A stretch of DNA of 64,000 nt from an uncultured Chloroflexia bacterium (GCA_963790915.1 CAWBQS010000003.1:1603128-1667127), one strand, 5' to 3'. Positions 1 to 64,000 are shown, counted from the first letter of the stretch. Numbers and translations are program-made. Notes: generated by a model from the letters alone, not told the origin.

Positions 1-35
1 CGAGGCCAAGTAGGGGAAGACATCGGCCCGGACAT

Positions 36-112
36 AGGCGCGTAGCTCAATTTGGCAGAGCACTGGTCTCCAAAACCAGGGGTTGTGGGTTCGAGTCCCG
101 CCGCGCCTGCCA
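36..112 (+). tRNA. trnW: tRNA-Trp (anticodon CCA)
   Basis: Hand-folded cloverleaf: acceptor 36-42/102-108 (7 bp), D arm 45-48/58-61, anticodon stem 63-67/75-79 with loop CTCCAAA (CCA at 70-72), T arm 85-89/97-101 with TTCGAGT loop, discriminator G109, encoded CCA 110-112. Classic position upstream of secE-nusG. Confidence 0.9.
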
Positions 113-151
113 CCTCCGCAAGCAGCCCCAGATAAGGGAACGACGAACAAG

Positions 152-346
152 GTGATCGACAGGATCCGCCGCTACCTGGCCGAGTCCTACTCGGAGCTGA
201 AGAAGGTCACGTGGCCCACCCGGGAGCACGTCCGCAACCTGACGATCCTGGTCTTCGTCGTCAGCGCCGTCATCGGCGTCTACATCGGCTTCTTCGACGC
301 CATCTGGCGCCAGGCATTCATCATCATCACGGACACCTTCTCATGA
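152..346 (+). CDS. secE: preprotein translocase subunit SecE
   Basis: GTG at 152 is the first start downstream of the tRNA in ORF 83..346. KVTWPTR motif plus a single C-terminal TM helix ([19 protein letters not shown]). Stop overlaps the nusG ATG (ATGA). Confidence 0.75.
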
Positions 347-924
347 CCGGTTTCCTCGAGCACCTCACGGAGGTCTCGCGCCCGGAGAAGCGCTGGTACG
401 TCATCCACACGTACTCCGGCTACGAGAAGAAGGTCAAGACCAACCTCGAGCACCGCATCGAGACCATGGGCATGGAAGACAAGATCTACCAGGTCCTGGT
501 GCCCGAGGAGGACGAGATCGAGATCCGCGGCGGACAGCGTGTCACCGTCCAGAAGAAGGTCTTCCCTGGCTACGTGCTCGTGGAGATGGTCCTCGACCCG
601 GAATCCTGGTTCGTCGTCCGCAATACGCCGGGCGTGACCAGCTTCGTGGGCGGCGGCAACATCCCCGGCCAGCGCAATGAGCCGGTGCCGCTCGAGGAGC
701 ACGAGGTCAAGGGCATCCTGCGCCAGATGGGCGTGGAGACGCCGAAGTACCGTGTGGCGTTCCAGAAGGGCCAGAGCGTGCGCGTCACGGATGGCCCATT
801 CGCCGAGTTCATCGGCACGGTGGACGAAGTCAATCCGGAGCGCAACAAGCTCAAGGTCCTGGTCAGCATCTTCGGGCGGGAGACGCCCGTGGAGCTCGAC
901 TTCCTGCAGGTCGAGAAGCTCTAG
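343..924 (+). CDS. nusG: transcription termination/antitermination factor NusG
   Basis: [19 protein letters not shown] start and C-terminal KOW ([18 protein letters not shown]). ATG 343 is in frame with ORF 211..924. Confidence 0.95.
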
Positions 925-973
925 CCGACCCGCCCCGGGCCCGGCACCCAACGAGGTACGACGAGACGAACCG

Positions 974-1399
974 ATGGCCAAGAAGATCCGCATCATCCTG
1001 ACCCTGCAGCTGCCCGCCGGGAAGGCCACGCCGGCCCCGCCCGTGGGTACCGCATTGGGCCCCCACGGCATCAACATCGTCGACTTCACCAAGACCTACA
1101 ACGAGCGCACCGCCGCCCAGGCCGGCCAGATCATCCCGGCCCGCATCACCATCTTCGAGGACCGCAGCTTCACGTTCGTCCTCAAGACGCCGCCCGCCGC
1201 GGACCTGCTGCGCAAGGCCGCTGGCGTGGAGCTCGGCTCCGCGACCGCCGGCCGCACCACCGTCGGCAGCGTGACGCGCGCCCAGCTCCTGGAGATCGCC
1301 GAGGTCAAGAAGGCCGACCTCAACGCCAACGACCCGGCCATGGCTGCCCGCATCATCGAGGGCACCGCGCGCTCGATGGGGATCCAGATCGTCGACTAG
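974..1399 (+). CDS. rplK: 50S ribosomal protein L11
   Basis: [34 protein letters not shown] is unmistakable L11. ATG 974 is in frame with ORF 677..1399. Confidence 0.97.
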
Positions 1400-1508
1400 C
1401 GCCACGTCGCCGACCGCCAGCCGGAGCGGTCGGCGCGCCTCCGACCGGCACGTTCACCCCGCGTCACCAGGGGGAGGCCGCAGCAGCGGCCGCCAGGAAG
1501 GGACAGAC

Positions 1509-2216
1509 ATGAGCAAGCACGGCAAGCGCTACCAGGATCTCGCCAAGCTCGTCGAGGCGGGCAAGACATACGAGCCCCTGGAGGCCATGACGCTCCTGCG
1601 GGAGACCTCGACCGTCAAGTTCGACGCCTCCGTGGAGGCCCATATCCGCCTCGGGGTGGACCCCCGCCACGCCGACCAGATGGTGCGAGGCACCGTCTCG
1701 CTTCCCAACGGCACGGGCAAGCAGGTCCGCGTGGCCGTCTTCGCCCAGGGTGACAAGGCCGCCGAGGCGACGGCGGCCGGCGCGGATGTCGTGGGGGCGG
1801 AGGACCTGGCCGCCCGCATCGAGGCTGGCTGGCTGGAGTTCGATGTGGCCGTGGCCACCCCGGACATGATGGGCAGCGTCGGCAAGCTCGGCCGCATCCT
1901 CGGCCGCCGTGGCCTGATGCCCAACCCCAAGGCCGGCACCGTCACGTTCGACCTTGAGCGCGTCATCGACGAGCTCAAGCGGGGCCGCATCGAGTTCAAG
2001 GTCGACAAGGGCGGCATCATCCACGTGCCCTTCGGCAAAGCCAGCTTCGAGCCCGAGCAGCTCGTGGCCAACCTGGCCGCCCTGACGGACGCCATCAACC
2101 GCGCGCGGCCCAAGGAGTCCAAGGGCCAGTATTTCAGGAGCCTCACCGTGGCGTCCACGATGGGACCCGGCATCCGCGTGGATGTCCCGGGTCTCCTCTC
2201 CCGGGCCGCCGCCTGA
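1509..2216 (+). CDS. rplA: 50S ribosomal protein L1
   Basis: ORF 1509..2216; [11 protein letters not shown]...[13 protein letters not shown]...[14 protein letters not shown] typical of L1. Confidence 0.97.
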
Positions 2217-2521
2217 GCGCCGCGGGCAGCCAGCCCGCGACAGACGCATGACGGGCGAGAGCCCGCCAGCAGAGAAGACGTTCCGCCAGAGACAGCGTTG
2301 CGTCCGTGGACATCCTCGGGTGTCTTGCCGCGAGCCGGGTGACCGGCGCGTCGGAGCGGACCGAAATCGTCGACCGGACCGCCACGCGCGGGGACGCCGA
2401 CGGGCACGCCAAGGCAGGTGTCAGCCGGACCTTGCGTCCGGGGCTGCTCGACGCAGCGACACCCCCGTGCGGGACCACAGGGGGCGTCGCGCCAGCGGCA
2501 CCCGGAAGGAAAGGAGGACAT
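2217..2521 (+). promoter_or_regulatory. long GC-rich rplJ 5' leader (candidate L10/L12 autoregulatory leader)
   Basis: About 300 nt non-coding gap before rplJ with several imperfect hairpins (e.g. CCGGAC-CTTGC-GTCCGG, GACACCCCC...GGGGGCGTC). L10 leaders are known upstream of rplJ in Gram-positive lineages. Structure not verified. Confidence 0.3.
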
Positions 2522-3043
2522 ATGCCCACAGAAGCCAAGCAGGCTGAGATCAGCGAGCTCGTCGAGCTCCTCAAGGACTCGACGATCACCGTCGTCTCCG
2601 ACTATCGCGGTCTGTCCGTGGCTGCCCTGTCCAAGGTGCGCAAGGACTTGCGCGAGAAGGACATCCGCTATCGCGTCGTCAAGAACCGCCTCGCACGCAT
2701 CGCGGCCGAGCAGGCCGGACGCACCGAACTGATCCCGCTGCTCAGCGGGCCCAGCGCCCTGGCCGTCGGCGGCGCCGACGAACCCAGCCTGGCCAAGGCC
2801 GTCATCGACGCCACCAAGCCTTTCAAGGTGGAGATCCGTGGCGCGGCCATGAGCGGCCAGACCGTGGACGCGGCCGCTGTCACGACCCTTGCCGCGCTAC
2901 CCCCGCGCGACGTCCTGCTGGCCCAACTGGCCGGTGCCGTCTCGTCGCCGCTGAGCACCATGGCCGGCCTCCTGGCCGCCCCGCTGCGCAATCTCGGATA
3001 TGGCCTGCTGCAGCTCAAGGAGCGGCGCGAAGCCGCCGCCTGA
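2522..3043 (+). CDS. rplJ: 50S ribosomal protein L10
   Basis: ATG 2522 preceded by AAGGAGG (2511-2517). [34 protein letters not shown] is L10-like. Confidence 0.95.
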
Positions 3044-3105
3044 GCACTGCGCCGCGGCGCCAGCCTCTCACCGCTCTACATCCCGACGAAAGGAACGACC
3101 ACCAC

Positions 3106-3495
3106 ATGGCGAGCAAGCTTTCCCAGTCCGACATCCTCGAGGCCATCGACGGCATGACCGTCCTCGAGCTCTCCGAGTTCATCAAGGCCTTCGAGGAGCG
3201 CTACGGCGTCACCGCGGCGGCCCCCGCGGCCGCGGCCGCGGCCGCGGCGCCGCTGGCGGCCGAAGTCGAGGCGGTCGAGGAGCAGACGGAGTTCACGGCC
3301 ATCCTGGCCGAGGTCGGGGCCAACAAGATCCCGGTCATCAAGGTCGTCCGTGAGCTCACCGGCCTTGGCCTCAAGGAGGCCAAGGACCTCGTCGACGCCG
3401 CTCCCAAGCCTGTCAAGGAGGGCGTGGACAAGGCCGAGGCCGAGAAGATCAAGGCTGCCCTCGAGGAGCAGGGCGCCAGGGTCGAGATCAAGTAG
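3106..3495 (+). CDS. rplL: 50S ribosomal protein L7/L12
   Basis: ORF 3106..3495; Ala-rich hinge and [25 protein letters not shown]-terminal domain. Confidence 0.97.
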
Positions 3496-3509
3496 CCCGC
3501 GCACCCGGC

Positions 3510-3535
3510 GGGGGAGGCCAGCTCTGGCCTCCCCC
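3510..3535 (+). terminator. stem-loop after rplL (attenuator/terminator between rplL and rpoB)
   Basis: GGGGGAGGCCA (3510-3520), GCTC loop, TGGCCTCCCCC (3525-3535): perfect 11-bp stem 15 nt after the rplL stop. Only a weak T tract follows. Confidence 0.55.
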
Positions 3536-3592
3536 GTTCCTGATTCCGACGCCGGTCGCTTCGTGTCGGGGGGACACCGACGCTGGCCGCTG

Positions 3593-3621
3593 TTGACCGG
3601 TGGCTCGTTCCGCGGTACCAT
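3593..3621 (+). promoter_or_regulatory. candidate sigma-70-type promoter for rpoBC
   Basis: TTGACC (3593-3598), N17, TACCAT (3616-3621), about 95 nt upstream of the rpoB ATG. Confidence 0.35.
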
Positions 3622-3715
3622 ACGCGGTCGGTGAGCGCGGCTTCTCTTGTCCCAATGACCCTCTTCGTCGGATTCCCATGCCTTGTTCGCCTCGCTCCCG
3701 AGGCAGGAGTGCCCC

Positions 3716-7182
<3,467 letters not shown>

Positions 7183-7271
7183 ACGACGTGGCGCGGGGAG
7201 GAGGGCCCGGTTCCTGACCGGCCCGCCCGCGCATCCCGCATCGCTGACCGTGCTGCGGCCGAAGGAGAACG

Positions 7272-11813
<4,542 letters not shown>

Positions 11814-11820
11814 TCCCGGT

Positions 11821-11854
11821 GACCCGGCCGGCGTCTGCCCACGCCGGTCGGGTC
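11821..11854 (+). terminator. stem-loop after rpoC
   Basis: GACCCGGCCGGCG (11821-11833), 8-nt loop, CGCCGGTCGGGTC (11842-11854): 13 bp with one G-U, 8 nt after the rpoC stop. No clear U tract. Confidence 0.45.
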
Positions 11855-11907
11855 AGCCTGCCCGGCTCGATGGCAGCTGCCGGGCGAGCTACCGCCCGTT
11901 CCCTCGT

Positions 11908-11936
11908 TTGACGCTGCCGAGGTGCGCTGCTAGACT
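11908..11936 (+). promoter_or_regulatory. candidate sigma-70-type promoter for the str operon
   Basis: TTGACG (11908-11913), N17, TAGACT (11931-11936). Would give a leader of roughly 210 nt before rpsL. Confidence 0.45.
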
Positions 11937-12154
11937 TCGCGGTCGCGGCCGGAACGGCTGCGTCGGTGTCTGCCTGTCGCCTGCGGGTGCGGCAGCACCG
12001 GGCGGCACTCCCGCGAGGGGGCCCGCGAGCGGGACCTGACCCGGGACCCAGTCCGCCGCCGCATCAGACGAGAAGACAACGACATCAGGACCGTGTGCGC
12101 TGCGCGCGGCCCGCAGACGGACAGGACGTCCATCGAGGAGGCGACGAGAGCTCC

Positions 12155-12568
12155 GTGCCGACCATCAGCCAGCTGGTGCGCAAGGGCCGCCAGCCCAAGC
12201 AGGCGAAGATCAAGGCCCCGGCGATGCGCAAGAACTGGAACAGTCTGCGCCAGCGCCAGGTCCCCACGCCCGGCGCTCCGCAGAAGCGCGGCGTGTGCCT
12301 GCAGGTGCGCACCATGACGCCGAAGAAGCCCAACTCGGCCCTGCGCAAGATCGCACGCGTGCGCCTCACCAACCAGATGGAGGTCACGGCCTACATCCCG
12401 GGCATCGGCCACAACCTGCAGGAGCACTCCGTCGTGCTCGTGCGCGGTGGCCGCGTCAAGGACCTTCCCTCGGTGAAGTACCACATCATCCGCGGCACCC
12501 TGGATGCCGCTGGCGTCAACAACCGCAGGCAGGGCCGCTCCCTGTACGGCGCCAAGAGGCCCAAGTAA
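12155..12568 (+). CDS. rpsL: 30S ribosomal protein S12 (with about 14-aa N-terminal-region insertion)
   Basis: GTG 12155 gives [12 protein letters not shown]... The conserved [18 protein letters not shown] and GGRVKDLP motifs are present. The upstream part of ORF 11966..12568 is non-homologous. Confidence 0.93.
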
Positions 12569-13032
12569 TGCCCCGTCGATCGCAGATCCCGCGCAAGTCC
12601 AAGTACTCGCAGCCGCTCGTGCGCAACACGGACCGCTTCACCGTCAAGCTCATGCGCGACGGCAAGAAGGGCCTCGCGGAGAAGATCCTGCGCCAGGCGC
12701 TGGCGCGTGCGGAGGCTTCCGCCGGCCGACCCGGCCTGGAGGTCCTGGACCTGGCCCTGCGCAACGCCACCCCGCTCATCGAGGTCAAGCCGCGCCGCGT
12801 CGGTGGCGCCACGTATCAGGTGCCCGTGGAGATCCGCGGCGATCGCCGCAACTCCCTGGGCGTGCGCTGGCTCGTGCAGGCCGCCCGCAAGCGCAGTGGC
12901 AAGTCCATGAGCGAGAAGCTCGCCTTCGAGCTGGTGGACGCCATGAATGGCCTCGGTGCGGCCGTCAAGCGGCGCGAGGACACCCACAAGATGGCGGACG
13001 CCAACCGCGCGTTCAGCCACTTCCGCTGGTAG
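12568..13032 (+). CDS. rpsG: 30S ribosomal protein S7
   Basis: ATG 12568 overlaps the rpsL TAA (TAATG). [10 protein letters not shown]...[11 protein letters not shown]...[14 protein letters not shown]. Confidence 0.96.
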
Positions 13033-13063
13033 GCGGGAACAGGTAGCAGGGGCACCCGTACTC

Positions 13064-15139
<2,076 letters not shown>

Positions 15140-15200
15140 GCGATCAGCCACCACCAGGACAGAGCAGTAGAAGTCAAGACGCAGCAGAGGGACGACGAGG

Positions 15201-16397
<1,197 letters not shown>

Positions 16398-16401
16398 GAC
16401 C

Positions 16402-16710
16402 ATGGCGCGGCAGCGGATCAGGATCCGCCTCAAGGCATACGATCACCGGCTGCTCGACCAGTCGGCGCTCCAGATCGTGGAGACCGCCCAGCGCACCGGT
16501 GCCGAGGTCGTCGGACCGGTTCCGCTGCCGACCCGGATCGAGAAGTTCACGGTGCTTCGCTCACCGTTCATCGACAAGGACAGCCGGGAGCAGTTCGAGA
16601 TCCGCACTCACAAGCGGCTCATCGACATCCTGGACCCCTCGTCCAAGACCGTCGACGCCCTCATGCGGCTTTCGCTGGCGGCTGGCGTCGACATCGAGAT
16701 CAGGATGTAG
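16402..16710 (+). CDS. rpsJ: 30S ribosomal protein S10
   Basis: ATG 16402, 4 nt after the tuf stop. [21 protein letters not shown]...[14 protein letters not shown]. Confidence 0.96.
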
Positions 16711-17319
16711 ATGGCTATCGGGGTGATCGGCCGCAAGGTCGGCATGACACAGGTCTTCGCAGAGGACGGCACCATGGTGCCGGTCTCCGTGCTGTCCATC
16801 GAACCCAACACCGTCACCGTGGTGCGCACCCTGGAGCGTGACGGCTACACGGCCGTGCAGGTCGGTGCGGGCACTGCCCGCCACCTCAGCAAGCCCCGCC
16901 TGGGCCAGCTGCGCGACCTGCCGCGCGTGCGCGACGTGCGCGAGTTCCGCGTCGAGGACGTGAGTGAGTACCAGGTCGGCCAGACGCTCGACGTCGGCCT
17001 CTTCGAGGCAGGGGAGTCCGTGGACATCACGGGCGTCTCCAAAGGCAAGGGTTTCGCCGGCACAGTCAAGCGCCACCACTTCCGCCGCGGCCCCGAGACG
17101 CACGGTTCGGACTCCCACCGTGCCCCGGGCTCCATCGGCGGCGGCACGACGCCCGGCAAGGTCTTCAAGGGCACGGGCATGGCCGGTCATATGGGCCACG
17201 ACCGGGTCACCGTCAAGGGCGCCACGATCGTCCGCACGGATGCTGCCCGCAACCTCATCCTCGTGCGCGGTCCTGTCCCCGGCCCGCGCAACGCCCTCGT
17301 CCTGGTCAGGAAGGCGTAG
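16711..17319 (+). CDS. rplC: 50S ribosomal protein L3
   Basis: ORF 16711..17319; GVIGRKVGMTQVF...GKGFAGTVKRHHF. Confidence 0.97.
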   Translation: MAIGVIGRKVGMTQVFAEDGTMVPVSVLSIEPNTVTVVRTLERDGYTAVQVGAGTARHLSKPRLGQLRDLPRVRDVREFRVEDVSEYQVGQTLDVGLFEAGESVDITGVSKGKGFAGTVKRHHFRRGPETHGSDSHRAPGSIGGGTTPGKVFKGTGMAGHMGHDRVTVKGATIVRTDAARNLILVRGPVPGPRNALVLVRKA

Positions 17320-17321
17320 CC

Positions 17322-17945
17322 ATGCCCACGATCGCTCTCTTCGACAAGAACGGTGCCGAGACTGGCACCATCGATCTGCCGGACGCGCTCTTCGCGGCAC
17401 CGATCCGGACGGCCCTCATGCACCAGGCCGTCGTGGCCCAGCTGGCCGGCCGGCGTACCGGCACGTCCGCCACCAAGACGCGCGGCATGGTCCGCGGTGG
17501 CGGCAAGAAGCCGTATCGCCAGAAGGGCACCGGCCGCGCCCGCCAGGGCTCCCGCTCGGCGCCGCATTATGCCGGCGGTGGCGTGGTCTTCGGACCCAGC
17601 CCGCGCAGCTACGAGCAGCGTCTGCCACGGCGCATGAAGCGCTCCGCCCTCGTGGGTGCCCTGACCAGCAAGTTCGATGACGGGGCCATCACGGTCGTCA
17701 GCGACCTCGTGCTCGATGAGATCAGGACCCGGGTCCTCCTGGGTCACCTCGACGCGCTCAAGGTCGGTGGTCGCATCCTCCTCGTCGAGGACGGCAAGAA
17801 CGAGCGCCTGGAGCTCTCCGCGCGGAACCTGCCGCGCGTCACGGTCATCCGCTCCGACTCCCTGAACATCGTCGACGTGCTCAACGCTGACGCCATCGTC
17901 ATCACGGCGCCGTCGATCCCGACCATGTCGGAGGTGTACGCATGA
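17322..17945 (+). CDS. rplD: 50S ribosomal protein L4
   Basis: ORF 17322..17945; GGGKKPYRQKGTGRARQGS motif. Confidence 0.96.
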   Translation: MPTIALFDKNGAETGTIDLPDALFAAPIRTALMHQAVVAQLAGRRTGTSATKTRGMVRGGGKKPYRQKGTGRARQGSRSAPHYAGGGVVFGPSPRSYEQRLPRRMKRSALVGALTSKFDDGAITVVSDLVLDEIRTRVLLGHLDALKVGGRILLVEDGKNERLELSARNLPRVTVIRSDSLNIVDVLNADAIVITAPSIPTMSEVYA

Positions 17946-18244
17946 CGCTGCAGGCGACCCAGGTGGTGTTGCGTCCGGTCATCAGCGAGAAGTCGATGGA
18001 CCAGACCAATCGTCACAAGTACACGTTCGCCGTCGCTGACGTCGCCAACAAGCTGCAGATCAAGGCGGCCGTGGAGGAGCTCTTCAAGGTCACTGTGCTG
18101 GACGTCAACGTGCTGACCAGCAAGCGCAAGGAGAAGTCCCGCAACCGCCGTCGCGGACGCCAGGTCGGCTACTCGTCACCCTGGAAGAAGGCCATCGTGA
18201 CCGTCAAGGCCGGCGACACGATCCAGTTCTTCGAAGGGGTCTAG
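17942..18244 (+). CDS. rplW: 50S ribosomal protein L23
   Basis: ATGA overlap with rplD; [11 protein letters not shown]...KYTFAV...KKAIVTV. Confidence 0.95.
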
Positions 18245-18246
18245 CC

Positions 18247-19074
18247 ATGCCCATCCGCAGCTACAAGCCGACCTCGCCCGGGCGCCGCTTCATGACGCGC
18301 TCGACGTTCGAGGAGATCACCACTGACAAGCCCCACAAGCCGCTCCTGGAGGCGCAGAAGCGTGGCTCCGGCCGGAACCAGCAGGGCCGCCTGACCGTCC
18401 GCCATCGTGGCGGCGGTGCCAAGCAGCATTACCGTCGCATCGACTTCCGGCGCGACAAGCTGGACGTGCCGGCCAAGCTGGCCACCATCGAGTACGACCC
18501 CAACCGCTCGGCGCGCATCGGCCTGCTGCACTACGCGGACGGCGAGAAGCGCTACATCCTCGTGCCGCACGGCCTGCAGGTGGGTGACACCGTCATCGCG
18601 GGCGAGCGCGCCGAGGCCCGTGTCGGCAACGCCCTGCCGCTGCGCAACGTCCCCCTGGGCACGCAGCTGCACAACATCGAGCTGGTGCCCGGCCGTGGCG
18701 GTCAGATCGTCCGTTCAGCCGGCGTCTCCGCGCAGCTGATGGCCAAGGAGGGCACGCACGCCCTGGTTCGACTGCCCTCCGGCGAGGTCCGGCGCGTGGA
18801 CATGCGCTGCATGGCCACCGTCGGTCAGGTCGGCAACATCGATCACGAGAACCAGAGCCTCGGCAAGGCCGGCCGTGCCCGTCACCTGGGCCAGCGGCCC
18901 GAGGTGCGCGGCGTGGTCATGAACCCCAGGGACCATCCGCACGGTGGTGGTGAGGGCAAGTCGCCCACGGGCATGCCGCCCAAGACGCCCTGGGGCCAGC
19001 CGGCCATGGGTCACCGCACCCGCACGAACAAGACCACCGGGAGGCTCATCGCGACCTCCCGGCACCGCAAGTAG
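18247..19074 (+). CDS. rplB: 50S ribosomal protein L2
   Basis: ORF 18247..19074; [16 protein letters not shown]...[14 protein letters not shown]. Confidence 0.98.
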
Positions 19075-19088
19075 GCAGGAGGAGCGTC

Positions 19089-19373
19089 ATGTCACGTTCC
19101 CTCAAGAAGGGACCGTACGTCGAGCCGCGGCTCCTCGCCCGCGTGCAGACGATGAACCGCAGCAACGAGAAGCAGGTGCTCAAGACCTGGTCGCGAGCAA
19201 GCGTCATCTTCCCCGACTTCATCGGGCATACCGTGGCCGTCTACAACGGCCGCAAGCATGTGCCGGTCTTCATCTCCGAGAACATGGTCGGCCACCGACT
19301 CGGTGAGTTCGCCCCCACCCGCGCCTTCCGCGGGCATGGGCGGCACACCGAGCGGTCGACGGCGCTGAAGTAG
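19089..19373 (+). CDS. rpsS: 30S ribosomal protein S19
   Basis: [11 protein letters not shown]...[16 protein letters not shown]...[11 protein letters not shown]. Confidence 0.97.
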
Positions 19374-19383
19374 GGCCGCGCAC

Positions 19384-19722
19384 GTGCGAGTCTCCGCTAC
19401 CGCCAAGTACATCCGCCGCTCCACGCGCAAGACGCGCCTGGTGACCCGGGCTATCGTCGGGCGACCCGTCGAGGAGGCCCAGGCGATCCTGCGCTTCATG
19501 CCGCAGGGTGCCGCCCGGGACGTGGCCAAGGTGCTCAAGAGCGCCACGGCCAACGCCGAGAACAACCACGATCTGGCCGCCGACGATCTCTTCGTCGCGG
19601 CGGCCATCGCCGATGAGGGACCCACTATCAAGCGCTGGCGACCACGCGCCCAGGGGCGCGCCTTCCCCATCCACAAGCCCATGACCCACATCACGGTCGT
19701 GGTCGAGAACCGGGAGGCCTAG
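19384..19722 (+). CDS. rplV: 50S ribosomal protein L22
   Basis: GTG 19384; [16 protein letters not shown]...[24 protein letters not shown]. Confidence 0.96.
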
Positions 19723-19724
19723 GC

Positions 19725-20396
19725 ATGGGACACAAGGTCCATCCCAATGGCTTCCGCCTGGGCATCTCGCGCACCTGGAACGCCAAGTGGTACTCCGACA
19801 AGGACTACCGCGACCTGCTGCGCGAGGACATCACCATCCGCAGCCTGGTGACCCGGCGGCTCGCGAACGCCAGCGTCTCGCTCGTCGAGATCGAACGCGG
19901 CATCAACCACGTCACCGTGACGGTCCACACCGCCAAGCCGGGCATCGTCATCGGCAAGGGCGGGGCCAATGTCGAGGCGCTGCGCGCCGCGGTGGGCCGG
20001 CTCACCGACCGCAAGGTCAAGCTGGAGATCCGCGAGATCCGCCAGCCGGAGCTGGATGCCGTCCTGGTAGCCACCAACATCGCCCAGCAGTTGACGCGGC
20101 GCATCGCCTTCCGCAAGGCCATCAAGCAGTCGATCCAGCGCAGCATGAAGGCCGGCGCCAAGGGCGTGAAGGTCCAGGTCTCGGGTCGCCTCGGCGGCTC
20201 GGAGATGGCCCGCCGTGAGTGGGACCGCGAAGGTCGCATCCCGCTGGGGACGCTGCGCGCGGACATCAGCTACGGCCAGGTGCTCTCGCGAACGACCTAC
20301 GGCGCCATCGGCGTCAAGGTCTGGATCTACCGTGGCGAGGTCCTGCCCGAGCGGACCACGCCCAGCGAGCCGGCTGTCTCCGGGGCAGGGGTGTAG
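19725..20396 (+). CDS. rpsC: 30S ribosomal protein S3
   Basis: [13 protein letters not shown]...[10 protein letters not shown] (KH domain)...[10 protein letters not shown]. Confidence 0.97.
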
Positions 20397-20398
20397 CC

Positions 20399-20827
20399 AT
20401 GCTGATGCCCCGTCGAGTCAAACACCGCAAGCAGCAGCGCGGCCGAATGAGCGGCATCGCCAAGGGCGGCACCAGCATCGCCTTCGGCGAGTACGCGCTG
20501 ATGACCGAGGAGTGCGGGTACATCACCAGCCGCCAGATCGAGGCGGCCCGCCGCGCCATGACCCGCTACGTCCGTCGCGGCGGCAAGATCTGGATCCGCA
20601 TCTTCCCGGACAAGCCGGTCACCAAGAAGCCCGCCGAGGTCCGCATGGGCAAGGGCAAGGGCGCGCCCGACCATTGGGTCGCCGTCGTCAAGCCCGGCCG
20701 CATCCTGTTCGAGATGGCCGGGGTCACCCACGAGGACGCCGTGGAAGCCATGCGTCTGGCCAGCCACAAGCTGCCCACCGCCGTCAAGTTCCTGGTCCGG
20801 GAGGGGGCCCACGATGGAGATCGCTAA
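20399..20827 (+). CDS. rplP: 50S ribosomal protein L16
   Basis: ATG 20399 gives [17 protein letters not shown]...[24 protein letters not shown]. Confidence 0.96.
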
Positions 20828-21050
20828 GGCTCGAACCCTCTCGGAGCGTGAGCTCGTGGACGAGCTGGCGTCGGCCCGACGTCACCTCTACGACCTGCGC
20901 TTCCAGCTGGCCACCCGCCAGCTCACCGATTACAGCCAGATCTCGCAGACGCGGCGTGACATCGCCCGGTTGCTGACCGTGCAGGGCGAGCGCGAGCTCG
21001 AGGCTCGATCAGCGGCGGCGCGCGTGGCCGCGCCTGCCGGAGGGAAGTGA
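20814..21050 (+). CDS. rpmC: 50S ribosomal protein L29
   Basis: [25 protein letters not shown] typical of L29. Overlaps rplP by 14 nt. Confidence 0.9.
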
Positions 21051-21445
21051 TGTCCGCCGTGACAGCCACCGTGCGTGGCAAGCGCAAGGCCAAGGTCGGC
21101 CGGGTCGTGTCCGACAAGATGGACAAGACCATCGTCGTCTCGGTCGAACGCCTGGCCCGCCACCGGATCTACAAGCGCGTCATCCGCCTGACCACGAAGT
21201 TCAAGGCGCATGACGAGCGCAACGAGGCCCACGTGGGCGACACGGTGCGCATCGAGGAGGCCCGGCCACTGTCGGCCACCAAGCGCTGGCGCCTGGTGGA
21301 GATCGTGGCCCGTGCCAGCGATGGTGCCGGTGTGCCGGTCGTGGCCGAGGAGCCCGAGACCGCGGAGGCCATCCACATGGCCGCCCATCCCGGCCGCGAC
21401 GCGGCCGAGGTCGAAGCGGTCCCCGGTGAGGAGGCCAGCGCATGA
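21047..21445 (+). CDS. rpsQ: 30S ribosomal protein S17 (with about 45-aa C-terminal extension)
   Basis: GTG 21047 / ATG 21050 after GGAGGG; [17 protein letters not shown]...[27 protein letters not shown]. Confidence 0.93.
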
Positions 21446-21810
21446 TCCAGTCCAGCACCCGCCTGCGCGTGGCTGACAACACCGGAGCGCGCACGGTCGA
21501 GTGCATCCGCGTCATGGGCCGATCCTCCTCCACCACCGCGGGCGTCGGTGACGTCATCATCGCAACCGTCAAGCAGGCCATCCCCAACGCCGCCGTCAAG
21601 AAGGGCGACGTCGTGCGCGCCGTCATCGTGCGCACCGCCAAGGAGTACGGCCGGCCGGATGGCAGCTACATCCGCTTCGACGAGAACGCCGCCGTCCTCA
21701 TCAACAACCAGGGCAACCCACGCGGCACGCGCATCTTCGGCCCCGTGGCCCGCGAGTTGCGTGACCGCAACTACATGAAGATCATCTCGCTCGCGCCGGA
21801 GGTGCTGTGA
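21442..21810 (+). CDS. rplN: 50S ribosomal protein L14
   Basis: [17 protein letters not shown]...FDENAAVLI...[10 protein letters not shown]. Confidence 0.98.
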
Positions 21811-22277
21811 TGGCACCGTCTGCCATGCCTCGCCGCAGCACGCGTGTCCCCGACATGCGGGCCGGCGACACCGTGTTGGTGCTGACGGGCAAGGACGCCG
21901 GCAAGCGGGGAACGATCCAGCGGGTCGTGCGGAGCCAACAGGGCTGGAGTCGCTCCACGCAGCGCTTCGGGGCCGGCTGGCAGGCACGCTCGCCCCTGGC
22001 CGGTACGGCCGTCGTCATCGAGGGCCTCAACATCGCGCGGCGGCACACCAAGCCGCGCGCGGTGGCGGGTCGGACAGAACGCCAGCCCCGCGTCCAGCAG
22101 GGCGGCATCCTGGACATCCCGCAGCCCATCGCCATCAGCAACGTCATGCTCGTCTGCCCTCACTGCTCGCGCGCCACGCGTGTGCGCCACGCGCGCACCT
22201 CCGACGGACGCAGCGTTCGCTCCTGCAGCCACTGTGGTGAGTCGATGGCTCGAGCGGAGGTCAGGAAGAGGAAGTGA
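21810..22277 (+). CDS. rplX: 50S ribosomal protein L24 (enlarged; internal insertion and CxxC-x19-CxxC)
   Basis: ATG 21810 is 7 nt after GGAGG (GTG 21807 also possible). KOW core [54 protein letters not shown]. Confidence 0.88.
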
Positions 22278-22816
22278 GCAGCGGACTTCGCCAGCGTTAC
22301 CAGGACGAGGCCGTACCGGCGCTCCGCAAGGAGTTCGGCTACGCCAACCCCATGCAGGTGCCTCGCCTCACCAAGATCGTGGTCAACATCGGCCTGGGCG
22401 AGGCGCTCACCAACTCCAAGGCCGTGGACGCCGCGGTCGCCGACGTGGCCAAGATCACGGGCCAAAAGCCGGTGGTCACCAAGGCCAAGCGTTCTATCGC
22501 CCAGTTCAAGATCCGCGAGGGCAACACCATCGGCGTCAAGGTCACCCTGCGTGGCCAGCGCATGTGGGACTTCCTGGAGCGGCTGACACGCGTGGCTCTG
22601 CCGCGCATCCGTGACTTCCGCGGGGTGCCCTCCAAATCCTTCGACGGCCGCGGGAACTACTCGCTCGGACTGCGCGAGCAGCTGGCCTTCCCGGAGATCG
22701 ACTACGACAAGGTCGACCGCCTGCGGGGGCTGGAGATGACCATGGTCACCACGGCCACGACTGACGAGGAGGCCAAGCGTCTGCTGGCCCTGCTCGGCAT
22801 GCCGTACGCCAACTGA
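22274..22816 (+). CDS. rplE: 50S ribosomal protein L5
   Basis: GTGA overlap with rplX; [28 protein letters not shown]...[19 protein letters not shown]. Confidence 0.97.
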
Positions 22817-22826
22817 GGAGCGCCAC

Positions 22827-23012
22827 ATGGCCAAGAAGTCGATGATCGCCAAGGCGCAGCGCAAGCAGCGCTTCGACGTGCGCTCCTATCACCGCTGCTT
22901 CGTCTGCGGCCGACCGCGCGGATACATGCGCCGTTTCGGTCTGTGCCGCATCTGCTTCCGGGAGCGTGCCCTGCTGGGCGAGCTGCCCGGCGTCACCAAG
23001 TCGAGCTGGTAG
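22827..23012 (+). CDS. rpsZ: 30S ribosomal protein S14 type Z (zinc-binding, 61 aa)
   Basis: [13 protein letters not shown]...[23 protein letters not shown] with CxxC...CxxC. Confidence 0.96.
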
Positions 23013-23016
23013 CCCC

Positions 23017-23412
23017 ATGAACGTCTCTGACCCCATCGCCGACATGCTCACGCGCATCCGCAATGCCAGCCAGGCCCGCCATGTCGAGGTCGTCATCCCG
23101 GGCTCGCGGACCAAGCTGGCCATCGCCCGGATCCTCAAGGACGAGGGCTTCATCGAGGAATTCAGCGAGGCGCCTGCCGGCCCGCGCAGCGACATCACCA
23201 TCCGGCTCAAGTACGTCGGCAAGGTGCCCGTCGTGAGCGGACTCAAGCGCATCAGCAAGCCAGGCCTGCGCGTCTACGCGGCCAAGACCGAGATCCCCCG
23301 CGTGCTTGGCGGGCTCGGCATCGTCATCGTCAGCACCAGCCAGGGCATCATGACCGGCGCGGAGGCTCGCAAGAGCCAGCTCGGTGGTGAGGTCCTGGCC
23401 TACGTCTGGTAG
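23017..23412 (+). CDS. rpsH: 30S ribosomal protein S8
   Basis: ATG 23017 gives [17 protein letters not shown]...GGEVLAYVW. Confidence 0.96.
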
Positions 23413-23418
23413 GCCGCC

Positions 23419-23964
23419 ATGTCACGAGTCGGCCGACTTCCCATCCCCATCCCGACCGGCGTCGCCATCGACGTCACCGGCAACCACGTCGTGGTCACGG
23501 GTCCCAGGGGAACCCTTGAGCGTGACATCGCGCCGCTGCTCTCCGTCGTCAATGAGGACGGTACGCTCCGCGTCGAGCGGCCCTCGGACGAGAAGCGCGC
23601 CCGCGAACTGCACGGGCTCACCCGTACGCTCATCCACAACATGGTGGTGGGTGTCACGGAGGGCTACCGCCGCGGTCTTGAGATCACGGGCGTGGGCTAC
23701 CGCGCACAGCTCGTGGGCACCAAGCTGCAGCTCAACCTCGGCTACAGCCACCCCATCGAGATCGTGCCGCCGGAGGGCATCGCCTTCGAGGTGGACAACC
23801 CCACCCGCATCGCCGTGACCGGCATCGACAAGGAGCTGGTCGGGCGCATGGCAGCCAAGATCCGAGCCTGCCGCAAGCCGGAGCCCTACAAGGGCAAAGG
23901 CGTGCGCTACGCCGGTGAGGTCGTGCGCCGCAAGGCCGGCAAGGCCGGCAAGGTCGGCGGCTGA
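23419..23964 (+). CDS. rplF: 50S ribosomal protein L6
   Basis: [15 protein letters not shown]...GVGYRAQL...[10 protein letters not shown]. Confidence 0.97.
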
Positions 23965-24047
23965 GCCGCCGCTCCCCAGAGACCATCCATCCCCTGGCCG
24001 TGCCGCCATCCAGCGGCGCGGTCGATAGCAGGAGTTCGACGACCGCG

Positions 24048-24410
24048 ATGCCACCGGCCACCAGCCGCACCAGCGCCCGTCAGAAGCGTCACTCGCGGCT
24101 CCGCCTTCGCGTGGCGGGCTCCGCTGAGCGACCGCGCCTGGCGGTCTTCCGCAGCATCAACCAGATCTACGCCCAGGTCATCGACGATGGCAACGGCCAC
24201 ACACTCGTCAGCGCCTCCTCCATGGAGGCCTCGTTGCGGGGTGCGGTCGGGACCAAGACCGAGCGCGCCAAGCAGGTCGGCACCCTCGTGGGCCAGCGTG
24301 CCAAGGCGGCCGGGATCGACCGTGTCGTGTTCGATCGTGCCGGGTTCAAGTACCACGGACGGATCCGCTCGCTCGCCGAAGGCGCGCGAGAGGCCGGCCT
24401 GGACTTCTAG
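24048..24410 (+). CDS. rplR: 50S ribosomal protein L18
   Basis: ATG 24048 preferred over GTG 24000 on length grounds (120 aa). [20 protein letters not shown]...[26 protein letters not shown]. Confidence 0.9.
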
Positions 24411-24420
24411 GAGGAACGGC

Positions 24421-24960
24421 ATGGCTCGGATCGATCCCAACAAGCTCACCCTCGAGGAGCGTGTCGTCCAGATCAACCGCGTCGCCAAGGTCGTCAAGGG
24501 CGGCCGGCGCTTCAGCTTCAGTGCCGTGGTCGTCGTGGGCGACGGCGCGGGACACGTGGGTGTCGGCCTGGGCAAGGCCGGCGAGGTACCCGAATCCATC
24601 CGCAAGGGTGTCGAGGACGCCAAGAAGAACCTCATCAAGGTCCCGCTCGTGGGCACCACCGTGCCCCACGAGGTGCGTCAGCAGTTCGGCGCCAGCACGG
24701 TCCTGCTCAAGCCCGCCTCGCAGGGCACCGGCGTCATCGCCGGCAGCTCCGTGCGCGCCGTGGTGGAGGCCGCCGGCATCCGCGACATCCTGTCCAAGTC
24801 GCTGGGCTCCACCAACCCGGTCAACGTCACGCGAGCCACGCTGGAAGGCCTGCGCAACATGCGCTCCGCCGCGGAGCTCTCCGAGTGGCGTGGCAAGACG
24901 CTGCACAGCTACATCCCCGGCCAGCCCAGCGGCCGCGAGGAGTCCACCGATGGCCGGTAA
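24421..24960 (+). CDS. rpsE: 30S ribosomal protein S5
   Basis: GGAGGA SD then ATG 24421; [27 protein letters not shown]...GTGVIAG. Confidence 0.96.
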
Positions 24961-25186
24961 GCTGCGGATCACCCTGCGACGCTCGACCGTGAGCGCCAAC
25001 CCCAGCGCCCGCGGCACCGTACGCGCCCTGGGCCTGGACCGCATCGGTCACACCGTCGAGCTCGACGACGATCCGGCTACCCGTGGCCAGGTGCGCGCCG
25101 TGCGCTACCTGCTGGACGTCGAGGAGGTCGCCGCGCCGGCCAAGGGCAAGGCAGCGGCCACCAAGAAGGAGGAGGCTGAGTCGTGA
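24950..25186 (+). CDS. rpmD: 50S ribosomal protein L30
   Basis: ATG 24950 after GAGGAG; [25 protein letters not shown]...V. Overlaps the rpsE end by 11 nt. Confidence 0.9.
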
Positions 25187-25773
25187 AGCTCCACGAGCTC
25201 CAGCCCGCACCGGGCGCCACCAAGGCCCGCATGCGCGTCGGCCGCGGGATCGCCGCCGGCAAGGGCAAGACCGCGGGCCGCGGTACCAAGGGCCAGCGCT
25301 CGCGCGCCGGCGCCAGCATCCCGGGTTGGTTCGAAGGCGGCCAGACGCCCGTCCACGTCCGTGTCCCCAAGCTGCGCGGTTTCAAGCGGCGTGGCCGGAT
25401 CGAGTACCAGGTCGTCAACGTCGGCCGCCTGTCGGAGTATGCCCAGGCGGGGCGGTTCGGTGAGGTCGGCGGCAAGGACCCGCTGACCATCAACGCCGAG
25501 GTGCTCGCCGGTGCGGGACTCATCCGCCACGCGCAGCGTCCCGTCAAGGTCCTGGGCCACGGCGACCTGGAGACCCGCCTCTTCGTGGCGGCGGATGCCT
25601 TCACAGTCACTGCCCGTTCCAAGATCGAGGCCGCCGGCGGCTTCGTGCAGCTCCTCGCCGGAGATGCCGAAGCACCGGAGGCGGATGCCGAGGCATCCGC
25701 GCAGGCCGCCCCGGGCGAGGCCGCGCAGGCCCAGCCCGTCGTCGAGAGCACCAGCAGCGACGAGACCGAGTAA
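25183..25773 (+). CDS. rplO: 50S ribosomal protein L15 (with acidic C-terminal tail)
   Basis: GTGA overlap with rpmD; [38 protein letters not shown]. Confidence 0.95.
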   Translation: MKLHELQPAPGATKARMRVGRGIAAGKGKTAGRGTKGQRSRAGASIPGWFEGGQTPVHVRVPKLRGFKRRGRIEYQVVNVGRLSEYAQAGRFGEVGGKDPLTINAEVLAGAGLIRHAQRPVKVLGHGDLETRLFVAADAFTVTARSKIEAAGGFVQLLAGDAEAPEADAEASAQAAPGEAAQAQPVVESTSSDETE

Positions 25774-25776
25774 GCC

Positions 25777-27066
25777 GTGTTCGACGCGCTGGTCAATGCC
25801 TTCCGCGCCCCCGATATCCGCCGCAGGATCTTCTTCATCCTGGGCATGCTCGTCATCGTGCGGATGCTGGCCAACGTCCCCGTGCCCGGCATCGATCGCG
25901 AGGCTCTCGAGAGCGTCATCGGCGCCAACAGCTTCCTGCAGCTGCTGAACCTCTTCTCGGGCGGTGGCCTGGAGAACTTCTCCATCATCGCCCTGGGCGT
26001 GAACCCCTACATCAACGCCTCGATCATCATGCAGCTCATGCAGGGCGTCGTCCCGCGCCTGCAGCAGCTCTCGCGCGAAGGCGAGTACGGCCGCAACAAG
26101 ATCAACCAGTACACGCGCTACCTGACGGTGCCGCTGGCCATCCTGCAGTCCTACGGCTACCTGGCGCTGCTCTCCAGCCCCCAGAACAACAACGCCGTCC
26201 AGGGCTTCGACCTGACCAGCTTCACGACGCTGACGCAGATCATCAGCCTGACCGCCGGCACCATCCTATTGATGTGGATCGGCGAGCTCATCACCGAGCG
26301 CGGCATCGGCAACGGCATCAGCTTCATCATCTTCGCGGGTATCGTGGCCGGCCTGCCGGCCGCCGTGAATACGTTCCTGGCCGACCCTGACCTCGCGGCC
26401 GCCGTGCTCTTCGGGGTGCTGGCCATCGCTGCCGTGGCCATCATCGTGTACATCCAGGAAGGCCAGCGCCGCATCCCCATCCAGTACGCCAGCCGTGTTC
26501 GTGGCCGGCGCATGTACCAGGGTGGCGCCACGTTCCTGCCGCTGCGCGTCAACCAGGCAGGCGTCATCCCGATCATCTTCGCCATCAGCATCCTGCTCTT
26601 CCCGGTCCAGCTGGCAACGTACTTCTCGGCCTCGGGCGGCATCGTCCAGGACGTGGCCAACGTGATCATCCAGTGGCTCAGCCAGGGCAGCGTGCTGTAT
26701 TCGATCGTCTTCTTCCTGCTGGTGGTGGGCTTCACGTACTTCTACACGGCCTTCACCTTCAAGCCGGATGAGACGGCTGACCAGCTGCGCAAGAACGGCG
26801 GCTTCATCCCGGGCATCCGGCCCGGAGCGCCCACTCGTGATTACCTGGCCAAGGTGGTCTACCGCATCAGCCTGGCCGGCGCCGTCTTCCTGGGCATCGT
26901 GGCCGTCACGCCATCCATCTTCGGCATCCTCTTCTCGGGCAGCGTCTTTGGCTCCTTCAGCCTCGGCGGCACGGCGATCCTCATCGTCGTCTCCGTGGTC
27001 GTGGAGACGATGAAGCAACTGGAGGCCCAGCTGATGATGCGCAACTACGAGGGTTTCATCCGGTGA
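25777..27066 (+). CDS. secY: preprotein translocase subunit SecY
   Basis: ORF 25777..27066, 429 aa, multi-TM; LGVNPYINASIIMQLM, GELITERGIGNGISFIIFAGI. Confidence 0.97.
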   Translation: MFDALVNAFRAPDIRRRIFFILGMLVIVRMLANVPVPGIDREALESVIGANSFLQLLNLFSGGGLENFSIIALGVNPYINASIIMQLMQGVVPRLQQLSREGEYGRNKINQYTRYLTVPLAILQSYGYLALLSSPQNNNAVQGFDLTSFTTLTQIISLTAGTILLMWIGELITERGIGNGISFIIFAGIVAGLPAAVNTFLADPDLAAAVLFGVLAIAAVAIIVYIQEGQRRIPIQYASRVRGRRMYQGGATFLPLRVNQAGVIPIIFAISILLFPVQLATYFSASGGIVQDVANVIIQWLSQGSVLYSIVFFLLVVGFTYFYTAFTFKPDETADQLRKNGGFIPGIRPGAPTRDYLAKVVYRISLAGAVFLGIVAVTPSIFGILFSGSVFGSFSLGGTAILIVVSVVVETMKQLEAQLMMRNYEGFIR

Positions 27067-27776
27067 CCAGCACCGCTGCCGACAGCACGGCAGCACGAAC
27101 CGGCGGCAAACGCCGCATCATCGTCATGCTCGGGGCGCCCGGCGCGGGCAAGGGCACACAGGCCGAACGGCTTGCCCACGAGCTGGACCTCCCGCACGTC
27201 TCCACGGGCGAGCTCTTCCGTGCGGCGCTCCAGGGGGATGACCCCCTGGGCGCCAAGGTGCGCAAGTACGTGGAGTCCGGCGGCCTCGTGCCCGACGCCA
27301 TCGTCGTCGAGATCGTGGCTGCCCGGCTGGCCAAGCCGGATGCCACCCGCGGTGCCATCCTGGATGGCTTCCCGCGCACCGTGGCCCAGGCCGTCACGCT
27401 CGACGAGATGCTCGTCGGACGCGGCGATCGGGTCTGCGCCGCCCTCTATGTGGAGGTCCCGACCGACCTCCTCACCGCCCGCCTCACCGGCCGGCGCATC
27501 TGCACCGCGGACGACCAGCACGTCTACCACGTGGTCGCTCATCCGCCCAGGCGTGATGGCATCTGCGACATCGATGGCGCGGAACTCTACCAGCGCCAGG
27601 ATGACTCGCTCGGGACCGTCAAGAGCCGGCTGGAGAAGCAGCTGCCGCCGATGTACGAGGTCATCGACCACTACGCAGAGGAAGGCGTGCTCCATTCGGT
27701 CCGCGGTGACGTGGACATGGACACCGTGACGGCCGACCTCCTCCACGCCCTCGCCACCATCCAGGCGCGCGCGTAG
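27063..27776 (+). CDS. adk: adenylate kinase
   Basis: GTGA overlap with secY; P-loop GAPGAGKGTQ, DGFPRT, long lid domain. About 17-aa N-terminal extension. Confidence 0.93.
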   Translation: MTSTAADSTAARTGGKRRIIVMLGAPGAGKGTQAERLAHELDLPHVSTGELFRAALQGDDPLGAKVRKYVESGGLVPDAIVVEIVAARLAKPDATRGAILDGFPRTVAQAVTLDEMLVGRGDRVCAALYVEVPTDLLTARLTGRRICTADDQHVYHVVAHPPRRDGICDIDGAELYQRQDDSLGTVKSRLEKQLPPMYEVIDHYAEEGVLHSVRGDVDMDTVTADLLHALATIQARA

Positions 27777-27779
27777 CGG

Positions 27780-28598
27780 ATGGTCTTCGACCGCCGGCGG
27801 GTGACGCTCAAGTCACGCTCGCAGATCGAGCGCATGGCCGTCGCCGGACGGCTCGTGGGCGATGCCCTCGATGCTGTCGGGCAGGCCATCCGTCCCGGCG
27901 TCACGCCCCTTGAGCTGGACGCCATCGCCGAGGACCTCATCCGGTCCCGCGGTGGCATCCCGTCGTTCATCGGCGTGGCCGGCGCGCTGGCGCCGTACAG
28001 GCACACCGTCTGCGTCTCCCTCGACGATGAGGTCGTCCACGGGGTGCCCGACCGCCGCGTCATCCGCGGCGGCCAGCTCGTCTCCGTGGACTGTGGCGCC
28101 ATCGTCGATGGCTGGCACGGTGACGCGGCGCGCACCTGGCTCGTCGGTGACGTGCCGCCCGCGGCCCGCGAGCTCTCCGCCGCGACACGTGAAGCGATGC
28201 TGGCCGGCGCTGCTGCAGCGGTGCCCGGCGCCAGCCTCGAGGACGTCTCCGCGGCCATCGAGGACGTCGGCCTGGCCCACGGCTTCGGCATCGTGCGCGC
28301 CTATGTCGGGCATGGCATCGGCACGGAGATGCACGAGGAGCCGCAGGTCACCAACTACCGCACGGGGCGGCGCGGCCGCCGCCTGGAGCCCGGTCTCTGC
28401 CTGGCCATCGAGCCGATGTTCACGCTGGGCGGTCACGAGACGCGCGTCCGGGCCGACGGCTGGACGGTCGTGACGGCGGACGGCAGCCTGGCGGCTCACT
28501 GGGAACACACCATCGCTATCGGCGAGGATGGCCCGCGCATCCTGACCCTGGGGGTCGGGGAGGATGTGGCCAGTGGCGCCGTGGGCGTGAGCGTCTGA
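27780..28598 (+). CDS. map: type I methionine aminopeptidase
   Basis: ORF 27780..28598; [24 protein letters not shown]..., TVVTADG, EHTI metal-ligand pattern. Confidence 0.95.
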
Positions 28599-28616
28599 TG
28601 GTCGATGCTCGTGCGG

Positions 28617-28646
28617 TTGCCCTCTGCGCACCGCTTCTGGTACACT
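28617..28646 (+). promoter_or_regulatory. candidate promoter for infA-rpmJ-rpsM-rpsK-rpsD-rpoA-rplQ
   Basis: TTGCCC (28617-28622), N18, TACACT (28641-28646), with TG at the extended -10 position (TGgTACACT). Lies in the 160-nt map-infA gap. Confidence 0.4.
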
Positions 28647-28758
28647 CTCCATTCGCGTGTCGGCACGTTGCCCACGCTTGCTGGTGCCGTGTCGACCCTG
28701 TCGGCAGGATCGCCGGTCACATCCCAGTCAAGCAGTAGTCGGGAGTCAGCGGTCGCCT

Positions 28759-28977
28759 GTGGCCAAGAAGGATGCCATCGAGGTCGAGGGAACGGTCATC
28801 GAGCCGTTGCCGAACACCATGTTCCGAATCGAGCTCGAGGACAAGCACCAGGTCCTGGCCCACATCAGCGGCAAGCTGCGGATGAACTTCATCCGCATCC
28901 TTCCCGGCGATCGTGTCCGCGTCGAATTGTCGCCGTATGACCTCTCGCGCGGCCGCATCATCTATCGACTCAGGTAG
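28759..28977 (+). CDS. infA: translation initiation factor IF-1
   Basis: GTG 28759 gives [27 protein letters not shown]...GRIIYRLR, 72 aa. Confidence 0.95.
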
Positions 28978-28995
28978 GAAACGCGAGCGACGACG

Positions 28996-29109
28996 GTGAA
29001 GATCTCAGCATCGGTGAAGAAGCGCTGTGAGCGCTGCAAGGTGATCCGCCGGCACGGCAACCTCATGATCATCTGCACGAATCCCAAGCACAAGCAGCGT
29101 CAGGGCTAG
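28996..29109 (+). CDS. rpmJ: 50S ribosomal protein L36 (zinc-binding form)
   Basis: Not in the ORF track (37 aa). GTG 28996 gives [37 protein letters not shown], stop TAG 29107-29109. Confidence 0.93.
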
Positions 29110-29117
29110 GAGGGACC

Positions 29118-29489
29118 GTGGCTCGTATCGCCGGCATCGACATCCCCCGCGAGAAGCGGGTGGAGGTCGCGCTGACCTACATCTACGGGATCGGGTTGCC
29201 CACCAGCCAGCGCATCCTCACCCAGGCGAACATCAATCCTGACACTCGCGTCCGTGATCTCACCGAGGAGCAGGTCAATCGACTTCGCGAGATCGTCGAC
29301 CGCCGCTATACCGTGGAAGGCGACCTCCGTCGCGAGGTGGCCATGAACATCAAGCGGCTCACCGAGATCGGCTCGTACCGGGGCCTGCGGCACCGCCGCA
29401 ACCTGCCCGTGCGCGGGCAGCGCACCAAGACCAACGCTCGTCAGCGGCGCGGCCCCAAGAAGACCGTCGGCGTCCGGCGCAAGAAGTAA
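29118..29489 (+). CDS. rpsM: 30S ribosomal protein S13
   Basis: [15 protein letters not shown]...[25 protein letters not shown]. Confidence 0.97.
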
Positions 29490-29561
29490 CACCGTCCCTC
29501 GCCGTGGCCGAGCGCAGCAGCGCCGCCCGCGCGACCCGCACGCAGGAGAGACACTCGATCG

Positions 29562-29957
29562 ATGGCGGAACGCAAGCGCGCCACGAAGGTCAGGCGCAAG
29601 GAGCGCAAGAACGTGCCGATGGGGCACGTCCACATCCAGGCGTCCTTCAATAACACCATCGTCACGATCACCGACCTCGTCGGTGCCGTGGTGTCCTGGG
29701 GCAGCGCCGGCACGGCGGGCTTCAAGGGTTCGCGCAAGTCCACGCCCTACGCGGCGGCTCTGGCTGCCGATGGTGCCGCCAAGCGTGCCATGGAGCATGG
29801 CATGCGCCAGGTGGAGGTCTTCGTGAAGGGGCCCGGCTCCGGTCGCGAGCAGGCCATCCGCTCGCTCCAAGCCGCCGGCCTGGAGGTCAGCGCCATCACC
29901 GATGTCACCCCGCTCCCGCATAACGGCTGCCGCGCCCCCAAGCGGCGCCGCGTGTAG
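29562..29957 (+). CDS. rpsK: 30S ribosomal protein S11
   Basis: [18 protein letters not shown]...[13 protein letters not shown]...[16 protein letters not shown]. Confidence 0.97.
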
Positions 29958-29969
29958 CCGAGGCACCCC

Positions 29970-30596
29970 ATGTCGCGATATCGCGGCCCCGTCTCCCGAC
30001 TCTGTCGGCGCGAGGGCATGAAGCTCTACCTCAAGGGCAGCAAGTGCTACACGAAGAAGTGCCCCTTCGAGCGCCGCGGCACACCCCCCGGCCAGCACGG
30101 GGTGCGCCGCCGCAAGATGTCGAACTACGGCGTCCAGCTGCGCGAGAAGCAGAAGATGCGCCGCATCTACATGATCAACGAGCGGCCCTTCAAGCGCTAT
30201 TTCGACACGGCTGAGTCCCGCCCCGGCGTCACCGGCGAGAACCTCCTGCGCCTGCTGGAGACCCGCCTGGACAATGTCGTCTTCCGCATGGGCTTCGCCA
30301 GCAGCCGGCCGCAGGCCCGCCAGCTGGTCGGTCATGGCCACTTCCTGGTCAACGGCCGGCGCACCAATATCCCCTCCTACCACGTCAAGGAGGGCGATCG
30401 TCTCGAAGTGCGTGTCAGCAGCCGAAAGGCGGAGTACTTCAAGTCGCTCAAGGACGCCCTCGGTGGTGCCATGAAGCCCGATTGGGTGAGCGTGGACGCC
30501 GACAAGATGATCGGCACCGTCTCCGCGATGCCGGCTCGCGACCAGATGCCGCTCGAACTCAACGAGCAGCTGGTCGTCGAGTTCTACTCGAGGTAG
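29970..30596 (+). CDS. rpsD: 30S ribosomal protein S4
   Basis: MSRYRGPVSRLCRREGMKLYLKG...LESRLDNVVFRMGFA...NEQLVVEFYSR. Confidence 0.97.
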   Translation: MSRYRGPVSRLCRREGMKLYLKGSKCYTKKCPFERRGTPPGQHGVRRRKMSNYGVQLREKQKMRRIYMINERPFKRYFDTAESRPGVTGENLLRLLETRLDNVVFRMGFASSRPQARQLVGHGHFLVNGRRTNIPSYHVKEGDRLEVRVSSRKAEYFKSLKDALGGAMKPDWVSVDADKMIGTVSAMPARDQMPLELNEQLVVEFYSR

Positions 30597-30602
30597 CCGC
30601 TG

Positions 30603-31610
30603 ATGATCGAGCTGGAAAACGCCCAGATCGCGTCCATCGAGGACCCCTCGAGCCAGACGTACGGCAAGTACGAGGCCAGCCCGCTGCGCGCCGGCTACGG
30701 CGTCACGCTGGGCAATGCCCTGCGACGCGTGCTGCTCTCCTCCCTGGAGGGCGCGGCGGTCACATCCGTGCAGATCCGCGATGTGCCCCACGAGTTCAGC
30801 ACGATCCCCGGGGTCAAGGAGGACGTCATCCAGATCCTCCTCAACCTCAAGCGACTGCGCCTCAAGGGCTACGTACCCCATCCCACGCAGCTCAAGCTCG
30901 TCAAGAACGGCGCCGGCCCCGTCACGGCGGCGGACATCGTCGAGTCGGCGGACGTGGAGATCGTCAATCCCGAGCAGCACATCCTGACCCTCGAGCCGGA
31001 CGCCGCCATCGAGATGGACCTCACGGTCGAGCGGGGCACGGGCTACCTCTCTGCGGACGACAGCAAAGAGGGTCTGCCCATCGGGGTCATCCCCGTGGAC
31101 GCCATCTTCACGCCGGTCCGCCGTGTCGACTACCACGTCGAGAACACCCGCGTCGGCCAGGTGACCAACTACGACAAGCTGACCCTTGAGATCGAGACCG
31201 ACGGCACCATCGCGCCGGAAGAGGCGCTCTCCCGGGCCGCGGAGATGCTCGTCGAGCAGTTCAGCCAGTTCACTGCCACCGGCCGCAAGCTGACCAGTGA
31301 GGTCGAGGCCGTGGCCGGTTCGGACGCCCTGCCGCCCAACGTCCTCGACATGCCCATCGAGGATCTGGACCTGCCCATGCGGGCGTACAACTCGCTGAAG
31401 CGCAACAACATCGTCAAGGTCGGGCAGCTGCTCCAGCTGCAGGATGAGGACCTCCTGCGCATGCGCAACTTCGGCCGGAAGTCGCTCGATGAGATGAAGG
31501 ATCGCCTGCGCATGCGGGGTTTCCTGCCTCCTGAGGACCAGGCCTTCGAAGGCCTCGACGAGGAGGACGAGGAGGAGTCCCCCTTCGACGAGGACGAGGA
31601 GGACCTCTAG
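30603..31610 (+). CDS. rpoA: DNA-directed RNA polymerase subunit alpha
   Basis: GYGVTLGNALRRVLLSS..., C-terminal domain DLPMRAYNSLKRNNIVKVGQL, acidic tail. Confidence 0.97.
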   Translation: MIELENAQIASIEDPSSQTYGKYEASPLRAGYGVTLGNALRRVLLSSLEGAAVTSVQIRDVPHEFSTIPGVKEDVIQILLNLKRLRLKGYVPHPTQLKLVKNGAGPVTAADIVESADVEIVNPEQHILTLEPDAAIEMDLTVERGTGYLSADDSKEGLPIGVIPVDAIFTPVRRVDYHVENTRVGQVTNYDKLTLEIETDGTIAPEEALSRAAEMLVEQFSQFTATGRKLTSEVEAVAGSDALPPNVLDMPIEDLDLPMRAYNSLKRNNIVKVGQLLQLQDEDLLRMRNFGRKSLDEMKDRLRMRGFLPPEDQAFEGLDEEDEEESPFDEDEEDL

Positions 31611-31614
31611 CCCC

Positions 31615-31968
31615 ATGGCTCACCGAATCGACGGCCGCAAGTTCGGCCGCAAGACCGGGCCTCGCAAGGCGCTGTACGCCAGCCTCGTGGTGGCCGTGCT
31701 GCGCTATGAGCGCATCAAGACGACCGAGGCGCGCGCCAGCGAGGTGCGTGGCATGGTCGAGCACGTCATCACGCTGGCCAAGGGCGGCACGCTCGCCGAG
31801 CGCCGCCGCATCGTGGCCGAGCTACCGAATGAGCCGCTCGTGATCGAGAAGCTCTACGACGAGATCGTGCCCCGCTACGGGGCTCGCAGCTCCGGCTTCA
31901 CCCGGGTCGTCAAGCTTGGCCACCGTGCCGGCGATGCCGCCCCGATCGTCCAGCTCGAGCTGGTCTAG
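31615..31968 (+). CDS. rplQ: 50S ribosomal protein L17
   Basis: MAHRIDGRKFGRKTGPRKAL...GFTRVVKLGHRAGDAAPIVQLELV. Confidence 0.96.
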   Translation: MAHRIDGRKFGRKTGPRKALYASLVVAVLRYERIKTTEARASEVRGMVEHVITLAKGGTLAERRRIVAELPNEPLVIEKLYDEIVPRYGARSSGFTRVVKLGHRAGDAAPIVQLELV

Positions 31969-32044
31969 CCAGACGACCGACCGCCGTCGCGCCGCTGGGC
32001 GGGACCGGTCGGACCAGAGGAAGCCTGTCCGAGAGGGCAGCCCC

Positions 32045-32842
32045 GTGCGGTACCGCGCACGGGTCGAATATGACGGCACAGAGTTCGCCGGTTTCCAGGC
32101 CCAGCCTGGCCGTCGGACCGTCCAGGGAGAGCTGGAGCGTGCGTTGGCCTACCTGTACGGTGGTCGCCGCGTGAGGATCTCCGCGGCCGGTCGGACGGAT
32201 GCCGGGGTCCATGCCAGCGGGCAGGTGATCGCTTTCACCTGGCCGGGCGGCATGACCGGGAGACGGCTGGGTCAGGCGCTCGGGGCGTTACTTCCCCCGG
32301 ACGTCAGCATCGGGCCACTCGCACGAGTGGCTCCGGGCTTCGACCCGCGCCGCGCCGCGATCCGGCGGGAGTATCGCTACTCCATCTGGACGGGGCCGCG
32401 CAGTCCGCTGCGTGATCGCTACACCTACGGACTCGAGGAGCGCCTCGATGTCGAGGCCATGGCGGCCGCCGCCAGTCACCTGGTGGGGACCCATGACTTC
32501 TCGGCATTCGGGCGCGTCAGCGAACGCGCCGTGCGGACCCTCTACGAGGTCCGTGTGCGCCGGCAGGGCCACCTGGTGACGATCGACGTCAGCGGCGACG
32601 CCTTCCTGCGCCAGATGGTGCGCAGTATCGTGGCCGCTCTCGTCCGCATCGGGATGGGACGCGCCACCGCGGAGGACCTGGTGAACGAGCTTCGCTCGCC
32701 GGGACGAGCCTTCGCCGGAGCGGTCGTCCCGCCGCAGGGCCTCTGCCTGCGGAAGGTCACGATCGGGCCGCCAAGACGAGACACGACGACGAAGGAAGAA
32801 CGCAAGGGCCATGAGCAGGACCTACACGCCGAAGGCCAGTGA
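32045..32842 (+). CDS. truA: tRNA pseudouridine(38-40) synthase TruA
   Basis: GTG 32045 gives VRYRARVEYDGTEFAGFQAQ...AGRTDAGVHA (catalytic Asp motif). The 3' end overlaps rplM by 32 nt. Confidence 0.9.
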   Translation: MRYRARVEYDGTEFAGFQAQPGRRTVQGELERALAYLYGGRRVRISAAGRTDAGVHASGQVIAFTWPGGMTGRRLGQALGALLPPDVSIGPLARVAPGFDPRRAAIRREYRYSIWTGPRSPLRDRYTYGLEERLDVEAMAAAASHLVGTHDFSAFGRVSERAVRTLYEVRVRRQGHLVTIDVSGDAFLRQMVRSIVAALVRIGMGRATAEDLVNELRSPGRAFAGAVVPPQGLCLRKVTIGPPRRDTTTKEERKGHEQDLHAEGQ

Positions 32843-33260
32843 GATCGAACGTCGCTGGCTGGTCGTCGACGCCGACGGCCAGACGCTCGGCCGTCTCGCC
32901 ACGCGTGTGGCGCGGCTGCTGATCGGGAAGCACAAGCCCGGCTACGCCACCCACATCGACACCGGCGATCACGTCATCGTCGTCAACGCCGCCAGGGTCC
33001 GGGTGACCGGCAACAAGATGGCGACCATCACCTACAGCCGCCACAGCGGCTACCCGGGCGGCTATCGCGAGGAGAGCCTGGCCCAGCTGTTGCAGCGCCG
33101 CCCCGAGGAGGTCGTGCGCCGGGCAGTCAAGGGCATGTTGCCCCACACGACGCTTGGCACCCAGCAGCTGCGCAAACTCAAGGTCTACGCCGGCAAGGAC
33201 CACCCGCACCAGGCACAGCAGCCGGAGCCCGAGCCGGCAGCAGGAGGCGCGAACGCATGA
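32811..33260 (+). CDS. rplM: 50S ribosomal protein L13
   Basis: [30 protein letters not shown]...VKGMLP. Confidence 0.97.
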
Positions 33261-33655
33261 ACCAGGTCACCTTCCACGAGGGCACGGGTCGCCGCAAGAC
33301 GGCCGTCGCCCGCGTCCGGCTGCTGGCCGGAGAGGGTGAGGTCGTGGTCAACGGGCGCAGCCTGGAGGAGCACTTCGGCAACGCCGTGGACCTCAACGCC
33401 ATCCTCATGCCCTTCCGCGTGACCGGGACGGAGGGCCGCTTCAACGTCATGGTCAAGGTCGAGGGCGGTGGTCACCACGGCCAGGCCGGTGCCATCCGTC
33501 ACGGCATCGCCCGCGCGCTGCTCACGTCGGACCCCGAGTCGTTCCGCGCGCCGCTGCGCCAGGCCGGCTACCTCACGCGCGACCCGCGCATGAAGGAACG
33601 CAAGAAGTACGGCCTCAAGCGAGCTCGCAAGGCGCCGCAGTTCACCAAGCGCTAG
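33257..33655 (+). CDS. rpsI: 30S ribosomal protein S9
   Basis: ATGA overlap with rplM; [12 protein letters not shown]...[19 protein letters not shown]...[27 protein letters not shown]. Confidence 0.97.
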
Positions 33656-33687
33656 CGCGCAGCCGCCATCATCGACACAGCAGCGTG

Positions 33688-33709
33688 GGGGCCGCCGCCG
33701 GGCGGCCCC
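33688..33709 (+). terminator. GC-rich stem-loop after rpsI
   Basis: GGGGCCGCC (33688-33696), GCCG loop, GGCGGCCCC (33701-33709): perfect 9-bp stem 33 nt after the rpsI stop. Confidence 0.45.
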
Positions 33710-33749
33710 GACACCTGTTCGGCGCACACGCCGTGCCCCGTACGGTCCG

Positions 33750-34565
33750 ATGGCCCGGTCGGCGACCGTCTCCCTGACCATCGGTGCGTCGTTCCCGGCG
33801 GGCCGCTGCCTATGCTTCGATGACATGATCGACCAGGGCCCCGATCGCTACCGGGAGGCGCTGCGTCAGGGACACCTGGCGATGGTGCGCGGCCGTCCGG
33901 GTGAAGCCATCTCCCACTACGAGGCAGCCGCTCACCTGGCGGAGCGCCGCTCCCTGCCGCTGGTCGCCATGGCCTCGGTCTACCTGCAGATGCGTCAGCC
34001 GCGCGAGGCCATCGCCTGCTACGAAGCCGCCCTTGAGCGCAACACGTCCGACACGGCCGCCATGCGTGGCCTGGCGTTGGCCCTCGAGGCCGCTGGCCGT
34101 CCTGGGGACGCGGCCGTGATGCATGGGCGCGCCGCCGAGCTGGAGGCCATGGAGCGTGCCGGACGCACCGCCACGAGCCCCAGCCTGGACATGAGCCTGC
34201 GCGAGCTGGAGGGGCTTGTCATCGACGGCATCCAGGCCCGTGACGCCGACGACCTCGATCGTGCCGCCGCAGCCTTCCACAGCGCCGCTCAGGGCTATGC
34301 CGCGGCCGGTGCCCTCGACGCTGCCATCGATGCCTGCGTGCGCGCCCTCGAGGCACGGCCCGGCGCCATCGACGTTCACTTCACGATGGCCCACCTGTAC
34401 CTGCGCCGCGGCTGGGCAAAGCTGGGCGTCCAGCGTGTCCAGCTCATCGACTACCGCCTGACCATCGACACCGACCCACGACGTCGCGCCGCCCTGCAGG
34501 CCCTGGCGCGCGACTACCGCATGCTCGCGCCAGAGCTGGAGCGTCTCGCCAACACGGTGGTCTGA
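33750..34565 (+). CDS. TPR-like helical-repeat protein, function unknown
   Basis: ORF 33750..34565 with coding-type G/C third positions. Repeated A-x-x-x-Y/A-x-x-A-L helical-pair pattern (EAISHYEAAAHL, EAIACYEAALERN, MRGLALALEAAGR). ATG 33825 is an alternative start. Confidence 0.6.
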   Translation: MARSATVSLTIGASFPAGRCLCFDDMIDQGPDRYREALRQGHLAMVRGRPGEAISHYEAAAHLAERRSLPLVAMASVYLQMRQPREAIACYEAALERNTSDTAAMRGLALALEAAGRPGDAAVMHGRAAELEAMERAGRTATSPSLDMSLRELEGLVIDGIQARDADDLDRAAAAFHSAAQGYAAAGALDAAIDACVRALEARPGAIDVHFTMAHLYLRRGWAKLGVQRVQLIDYRLTIDTDPRRRAALQALARDYRMLAPELERLANTVV

Positions 34566-34666
34566 ATGGCCGGCCCTGCTCGCCGCCGATGGTCGGATGG
34601 GACGCGCTGCGGGCGGGTGGGCCACAATGCACGGATGCGCGTCATCCCCCGCACACGGCGCCCGGC

Positions 34667-35995
34667 GTGAACCGGCTCTTCGGCACGGACGGCATCCGTG
34701 GCATCGCCAACGAGGATCTCAAGCCCTCGCTTGCCCATGCCCTGGGGCGCGCCGTGGCGACTCGGCTGGTGGGCCCCGGCGGCGCCATCCTCGTCGGCCA
34801 GGACACGCGTCGCTCCTGCGACATGCTCGTGGCTGCCCTCATGTCCGGCGGCGCCTCTGCGGGTGCGGACGTGCATGTCCTGGGTGTCTGCCCCACGCCG
34901 GCCCTCGCCCACGTCACCGCCGTGGGTCCCTACGAGGCCGGCGTCATGGTCTCCGCCTCGCACAACCCGGCCGACGACAACGGCCTCAAGGTCCTCGACG
35001 GTCGTGGTCTCAAGCTGGACGAGGCGCTCGAGGATGAGCTGGCCACGCTGGTCATGCGCGCCGACGAGCTGGAGCACCCCACCAACTCCGGTCTCGGGCG
35101 CACGGTCGAGGCGCACGCCGCGCTGGATGCGTACCGCGAGCACCGCCTGGGCCTGGCGGCCGGCATCGGCTCCCGCCTGCGTGTCCGCGTCGACTGTGCG
35201 AACGGCTCTGCCTCCCGCCTGGCACGCGACATCCTTGCCGCCAGCGGCGCCACCGTGACGTCGCACTTCGACGCTCCGGATGGCACGAACATCAACCTCG
35301 GCTGCGGCGCCACGGCCCCCGGCGCACTGGCTGCCATCGTGGCCGAGCAGGGCGGCGATGTGGGCTTCTGCCTGGATGGCGACGCCGACCGCTGCGTGGC
35401 GGTCGACGAGCGAGGCCGGATCGTGGACGGTGACCAGCTGCTGGGCATCATCGCCCTAGACCGCCTGGCGCGTGATGCCCTCGCCGAGCGGACGGTCGTC
35501 GTCAGCATCCTCTCGAACGGCGGCCTGGCCCGCGCCGTCGAGGCCGCCGGCGGCCAGATCCTGCGCACGCCCGTGGGAGATCGCCACATCCTCGATTCCA
35601 TGCTCCTCTCCGGCGCCGGGCTGGGTGGCGAGAAGAGCGGCCACGTCATCATCCGCGAGCACACCAATGCCGGGGACGGCATCGTCACGGCGCTGGAGGT
35701 GCTGGCCATCCTGGTGCGCTCCGGCCGGACGCTCTCCGAGCTGGCGGCGGCCATCCCGCTGGACCCGCAGGAGCAGCGCGCCGTGCGCGTCAGGCACAAG
35801 GAGTGGCGCGCCGACCGCGTGCTGGCGAGGGCCGTCGCGGCGGCTGAGCAGGAGCTGGGCAGCATGGGCCGGATCGTGGTGCGGCCCTCCGGCACCGAGC
35901 CTGCCCTCCGGGTCATGGTCGAGGGTCCGGACGCGGTGGTGGTGCGGCGCCTGGCCGATGACCTGGCCGACCTGGCGCGCGAGCGCCTCGCGTAG
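34667..35995 (+). CDS. glmM: phosphoglucosamine mutase
   Basis: GTG 34667 gives VNRLFGTDGIRGIAN; active-site SASHNPADDNG; DGDADR metal loop; 442 aa. Confidence 0.94.
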   Translation: MNRLFGTDGIRGIANEDLKPSLAHALGRAVATRLVGPGGAILVGQDTRRSCDMLVAALMSGGASAGADVHVLGVCPTPALAHVTAVGPYEAGVMVSASHNPADDNGLKVLDGRGLKLDEALEDELATLVMRADELEHPTNSGLGRTVEAHAALDAYREHRLGLAAGIGSRLRVRVDCANGSASRLARDILAASGATVTSHFDAPDGTNINLGCGATAPGALAAIVAEQGGDVGFCLDGDADRCVAVDERGRIVDGDQLLGIIALDRLARDALAERTVVVSILSNGGLARAVEAAGGQILRTPVGDRHILDSMLLSGAGLGGEKSGHVIIREHTNAGDGIVTALEVLAILVRSGRTLSELAAAIPLDPQEQRAVRVRHKEWRADRVLARAVAAAEQELGSMGRIVVRPSGTEPALRVMVEGPDAVVVRRLADDLADLARERLA

Positions 35996-36001
35996 CCGTC
36001 C

Positions 36002-37831
36002 ATGTGCGGCATCGTCGGCTATGTCGGCACGGGGGCGGCGGCTCCCGTGCTCCTCGAAGGGCTGGCACGCCTGGAGTATCGCGGCTACGACTCGGCGGGC
36101 ATCGCCCTGGTCACGGACAGCGGGGACCTGTACGTCCGCAAGATGGCGGGCAAGGTGGCTGAACTGCGGACGTCCCTGGCCGACGGCACGCCGCCCTCGC
36201 GAGCCGGCCTGGGTCATACGCGCTGGGCCACCCACGGCCGCCCGACCGACCTCAACGCGCATCCCCATGCTGACTGCACGGGCGAGCTCGTGGTCATCCA
36301 CAACGGCATCATCGAGAACTTCATGGAGCTGCGCGACGAACTCCAGGCGCGCGGACACACCTTCGCCTCGGAGACCGACACGGAGGCCATCGCCCATCTC
36401 GTCGAGGAGGCGTACCAGGGTGACCTGGCCGTCGCGGTGCGTACCGCGCTGCAGCGCGCGCACGGTGCGTATGCGCTGGCCGTCATCCACAAGGGCGAGC
36501 CGGACCGCGTCGTGGGCGCCCGGATGAACGTGCCACTCATCGTCGGCCTCGGGGACGGCGAGTCCTTCCTGGCCTCCGATGTCGCCGCTGTGGTGGCTCA
36601 CACGCGCCGCGTCATCTACCTCGAGGAAGGCGACGTGGCCGACCTGAGCCCGGCTGGCGTGCGCATCACGGACATGGTCGGCCGCGAGCTGGACCGTCCG
36701 GTGCGCGTGGTGGACTGGGACATCGAGGCTGCCGAGAAGGGCGGCTACGAACACTTCATGCTCAAGGAGATCCACGAGCAGCCCGAGGCCATCCTCGCGG
36801 CCATCACCGGTCGTCTCACCGGACAGCGCATCCGTGTCTCGGAGCTGGCGCCGCTGGCAGACCGCCTCTCCGCCATCGACCGCGTGGAGCTGGTCGCCTG
36901 CGGCAGCGCTGCGTACGCCTCGGCCGTTGCTGCCCAGGCCCTGCAGGCGTGGGCTGGGCTGCCGGCTCGCTGGAACGTGGGCTCCGAGTTCCGCTACGAT
37001 CCGCCGCCGCTCGATGAGCGCACTCTGGTCATCTCGGTGACGCAGTCGGGGGAGACGGCCGACACGCTCGCGCCGACGCGCCTGGCGCGGCAGCGCGGCT
37101 GCCCCATCGTCGCGGTCACCAACACGGTGGGATCGGCCATCACCCGAGAAGCGGACGCCGTGCTCTTCCTGCAGGCCGGGCCGGAGATCGCCGTGGTGGC
37201 CACCAAGACGTACGTGACGCAGGTGGTCACCCTCCTGCTCGTGGCCGCCCAGCTGGCCAAGTCGCGCGGTCGCCTGGATCCGCGCTATGAGGCTGCCCTC
37301 GTGGAGGGCCTGCGCGCCCTGCCGGCCGCCGCCGCTCGTGCCCTCGAGCTCAACGAGGTCCAGGCGCGCGAGCTGGCGCAGCGCTACGTGGGCTCGCGCG
37401 GCTACATGTACGTGGGGCGCGGGGCAACGTACCCGGTGGCCCTCGAGGGCGCCCTCAAGCTCAAGGAGGTGAGCTACGTCCACGCCGAGGGCTACGCTGC
37501 CGGTGAGCTGAAGCACGGACCCATCTCCCTGCTGGACGCTGGGGTGCCCCTGGTGGCCGTGGCCACCCGGTCCGCCGTCCAGGACAAGCTCATCAGCAAC
37601 CTCATGGAGGGCCGCGCCCGCGACGCCCGGGTCATCGCCGTGGCCACCGAGGGCGACGAGCGGATGCGCGCCGTGGCCGACGACCTGCTCTGGGTGCCTG
37701 CCACCCTGGAGCTCCTGAGCCCGGCCGTGGCCATCATCCCGCTGCAGCTCTTCGCCTACCACACGGCCGTGGCGCGTGGCACGGACGTGGACCAGCCGCG
37801 CAACCTGGCCAAGTCCGTGACGGTCGAGTGA
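36002..37831 (+). CDS. glmS: glutamine--fructose-6-phosphate aminotransferase
   Basis: MCGIVGYVG N-terminal nucleophile, two SIS domains, C-terminal KSVTVE; 609 aa. Confidence 0.98.
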   Translation: MCGIVGYVGTGAAAPVLLEGLARLEYRGYDSAGIALVTDSGDLYVRKMAGKVAELRTSLADGTPPSRAGLGHTRWATHGRPTDLNAHPHADCTGELVVIHNGIIENFMELRDELQARGHTFASETDTEAIAHLVEEAYQGDLAVAVRTALQRAHGAYALAVIHKGEPDRVVGARMNVPLIVGLGDGESFLASDVAAVVAHTRRVIYLEEGDVADLSPAGVRITDMVGRELDRPVRVVDWDIEAAEKGGYEHFMLKEIHEQPEAILAAITGRLTGQRIRVSELAPLADRLSAIDRVELVACGSAAYASAVAAQALQAWAGLPARWNVGSEFRYDPPPLDERTLVISVTQSGETADTLAPTRLARQRGCPIVAVTNTVGSAITREADAVLFLQAGPEIAVVATKTYVTQVVTLLLVAAQLAKSRGRLDPRYEAALVEGLRALPAAAARALELNEVQARELAQRYVGSRGYMYVGRGATYPVALEGALKLKEVSYVHAEGYAAGELKHGPISLLDAGVPLVAVATRSAVQDKLISNLMEGRARDARVIAVATEGDERMRAVADDLLWVPATLELLSPAVAIIPLQLFAYHTAVARGTDVDQPRNLAKSVTVE

Positions 37832-38505
37832 TGCGTGACCCGGAGGTGGGCGTCGCGAGCCTTCCGGGCCCGCCGAGCGCGGGCACGACGGAGCTGGGCA
37901 TCGACATCATCCGGGTGGATCGCATCGTGGGGGCCCTGCAGCGCCACGGCCGCCGCTTCCCCCTGCGCATCCTCACGCCCGCTGAAGACGCCTACGTCCG
38001 TGACCGCCCGGAGAACCTGGCCGGCCGCTGGGCGGCCAAAGAGGCCGTCAGCAAGGTGCTCGGCCTGGGAGTCCGTGGCGTGGGCTGGCGCGAGATCGAG
38101 ATCGTCCGCCTGCCCACGGGCCAGCCCACCGTGCGCCTCCATGATCGCGCCCTGCAGCGCGCACAGCAGCTGGGCATGGAGCGCATCGCCGTCTCCATCA
38201 GCCACGAACACGAGTACGCCGTGGCCGTCGCCTTCGGCATCCGCACGCGTGGTGGCGCCTACGTCTTCCCGTTGGACATCGATGGCCGCCTGGACGATCG
38301 AGAGCAGCAGCTCCTGGCCCGCCTGGAACGTCTGCGCACGCTTGACGCGGAAGTGCGCGCCACCGAAGCCGCGGCCGCAGCCGGGCCCGACACCGGGGGC
38401 GCGGGTGGTGCCAGCACGGCCGAGCGCGATGCGGAGCGCGATACCGGCGGCGAGAGCGGGGATGGCCAGAGCGGGGACACCCAGAGCGGGGGCGGCGAGC
38501 CGTGA
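37828..38505 (+). CDS. acpS: holo-ACP synthase with about 95-aa low-complexity C-terminal extension
   Basis: GTG 37828 / ATG 37831 overlap the glmS stop. LGIDIIRVDRI...RWAAKEAVSKVLG...ISHEHEYAVAVA core, then a Gly/Asp/Glu/Ser-rich tail. Confidence 0.88.
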   Translation: MMRDPEVGVASLPGPPSAGTTELGIDIIRVDRIVGALQRHGRRFPLRILTPAEDAYVRDRPENLAGRWAAKEAVSKVLGLGVRGVGWREIEIVRLPTGQPTVRLHDRALQRAQQLGMERIAVSISHEHEYAVAVAFGIRTRGGAYVFPLDIDGRLDDREQQLLARLERLRTLDAEVRATEAAAAAGPDTGGAGGASTAERDAERDTGGESGDGQSGDTQSGGGEP

Positions 38506-39398
38506 GCGCCTTGCGGCCGGAGCCGCTCGACGAGGCCTACGCCACACGACTCGTGCCGCAGCGCGACCGGCGCGGTCACAAGGGCACCTTCGGGCGCGTC
38601 AGCGTCGTGGCTGGCTCCTTCGACTACGCCGGTGCCGCCCTGATGAGCGGCAGCGCCGCGCTGCGCGCAGGGGCCGGGCTCGTCAGCCTCTGGCTACCCG
38701 CCTCCCTCCGGGCGGTGCTGGCTGGGCGCGTCCCCGAGCTCATCACCCGGGCCCTGCCCGAGGTGGCGCCTGGCGAGGTCGACGCTCCCGGGGCTGCCGC
38801 CCTCGTCGTCGCCGACCCCTGCGACGCCCTGCTCATCGGCCCCGGCCTGGCCACGAGCTGGGGCACGACGCAGCTGGTGCTGTCCCTGCTCGGAATGGCG
38901 GGGCCGCCATCGGTCGTGGATGCCGGCGCGTTCGAAGCCCTGGCAGGGACCCCCGGCTGGGCCGACCGCCGCGCCCGTGAGCTCGTGCTGACGCCGCATC
39001 CCGGCGAGCTGCGGCGCCTGGGCCGCGACCCTGGCACGAGTGACGAGGAGCGCCTGGCCTGTGCCGCTCGCGCCGCTGCCGAGTGGCGGGCGGTCGTCGT
39101 CCTCAAGGGTGCGCATACCGTCATCGCCGATCCCGGGGGTAGCCTGCGGGTGGCGCCTTTCAGCCTGCCGCTGCTGGCCAGTGCTGGCAGCGGCGACATC
39201 CTGGCCGGCGTCATCGCGGGGCTCCTCGCGCAGGGTCTGGCCGCGCGGGATGCTGCTGCGCTGGGCGTCTACCTCCATGCCCGGGCCGCCGAGCGCCTGG
39301 GGGCGGAGCTCGGGGATGCCGGCCTGATGGCCACCGACCTCCTGGCGGAGATCCCCCGCGAGCGGCGACACCTCCGCGACCTCGCAGCGGCCTCGTGA
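38502..39398 (+). CDS. nnrD: ADP-dependent NAD(P)H-hydrate dehydratase (YjeF C-terminal-type, stand-alone)
   Basis: GTGA overlap with acpS; HKGTFGRVSVVAGS..GAALMSGSAALRAGAGLV, TPHPGELRRL, VLKGAHTVI, GSGDILAGVIAGLLAQG. Confidence 0.9.
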   Translation: MSALRPEPLDEAYATRLVPQRDRRGHKGTFGRVSVVAGSFDYAGAALMSGSAALRAGAGLVSLWLPASLRAVLAGRVPELITRALPEVAPGEVDAPGAAALVVADPCDALLIGPGLATSWGTTQLVLSLLGMAGPPSVVDAGAFEALAGTPGWADRRARELVLTPHPGELRRLGRDPGTSDEERLACAARAAAEWRAVVVLKGAHTVIADPGGSLRVAPFSLPLLASAGSGDILAGVIAGLLAQGLAARDAAALGVYLHARAAERLGAELGDAGLMATDLLAEIPRERRHLRDLAAAS

Positions 39399-40648
39399 CC
39401 GCCGAGCAGCAACGCCCGCTCCGCCGGGGCGCCTGGCTGGAGATCGACCTCGCGGCGCTGCGCCACAACGTCGCCGTGCTGCGCAGCATCATCGGCCCGG
39501 CGGGCCTGGCGCCGGTGATCAAGGCTGAGGCCTACGGGCATGGGCTGCTGGCCGTGGGTCGCGCCCTCGCCGACGTCGTCGACGCCTTCTGCGTGGCCAC
39601 GCTCGACGAGGCCATGGCACTGCGCCGGGAGACTGCCGCCCGGACCCTGCTGCTCTACCCGGTGCCCCCCGAGGCGGCCGCCGACGCCATCGCCAGCGGC
39701 GCTGAACTGACGGTCATGTCAGGGGCCGACCTGCGCGCGCTGTTGGCCGCCCTGCCCGTCGCCCCGGATGGGGCTCGGCCGCCGGTGCCGATCCAGCTGG
39801 CCCTGGAGACCGGTCTCAACCGCGGCGGCCTGCTGGCGGGCGACGCGCTCGACCTGGCGGCCATCATCGCGGCCGAGCCACGCCTCCGGCTGGCCGGAGC
39901 CTGGTCACACCTGGCCAGGTCGGATGACCCGGAGACCGCTGACCGCCAGGTGGCGCGATTCGAGGCGACGCTGGCGCAGCTGGCTGGTGCGGGCACGCCG
40001 GTCCCGGAGCGACACCTGGCGGCCACCGGCGCTGTGCTCGCGGCGACGAGCCCGCTCTACGACCTGGTGCGCCCGGGACTCGCCCTCTACGGCGTCGGCG
40101 ACCCGGACCTGCCCATCGCGCCTGCGCTCGCCGACGCCGCTGCGGCCCTGCGCACGGCCATGGCGCTCAAGGCCCGCGCGGCCGCCTACTGCGAGGTGCC
40201 GACCGGGGACGGCGTGGGCTATGGGGGTCGCTGGCGCGCCGAGCGTCCCAGCCGCATCGCCATCCTGCCGGTCGGCTATGCAGACGGCTACCTGCGCGGT
40301 GCCCAGCCAGGTGCTGTGGCCCTCGTGCGCGGCACCCGCGTGCCGCTCGTAGGCGTCATCTCGATGGACGCTCTGGCCGTGGACGTCACCGACCTGCCCG
40401 GCCTCGACGAACGCGACGAGTTCGTGCTCATGGGCAGCCAGGGCCACGAGCGCATCACGGCCGGCGAACTGGCGCGCGCGCGCAACACCATCCCCTGGGA
40501 GGTCCTCTCCAGCATGGCCGCGCGCCTGGACCGGGTGTACCATGCGCAAGCCGGTGGGGCGGACGGGCTCCCAGCCGCCGGCGCCGTGCCACACGTGCTG
40601 CCGCACATCGCGCGACCCGGGGATAGAGGGCCCGGACGTGCAGGATGA
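39395..40648 (+). CDS. alr: alanine racemase
   Basis: GTGA overlap with nnrD; AWLEIDLAALRHN, PLP-lysine motif VIKAEAYGHG, VGYADGY, ISMD. Confidence 0.95.
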   Translation: MTAEQQRPLRRGAWLEIDLAALRHNVAVLRSIIGPAGLAPVIKAEAYGHGLLAVGRALADVVDAFCVATLDEAMALRRETAARTLLLYPVPPEAAADAIASGAELTVMSGADLRALLAALPVAPDGARPPVPIQLALETGLNRGGLLAGDALDLAAIIAAEPRLRLAGAWSHLARSDDPETADRQVARFEATLAQLAGAGTPVPERHLAATGAVLAATSPLYDLVRPGLALYGVGDPDLPIAPALADAAAALRTAMALKARAAAYCEVPTGDGVGYGGRWRAERPSRIAILPVGYADGYLRGAQPGAVALVRGTRVPLVGVISMDALAVDVTDLPGLDERDEFVLMGSQGHERITAGELARARNTIPWEVLSSMAARLDRVYHAQAGGADGLPAAGAVPHVLPHIARPGDRGPGRAG

Positions 40649-40681
40649 TGGGCTGGCGCATGCCCAGAGGAGGGGTTCGGG

Positions 40682-41002
40682 TTGCTTCGATCGCCCGCCA
40701 CGCATGATCTTCCGCTCGATCCGCGGGACGTCGGCCGCCTCGATGATGAGGACGCCGTCGAAGCGGTCGCGCGTGTCATCCAGCTGCGCGGTGCGACCGT
40801 GCCTGCCGTCTTCTTCCTGGAGGCCAACCGCGGCCTGGGGACCCTCGACGGCCTGGGCATGCTGTTGTTCGACCCGGTCCTTCGCGGTGTGTTCGGTGGC
40901 GACGTCCCGGGCGCTCGCAGCCTGCTCGCCGACGACGATGGCATCGAGCGCCTCATCGATCGACTCGAGGAGCTCGAGGCGGAGGTCGGGCTCGACGCCT
41001 GA
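40682..41002 (+). CDS. hypothetical small acidic protein (106 aa), cassette gene A
   Basis: TTG 40682 is 8 nt after GAGGAGG (40667-40673). Almost every codon ends in G/C, whereas the overlapping ORF 40542..41054 does not. No family recognised. Confidence 0.6.
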   Translation: MLRSPATHDLPLDPRDVGRLDDEDAVEAVARVIQLRGATVPAVFFLEANRGLGTLDGLGMLLFDPVLRGVFGGDVPGARSLLADDDGIERLIDRLEELEAEVGLDA

Positions 41003-41050
41003 GCCGTCCGCGGCACCGGGACACCGGCTTCACGGCTACCATTCCTCTCC

Positions 41051-42679
41051 GTGACCCCGGACGCTCCTTCCTTCTTCACGCTCGACCGCGGCACAGCGAG
41101 CACGTCGGCCGCCCTCATCGCGCCCGTCGAGGGCCGCTACCGCATGTTGGCGGCCGGCTCCGCGCCCTCCTCCTCCGACCCGTCCGGGCTCCTGGAGGAC
41201 CTGGTGGCCCGCATCGAGCGCACGGATCCCACGCTGGCTGGGCCGCTCGGCGACTGGCGAACGTGGGCTCGCCTGGAGGTGCGCGGCACCGCGGCTCCGC
41301 GCGCCTGCCTGGTCGCAGCCACGCCGGAGACCGGCAGCCTCCTGGAGAGGGCCTTCACGGCTGGTGGCTGGCAGGTCGGCGCCCGATTCTTCGGCCCGGA
41401 CCCGGACCTGCTGGCCTTCGGCAGCGCCTGTCTGCGACCCGGCATGGATGCCGTCGTCGTTGCGGTGCGTGAGTCGGCCGAGCCCGAGGAACGTGATCGT
41501 GCACGCCTCCTCTGGCCGCGTGCCGGGTCGCTGGCTCGCCTCCGCGACGACCTGGCCGTCATCGCCTGCGGTCCCCTCATGGAGCGTCCGGAAGGGATCA
41601 CCGAGGATCGACTCTTCGCGTTGCCGGCCCCGGACACCGTGGTCGCGGGCGGCGAGTCACTCCTGCAGCAGGCGAGCTCCCAGGTCGCCCTTCACCTCGT
41701 CTCGGCTGGGGCCGCGGGCGGCCAGGACAGCCGCGCGGCGCTGCGCCGCTCCATCGCCTCGCTGGCGGTGCTGCTGGACAAGCGCATCGACGCCATCGAG
41801 GTCGGCGCCGCGGCCGGGTCGCGCACCGTGGCCGGCGCCGACGGAGAGACCCGCCAGGCGGTCCTGGCCACGGCCGGCCTGCTGCCGGCGACACTGCTCG
41901 ACGACGACGACGCCGCCGAGGCGGTGCTGCGCTGGTCGTCCCTGGCCGAGGACCCGGCCACCCGGCTCGACCGCCTGCGCGAGCTGGTCCTGCATCCCTG
42001 GGGCTCCTTCGACAGCGATGGGCTGCACCTCCGGCTGGCCTGCCTGCGGGCTGCCCTGGAGCGTATGCACACGGCCTGGGAGGGGATGGCTGGCCCTGGC
42101 CACCCGGAGGAGCCAGCGGACGTCATCGTCCTCTGCGGCGGCGGCTTCGCGCTCCTGCCCGCGACCGCGGCAGCGCTGGCGATCACCGACGCCATCCGGC
42201 GTCCTGGCGCCTTCACGCTGCTGCACGACCATGCCCGGGTGCTGGGGCCACTCGGTGCCCTGCCGGTCGAGGGCGACCGCCGCCGGCTGCTCGCCGATCT
42301 CATGGACGACTGCCTGCTGCCCATCGGGAGTGCCCTGCTCACCGGCACGCTGGAGGAGAGCGGCCGCGACCCCGGCCAGGACGCCGGCCACGTCGCCATC
42401 TCCACGCCGCTCTTCGATGATGAGCTGCCGCTGGAGCCAGGACAGCTGCGCCTCGTCGACCTGCCGCCCGGCATCGTTGCCCGGCTGGAGATCGATCCCG
42501 GGGCCGGCAGCGTCCTTGGCGTGTCAGGTCAGCGCCTCGGCCTGGAGGTCAGCGGAGGCCTTGGTGGCTTCCTCCTCGATACGAGGGCCATCCCCCTGGA
42601 GCTGCCGAGTGCTGCCGAGGCGCGGCGCGCCCAGCTCGAGACGTGGGAAGCACCGGTCTGGGCGGAGGGCGATCGATGA
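41051..42679 (+). CDS. hypothetical 542-aa protein with actin-like (ASKHA) / MutL-GlmL-like motifs, cassette gene B
   Basis: ORF 41051..42679 (GTG start). N-terminal [17 protein letters not shown], later DVIVLCGGGFALLP, C-terminal GGLGGFLLDTRAIPLELP. Family assignment rests on motif memory only. Confidence 0.65.
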   Translation: MTPDAPSFFTLDRGTASTSAALIAPVEGRYRMLAAGSAPSSSDPSGLLEDLVARIERTDPTLAGPLGDWRTWARLEVRGTAAPRACLVAATPETGSLLERAFTAGGWQVGARFFGPDPDLLAFGSACLRPGMDAVVVAVRESAEPEERDRARLLWPRAGSLARLRDDLAVIACGPLMERPEGITEDRLFALPAPDTVVAGGESLLQQASSQVALHLVSAGAAGGQDSRAALRRSIASLAVLLDKRIDAIEVGAAAGSRTVAGADGETRQAVLATAGLLPATLLDDDDAAEAVLRWSSLAEDPATRLDRLRELVLHPWGSFDSDGLHLRLACLRAALERMHTAWEGMAGPGHPEEPADVIVLCGGGFALLPATAAALAITDAIRRPGAFTLLHDHARVLGPLGALPVEGDRRRLLADLMDDCLLPIGSALLTGTLEESGRDPGQDAGHVAISTPLFDDELPLEPGQLRLVDLPPGIVARLEIDPGAGSVLGVSGQRLGLEVSGGLGGFLLDTRAIPLELPSAAEARRAQLETWEAPVWAEGDR

Positions 42680-43737
42680 GCCTGCCGACCGCGCCCGGAA
42701 GCGACCCGCTGCGATTCGTGGCGCCGGCGACGATCCCGCAGCCTGGTCGCCTGCTGCGCTTCCACCTCGATCTCGCGGACCGGCCGCTCGTGTTTCCCGG
42801 GCAGCGCGTCGATATCGGGCAGCCGCTCATCGAGCACTTCCGTGACCAGGAGGCCGTGGAGATCCCGACCACGGCCGCCGTCGTGGGCATGCGCCCCGGC
42901 GAGATCCTCGACAGCGTGCCCTTGCCGTCATCCGGCCGGCTCGGCCGCAAGGCGTCGCTGGGCACCTACCGCGCGCGCGTGCTCGAGCACGGCCGGGACG
43001 GCACGACACGCCTGGTGGCCGGCAACGGCAGCAGCATGATCATCGCGCCGGCCGGCGGCGTCGTCGAGGCGGTGCTGCCTGGTCGGGTCGACCTGCGCGC
43101 CGAGGGTCTCGCCATCGGGGCCTCGGTGGGTTGGGGCCGGCCCGCGATCGGCCACATCGTCATCGTCGCTGACGCGCCCGATGCGGAGGTTCCCGCCTCC
43201 CGCATCGACGTGAGCGCTGCTGGCGCCATCCTCGTGGCGGGGGCCCGACTCGACATCGAAGCCATGACCCGGGCGCGCGCCATCGGCGTTGCGGGCATCA
43301 TCACCGGCGCCGTGGCCAGCCGTCACCTGCGCCAGCTGGTGTCGTCGGAGGTCCGCCAGCAGGCGGCGCTCCACGCCGCGGCGCCCTTCGGCCTGCTGGC
43401 GCTGGATGGCTACGGCCGGCTGCCCATCCCCGCCTACCTGTGGGACCTGCTGGTGGCCGCCCAGGGGCGCCCGGCCGGCATCCACCCGGACGCGCGTTGC
43501 CTGATCATCGGTGGCGACCCGGCGCCGCTGCTGGCCGCGGCCGACCGCCTGGCCGGCACCGTGCGCGTGACCAGTGGAGAGCATCGCGATCGGGAGGGCC
43601 GGCTGGTGGGTCTCGCTGGTGCCCGCCGCTGGCCCGGTGGCGCCTACGCGCCCGGCGGCTTCGTGGAGGTCGTATCGGCCACGGGAAGCGTCGAGCGGCT
43701 CTGCCTGCCGCTGCCGCTCCTGGAGCGGTTCGGCTAG
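42676..43737 (+). CDS. hypothetical 353-aa protein with barrel-sandwich-hybrid-like segments, cassette gene C
   Basis: ATG 42676 overlaps the gene B stop (ATGA). LVFPGQRVDIGQPLIEH and MIIAPAGGVVEAVLPG motifs. Ends 6 nt before tsaE. Confidence 0.65.
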   Translation: MSLPTAPGSDPLRFVAPATIPQPGRLLRFHLDLADRPLVFPGQRVDIGQPLIEHFRDQEAVEIPTTAAVVGMRPGEILDSVPLPSSGRLGRKASLGTYRARVLEHGRDGTTRLVAGNGSSMIIAPAGGVVEAVLPGRVDLRAEGLAIGASVGWGRPAIGHIVIVADAPDAEVPASRIDVSAAGAILVAGARLDIEAMTRARAIGVAGIITGAVASRHLRQLVSSEVRQQAALHAAAPFGLLALDGYGRLPIPAYLWDLLVAAQGRPAGIHPDARCLIIGGDPAPLLAAADRLAGTVRVTSGEHRDREGRLVGLAGARRWPGGAYAPGGFVEVVSATGSVERLCLPLPLLERFG

Positions 43738-43743
43738 GACGCC

Positions 43744-44256
43744 ATGGCAGGAGCGGCAGCCTCGGCCGCGGACGCGCTGGTGGCGTGGCACACCTTCAGC
43801 GGTTCGGCGGCGGCCACGCGTGACCTCGCGGCGGCACTCGCCGTGGTGGCTCGGCGCGGCGATCGGCTGGCGCTCATCGGCCCGCTGGGCGCTGGCAAGA
43901 CGCAGTTCGCCAAGGGCTTCGCCGTCGGCCTGGGCATCGTCGATGTCGTCAACAGCCCCAGCTTCACGCTCATGGCCGAGTACGAGGGCCGCCTGCCGCT
44001 CTACCACCAGGACCTCTACCGCTTGAGCGGGACCGCCGAGGCCCTGGCCGGCGGTCTCCTCGATGAGCGCCAGGCCGATGGCGTGACCCTCGCCGAATGG
44101 GGCGATCGCCTGGGCGACGATCCCGACCCGGAACAGGTCGACGTCGTCCTCATGCCCCTGGGCGACGTGCAGCGACGCGTGGAGCTGCGCGGTCGGGGCG
44201 AGGCCGCGGCTCGCTACGCCGCCGCTGCGCGGGCCTGGTCGGAGGTGCGGCGGTGA
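43744..44256 (+). CDS. tsaE: tRNA t6A37 biosynthesis ATPase TsaE
   Basis: P-loop GPLGAGKTQFAKG, SPSFTLMAEY, HQDLYRL motifs. Confidence 0.92.
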   Translation: MAGAAASAADALVAWHTFSGSAAATRDLAAALAVVARRGDRLALIGPLGAGKTQFAKGFAVGLGIVDVVNSPSFTLMAEYEGRLPLYHQDLYRLSGTAEALAGGLLDERQADGVTLAEWGDRLGDDPDPEQVDVVLMPLGDVQRRVELRGRGEAAARYAAAARAWSEVRR

Positions 44257-44987
44257 GCGGCACCGGCGAGCCGATCCCTGGCGGTGCCCCGACGGGAGCC
44301 CCTGCCGGCGCTGCCCTCGGTGGCATCTGCCTGGCCATCGACACCGCGACGCGCAGCACCGTCGTGGCCGTCGGGAGCGGCATCCCGCTGGCCAGCAGCC
44401 GGCGGGAGGTGCGGCCACGCCGTGGCTCGGAGCTGCTGGAGCAGGTGGACGAGGTCCTCACGGCTGCCGGGCTGACCATCGACGACGTGTCCGCCGTGGC
44501 CGTGGGCAGCGGTCCGGGCTCGTTCACCGGCCTGCGCGTCGGGCTGGCCGCCGCAAAGCTGCTGGCCTACACGCGCCACCTGCCGCTCATCGGCGTGCCC
44601 TCCGGCGAGGCCTTGCGACGGGCAGCCATCGACGCCGGCGCACCGGCGGACCTGGTCGTCGTGCTGCCGGCCGGCGCGCGCGACCACTACCTCGTGCGAC
44701 CCGGGCAGGACCCGCGGATGGTGTCGCCGGGCGGCCTGGAGGAGGCGCTCGCCGGGGCGCCGGCCCTGGCCGTGGACGTCGATGCCGCGCTCGTCGGCGA
44801 GGACGCCCTGCGCGTCGGGCGAGCGGCCCTGGACGGCCTGGGCGCGGCGCTCATGACCATCGCCGCCGAACGCCTGGCCGCGGGGCGGCTGGATGATCCG
44901 GCAGGGCTGGTGCCCGTCTACGTCGCCCTGCCGCGCGGGGTGCGCCACACCCCGGAGGACCTGGGATGGTCGCCCGACCTCCAGTGA
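44253..44987 (+). CDS. tsaB: tRNA t6A37 biosynthesis protein TsaB
   Basis: GTGA overlap with tsaE; LAIDTATRSTVVAV, GSGPGSFTGLRVGLAAAKLLA. Confidence 0.9.
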   Translation: MSGTGEPIPGGAPTGAPAGAALGGICLAIDTATRSTVVAVGSGIPLASSRREVRPRRGSELLEQVDEVLTAAGLTIDDVSAVAVGSGPGSFTGLRVGLAAAKLLAYTRHLPLIGVPSGEALRRAAIDAGAPADLVVVLPAGARDHYLVRPGQDPRMVSPGGLEEALAGAPALAVDVDAALVGEDALRVGRAALDGLGAALMTIAAERLAAGRLDDPAGLVPVYVALPRGVRHTPEDLGWSPDLQ

Positions 44988-45634
44988 TGCTCCGGGTGGA
45001 GCCCATGCGCCTCGAGGACATCCCAGCCGTGCACGCCATCGAGAGTGCCTCGTTCCCCACGCCCTGGCCGCCCTACGCCTTCCGCGGCGAGCTGGAGTCC
45101 AACCCCATGGCCCACTACCTGGTGGCGCGCGCCGGAGAGCGAGTCGTCGCCTACGCGGGCATCTGGCTGATGGTCGACGAGGCGCACGTGACGACCTTCG
45201 CCGTCCTGCCGGCGTACCGCCGGCGGGGCTTGGGCGGTCTCCTCCTCTCCGAGCTCATCGAGCTGGCCGCCGTGCTGGGCGCCACGGTCATGACGCTGGA
45301 GGTCCGACTCAGCAACGCCGGCGCCCGCGCCCTCTACCAGCGCTTCGGTTTCCACCCTGTGGGCGTCCGGCCGCGCTACTACACGGACAACGCTGAGGAC
45401 GCCCTCATCATGACCACGGAGCCCCTGGACCTGCCGCGCATGGCCGGCCTGCGGCGCCGCATGGCCGAGCGCTACGCCGCAGACGTGCTGGCCGAGGACC
45501 CCGGGTGGGCGCCAGACCCCGGCGGCGAGAGCGGCGAGAGCGGCGAGAGCGGCGAGAGCGGCGAGAGCGGCGGGGATGGCGACGCGCCCGCGGCCATCGA
45601 TCGCACCGAACCCAGGCGCGAGCCTCGTCGATGA
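44987..45634 (+). CDS. rimI: ribosomal-protein-alanine N-acetyltransferase RimI (GNAT) with repeat-containing tail
   Basis: ATG 44987 overlaps the tsaB stop (TGATG). IESASFPTPW, AVLPAYRRRGLGGLLL (acetyl-CoA motif), LEVRLSNAGARALYQRFGF. Confidence 0.9.
   Translation: MLRVEPMRLEDIPAVHAIESASFPTPWPPYAFRGELESNPMAHYLVARAGERVVAYAGIWLMVDEAHVTTFAVLPAYRRRGLGGLLLSELIELAAVLGATVMTLEVRLSNAGARALYQRFGFHPVGVRPRYYTDNAEDALIMTTEPLDLPRMAGLRRRMAERYAADVLAEDPGWAPDPGGESGESGESGESGESGGDGDAPAAIDRTEPRREPRR
45524..45568 (+). repeat. perfect tandem repeat (GGCGAGAGC)x5, in frame in rimI, encoding (Gly-Glu-Ser)x5
   Basis: Five identical 9-nt units counted at 45524-45532, 45533-45541, 45542-45550, 45551-45559 and 45560-45568. 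Confidence 0.97.
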
Positions 45635-46722
45635 GCCGCCGCGAGGGCTGGATCCTGGCCGTGGAGACGTCCTGCGACGAGACCGGCGTGGCCGTCGTGG
45701 AGCGCGGCCGGCGCATCGTCGCCGACGTCGTGGCCAGCCAGGTGATGCTGCACGCGAGCACCGGGGGCATCGTGCCGGAGGTGGCTGCGCGGGCCCACCT
45801 GCGCTGGCTCATCCCGGTGCTGGAGGAGGCCCGCCGGCGGGCGGGCCTGGAGCGCTGGTCGGACGTCGAGGCGGTGGCCGTCACCGAGGGTCCCGGACTG
45901 GCCGGCTCGCTCATGGTCGGCATCACGATGGCCAAGACCCTGGCCTGGAGCGAGGGCCTGCCGCTGGTGCCGGTCAACCACCTCGAGGGCCATCTCTACG
46001 CTGCTTGGTTGCTGGACCCGGACGAAGAGGAGCGTCCGGAGCCGCGCTTCCCGCTGGTGGCCCTCGTCGTCAGCGGTGGCCATACCGCGTTGCTGCAGAT
46101 GCCCGACCACCTGCGCTTCCGGCTCCTGGGACAGTCCGTGGACGACGCCGCGGGCGAAGCGTTCGACAAGGTCGGCAGGCTGCTCGGCCTGCCCTATCCG
46201 GGTGGGCCCGCGATCATGGCGGCCGCCGCCACGGCCCGGGTGCACGACCGGCGCTTCCCGCGGGCGTGGCTGGGCGACTCCTGGGACTTCTCCTTCAGCG
46301 GCCTCAAGACCGCCGCCCGACGCGCCGTGGGTGAGGCCCTGGGCTGCTCCCCGGAGGAGCGTGAGCTGGACGGCGCCGCGCTGCCCGCCGACCTTGTCGC
46401 CGAGCTCGCCTGGGCCTTCCAGGAGTCGGTCGTGGACGTCATCGCCAGCAAGACGCTGCGGGCGGCCGCCGACACCGGGGCACGCAGCATCGTCATGGGC
46501 GGCGGCGTGGCCGCCAACGCGGTCCTCCGCGAGCGGCTGGCCGAGGGCGCGCGACGCCTGGACATCCCGCTCGTCGTGCCGCGGCCCGGCCTCTGCACCG
46601 ACAACGGCGCGATGATCGGGGCGGCCGGCTGGCGGCGTTTCGTGGCCGGCGTGCGCGCCGACCGCTCCCTGGACGCACGACCCTCGCTGCGCCTGGCCGA
46701 TCGAGCCACCGATGACCGCTGA
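45631..46722 (+). CDS. tsaD: tRNA N6-adenosine threonylcarbamoyltransferase TsaD
   Basis: ATGA overlap with rimI; ILAVETSCDETGVAVV, NHLEGHL, VVSGGHT, GGGVAAN. Confidence 0.95.
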   Translation: MSRREGWILAVETSCDETGVAVVERGRRIVADVVASQVMLHASTGGIVPEVAARAHLRWLIPVLEEARRRAGLERWSDVEAVAVTEGPGLAGSLMVGITMAKTLAWSEGLPLVPVNHLEGHLYAAWLLDPDEEERPEPRFPLVALVVSGGHTALLQMPDHLRFRLLGQSVDDAAGEAFDKVGRLLGLPYPGGPAIMAAAATARVHDRRFPRAWLGDSWDFSFSGLKTAARRAVGEALGCSPEERELDGAALPADLVAELAWAFQESVVDVIASKTLRAAADTGARSIVMGGGVAANAVLRERLAEGARRLDIPLVVPRPGLCTDNGAMIGAAGWRRFVAGVRADRSLDARPSLRLADRATDDR

Positions 46723-47575
46723 CCCCCGCCAGCTCGACGCCACGCACCTGGGACCGGAGATGGTCCAGCGCTACCTGCGCCGGCACGGACTGGCGGCACG
46801 CCGCTCGCTCTCGCAGAACCATCTCGCGGACGGCGCGGTCCTGGAGCGCATCGTGGCCACCGCGGCCGTGGAGCCCGGAGAGCACGTCGTGGAGGTCGGT
46901 CCCGGCCTGGGCATCCTCACCGCCGCCCTGCTGAGTGCCGGGGCGCAGGTCACGGCCGTGGAGCTGGACGAACGCCTGGTCGAGCACCTGCGCCTGCGTT
47001 TCGAGGGTGAGTCGCGCCTGCGGCTGCTGGCGGCTGACTTCCTTGACGTGGAGCTCGCGAGCGTGGCGAGCGTCCCCTGGGCGCTGGTGGCCAACGTGCC
47101 CTACCACATCACCAGCCCCATCCTGCACCGCGTCCTTGGCGCGGAGCCGCGGCCGACGCGCTTCGTGCTCATGGTCCAGCGCGAGGTCGCCGAGCGCATC
47201 GCGGCGCCGCCCGGCGGCATGAGCTACCTGTCCGTGTTCGTCCAGTACCACGCCGACGTGCGCATGGCCTTCGTCGTGCCGGCCAGCGCCTTCGAGCCGT
47301 CCCCCGCCGTCGACTCCGCGATCCTCGTCGGTACCACTCGACCCCGCCGCCTGCCGCCGGACGCCGAGGACGAGCTGTGGCGGCTCGTCCAGGCCGCCTT
47401 CCGGGAGCGCCGCAAGATGCTCCACAACGTCCTGCTGCGACAGCTGCCGGGGCTGCAGCGCGACCGACTGGCGGCGGCCCTGGCGCAATGCGCCATCGCC
47501 CCTGACCGGCGGCCGCAGACCCTGTCCGTGGACGAATGGCTCGCGCTGCACGACGCACTGGGGCCGCTGCCGTGA
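46712..47575 (+). CDS. rsmA: 16S rRNA (adenine1518/1519-N6)-dimethyltransferase
   Basis: LSQNHLADGAVLERIV, SAM motif VVEVGPGLGILT, NVPYHITSPIL. Confidence 0.94.
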   Translation: MTADPRQLDATHLGPEMVQRYLRRHGLAARRSLSQNHLADGAVLERIVATAAVEPGEHVVEVGPGLGILTAALLSAGAQVTAVELDERLVEHLRLRFEGESRLRLLAADFLDVELASVASVPWALVANVPYHITSPILHRVLGAEPRPTRFVLMVQREVAERIAAPPGGMSYLSVFVQYHADVRMAFVVPASAFEPSPAVDSAILVGTTRPRRLPPDAEDELWRLVQAAFRERRKMLHNVLLRQLPGLQRDRLAAALAQCAIAPDRRPQTLSVDEWLALHDALGPLP

Positions 47576-47609
47576 ACGGCCGTCCCCCGGCGGGAGGGCG
47601 GACACGTCG

Positions 47610-48665
47610 ATGACACGGCGCGCCGTCACCGTGTCCTGGGGGGAGGCCACCGCCAAGGTCAACCTGGCCCTGGCCGTCACCGGCCGCCGCCCGGACGGCT
47701 ATCACGAGCTGCGCTCCGTGTTCCTGCGACTGGTCCTGCACGACCATCTCGAGGTGCGGCGCGCCGCTGACCCGGCTGCCCCGGACCGCCTGGACATCGA
47801 TGGCGACCCCGTGCTGGCCACGCCGGACAACCTCGTGCTGCGGGCCGCCGCCGCGCTGCGGGCCACGCTCCGCACGGCGGCCGGGGTGATGCCCGACGGG
47901 GGTTCCGGCGGCGGACCGGACCTCGGGGCGGCCCTCGTCTGCCCATCCCTCTCGATCCGCCTCCACAAGCACATCCCCCATGCCGCCGGGCTGGGTGGCG
48001 GCAGCGCCGACGCCGCGGCGACGCTGGGCCTGGCCGCACAGGCCTGGGGGCTCGCCGCCGATGATGGCCGTCCGGCCGCGATCGCTGCCAGGCTGGGCTC
48101 GGACGTGCCCTTCTTCGCGGCTGGGCATGCGGCCGCCCTGGTGACCGGCGTGGGCGATGTCATCGACGCGCTGCCGGCGCCCACGTCGCAGGCCGGCATC
48201 CTGCTCGTGACACCCGCGCAGCGGCTCTCCACGGCGGCCGTCTTCGCTGCCCACGACGCCCTGGCGAGCCCTGGGGATCCGGCCGCGGCAGCGCCAGCGG
48301 CCGGCGTCATGGCGGCAGCGCCTTCCGCAGCGGTGACGGCAGTCGACCGCCTCGCGACGCTCCTGCGGGCCGGGCTTGACGGCCCGGGCCTGGCCGGCCA
48401 GGGTGCCAGCCTGCGTGACGCCAACGACCTCTGGGCGGCCGCCTGCCACTGCTCGCCCGGCCTCGCGGACGCCCGCGATGAGCTGGAGCGATGCCTCGGA
48501 CAGCCGGTGCTGCTGACCGGCTCCGGGCCCACCCTCGTAGCCGTCTATCCTTCACCAGGGGCGGCCGGCGCGGCTGCCGCTGACCTCGAGGCTTCGCGGC
48601 CGGCGGCACTCGAGGGCGCCACCATCAACGCCACCGCGAGTGCGACCAGTGGAGGATCATCGTGA
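47610..48665 (+). CDS. ispE: 4-diphosphocytidyl-2-C-methyl-D-erythritol kinase (enlarged, Ala/Gly-rich inserts)
   Basis: AKVNLALAVTGRRPDGYHEL, GHMP motif HKHIPHAAGLGGGSADAAA, GSDVPFF, LTGSGPT. Confidence 0.9.
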   Translation: MTRRAVTVSWGEATAKVNLALAVTGRRPDGYHELRSVFLRLVLHDHLEVRRAADPAAPDRLDIDGDPVLATPDNLVLRAAAALRATLRTAAGVMPDGGSGGGPDLGAALVCPSLSIRLHKHIPHAAGLGGGSADAAATLGLAAQAWGLAADDGRPAAIAARLGSDVPFFAAGHAAALVTGVGDVIDALPAPTSQAGILLVTPAQRLSTAAVFAAHDALASPGDPAAAAPAAGVMAAAPSAAVTAVDRLATLLRAGLDGPGLAGQGASLRDANDLWAAACHCSPGLADARDELERCLGQPVLLTGSGPTLVAVYPSPGAAGAAAADLEASRPAALEGATINATASATSGGSS

Positions 48666-49042
48666 AGCAGCCCATCCGGACCACGGAAGCTCCTCGGCCC
48701 ATCGGGCCGTACAGCCAGGGCATCACCGTGGATGGCCTGCTCTTCTGCTCGGGCATGGGCCCCATGGACCCGGCCAGCAACGTCCTCATCGAGGGCGGCA
48801 TCGTCGAGCAGACGGAACGGACCCTGCGCAACCTCGGTGGCATCCTCGCCGCCGCGGGCCTGGGCTACGAGGATGTCCTCAAGACGACCTGCTACCTGGC
48901 CGACATGGATGACTTCCGGGCCTTCAATGAGGTCTATGCCACCTTCTTCGACGAGCCCTTCCCGGCCCGCACGACCATCCAGGCGGCCCGCCTGCCGATG
49001 GACATCCGCGTCGAGATCGAGGCCATCGCGCAGCGCCGCTGA
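48662..49042 (+). CDS. ridA: RidA/YjgF-family reactive-intermediate deaminase
   Basis: GTGA overlap with ispE; APRPIGPYSQG, QTERTLRNLGGIL, ARTTIQAARLPMDIRVEIEAIA. Confidence 0.93.
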   Translation: MKQPIRTTEAPRPIGPYSQGITVDGLLFCSGMGPMDPASNVLIEGGIVEQTERTLRNLGGILAAAGLGYEDVLKTTCYLADMDDFRAFNEVYATFFDEPFPARTTIQAARLPMDIRVEIEAIAQRR

Positions 49043-49063
49043 GTGGCTCGCCAGTGGCCGCGT

Positions 49064-49093
49064 TTGACACCCCGGCGATGCCGCCCCTACAGT
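49064..49093 (+). promoter_or_regulatory. candidate sigma-70-type promoter upstream of glmU
   Basis: Consensus TTGACA (49064-49069), N18, TACAGT (49088-49093), 55 nt before GTG 49149. Confidence 0.4.
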
Positions 49094-49148
49094 CAGCCAA
49101 GGTGATGCCCGAACAGCCTCCCTCGCGCCGGCGCCGCCAGGGCGCCAC

Positions 49149-50630
49149 GTGAGCACAGACCAACCTCCATCCCTGGTCGCGGTCGTCATGGCCGCCGGGC
49201 AAGGGACGCGCATGCGTTCGCGGCTGCCCAAGGTCCTGCATCCCGTTTGCGGCCGACCGATGCTGGCCTGGGTCATCGATGCCGCCCTGACGGCCACCGG
49301 CGTCCGACCGACGGTCGTCGTCTCGCCGGCCATGCCGGAGGTCGGCCAGATCTTCGCGGCGGAGGCATCCTTCGCCCTGCAGGCGGAGCCGCGTGGCACG
49401 GCTGACGCGGTGCGTGCGGCCCTGCCGGCCCTGCCGTCGTCGGTCACCGAGGTGCTGGTGCTCTCCGGGGACGTGCCCCTCGTGGATCCTGCGGTCCTGC
49501 TGGAGCTGCTGGCTGCCCGCCGCGAGACCGAGGCTGCCATGGCCCTCATCAGCGTGGACATGGAGGACCCCGCACAGCTCGGCCGCGTCGTGCGCGACCG
49601 CAGCGGGCGCATCGCGCGCGTCGCCGAGGTCAAGGACGCCAGTCCCGCCGAGCTGGCCATCAGCGAGATCAACTCCGGTCTCTATGCATTCGACCTGGCC
49701 TGGCTGCGCCGCCGCATCGAGGACGTGACGCCCTCGCCGGTCAGTGCCGAGCTCTACCTGCCTGAGCTGGTAGGGCTGGCCCGCGCCGACGGTCGTCCCG
49801 TGGCCGTCCTCGAGGTGGAGGACGACGGCACCCTGCTGGGCATCAACGACCGCGCGCAGCTGGCCGATGCCGAGGTGGAGATGCGGCTGCGCATCAACGA
49901 GGCCCATATGCGGGCCGGCGTGACCCTGCAGGACCCGGCCAGCACCTTCATCGAGGCCGGCGTCGAGATCGCTCCTGACGTCACCATCGAGCCCGGCGTG
50001 AGCCTGCGGGGCGCTACGGTCATCGAGCGTGATGCGGTGATCCGCACCGGCAGCAACCTCGTCGACGCACGTATCGGCGAACGCAGCATCGTCTGGGCCA
50101 GCGTCGTGGAGGGCTCGGAGGTGGAGTCGGACGTCACCATCGGGCCGTTCTCCCACGTGCGCGGCGGTGCCCACATCGGCCGCGGCGTCCAGCTGGGCAA
50201 CTACGCGGAGGTCAAGAACAGCGTCCTGGGCGCCGGCACCAAGAGCCACCACTTCAGCTACCTCGGGGATGCCGACGTGGGGGAGCGCGTCAACATCGGG
50301 GCGGGCACCATCACGGCCAACTACGACGGCGTACGCAAGCACCGCACGCGCATCGGCGTCCGCGCCTTCATCGGATCGGACACCATCCTGCGCGCCCCGG
50401 TGAGCGTGGGCGAGGACGCCCTGACCGGCGCCGCCTCCCTGGTCACGCACGATGTCCCGGACGGCATGATGGCCCTCGGGGTGCCGGCCCGCATCCGCGA
50501 GCGGCGCCCTCGCCCGGAGGCCGACGACGTCGCCGCGGCTCCGCCGGGTGACAGCACGGAGCGCATCCCCGGGCCGCCGTCGGCGGAGGCCGAAGCAGCG
50601 GCTGCCCAGGAGGACGCCCCGCAGCCCTGA
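49149..50630 (+). CDS. glmU: bifunctional GlcNAc-1-P uridyltransferase / GlcN-1-P acetyltransferase
   Basis: VVMAAGQGTRMRS..PKVLH nucleotidyltransferase motif, then left-handed beta-helix hexapeptide repeats; Pro/Ala/Glu-rich tail. Confidence 0.95.
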   Translation: MSTDQPPSLVAVVMAAGQGTRMRSRLPKVLHPVCGRPMLAWVIDAALTATGVRPTVVVSPAMPEVGQIFAAEASFALQAEPRGTADAVRAALPALPSSVTEVLVLSGDVPLVDPAVLLELLAARRETEAAMALISVDMEDPAQLGRVVRDRSGRIARVAEVKDASPAELAISEINSGLYAFDLAWLRRRIEDVTPSPVSAELYLPELVGLARADGRPVAVLEVEDDGTLLGINDRAQLADAEVEMRLRINEAHMRAGVTLQDPASTFIEAGVEIAPDVTIEPGVSLRGATVIERDAVIRTGSNLVDARIGERSIVWASVVEGSEVESDVTIGPFSHVRGGAHIGRGVQLGNYAEVKNSVLGAGTKSHHFSYLGDADVGERVNIGAGTITANYDGVRKHRTRIGVRAFIGSDTILRAPVSVGEDALTGAASLVTHDVPDGMMALGVPARIRERRPRPEADDVAAAPPGDSTERIPGPPSAEAEAAAAQEDAPQP

Positions 50631-51961
50631 TGAGCACCACGCTCTTCGAGATCGTCGTCATCCTCGTTCTCGTCGCCGTGAACTCGGTCTTCGTGGCCGC
50701 CGAGATCGCCCTGGTGACGGTGCGCCGCAGTCGCATCCGCCAGCTCAGCGACGAGGGCGACGCGCGGGCGCGCCGCGTCGCGCGCATGACCGAGCGCCCC
50801 GGACCGCTGCTGGCCACCATCCAGCTCGGCATCACCTTCGTTGGCTTCCTGGCCGCGGCCTTCGCCGGCGCCAGCATCGCCAGACACCTCGCGGACGCCC
50901 TGCGTGCCGTCACGCCACTGGCCACGTCGGCGGATGTCATCGCCCTGCTCATCGTCACGCTCGTGGTCAGCCTCGTGAGCATCATCTTCGGCGAGCTGGT
51001 GCCAAAGACCCTGGCCCTCGCCCATGCCGAGCGCTACGCGCTGGCGCTGGCGCGGCCCGTCGAGCTGCTGGGCAGGCTCCTGGCACCGATCGTCTGGCTG
51101 CTCACGACCATCACCCATGCCATCACCCGCGTGCTGGGCGTCCGCGACGTGACCGATGACGCCATCACCAGCGAGGAGCTGCGCATCCTCGTGGAACGGG
51201 GAGGGGAGCAGGGCACCATCGAGGCCGAGGAGGAGCAGATGATCGGGGGCGTCCTCGAGCTCGGCGAGCGCCGCGTCCACGAGGTCATGGTCGCGCGCGT
51301 GGACATCGTGGCCCTCTCCGTGGATGCCTCCCTCGACGACATCGTGGCGACCATCATCGCGGAGGGCCACTCGCGCATCCCCGTCTTCGACCGCAGCATC
51401 GACAACATCGTGGGTGTCCTCTACGCCAAGGACCTGCTGCCCTTCCTGGTCGGCGTGGACCGCCCGCCCTCGCTCCGCGGCCTGGTGCGCACGCCGCTCT
51501 TCGTGCCGGAGTCGATGCTCGTGGATGACCTGCTGCACGGCCTGCAGCGGCGCCGCGTCCACGTCGCCATCGTCCTCGACGAGCACGGCGGCACGGCCGG
51601 GCTTGTCTCCATCGAGGACCTCATCGAGGAGATCGTGGGCGAGATCCAGGACGAGTACGACGAAGAGGAGCCCATGATCGTGCCCATCGGCGACGACGCC
51701 GTGCGCGTCGACGGTCGGGCGGACGTGGATGACCTGCTGGAGCACTTCGACGCGACCCTCGAGGGCAACGACCAGGAGGAGTTCGACACCGTCGGCGGGC
51801 TCGTCTACCACTACGTGGGCGGGGTGCCCAAGGTCGGTGACGTCGTCAGCGTGGGCGGCCTGCGACTGACGGTCGAGACCACGGACGGTCGCCGCGTGCG
51901 CACCGTCCGCGTGGAGCGGGTGGTCCCGCACGAACCGGAGGAGTCGGCCGAAACGCCGTAG
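50630..51961 (+). CDS. DUF21 / CBS-pair / CorC_HlyC (CNNM, TlyC-type) membrane protein
   Basis: TGATG overlap with glmU. N-terminal TM region with AEIALV, GELVPK; CBS pair (VHEVMVARVDI..., IPVFDRSIDNIVGVL); C-terminal transporter-associated domain. Confidence 0.9.
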   Translation: MSTTLFEIVVILVLVAVNSVFVAAEIALVTVRRSRIRQLSDEGDARARRVARMTERPGPLLATIQLGITFVGFLAAAFAGASIARHLADALRAVTPLATSADVIALLIVTLVVSLVSIIFGELVPKTLALAHAERYALALARPVELLGRLLAPIVWLLTTITHAITRVLGVRDVTDDAITSEELRILVERGGEQGTIEAEEEQMIGGVLELGERRVHEVMVARVDIVALSVDASLDDIVATIIAEGHSRIPVFDRSIDNIVGVLYAKDLLPFLVGVDRPPSLRGLVRTPLFVPESMLVDDLLHGLQRRRVHVAIVLDEHGGTAGLVSIEDLIEEIVGEIQDEYDEEEPMIVPIGDDAVRVDGRADVDDLLEHFDATLEGNDQEEFDTVGGLVYHYVGGVPKVGDVVSVGGLRLTVETTDGRRVRTVRVERVVPHEPEESAETP

Positions 51962-52005
51962 GCCCCGGCGACACCGATGCCCGGCGACAGATGCCGCGCG
52001 CGCCC

Positions 52006-53055
52006 TCAGGCGGAGATGGCGGCCTCGACGATGCCGCGCAGCCGCTCGACGGCCTCCCGATCGAGGTGCGCTGCCACGCCCATCTCGGCCAGGGCAGCGT
52101 CGCGGTGCTGGCGGGCCTGCTCGCGTGTGTAGGCGTGCGCGCCGACGCGCTCCAGGATGGCGCGCGCCTCGGCCACCTCGGCGGCTGTCGCCGGCACATC
52201 GGACTGGGCGAGGATGGCACGCAATCGCTCCCCGTCGCTGCCCGCCGTCGCCCCCAGCGCATAGATGAGGGGCAGGGTCTTCTTGCGCGCGGCGATGTCG
52301 GAGGTTTCCTTGCCGGTCACGGCGGCATCACCCCAGATGCCCAGCAGGTCATCGTTGAGCTGGAAGGCCAGGCCCAGGGACCAGCCGAAGCGGCGATAGG
52401 CGGCGATGATGGCCTCATCCTCCGTGGCCAGGATGGCGCCCGCCTCCGCCGAGCCGGCGATGAGCGCGGCCGTCTTGCGACCGATCATGTCGAAGTACTC
52501 GTCCACGGACATCCAGGTGTCGTGCTCGGAGCTCCAGATGTCCATGAACTGGCCTTCGCAGAGGGCCAGGCAGGTCTCGTCGTAGAGGCGCATCAGGCGC
52601 AGCACGCGGGCATCGTCGAAGCCCTCGTCGCGGAGGCGGTAGAGGGCCATGCGGCTGAGCGTGAAGAGCGTGTCGCCGGTGTTGATGGCCTGCGGCACGC
52701 CCGCTACCGTCCAGAGAGCCGGGCGATGGCGGCGCTCCGGCCCGTTGTCCTCGATGTCATCGTGGACGAGGCTGAAGTTGTGGCCCATCTCGACGGCCGC
52801 CGCACCCGGCAGGGCCCGGGAATGGTCGCCCGTGATGGACTGGTAGGCGAGCAGCCCGATGAGCGGCCGCATGCGCTTGCCGCGCGGCGCGTCGCGGTCC
52901 AGGCCGAGGTGATAGCGGACCATGTCGTACAGCTCGCGCGTGCGCTCGTCCTCGGCTTCGCGGATGACGTCCAGGATGGCCGACTCCGTGTCGGCGATGA
53001 GGCGGTCGAGGTCGATGTCCGTCAGCACGTCGAATATGATACCGGTCGATAGCAC
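52006..53055 (-). CDS. trans-polyprenyl diphosphate synthase
   Basis: GTG at 53055 (GAGGAG 11 nt upstream) within ORF 52006..53514. First Asp-rich motif LVHDDIED and second motif FQLNDDLLG; KRMRP motif. Confidence 0.88.
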   Translation of the reverse strand: MLSTGIIFDVLTDIDLDRLIADTESAILDVIREAEDERTRELYDMVRYHLGLDRDAPRGKRMRPLIGLLAYQSITGDHSRALPGAAAVEMGHNFSLVHDDIEDNGPERRHRPALWTVAGVPQAINTGDTLFTLSRMALYRLRDEGFDDARVLRLMRLYDETCLALCEGQFMDIWSSEHDTWMSVDEYFDMIGRKTAALIAGSAEAGAILATEDEAIIAAYRRFGWSLGLAFQLNDDLLGIWGDAAVTGKETSDIAARKKTLPLIYALGATAGSDGERLRAILAQSDVPATAAEVAEARAILERVGAHAYTREQARQHRDAALAEMGVAAHLDREAVERLRGIVEAAISA

Positions 53056-53154
53056 GATGCAGCGCGCTCCTCTGGACGAGGCCGGGCACGGCCGAGGATG
53101 GCGCTCGCCGCCGGGGTGACCACGGCACGACGCGGGCTCGGATAGGCTCACGGC

Positions 53155-53931
53155 GTGCCACGGCCTCGCACCTACAAGACGCGCGCCATCGTCCTGGCCC
53201 ACTTCGACCTGGGCGAGGCCGACCGCATCCTCACGCTCCTCACGCCGGAGGCGGGCAAGCTGCGCGCCATCGCCAAGGGCGTGCGCCGTTCGCGCAGCCG
53301 CATCGGGGGCAGCGTGGAGCCCTTCGCCGAGCTGGACCTGGTGCTGGCGCGCGGCCGCGACCTGGACGTCGTCACCTCGGTGGCTGTGTCGCGCGCCTGG
53401 CTGAACCTGCGCGACCGGCTGGACGCCACGGCCACGGCCTGGTACCTGGGCGAGCTGGCCGACCGTGCCGTGGAGGAGCGCGCCGGCGCCCACCCCGTCT
53501 ACGGTCTCCTGCATCGCGCCTGCCAGCTTCTCGACGACGGCATGGAGCCTGGGCGCGTGGCCCGCTGGTACGAGGACGGCCTGTCAGACGCGCTGGGCGT
53601 GCGTCCGGAGCTGGATCGCTGCGTGGAGTGCGATCGCCCCCTCGAGGAGGATGACGCCTTCCGCTGGGTGCCCGCCCTCGGCGGCGTCCTCTGCAGCTCC
53701 CATCCAGCGCCGCCGGCTGCCGCGAGTCCATTGCCCCTGCCCGCCCTGAAGCTACTGCGCGCATACCGTCGCCTGGACGTCGAGGCCCTGGCCGCACTGC
53801 GCCTGCCTGCCGACGTCGAGGCCCAGGTCGAGGGGCTGATGCGCCGCTACATGCGCTTCGTCCTGGAGCGCGAGCCGCGCTCGCTGGCCTTCGTGGACGA
53901 GGTGCGTTACCGCCCGACCGCCGGGGACTAG
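53155..53931 (+). CDS. recO: DNA repair protein RecO
   Basis: TRAIVLAHFDLGEADRILTLLTPEAGKLRAIAKGVRR (OB fold), zinc motif CVECDRP...LCSSH. Confidence 0.92.
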   Translation: MPRPRTYKTRAIVLAHFDLGEADRILTLLTPEAGKLRAIAKGVRRSRSRIGGSVEPFAELDLVLARGRDLDVVTSVAVSRAWLNLRDRLDATATAWYLGELADRAVEERAGAHPVYGLLHRACQLLDDGMEPGRVARWYEDGLSDALGVRPELDRCVECDRPLEEDDAFRWVPALGGVLCSSHPAPPAAASPLPLPALKLLRAYRRLDVEALAALRLPADVEAQVEGLMRRYMRFVLEREPRSLAFVDEVRYRPTAGD

Positions 53932-53986
53932 CCAGGCGCGTCCGGATACGCGATGATGGCGCCCCGAAATCAATCATCGCGGAGGT

Positions 53987-54559
53987 ATGACATTGCGCCC
54001 CAGCAGAACTCGCGCCAGCGTTGCCGTCGTGGCCGCGGCGCTCACCCTCGTCATCGGCACCCAGGCGGCCCTGGCCGTCACGCCCATCGCTGAGACCGGC
54101 AAGCGCGGCACGTGGATCCTCGTCGACAGCGAGGCATCGCCAGCGGCCACCTGCATCTACGACGCGCCCGGGGGCATGGGCAACGACCTCGACATCATGG
54201 AGGCAAAGAGCCCGCGCGTCCGTGCCCGCGACCGCACCGCGGGACGGGATGGCCAGTGGGTCGGCATCCGCATCGTCTTCCAGCGCTCCGTGAACGACGG
54301 CGGTACCGGCGGCTGGCGGAGGGCGGCCCAGACGCCCCTCATCAAGAAGTTCGCCCATGACGACAAGGCGGTGTCCATCGGCCGTCGCAGCTGGCAGGCC
54401 GCCTACTCGGGCACGCCCCACTTCCGCGTGCTGGCCAAGATCACGTTCTACAAGCCAGGGACGGCGTCCACGGTCCAGGGCGCCACGACGCTGCGCTACG
54501 AGTGGTACGAGACAGGCGGCAGCAACCCCGAGATGGACCGCTGCCTGCCCGAGCCCTAG
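53987..54559 (+). CDS. secreted hypothetical protein (190 aa)
   Basis: Signal peptide MTLRPSRTRASVAVVAAALTLVIGTQAALA|VTP. TTG 53993 has better spacing to GGAGG (53981-53985) than ATG 53987. No family recognised. Confidence 0.7.
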   Translation: MTLRPSRTRASVAVVAAALTLVIGTQAALAVTPIAETGKRGTWILVDSEASPAATCIYDAPGGMGNDLDIMEAKSPRVRARDRTAGRDGQWVGIRIVFQRSVNDGGTGGWRRAAQTPLIKKFAHDDKAVSIGRRSWQAAYSGTPHFRVLAKITFYKPGTASTVQGATTLRYEWYETGGSNPEMDRCLPEP

Positions 54560-54651
54560 GAATAGACCCTTGCGCGGTGCCGGGCGGCTCCGCTACCGTC
54601 TTTCCATCCGACCGACCGGTCGGCCCGCTGGGGGGCTGGAGGTGTGTCGGG

Positions 54652-55263
54652 ATGCACAGAGGGACACGTATCGGCTCGATGGGACTGACCGTGGCGGTCG
54701 TCCTCGCGCTGGCCCAGGCGCTCACCGCGACCGCTGCGCCGGTGCGCTTCGGCGCCAAGCTCACGACGGATACCCAGCCGCAGCCCGCGCTGTGGTGTGA
54801 CGAGCCGAACGAGGACCCGCCCCACGCCGACTGCACCTGGATCCTGAACGAGGCGCACCAGCGCAACGGTGGCGAGAAGGCGCCGAAGGCCGGGACGATC
54901 GGTCGCGTGCGGCTGATGTCCTGCGAAGGCGGCAGCTTCAAGGTCCAGGTGGCGCGCAAGGTGCCGGGGACCAGCCGCTACCGCGTGGTGAAGAGCGGCC
55001 CCACGATCAACTACCAGGGCGACCCGCAGGGCTGCGGCGATAACGACGACTTCACCTACAGGATCGAGTCCTTCGCCACGAGCTTCACCGTCAGCCGGGG
55101 TGACCGCATCGCCATCAAGGCCAAGCGCACCGGCACCCTGCGCTGCGGGTCGGGAGGCCCCAACACTCTGCTCTTCACCCCGCCGCTCGTGGCTGGCGGC
55201 AACGCCAGGACTTCGACGGACACACAGGGCTGCCTGCTCCTCGTCGAGTGGCAGTACCGGTAG
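54652..55263 (+). CDS. secreted Cys-rich hypothetical protein (203 aa)
   Basis: ATG 54652 is 9 nt after GGAGG. Signal peptide MHRGTRIGSMGLTVAVVLALAQALTATA|APV. Seven Cys in the mature part. No family recognised. Confidence 0.7.
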   Translation: MHRGTRIGSMGLTVAVVLALAQALTATAAPVRFGAKLTTDTQPQPALWCDEPNEDPPHADCTWILNEAHQRNGGEKAPKAGTIGRVRLMSCEGGSFKVQVARKVPGTSRYRVVKSGPTINYQGDPQGCGDNDDFTYRIESFATSFTVSRGDRIAIKAKRTGTLRCGSGGPNTLLFTPPLVAGGNARTSTDTQGCLLLVEWQYR

Positions 55264-55329
55264 GCCTCGCCGGCGCCTGATGGCAGTGAGCCTGCCTTCG
55301 GCGACCAGACCCTGACATCGTTCGCAAAC

Positions 55330-55362
55330 GCTGACCCGGCCGGCACATCCGACCGGGTCAGC
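55330..55362 (+). terminator. stem-loop between the secreted-protein gene and glyQS
   Basis: GCTGACCCGG (55330-55339), 13-nt loop, CCGGGTCAGC (55353-55362): perfect 10-bp stem. No U tract. Confidence 0.35.
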
Positions 55363-55433
55363 GCGTACCTGCGACAATCCGCGCAGCCGACCGGCACTGC
55401 CATCGCCGGCGCCCCTGCAGGAGACCCCGTGCC

Positions 55434-56864
55434 ATGACCCCGTCCTCCCCTGAGCTCGTGCCCGCTGCTGACGCCCAGACCGATCCGGGCCCCGCCCTCG
55501 CCGACCTGGACACCATCGTCTCGCTGTCCAAGCGACGCGGCTTCATCTTCCCGTCGTCCGAGATCTACGGTGGCATCAACGCCGTCTGGGACTATGGGCC
55601 GCTGGGCGTGGAGCTCAAGAACAACGTCAAGCGAGCCTGGTGGCGGGCCATGGTCCAGGAGCGCGACGATATCGTCGGCCTGGACGCCGGCATCCTGATG
55701 CACCCGCAGGTGTGGGTCACCTCCGGCCACGTGGGCTCCTTCTCCGACCCGCTCGTGGAGTGCGCCACCTGCCACCGCCGCTACCGGCTCGACGAGCTGC
55801 CCAGCGCCGGGTCCCTCAGCGCAACGGACCTGCGCGACGAGACGATCGTCGAGCGCCTGGGCCTGGTCTGCCCGGCGGACGGGGGACCGCTCTCGCCACC
55901 GCGGCGCTTCAACCTCATGTTCAAGACGCACATGGGCCCCGTCGAGGAGGACGCCGCGGTCGTCTACCTGCGACCCGAGACGGCTCAGGGCTCCTACGTC
56001 AACTTCAAGTCGGTCCAGCAGGCCAGCCGCCGCAAGGTGCCCTTCGGCATCGCCCAGATCGGCAAGTCCTTCCGCAACGAGATCAGCCCCGGCAACTTCG
56101 TCTTCCGCATGCGCGAGTTCGAGCAGATGGAGATGCAGTACTTCGTGACGCCGGGGGAGGGGGCCGCGGCCGCCTTCGAGACCTGGCTGCCGGCCCGGCT
56201 GGCGTGGTACGAGCGCTACGGTGTGACGCCAGCGCGGCTGCGCTTCCGCGAGCATGCCCCCGACGAGCTGGCGCACTACGCCAAGAAGGCCATCGATGTC
56301 GAGTACCGCTTCCCCTTCGGCTGGAAGGAGCTGGAGGGCATCCACAACCGCGGCGACTTCGACCTGGGCAGCCACGCCCGTGCCTCCGGCGAGAACCTCG
56401 AGTACTTCGATCCGGCGACCGAGGAGCACTACATCCCCTGGGTCGTGGAGACGGCTGCCGGCGCCGACCGTGCTGCCTTCACCTTCCTCATCGACGCCTA
56501 TCACGAGGAGCAGGTCCGGGACGAGACGCGCGTCGTCCTGCGCCTGCACCCGGACCTGGCGCCCTACAAGGTAGCGGTCCTGCCCCTGCTCAAGAAGCGC
56601 CCCGAGATCGTGGAGCTCTGCCACCGCATCAAGGCTGACCTCAAGCAGGACATGATGGCCGTCTACGACGACACGGCCGCCATCGGCAAGCTCTACCGGC
56701 GCCAGGACGAGATCGGCACGCCGTGGTGCGTGACCGTGGACGTGGACTCCCTGGAGGACGGCGCGGTGACGATCCGCGATCGGGACAGCATGACCCAGGA
56801 GCGCGTGCCGGCGGCGAACGTCAAGCGCGTCATCCTCGATCGCCTGGCGGCCGCGCGCCGCTGA
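55434..56864 (+). CDS. glyQS: glycine--tRNA ligase (homodimeric GlyQS type)
   Basis: [37 protein letters not shown], class II motif 3 region; 476 aa. Confidence 0.96.
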
Positions 56865-56901
56865 GCCGCTCGGCGGGCGTCTGCAGCAGCCGGCGCCTGC
56901 C

Positions 56902-58401
56902 CTAGCCGGCGCTCGTCGGGATGGGACTGGCCTGCTCTGCCGCGGACTGCTCGAGTGCCAGTGCCTGGGCGGCCGGCAGCAGGCCGGCCACGCTCTCCAG
57001 GTAGCGCTCGATGGCATGAGCGGCACGTTTGCCGTCTCCCATGGCCAGGATGACCGTGGCGGCGCCGCGCACGATGTCACCGCCGGCGAAGATGCCGGGC
57101 ACGCTGGTCATGCCTTCGTCGTCGACGACGAGATAGCCCCACTCGTTGATGCGCAGGTCCGGCTCACTGGACGTGAGCATCGGATTGCTGCGCGTGCCGA
57201 TGGCCACCACGACCATGTCACAGCCGATGACGTACTCGGAGTCGGGGATCGGCCGCGGTCGGCGCCGGCCGGAGGCGTCCGGCTCCCCCAGCTCCATCAT
57301 CTGGCACTCCATGCCCGTGACCCAGCCGTCCTCGTTGCCGATGATGCGCACGGGAGCGGCCATGAGCTCGAAGCTGACGCCTTCCTCCTCCGCGTGGTGG
57401 ACCTCCTCGCGGCGCGCGGGCAGCTCATCCTTGCCGCGCCGGTAGGCGACGGTGGCCTCCTTGGCGCCCATGCGTACGGCCGTCCGCACGGAGTCCATGG
57501 CCACGTTGCCGCCGCCCACGACGACGACACGCTGGCCCTGCAGCACGGGCGTGTCCGTGTCCTTGCGGAAGGCGCCCATCAGGTTGACGCGGGTGAGGTA
57601 CTCGTTGGCCGAGTAGACGCCCTTGAGCTCCTCGCCGGGGATGCCCATGAAGACAGGCAGGCCGGCGCCCACGGCGATGAAGACCGCGTCGAAGTCCTGG
57701 CGCAGCTCGCGCAGTGTCCAGGTCTTGCCGACGATGGCGTTGACCTCGATGGTCACGCCCAGCCCGCGCAGTCGGTCGACCTCCTTCTGCACGATGTCCT
57801 TGGGCAGTCGGAACTCCGGGATGCCGTAGATGAGCACGCCCCCGGGCGCGTGGAAGGCCTCGAAGACGGTGACCTTGTGGCCCGATCGCGCCAGCTCGCC
57901 GGCGGCCGTCAGGCCAGCCGGGCCGGAGCCCACGATGGCGACGCGCTTGCCGGTGTCCGGGTCGCGGCGGCTCTCCAGCTCGTCGAGGTGCTCCAGGGCC
58001 CAGTCGGCGACGAAGCGCTCGAGGGCACCGACGGCCACGGGCTCGCCCTTCTTCTTGCGGATGCAGAGACCTTCGCACTGCGTCTCCTGCGGGCAGACGC
58101 GGCCCGTGACGCAGGGCAGGGCGTTGTCATCGAGGAGCGATTCCGCCGCGCCCTTGAGGTCCCCTTCCGCGAGCAGGGAGATGAAGCGCGGGATGTTGAC
58201 GCGCACGGGGCAGCCGTCGATGCAGCGCGGGTTCCGGCAATCGAGGCAGCGCTCGGCCTCCTCCATGGCCAGGACCTGGGAGTAGCCCAGGTTGACCTCG
58301 CGGAAGTCCATGGCCCGGATGACCGCCGAGCGGGCCGGGACCTCGTGTCGCTCGATGCGCATGCGCTCCTGGGGGGAGAGCTCCGGGCGCTCGCTGGTCA
58401 T
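56902..58401 (-). CDS. nfnB: GltD-family NADPH-dependent FAD/[4Fe-4S] oxidoreductase large subunit (NfnB / SudA-like)
   Basis: N-terminal Cys clusters CLDCRNPRCIDGCP and CVTGRVCPQETQCEGLC; dinucleotide folds VAIVGSGPAGL and VVVVGGGNVAMD. Paired with a PyrK-like subunit upstream. Confidence 0.8.
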   Translation of the reverse strand: MTSERPELSPQERMRIERHEVPARSAVIRAMDFREVNLGYSQVLAMEEAERCLDCRNPRCIDGCPVRVNIPRFISLLAEGDLKGAAESLLDDNALPCVTGRVCPQETQCEGLCIRKKKGEPVAVGALERFVADWALEHLDELESRRDPDTGKRVAIVGSGPAGLTAAGELARSGHKVTVFEAFHAPGGVLIYGIPEFRLPKDIVQKEVDRLRGLGVTIEVNAIVGKTWTLRELRQDFDAVFIAVGAGLPVFMGIPGEELKGVYSANEYLTRVNLMGAFRKDTDTPVLQGQRVVVVGGGNVAMDSVRTAVRMGAKEATVAYRRGKDELPARREEVHHAEEEGVSFELMAAPVRIIGNEDGWVTGMECQMMELGEPDASGRRRPRPIPDSEYVIGCDMVVVAIGTRSNPMLTSSEPDLRINEWGYLVVDDEGMTSVPGIFAGGDIVRGAATVILAMGDGKRAAHAIERYLESVAGLLPAAQALALEQSAAEQASPIPTSAG

Positions 58402-59258
58402 CTGGCCGCGTCCGCTCCCGCCATCTCAGCCAGGGTGTCCATCAGGCAGCGACTGCCCTCGAAGGACTGGCGCTCCACGTCCCGGTACATGGCGAGGCGG
58501 TCGGCGAGCTGCTTGAAGTCCACCCGGTGCGCGTCGAACTCCGGCCCGTCGACGCAGGCATAGACGATCTCGCCGGCGACCTTGACGCGGCAGCCCCCGC
58601 ACATGCCCGTGCCGTCCACCATGATCGTGTTGAGCGAGACCGTGGTGGGCACCGCGTAGGGGCGCGTGGCCTCCGCGACGGCACCCATCATGGGCACCGG
58701 GCCCACGGCGTAGACGTGGTCGACGCCACCGGCCTCGAGCATGTCACGGAGCTCGTCGGTGACGAAGCCGTGGCGCCCGTAGGAGCCATCATCGGTGCAG
58801 ACGCGGACGTCGCCGTAGCGGCCCAGCTCCTCTTCGAAGATGACCCATTCGCGAGCGCGCCCGCCGATGATGCTGGTGACCTGGACGCCGTTGGCGGCGA
58901 GGCCCTGGGCCAGGGGATGCACCACGGCCGTCCCGACGCCACCGCCCACGCACACCGCGTGGCCGTGCTCGATGAGCTCCGTGGGCTTGCCGAGTGGACC
59001 GGCGACGTCCTGGATGGCGTCACCGACATCGAGCACGCAGAGGTCGCAGGAGGTCTTGCCCACGGCCTGGATGACCAGCGTGATCGTGCCGGCCACGGGG
59101 TCGGCATCCGCGATCGTGAGCGGGATGCGCTCCGCTCCCTCGCCACGACGCACGATGACGAACTGGCCGGGCTGCCGCACCGTGGCGATGCGGGGAGCCT
59201 CGATGACGAGCCGCGAGACGTTGGGTGACAGGATCTCTCGATGGACGACTGGATGCAT
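58398..59258 (-). CDS. nfnA: PyrK-like FAD/[2Fe-2S] electron-transfer subunit (NfnA / SudB-like)
   Basis: ATG at 59258 gives MHPVVHREIL. RIPLTIAD FAD motif, VGGGVGTA, C-terminal cluster motif CGGCRV...ACVDGPEF. ATGA overlap with the downstream large subunit. Confidence 0.78.
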   Translation of the reverse strand: MHPVVHREILSPNVSRLVIEAPRIATVRQPGQFVIVRRGEGAERIPLTIADADPVAGTITLVIQAVGKTSCDLCVLDVGDAIQDVAGPLGKPTELIEHGHAVCVGGGVGTAVVHPLAQGLAANGVQVTSIIGGRAREWVIFEEELGRYGDVRVCTDDGSYGRHGFVTDELRDMLEAGGVDHVYAVGPVPMMGAVAEATRPYAVPTTVSLNTIMVDGTGMCGGCRVKVAGEIVYACVDGPEFDAHRVDFKQLADRLAMYRDVERQSFEGSRCLMDTLAEMAGADAAR

Positions 59259-59423
59259 CAGGCTCTCAAAGCGCGCGTGCTGCAGCGGGTGGTCCGTGCA
59301 CACCCGGGGGGTCCGGGTGGGGCCCACGCAGTGCGGTGCTCCCTTCGGGTCCTACGGTACAGCATCCCCGCGCCGGCTGGCCCGCCCGTCCCTGGTCGCT
59401 GGGCCTGACCCGGTCGGCCCGGA

Positions 59424-60224
59424 TCAGGCGACCGGCTTCTTGCCCTTCGGCCAGTAGAGCTCCTTCTTGACGTGGAACTCCGGGAAGCCAGCGCCGAGGA
59501 GCACGCCCTCGACGTTGAGGATCATGTCCGGGTTGCCGCACAGGTAGACGACGGTGCCCTCCGGGGCCAGGCCATGCTCGCGACAGACGTCGAGGACGAC
59601 CGACTCCGCCCGACCCGTGTAGCCCTTCCAGCCCGCGTTGCGGGGATCGTGCGGCCGCGAGATGGTGGGCACGTACGTCATGGGGTACGTTCCGTCGCGT
59701 CCCCAGCCGTCCAGGAGGCCCTGGTAGCCCAGCTCGTCCTGGTGGCTGCAGCCGTGCAGGATGACCGTGCGCCGCGGCGTGCCCATGGCCAGCAGGTGCC
59801 GGCTCATGGCGACGAAGGGCGCGATGCCCGTGCCCGTGGCCACGAAGAGGTGTGTGCGCTCGTCGTCCGGCTCAAGGAGGAAGCGACCCTTGGGCCCGAT
59901 CATGCGCATCTCGTGGCCCACCGGCAGCCGCCACAGCAGCGTGGTGAAGCGCAGGATGGGCACGAGTCGGACGTAGAACTCGAAGCCCTCCTCACCCGTG
60001 TCCGCGGGCGCCGAGGCCACCGAGTAGGGGCGCTGGTAGAGCCGGTCGTCGGCGTAGACGCCGATGGTCATGTACTGGCCAGGCTCGAAGTGGACCGCGG
60101 GCCCGTCCGCCCGCACCCAGAAGCGCGCCAGCGAATCCGAATCGTCTTCCCGCTTGACGAGGGTGGCGTTGTAGTGCTCCTCCTCGGGCGAGATGAGGCG
60201 CATGTCGATGGGCACGTCGGTCAT
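59424..60224 (-). CDS. fpr: ferredoxin--NADP(+) reductase (bacterial FPR type)
   Basis: RPYSVAS FAD-binding motif, ATGTGIAPF NADP motif, C-terminal ELYW; 266 aa. Confidence 0.88.
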   Translation of the reverse strand: MTDVPIDMRLISPEEEHYNATLVKREDDSDSLARFWVRADGPAVHFEPGQYMTIGVYADDRLYQRPYSVASAPADTGEEGFEFYVRLVPILRFTTLLWRLPVGHEMRMIGPKGRFLLEPDDERTHLFVATGTGIAPFVAMSRHLLAMGTPRRTVILHGCSHQDELGYQGLLDGWGRDGTYPMTYVPTISRPHDPRNAGWKGYTGRAESVVLDVCREHGLAPEGTVVYLCGNPDMILNVEGVLLGAGFPEFHVKKELYWPKGKKPVA

Positions 60225-60418
60225 GCGCCCAGTCTAGCCAGTCTCGGCGGCGCCTCCGAGGCCCCGATGGGACCTCGTGAGCGGCCACTGGGCTGCCTGA
60301 TGACGGGCCGGATGGCAGGTCGGCCGTCGCGAGCGGTGCGGTACCATCCCTAGCGTCCACACACCGACGCTGCGGCCCCCCATGCCCGACAGCGCCCACC
60401 CTGAGGTCTTCGCTTCTG

Positions 60419-63209
60419 ATGTCTGCTTCGACCCGCACCCAGCACGCCGCCAAGCGCTACGTCTACTCCTGGGGAGACGGCAGCGCCGAGGGCAACGGCA
60501 CCATGAAGGACCTGCTCGGCGGCAAGGGCGCCGGCCTCGCCGAGATGACCAATGCCGGCCTGCCCACACCGCCCGGCTTCACCATCACGACGGAAGCCTG
60601 CAACGACTACTTCTCGGCCGGGAAGCAGCTGCCCGCAGGGCTCTGGGAGGACGTCCTGGAGGCCGTCAAGGAGGTCGAGGCGCGTACCGGCAAGGGCCTC
60701 GGCGACGCCCGGGACCCGCTGCTGGTGTCCGTTCGCTCCGGCGCCAAGTTCTCCATGCCCGGCATGATGGACACGGTCCTCAACCTGGGCCTCAACGAGC
60801 AGACCCTGCAGGGCCTCATCGCCAAGTCGGGCAACGAGCGCTTCGGCTGGGACGCCTATCGCCGCTTCATCGGCATGTTCGGCCGCATCGTCATGGGCGT
60901 GGAGGCACCGCGCTTCGACGAGCCGCTCGAGAAGATGAAGCACGCCCACGGCGCGGACGCCAAGGACACGGACCTCACGGTCGACGACCTCAAGTCGCTC
61001 GTCGCGACATTCAAGGCCATCGTCAAGGAGGACACCGGCTCCGACTTCCCGACCGATCCCTCCGAGCAGCTGGACCTCGCCATCAAGGCCGTCTTCGCCA
61101 GCTGGTTCGGCAAGCGCGCCAATGACTACCGCAACAGCCAGAAGATCGCGCACGACCTGGGCACCGCCGTCAACGTCGTGACCATGGTCTTCGGCAACAT
61201 GGGCGACGACTCCGGGACGGGTGTCGCCTTCACGCGCAACACCTTCGACGGCACCAAGGAGCTCTACGGCGAGTACCTCGTCAACGCCCAGGGCGAGGAC
61301 GTGGTGGCCGGCATCCGCACACCGGAGCCCATCAGCAAGCTCAAGGACGAGATGCCGGAGGCGTACGAGGAGTTCGTGCGCATCGGCAACCAGCTGGAAG
61401 CGCACTACCGGGACGTCCAGGACCTCGAGTTCACCATCGAGCAGGGCCGTCTCTACATGCTCCAGACGCGTATCGCCAAGCGCACCGCCGCTGCTGCGGT
61501 GAAGATCGCCGTCCAGATGGTGGACGAGGGCGTCATCACCGAGCGCGAGGCCGTCGAGCGCATCGAGCCTGCCCAGGTCGATCAGCTCCTGCGCGCCCAG
61601 TTCGACCCCAACGCCCGCAAGGGCGCCACGAAGGTCGCCAAGGGCCTCAACGCCTCACCCGGCGCAGCCGTGGGTCGTGCGGTCTTCAGCGCCGACACGG
61701 CCGTGGAGTGGGTCGAGAAGGGCGAGAAGGTCGTCCTCGTGCGCGTCGAGACGAGCCCGGATGATTTCCACGGCATGGCCGTGGCGCAGGGCATCCTGAC
61801 CGCTCGCGGTGGCGCCACCTCACACGCCGCGGTCGTGGCCCGCCAGATCGGCAAGCCGTGCGTGGCCGGCTGCGCCGAGCTCCTCGTGGACTACGCCACC
61901 AAGTCCGCCAAGTCCACCCTGACCGACGTCAGCTTCGGCGAGGGCGACTGGATCAGCGTTGATGGCTCCACCGGCGAGGTCTTCGTAGGCGCGCTGCCGA
62001 CCGTGGAGGCCCGCTTCGAGGACCAGCCCGAGCTCCAGCAGATCCTCGGCTGGGCGGACAAGATCCGCCGCATGCAGATCTGGACCAACGCCGACAAGCC
62101 GGAGGAGGCCGAGCAGGCCCGCGGCTATGGCGCCCAGGGGATCGGCCTCTGCCGGACCGAGCACATGTTCCGCGAGGGCGAGCGGCTCGAGATCGTGCGC
62201 GGCGCGATCCTCGTGGCCAACGTCGCCACCCGCGCCAAGGCGAAGGTCGCCGCCGGCGAAGCGCTCTCGGCCGACGAGCGAGAGGCACTGACCACGTTCG
62301 ACGACGCGATGGCCAAGCTCGAGGTCCTCCAGCAGGGCGACTTCGAGGGCATCCTCGCGGCGATGAGCGGTCTCCCGGTCGTCGTTCGCCTCATCGACCC
62401 GCCGCTGCATGAGTTCCTCCCCAACCTGGAGGAGCAGCTCGTCAAGGTGACCAGGGCCGGTGATGCGGCGACGGATGAGGACAAGGAGCTCCTTGCCACC
62501 ATCAAGTCGATGCACGAGCAGAACCCCATGCTCGGGCTCCGTGGCTGCCGCCTCGGTCTCATGATCCCGGACTTCGTCAAGATCCAGACCCGGGCCATCC
62601 TCAACGCCGCCGTGGCGGTGAAGAAGGCCGGCAAGGACCCACGACCGGAGATCATCATCCCGCTCGTGGGCCACGTGAACGAGCTGATCGCGACGCGCGC
62701 CCTGCTCGACGCCGAGGCCGCTGCCGTCGTGGCCGCCGCGGGCGAGGAGATCGACTTCAAGTTCGGCACCATGATCGAGATCCCGCGGGCCGTCTGGGTC
62801 GCCGACAAGATCGCCGAGCACGCTGAGTTCTTCAGTTTCGGCACCAACGACCTCACCCAGATGACGTTCGGTTACAGCCGCGACGACGCCGAGGGTGGAT
62901 TTCCTCCTCAAGTACGTCGAGGGCGTGGCCATCCCGGGCGAGGACAAGCCCTTCCCGATCCTCGCCGAGAACCCCTTCCAGACCCTCGACGATGTCATCG
63001 CTGACGAGATGCAGATGGCCGTGGACAAGGGCCGCGCGGCGCGCCCGAACCTCAAGGTCGGGATCTGCGGCGAGCACGGTGGCGACCCCGCGTCGATCCA
63101 CAAGTGCGAGAAGATCGGCCTCAACTACGTCTCCTGCTCGCCGTTCCGCGTGCCGGTGGCGCGCCTTGCGGCCGCCCAGGCGGTGCTTCAGACCGCGCAC
63201 GACAAGTAG
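60419..63209 (+). CDS. ppdK: pyruvate, phosphate dikinase, interrupted as sequenced by a 1-nt frameshift at the T-run 62900-62902
   Basis: ORF 60419..63004 carries [12 protein letters not shown], catalytic [12 protein letters not shown] and [27 protein letters not shown] 62895..63209 (other frame) continues with FLLKYVEG...NPFQTLD...[12 protein letters not shown]...[19 protein letters not shown]. Confidence 0.92.
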
Positions 63210-63253
63210 TCTCCCGCGGACCGGCCCACCGGACCGCGCCAAACCGGAACGCA

Positions 63254-63288
63254 GAAGGGCCCGGCCGCGATGAGCGGCCGGGCCCTTC
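63254..63288 (+). terminator. strong stem-loop after ppdK
   Basis: GAAGGGCCCGGCCGC (63254-63268), GATGA loop, GCGGCCGGGCCCTTC (63274-63288): perfect 15-bp stem 45 nt after the stop. Confidence 0.6.
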
Positions 63289-63316
63289 CCTGCACTCGCG
63301 TCGGCTCTCCTGTATG

Positions 63317-63333
63317 GTTCGCGCCGTGCGAAC
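63317..63333. promoter_or_regulatory. inverted repeat GTTCGC-N5-GCGAAC, candidate MarR operator
   Basis: Perfect 6-5-6 palindrome next to a TATGGT -10-like hexamer (63313-63318), upstream of the marR-RND pair. Confidence 0.3.
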
Positions 63334-63491
63334 TATCCGCGTGATGCGCAGCATGGCCTGCGGAGCTCCCGGCCGATGACCGGGGCCCGGCTCGAGATGC
63401 CACCGTCACCCTCATCCTCGAGCATTTCGCCTCACTGACCCGCAGGGCGGCAGGCTGGCATGCGCCGGACTTCATCGGCCTGGAGGTCACC

Positions 63492-63884
63492 ATGTCGCAG
63501 GCCAAGTGCCTGTACGTCGTGGGCCTGCATCCCGGCATCAGCCTCTCCGCCGTCGCCGAACAGCTGGGCGTCGGGCTCTCTGCCGCCAGCGGCCTCGTCG
63601 ACCGGCTCGTCGAGCACGGCTACCTGCGGCGCCAGGAGGACCCCGCTGACCGGCGACAGCACCAGCTGCAGGTGACCGAAGCCGGTGCGGCCGCCATCGA
63701 CGCCGTCCGTGAGCTCAACACGGACGTCTTTCGCGCCCTCCTCGCAGGCCTTGCGAACAAGGAACTCGACGCCCTGTGCGTCGGACTGGCAGCCCTCGAC
63801 GCCCGGGCCCACACCATCGACGCACCAGACTTCGCGGCCATCGTCAGAGCCGCCGAGCCCCGCCACGAAAGGACCCTCGGATGA
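63492..63884 (+). CDS. MarR-family transcriptional regulator (N-terminus probably incomplete as sequenced)
   Basis: Winged-HTH pattern ISLSAVAEQLGVGLSAASGLVDRLVEHGYLRRQEDPADRR. The in-frame upstream sequence still reads like MarR helix 1 but has no start codon. Confidence 0.8.
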   Translation: MSQAKCLYVVGLHPGISLSAVAEQLGVGLSAASGLVDRLVEHGYLRRQEDPADRRQHQLQVTEAGAAAIDAVRELNTDVFRALLAGLANKELDALCVGLAALDARAHTIDAPDFAAIVRAAEPRHERTLG

Positions 63885-64000
63885 TCCGTCTCACCCAGTT
63901 CGCCCTGCGCGAGAAGTCCGTGATGATCCTGCTGGCGGTCGGTGTCTTCATCGGCGGCCTGTACTCATGGGGTCAGCTCCAGCAGGAGCTCATCCCGGAC
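63881..64000 (+). CDS. RND (AcrB/MMPL-like) efflux transporter, 5' fragment running off the window
   Basis: ATGA overlap with the marR stop. MIRLTQFALREKSVMILLAVGVFIGGLYSWGQLQQELIPD matches the typical RND N-terminus and first TM helix. Confidence 0.6.
   Translation, partial: MIRLTQFALREKSVMILLAVGVFIGGLYSWGQLQQELIPD

Follow-up and report, generated by a model that had tools for sequence, protein, structure and literature searches.

A conserved three-gene block between alr and tsaE in Limnocylindria is predicted to be the soluble part of a seven-gene Chloroflexota system with a divergent GlmL/MutL-family ASKHA protein

Three genes, A, B and C, located between alr and tsaE in the DNA of an uncultured Chloroflexia bacterium, are genuine and strongly conserved. 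Profile comparisons place them as the predicted soluble parts (g1, g6 and g7, respectively) of an undescribed, conserved Chloroflexota system of seven genes. The product of B is probably a very divergent ASKHA protein of the GlmL/MutL family, placed there through intermediates only, and a function of the block as an ATP-driven chaperone or switch module is our best guess. The window, that is the whole stretch of DNA analysed, comprises 64 kb of a genome of 73% GC. Coordinates are those of the window, and all features cited are on the + strand.

The genes are intact, GC3-biased open reading frames that are packed tightly, and their boundaries as read in the sequence agree with those of the initial annotation. 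Gene A (40682..41002) encodes 106 amino acids from a TTG start, located 8 nt after the end of a GAGGAGG Shine-Dalgarno sequence (40667..40673); the intervening spacer is conserved in locus L090 save for one inserted base. A spacer of 48 nt (41003..41050) separates the A stop from B, the 3′ part of which is conserved in L090. There is no Shine-Dalgarno-like motif 5′ of the B start, the sequence immediately upstream being CCTCTCC. Gene B (41051..42679) encodes 542 amino acids from a GTG start. Gene C (42676..43737; 353 amino acids) follows with an ATGA overlap with the B stop, has a GGAGG 7 nt upstream of its start, and stops 6 nt short of the tsaE ATG (43744). A longer C reading frame starting from the GTG at 42643 was rejected, the homologues favouring the ATG. 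The products differ in charge. A is acidic (pI 4.2, with 22 D+E against 10 K+R), and the acidic B (pI 4.7) and basic C (pI 9.2) are complementary. No functional name for any of the three was found in public sources, where all are termed hypothetical protein.

The G/C third-position bias that had been claimed for these genes is confirmed by GC3 values (A 0.81, B 0.87 and C 0.90, with 0.87-0.93 in neighbouring genes) and by the frame plot, which changes phase exactly at the B/C junction. The base composition of the block is the same as that of its flanks. Comparison with a relative of 93% identity reveals purifying selection, with dN/dS of 0.036 in A, 0.119 in B and 0.18 in the initial part of C, against 0.195 in the flanking alr. 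Invariant residues are kept in all three proteins across identities from 33% to 93%. With intact frames, dN/dS far below 1 and hundreds of homologues for each open reading frame (n=242 for A and n=285 for C), they are more than chance reading frames.

The flanking genes alr (alanine racemase, 39395..40648) and tsaE (43744..44256) lie outside the system, alr marking the conserved insertion site. Upstream of the block are glmS, acpS, nnrD and alr, and downstream tsaE, tsaB, rimI, tsaD, ksgA and ispE, as assigned from the Pfam domains of the syntenic locus L001 and by tblastn. The order nnrD-alr-A-B-C-tsaE-tsaB-rimI-tsaD recurs in 78 species-level Chloroflexota (Limnocylindria) loci as far as the contigs reach, so that A, B and C are indeed colinear neighbours in other genomes. 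In the relatives found the interval contains B-C, A-B-C, a macro-domain gene with A-B-C, or seven genes; A is missing from one lineage (locus L086). Since alr and tsaE are apart in all of them, the earlier view that a normal adjacency of the two genes is broken locally does not stand, and the block is a class-wide feature. The alr-tsaE region, a general housekeeping supraoperon, also takes other inserts, such as the macro-domain gene. No promoter-like or terminator-like sites were found within the gene run, a scan that is weak evidence at 73% GC.

The AlphaFold (AF2) model of B (pLDDT 89.2, pTM 0.89) predicts an ASKHA (actin/Hsp70/sugar-kinase) fold with two RNase-H-like domains. Foldseek returned 162 PDB matches at E<=1e-3 with ASKHA proteins on top, led by type III pantothenate kinase, PilM, FtsA, hydantoinase/acetone carboxylase and Hsp70, and including acetate kinase; the top scores have probabilities of ~1.0 and E values of 1e-7 to 1e-5, with TM-scores of only 0.2-0.3. 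The top structural neighbours PilM and FtsA are polymer-forming or membrane-associated proteins, and fit a filament equally well.

The loops expected of a nucleotide-binding subunit are largely kept, and B is predicted to be one. The phosphate-1 loop is assigned to residues 12-15 (D-R-G-T; 41084..41095) from the family alignment and the joint g6 alignment, with G14 invariant and D12 nearly so. The phosphate-2 loop comprises residues 249-259 (E-V-G-A-A-A-G-S-R-T-V; 41795..41827), of which G252 and R258 are invariant in the alignments. Its acidic position is D in g6. Most B proteins have E or D there, but a few have S, V or H, and hydrolysis may therefore not be universal. The adenosine-binding motif aligns with the nearly invariant G363-G364 (42137..42142). 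Two further regions are delimited by the AF2 secondary structure. Residues 84-191 (41300..41623) form a predicted alpha/beta, Rossmann-like subdomain as an insertion within ASKHA domain I; profile comparison relates it weakly to designed Rossmann-type proteins, and in g6 orthologues this region falls within the Pfam MutL model. Residues 422-537 (42314..42661) form a beta-rich C-terminal domain with a terminal helix, supported by a motif alignment. It carries the signature V.GG..G[LI]..D.R..P..LP common to B and g6, and is situated past the end of the 450-position Pfam MutL model.

Direct sequence searches of Pfam, NCBIfam and PDB with A, B and C gave nothing significant, so the statement of the initial annotation that none could be placed in a family holds for such searches; it fails for B and C once intermediates are used. 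B itself has no match to PF13941 (gathering threshold 27 bits), and only one of 36 family members matches, at E = 0.21. The B profile gave 807 matches in a library of 1.84 billion proteins, reaching MutL (PF13941) proteins of 560-606 amino acids; proteins matched at E = 1e-17 to 1e-24 are themselves full-length MutL matches at E = 1e-46 to 1e-75. PF13941 scores form a gradient from 23 bits (P0458) and 86.5 bits (P0464), both B orthologues from less reduced lineages, to 158-254 bits in g6 proteins from outside Limnocylindria. The g6 HMM finds B in the window at E = 6e-37, and hhalign aligns the B family (A3) with g6 (A8) over 518 columns with 100% probability (E = 1e-42). The GlmL equivalog model NF040745 gave no match to B and 77 bits for g6, against a cut-off of 475, and no mutase gene was found in the loci examined.

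C is predicted to be soluble, and its AF2 model has a pLDDT of 82.7. The g7 HMM finds it in the window at E = 4e-21, and the C family (A4) aligns with g7 (A11) with an hhalign probability of 99.8% (E = 1e-28). C always lies directly 3′ of B, mostly with overlapping stop and start codons. From profile comparison with PDB, residues ~26-142 (42751..43101) would form a split sandwich-barrel hybrid (lipoyl/biotinyl-like) domain with the motifs D-R-P-L-V..G..V..G.P and P...G.V. The matches are weak, to an E2 lipoyl domain (E = 3e-4) and the hybrid-motif insert of RNA polymerase beta' (E = 5e-4 to 1e-2), and several C/g7 members have weak sub-threshold Pfam matches to RnfC_N and Biotin_lipoyl. A role as lipoyl or biotinyl carrier was considered and rejected: the conserved lysine is absent, C containing only one K, and G.P[IL].E[RH] is the consensus at the hairpin. 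The domain is thus most probably a relative of the hybrid motif and no cofactor carrier. The alpha/beta middle domain (residues ~157-290; 43144..43545), delimited by alignments and the AF2 confidence profile, includes the best-conserved block of the protein, IDV..AGAILV.G.R.D.E...RARA.GV.G.I.G., and the invariants of C include D178, G183, R191, E195 and R199-A-R-A. Residues 219-235 form a poorly modelled, Limnocylindria-specific insert (ASEARQ.AALH). No significant structural match to the middle domain was found with Foldseek. Profiles and Foldseek suggest a KOW/SH3-like beta domain at residues ~295-351 (43558..43728), with the motif V-R-V..G...G.EG.... The C of the window scores 12.8 bits with Pfam KOW (PF00467; cut-off 22.3), and six of 36 family members have sub-threshold matches (best E = 0.008). 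The C/g7 profile matches the KOW regions of uL24, Spt5 and NusG in PDB (E = 3e-3 to 2e-2), and Foldseek of this region returned T. maritima NusG and eS4.

A likewise appears to be soluble, with no transmembrane segment predicted. Its conserved core is VE.VAREIQLRG..PAV.FLEA.R....LG..MLFFDPVLRG.FGG...LADD.GIE.LI.RLEE, and the C terminus is an invariant ...DA. Its relationship to g1 is supported by a blastp match to g1 of L081 (E = 4.5e-9), by the g1 HMM, which finds the A reading frame in the window at E = 7e-12, and by hhalign of the A family alignment (A5) with g1 from outside Limnocylindria (probability 97.3%, E = 2e-11).

The seven-gene cluster is present on eight independent Chloroflexota contigs. 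It begins with g1, encoding a small acidic protein, continues with four membrane-protein genes, g2 (DUF6754), g3, g4 (bitopic, often with a zinc-ribbon N terminus) and g5, and ends with the GlmL-like g6 followed by g7. The homologues of g1, g6 and g7 occur in that order on one strand of the window, and HMMs of g2-g5 found nothing in its six-frame translation. In the deeper Limnocylindria-type loci L081 and L089 all seven genes lie between alr and tsaE, and the window therefore contains a reduced descendant of the full arrangement. Copies of the full system are repeatedly found close to PspA/IM30, a RodZ-like gene, and genes for Mur ligases or GlmU-like proteins, and no alr or tsa genes were found in the neighbourhoods examined in other Chloroflexota. 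With such different surroundings for the homologous system, the tie to peptidoglycan precursors or tRNA modification read from the local context is not upheld, and a link of A-B-C to alr or to t6A synthesis is not supported.

Among known families the closest likeness of B is to GlmL/MutL (PF13941; NF040745, methylaspartate mutase accessory protein GlmL; TIGR01319), with which it shares the ASKHA fold, an N-terminal DxG[ST] loop with a P-[ST]-T-type strand after it, and the inserted alpha/beta subdomain. B and g6 differ in having an additional C-terminal domain of ~110 residues with its own signature. Moreover, there is no gene for glutamate mutase or another B12 mutase nearby, the partners being A/g1 and C/g7 instead, and the full system adds four membrane proteins. 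No member of the B/g6 family matched a solved structure by sequence. The function of GlmL is not experimentally settled, so any proposal that B works like a reactivase leans on a weakly characterized relative. DdrA-DdrB and EutA offer a lead, in that a large ASKHA ATPase and a small acidic subunit are encoded together as here; their presumed action is the ATP-driven opening of a partner protein. However, searches gave neither a sequence match nor a significant structural match to DdrA, DdrB or EutA, the surroundings lack genes for a dehydratase, ethanolamine lyase or microcompartment, and C has no counterpart in those systems. The order of an ASKHA nucleotide-binding domain, a beta-rich domain and a terminal helix resembles Hsp70/DnaK, and full-length Hsp70 structures are among the Foldseek matches (E = 5e-6 to 5e-5, TM ~0.22-0.27), but with probabilities below those of PilM and CoaX, no sequence similarity and no J-domain or GrpE-like partner. 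PilM and FtsA are top Foldseek neighbours (E = 2e-7 to 1e-5), and the ancestral g6 is, like PilM, encoded with small and membrane proteins; in contrast, no PilN/PilO/PilP or FtsZ-binding context is present, the window contains no membrane partners, and by sequence B groups with GlmL. DUF6754 (PF20539), a domain of no known function that is never mentioned in the searchable literature, is carried by a membrane protein that is always encoded by the second gene of the parent system, and it is absent from the window.

The best explanation of these observations, to which we would give slightly less than an even chance, is that A-B-C is a reduced GlmL-type ATP-driven chaperone or switch module. The acidic B and basic C would form a stoichiometric complex, in which B may bind and hydrolyse ATP and so run through a cycle of conformations such as is ascribed to GlmL, DdrA, EutA and Hsp70. 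By analogy, that cycle would open or remodel a partner protein rather than perform small-molecule chemistry. C, with its hybrid-barrel, alpha/beta and KOW-like domains, could be the adaptor or the regulated partner. A, a small and probably helical acidic protein whose translation is coupled in full systems to that of the DUF6754 membrane protein, would be retained here to bind the B-C pair. The module might then be a soluble housekeeping factor, or dock on membrane subunits encoded elsewhere. Against the explanation, B falls below all curated family thresholds and g6 far below the NCBIfam GlmL cut-offs.

The last of these options leads to an alternative that we consider unlikely, in which A-B-C continues to form the cytoplasmic side of a membrane machine whose g2-g5 genes have relocated in the genome, docking on their products as in the seven-gene form. 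The overlap of g1 with the start of the DUF6754 gene in full systems suggests a membrane partner, A is extremely conserved (dN/dS 0.036), and B keeps the C-terminal signature of g6. Yet there is no g2-g5 homologue within the 64 kb window, and a metagenome scan with Limnocylindria g5, which reaches close relatives only, gave a single locus, with a complete cluster. The divergence of B past detection by the Pfam MutL model fits an altered set of partners, and A too has been lost in one lineage. It is rather less probable that B is an actin-like polymer, with C and A as adaptors, in a cytoskeletal or positioning device for the cell envelope. The structural likeness to PilM and FtsA and the four membrane proteins of the ancestral system would agree with this, as would the recurrent proximity of full systems to PspA/IM30, RodZ-like, Mur ligase or GlmU-like genes, but B is GlmL/MutL by sequence, the TM-scores to PilM and FtsA are low, and a PilN/PilO or FtsZ-related partner is absent. 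Further, a review of the actin superfamily places glutamate mutase among the non-polymerizing members (PMC5597319).

There is little likelihood that A-B-C serves its neighbours, whether by reactivating the PLP enzyme alanine racemase in the manner of a GlmL-like chaperone or by assisting TsaB-TsaD-TsaE in t6A synthesis. In every Limnocylindria locus the block occupies the same place between alr and tsaE, no terminator was detected in the gene run, and TsaB and TsaD are likewise ASKHA proteins. Ornithine fermentation clusters combine GlmL-like genes with those for aminomutases and racemases, and NCBIfam has a model for a 'GlmL-related ornithine degradation protein'. These points are countered by the seven-gene homologues elsewhere in Chloroflexota that lack alr or tsa genes, by the lack of an adjoining B12-dependent mutase in every copy examined, and by the acceptance of other inserts, such as the macro-domain gene, in the same region. 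The reading of A-B-C as a decaying leftover of the seven genes, or as a recent mobile or defence cassette, with no current role scarcely merits credence. Four of the seven ancestral genes are indeed gone from the locus, but the reading is already contradicted by the shared chromosomal site in 78 species-level loci, by dN/dS of 0.04-0.18, by PADLOC (E<=0.01), which matched neither A, B and C nor g1-g7 of L082, and by the finding of no relatives on viral contigs. The intact frames with invariant residues across 33% to 93% identity and a base composition equal to that of the flanks argue in the same direction.

A broader interpretation, which goes beyond the preferred chaperone or switch module and is advanced only as an unlikely one, is that g1-g7 constitute an undescribed Chloroflexota membrane machine based upon an ASKHA (GlmL-type) ATPase rather than a P-loop/ABC ATPase, and that most Limnocylindria re-use the freed soluble A-B-C as a housekeeping remodelling factor. 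On that interpretation the factor sits fixed in a supraoperon for cell-wall precursors and t6A. If it is true, a second and more widespread role would fall to the large GlmL family, whose only link so far is with B12 mutase operons.

Three open reading frames, here called A, B and C, occupy the interval between alr and tsaE in the window, and their coordinates, starts and spacings agree with the initial annotation throughout. Gene A (40682–41002, + strand; 106 aa) begins at a TTG codon, with the Shine–Dalgarno sequence GAGGAGG ending 8 nt upstream. Gene B (41051–42679, + strand; 542 aa) begins at a GTG 48 nt past the stop codon of A. Gene C (42676–43737, + strand; 353 aa) begins at an ATG that overlaps the stop codon of B (ATGA); 6 nt separate its end from the ATG of tsaE. 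GGAGG-type sites precede both A and C. The start of B has no Shine–Dalgarno sequence, and the complement of one (CCTCTCC) lies directly 5′ to it within 41003–41050, a stretch that is kept in L090, the locus of a relative with 93% protein identity.

The coding signal claimed for the three genes is also seen, with a third-position GC of 0.81, 0.87 and 0.90 for A, B and C respectively (0.87–0.93 for glmS, acpS, nnrD, alr, tsaE, tsaB, rimI and tsaD) and a shift in the phase of the frame signal at the B/C junction. Their base composition is like that of the flanks, at ∼0.71–0.76 GC. Comparison with L090 by the method of Nei and Gojobori gives dN/dS values of 0.036 for A, 0.119 for B and 0.18 for the first 228 nt of C, with 0.195 for the last 636 nt of alr. 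Taking together the frame and third-position GC, the homologues, the gene order and the dN/dS values, the coding calls and the co-occurrence of the three genes are therefore solid, and pseudogenisation, which had been considered for them, is excluded. A and B are acidic (pI 4.2 and 4.7) and C is basic (pI 9.2), and no convincing transmembrane segment is predicted in any of the three. A scan of 35500–48000, uninformative at 73% GC, found no sigma-70-like promoter or intrinsic terminator; this fits co-transcription of the gene run, for which it is weak evidence.

Hundreds of homologues each of A, B and C are present in a collection of 5.8 billion proteins. No homologue carries a functional name there, and the named sources are all Chloroflexota or Candidatus Limnocylindrales metagenome-assembled genomes. 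In a scan with every GTDB species represented by a single genome, relatives of B occur in at least 286 species-level genomes; 78 loci were kept, with identities from 72% down to 33%. The order nnrD–alr–A–B–C–tsaE–tsaB–rimI–tsaD is colinear in these 78 loci as far as each contig extends, as expected from the proposal that A, B and C are linked neighbours.

The initial annotation regarded the trio as wedged between two genes that would normally be adjacent or nearly so. Adjacency of alr and tsaE was not found in any relative recovered; in every one they are separated by one of four gene sets. These are A-B-C in the clade of the window, A-B-C preceded by a macro-domain gene in deeper Limnocylindria, B-C only in locus L086, and a block of seven genes in loci L081 and L089. 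B-C is the sole pair found in every version. Since alr and tsaE are never adjacent among the relatives, the argument for a local synteny break fails on its own terms, and the interval is a class-wide, ancient feature rather than a local insertion. A-B-C, rather than being a synteny anomaly, is a strongly conserved module of three uncharacterised genes whose origin can be traced.

The macro-domain gene (PF01661, 176–184 aa) lies between alr and the A homologue at 5131–5661 in L077, 7113–7667 in L087 and ∼4900–5590 in L028. It is absent from the clade of the window, in which 33 nt separate alr from A. In L086 (2475–5314) there is no A gene at the site; the stop codon of alr overlaps the start of the B homologue P0458, and the C homologue follows directly.

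Several other features of the gene run and its relatives were observed. At its 3′ end, shortly before tsaD, rimI carries 5.7 perfect tandem copies of the 9-nt unit GCGGCGAGA (45522–45572), which encode a (G-E-S)n tail. The acpS gene (37828–38505) encodes 225 aa, compared with 125–186 aa in L081, L086 and the syntenic locus L001, and its 3′ end has a 15-nt tandem repeat (38448–38496; 3.3 copies, 76% matches) corresponding to a Gly/Ser/acidic tail. The glmU-like region of L001 (17835–19287, downstream of ispE/ridA) is called as an NTP_transferase gene of 183 aa and a Hexapep gene of 286 aa, perhaps because the gene is truly split or the assembly has an indel; that of L081 is a single gene of 458 aa. 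The only Rfam match at the gathering threshold in the 64 kb is a tRNA at 36–109.

The AlphaFold2 model of B, built from 34 homologues, is of high confidence (pLDDT 89.2, pTM 0.89). A Foldseek comparison with the PDB gives 162 matches at E ≤ 1e-3 with proteins of the ASKHA fold (acetate and sugar kinase/Hsp70/actin superfamily) on top, the TM-scores being low at 0.2–0.3. The neighbours include type III pantothenate kinase (1e-7), PilM, FtsA, N-methylhydantoinase, acetophenone and acetone carboxylase, together with Hsp70/DnaK, acetate kinase and Ppx/GppA. In the model, ASKHA domain I carries an inserted alpha/beta subdomain at residues 84–191 and domain II comprises residues ∼246–420, followed by an extra beta-rich domain (residues 422–510) and a terminal helix (residues 522–537). 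G14 and G252 are invariant, and D12 and G363–G364 nearly so, in an alignment spanning 33–93% identity, and the conserved residues are predicted to map to the phosphate-1, phosphate-2 and adenosine loops. The acidic residue of phosphate-2 is E or D in most members, and S, V or H in a few.

The initial annotation could place none of the three genes in a family. This stands for direct scans of Pfam and NCBIfam, which give no significant family for A, B or C, and has to be revised for B, which is tied to GlmL/MutL (glutamate mutase L, PF13941) through intermediates. Searched one by one against Pfam, 1 of 36 members of the B family has a sub-threshold match to MutL. As single sequences B and C match nothing useful among PDB sequences, and the B-family profile finds only designed Rossmann proteins and, marginally, the N-terminus of FtsA. 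A HMMER search of 1.84 billion representatives with the B profile gives 807 matches at E ≤ 1e-3. Those at E 1e-17 to 1e-24 are proteins of 560–606 aa that span the entire 450-position PF13941 model (E 1e-46 to 1e-75), one of them annotated ‘glutamate mutase L [Candidatus Limnocylindria bacterium]’. The PF13941 score declines from 158–254 bits for the non-Limnocylindria proteins, through 86 bits for P0464 (the B homologue of L081) and 23 bits for P0458, to no match for B of the window. Profile–profile alignment of the B family with the GlmL-like proteins gives 100% probability (E 1e-42, 518 columns), and both have a C-terminal extension past the MutL model with the signature V.GG..G[LI]..D.R..P..LP. 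The GlmL-like proteins themselves score 77 bits against the NCBIfam GlmL equivalog, well under the cut-off of 475, and their profile finds no solved structure among PDB sequences.

The links to PF13941-positive proteins, with scores that nevertheless lie under the cut-offs, therefore place B in the GlmL lineage by homology only; judged from these profiles, it is a very divergent member. GlmL/MutL is the closest known family, from which B differs in failing all curated thresholds, in its additional C-terminal domain, in its new partner proteins and in having no B12 mutase nearby. A role as a glutamate-mutase accessory protein was rejected on the thresholds and the missing mutase. The lack of a Pfam hit for A-B-C reflects divergence rather than a lack of relatives, which is a caution for annotation.

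The GlmL-like proteins lie within one seven-gene cluster (g1–g7) on eight contigs, some of which may be related. The genes encode a small soluble protein (g1, 63–90 aa); a DUF6754 protein (g2, PF20539, ∼250 aa) with one transmembrane segment at either end; a polytopic membrane protein (g3, ∼205 aa); a variable bitopic protein that often bears a double zinc ribbon at its N-terminus (g4, 261–1265 aa); a second polytopic membrane protein with the motifs LGDNP..RLA.H and GTL.PQ (g5, 214–238 aa); the GlmL-like protein (g6, 562–606 aa); and a soluble protein (g7, 338–366 aa). Where the system is complete, g1 and the beginning of the DUF6754 gene overlap. HMMs from five clusters match A (E 7e-12), B (E 6e-37) and C (E 4e-21), corresponding to g1, g6 and g7, and those of g2–g5 have no match in the 64 kb window. 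Alignment by hhalign with the non-Limnocylindria proteins gives 97.3% (E 2e-11) for A with g1 and 99.8% (E 1e-28) for C with g7. Two Limnocylindria-type loci, L081 (annotated Ca. Limnocylindria) and L089 (75.7% GC), hold the full seven genes exactly between alr and tsaE. The trio of the window is therefore a descendant of that cluster, its four membrane genes having been lost or relocated.

A metagenome scan with a single g5 protein found one locus only, carrying the full cluster. In NCBI all components are named ‘hypothetical’ or ‘DUF6754 domain-containing’; the DUF6754 profile matches nothing among PDB sequences. The searchable literature holds no mention of DUF6754 and no description of the system as a whole, and GlmL/reactivase searches yield general reviews only. 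Outside Limnocylindria a divergently transcribed DAGK_cat/YegS-type lipid kinase gene adjoins the full system (L082, L091 and L092), PspA/IM30 is encoded a few genes downstream (L082, L084 and L091), and an extra gene of 172–218 aa with no Pfam match follows g7 (L084, L091 and L092).

The AlphaFold model of C is fair (pLDDT 82.7), and Foldseek gives weak matches only, the best being T. maritima NusG (E 5e-5, TM-score 0.15) and the KOW-containing eS4. C/g7 profiles compared with PDB sequences relate the N-terminal region to lipoyl/biotinyl and RNA-polymerase beta′ sandwich-barrel hybrid motifs (E 3e-4 to 1e-2), and the C-terminal region to the KOW domains of uL24, Spt5 and NusG (E 3e-3 to 2e-2). 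RnfC_N, BSH and KOW matches in Pfam recur in several C/g7 members, all sub-threshold (among members of the C family, KOW in 6 of 36 and RnfC_N in 4 of 36). A NIT match in 9 of 36 members in the scans of the B, C and A families is also sub-threshold, and probably spurious. The middle alpha/beta domain, which has no significant Foldseek match, is the most strongly conserved part (D178, G183, R191, E195 and R199-A-R-A-x-G204). C is not a cofactor carrier, because it has no conserved lysine. Foldseek similarity to S66 LD-carboxypeptidases and PA-domain peptidases was insignificant (E 0.05–0.14) and was rejected as evidence for a role in peptidoglycan. An insert in C (ASEARQ.AALH, residues 219–235, 43330–43380) is specific to Limnocylindria and absent from g7 of other Chloroflexota; S224, R227 and Q228 are invariant within it, and its AlphaFold confidence is <50. 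Conservation is highest in A, whose core has the form helix-RPYRP-helix and whose acidic, conserved C-terminus finishes with DA; no family was detected for it in Pfam, NCBIfam or member-by-member Pfam scans.

Homology, the ASKHA fold, largely conserved putative nucleotide-binding loops, the obligate adjacency of B and C with overlapping codons, and purifying selection are established for the module, from which we infer its function. In the reading that we tentatively favour, B and C would be joined in one complex, in which B would use ATP for a conformational cycle of the kind attributed to the GlmL, DdrA, EutA and Hsp70 group. C would be an adaptor or regulated partner of B, and A a small binding protein retained from the former connection with the membrane components. 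It is unlikely, though quite conceivable, that g2–g5 sit elsewhere in the genome and that A-B-C still docks on them. Similarly doubtful is the broader notion of g1–g7 as an ASKHA-powered membrane machine whose soluble core has been re-used.

That B is a polymerising actin-like protein seems rather less probable again. PilM and FtsA are among its top structural neighbours, and PspA/IM30, a RodZ-like gene and Mur ligase or GlmU-like genes are repeatedly found close to full systems; however, these recurrences are not independent observations, because some contigs may be related. Adjacency might suggest that the trio serves Alr or TsaBDE, with B-C as an Alr reactivase, but the system occurs elsewhere without these genes, so this is improbable. 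That the trio is a remnant without function, or a cassette for mobility or defence, is scarcely credible given dN/dS values of 0.036–0.18 and a site conserved in 78 loci; it has no PADLOC match, no relatives on viral contigs and a composition matching that of its flanks, and a defence or mobile element was rejected.

The system is a GlmL-type ASKHA module with new partners, present in the window in reduced form. To our knowledge, the only setting described for GlmL/MutL-type ASKHA proteins is that of unexplained accessory genes to B12-dependent mutases. Here a branch of the family forms a fixed core with a hybrid-barrel/KOW partner, in a seven-gene system with four membrane proteins and no mutase. 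The window presents a natural experiment in which the four membrane genes have been dropped from the locus and selection on the trio is at least as strong as that on alanine racemase; the trio therefore acts alone or with distant partners. Its three soluble proteins lend themselves to expression and assay, offering an entry into an opaque family and into an uncultured class of soil and freshwater bacteria.
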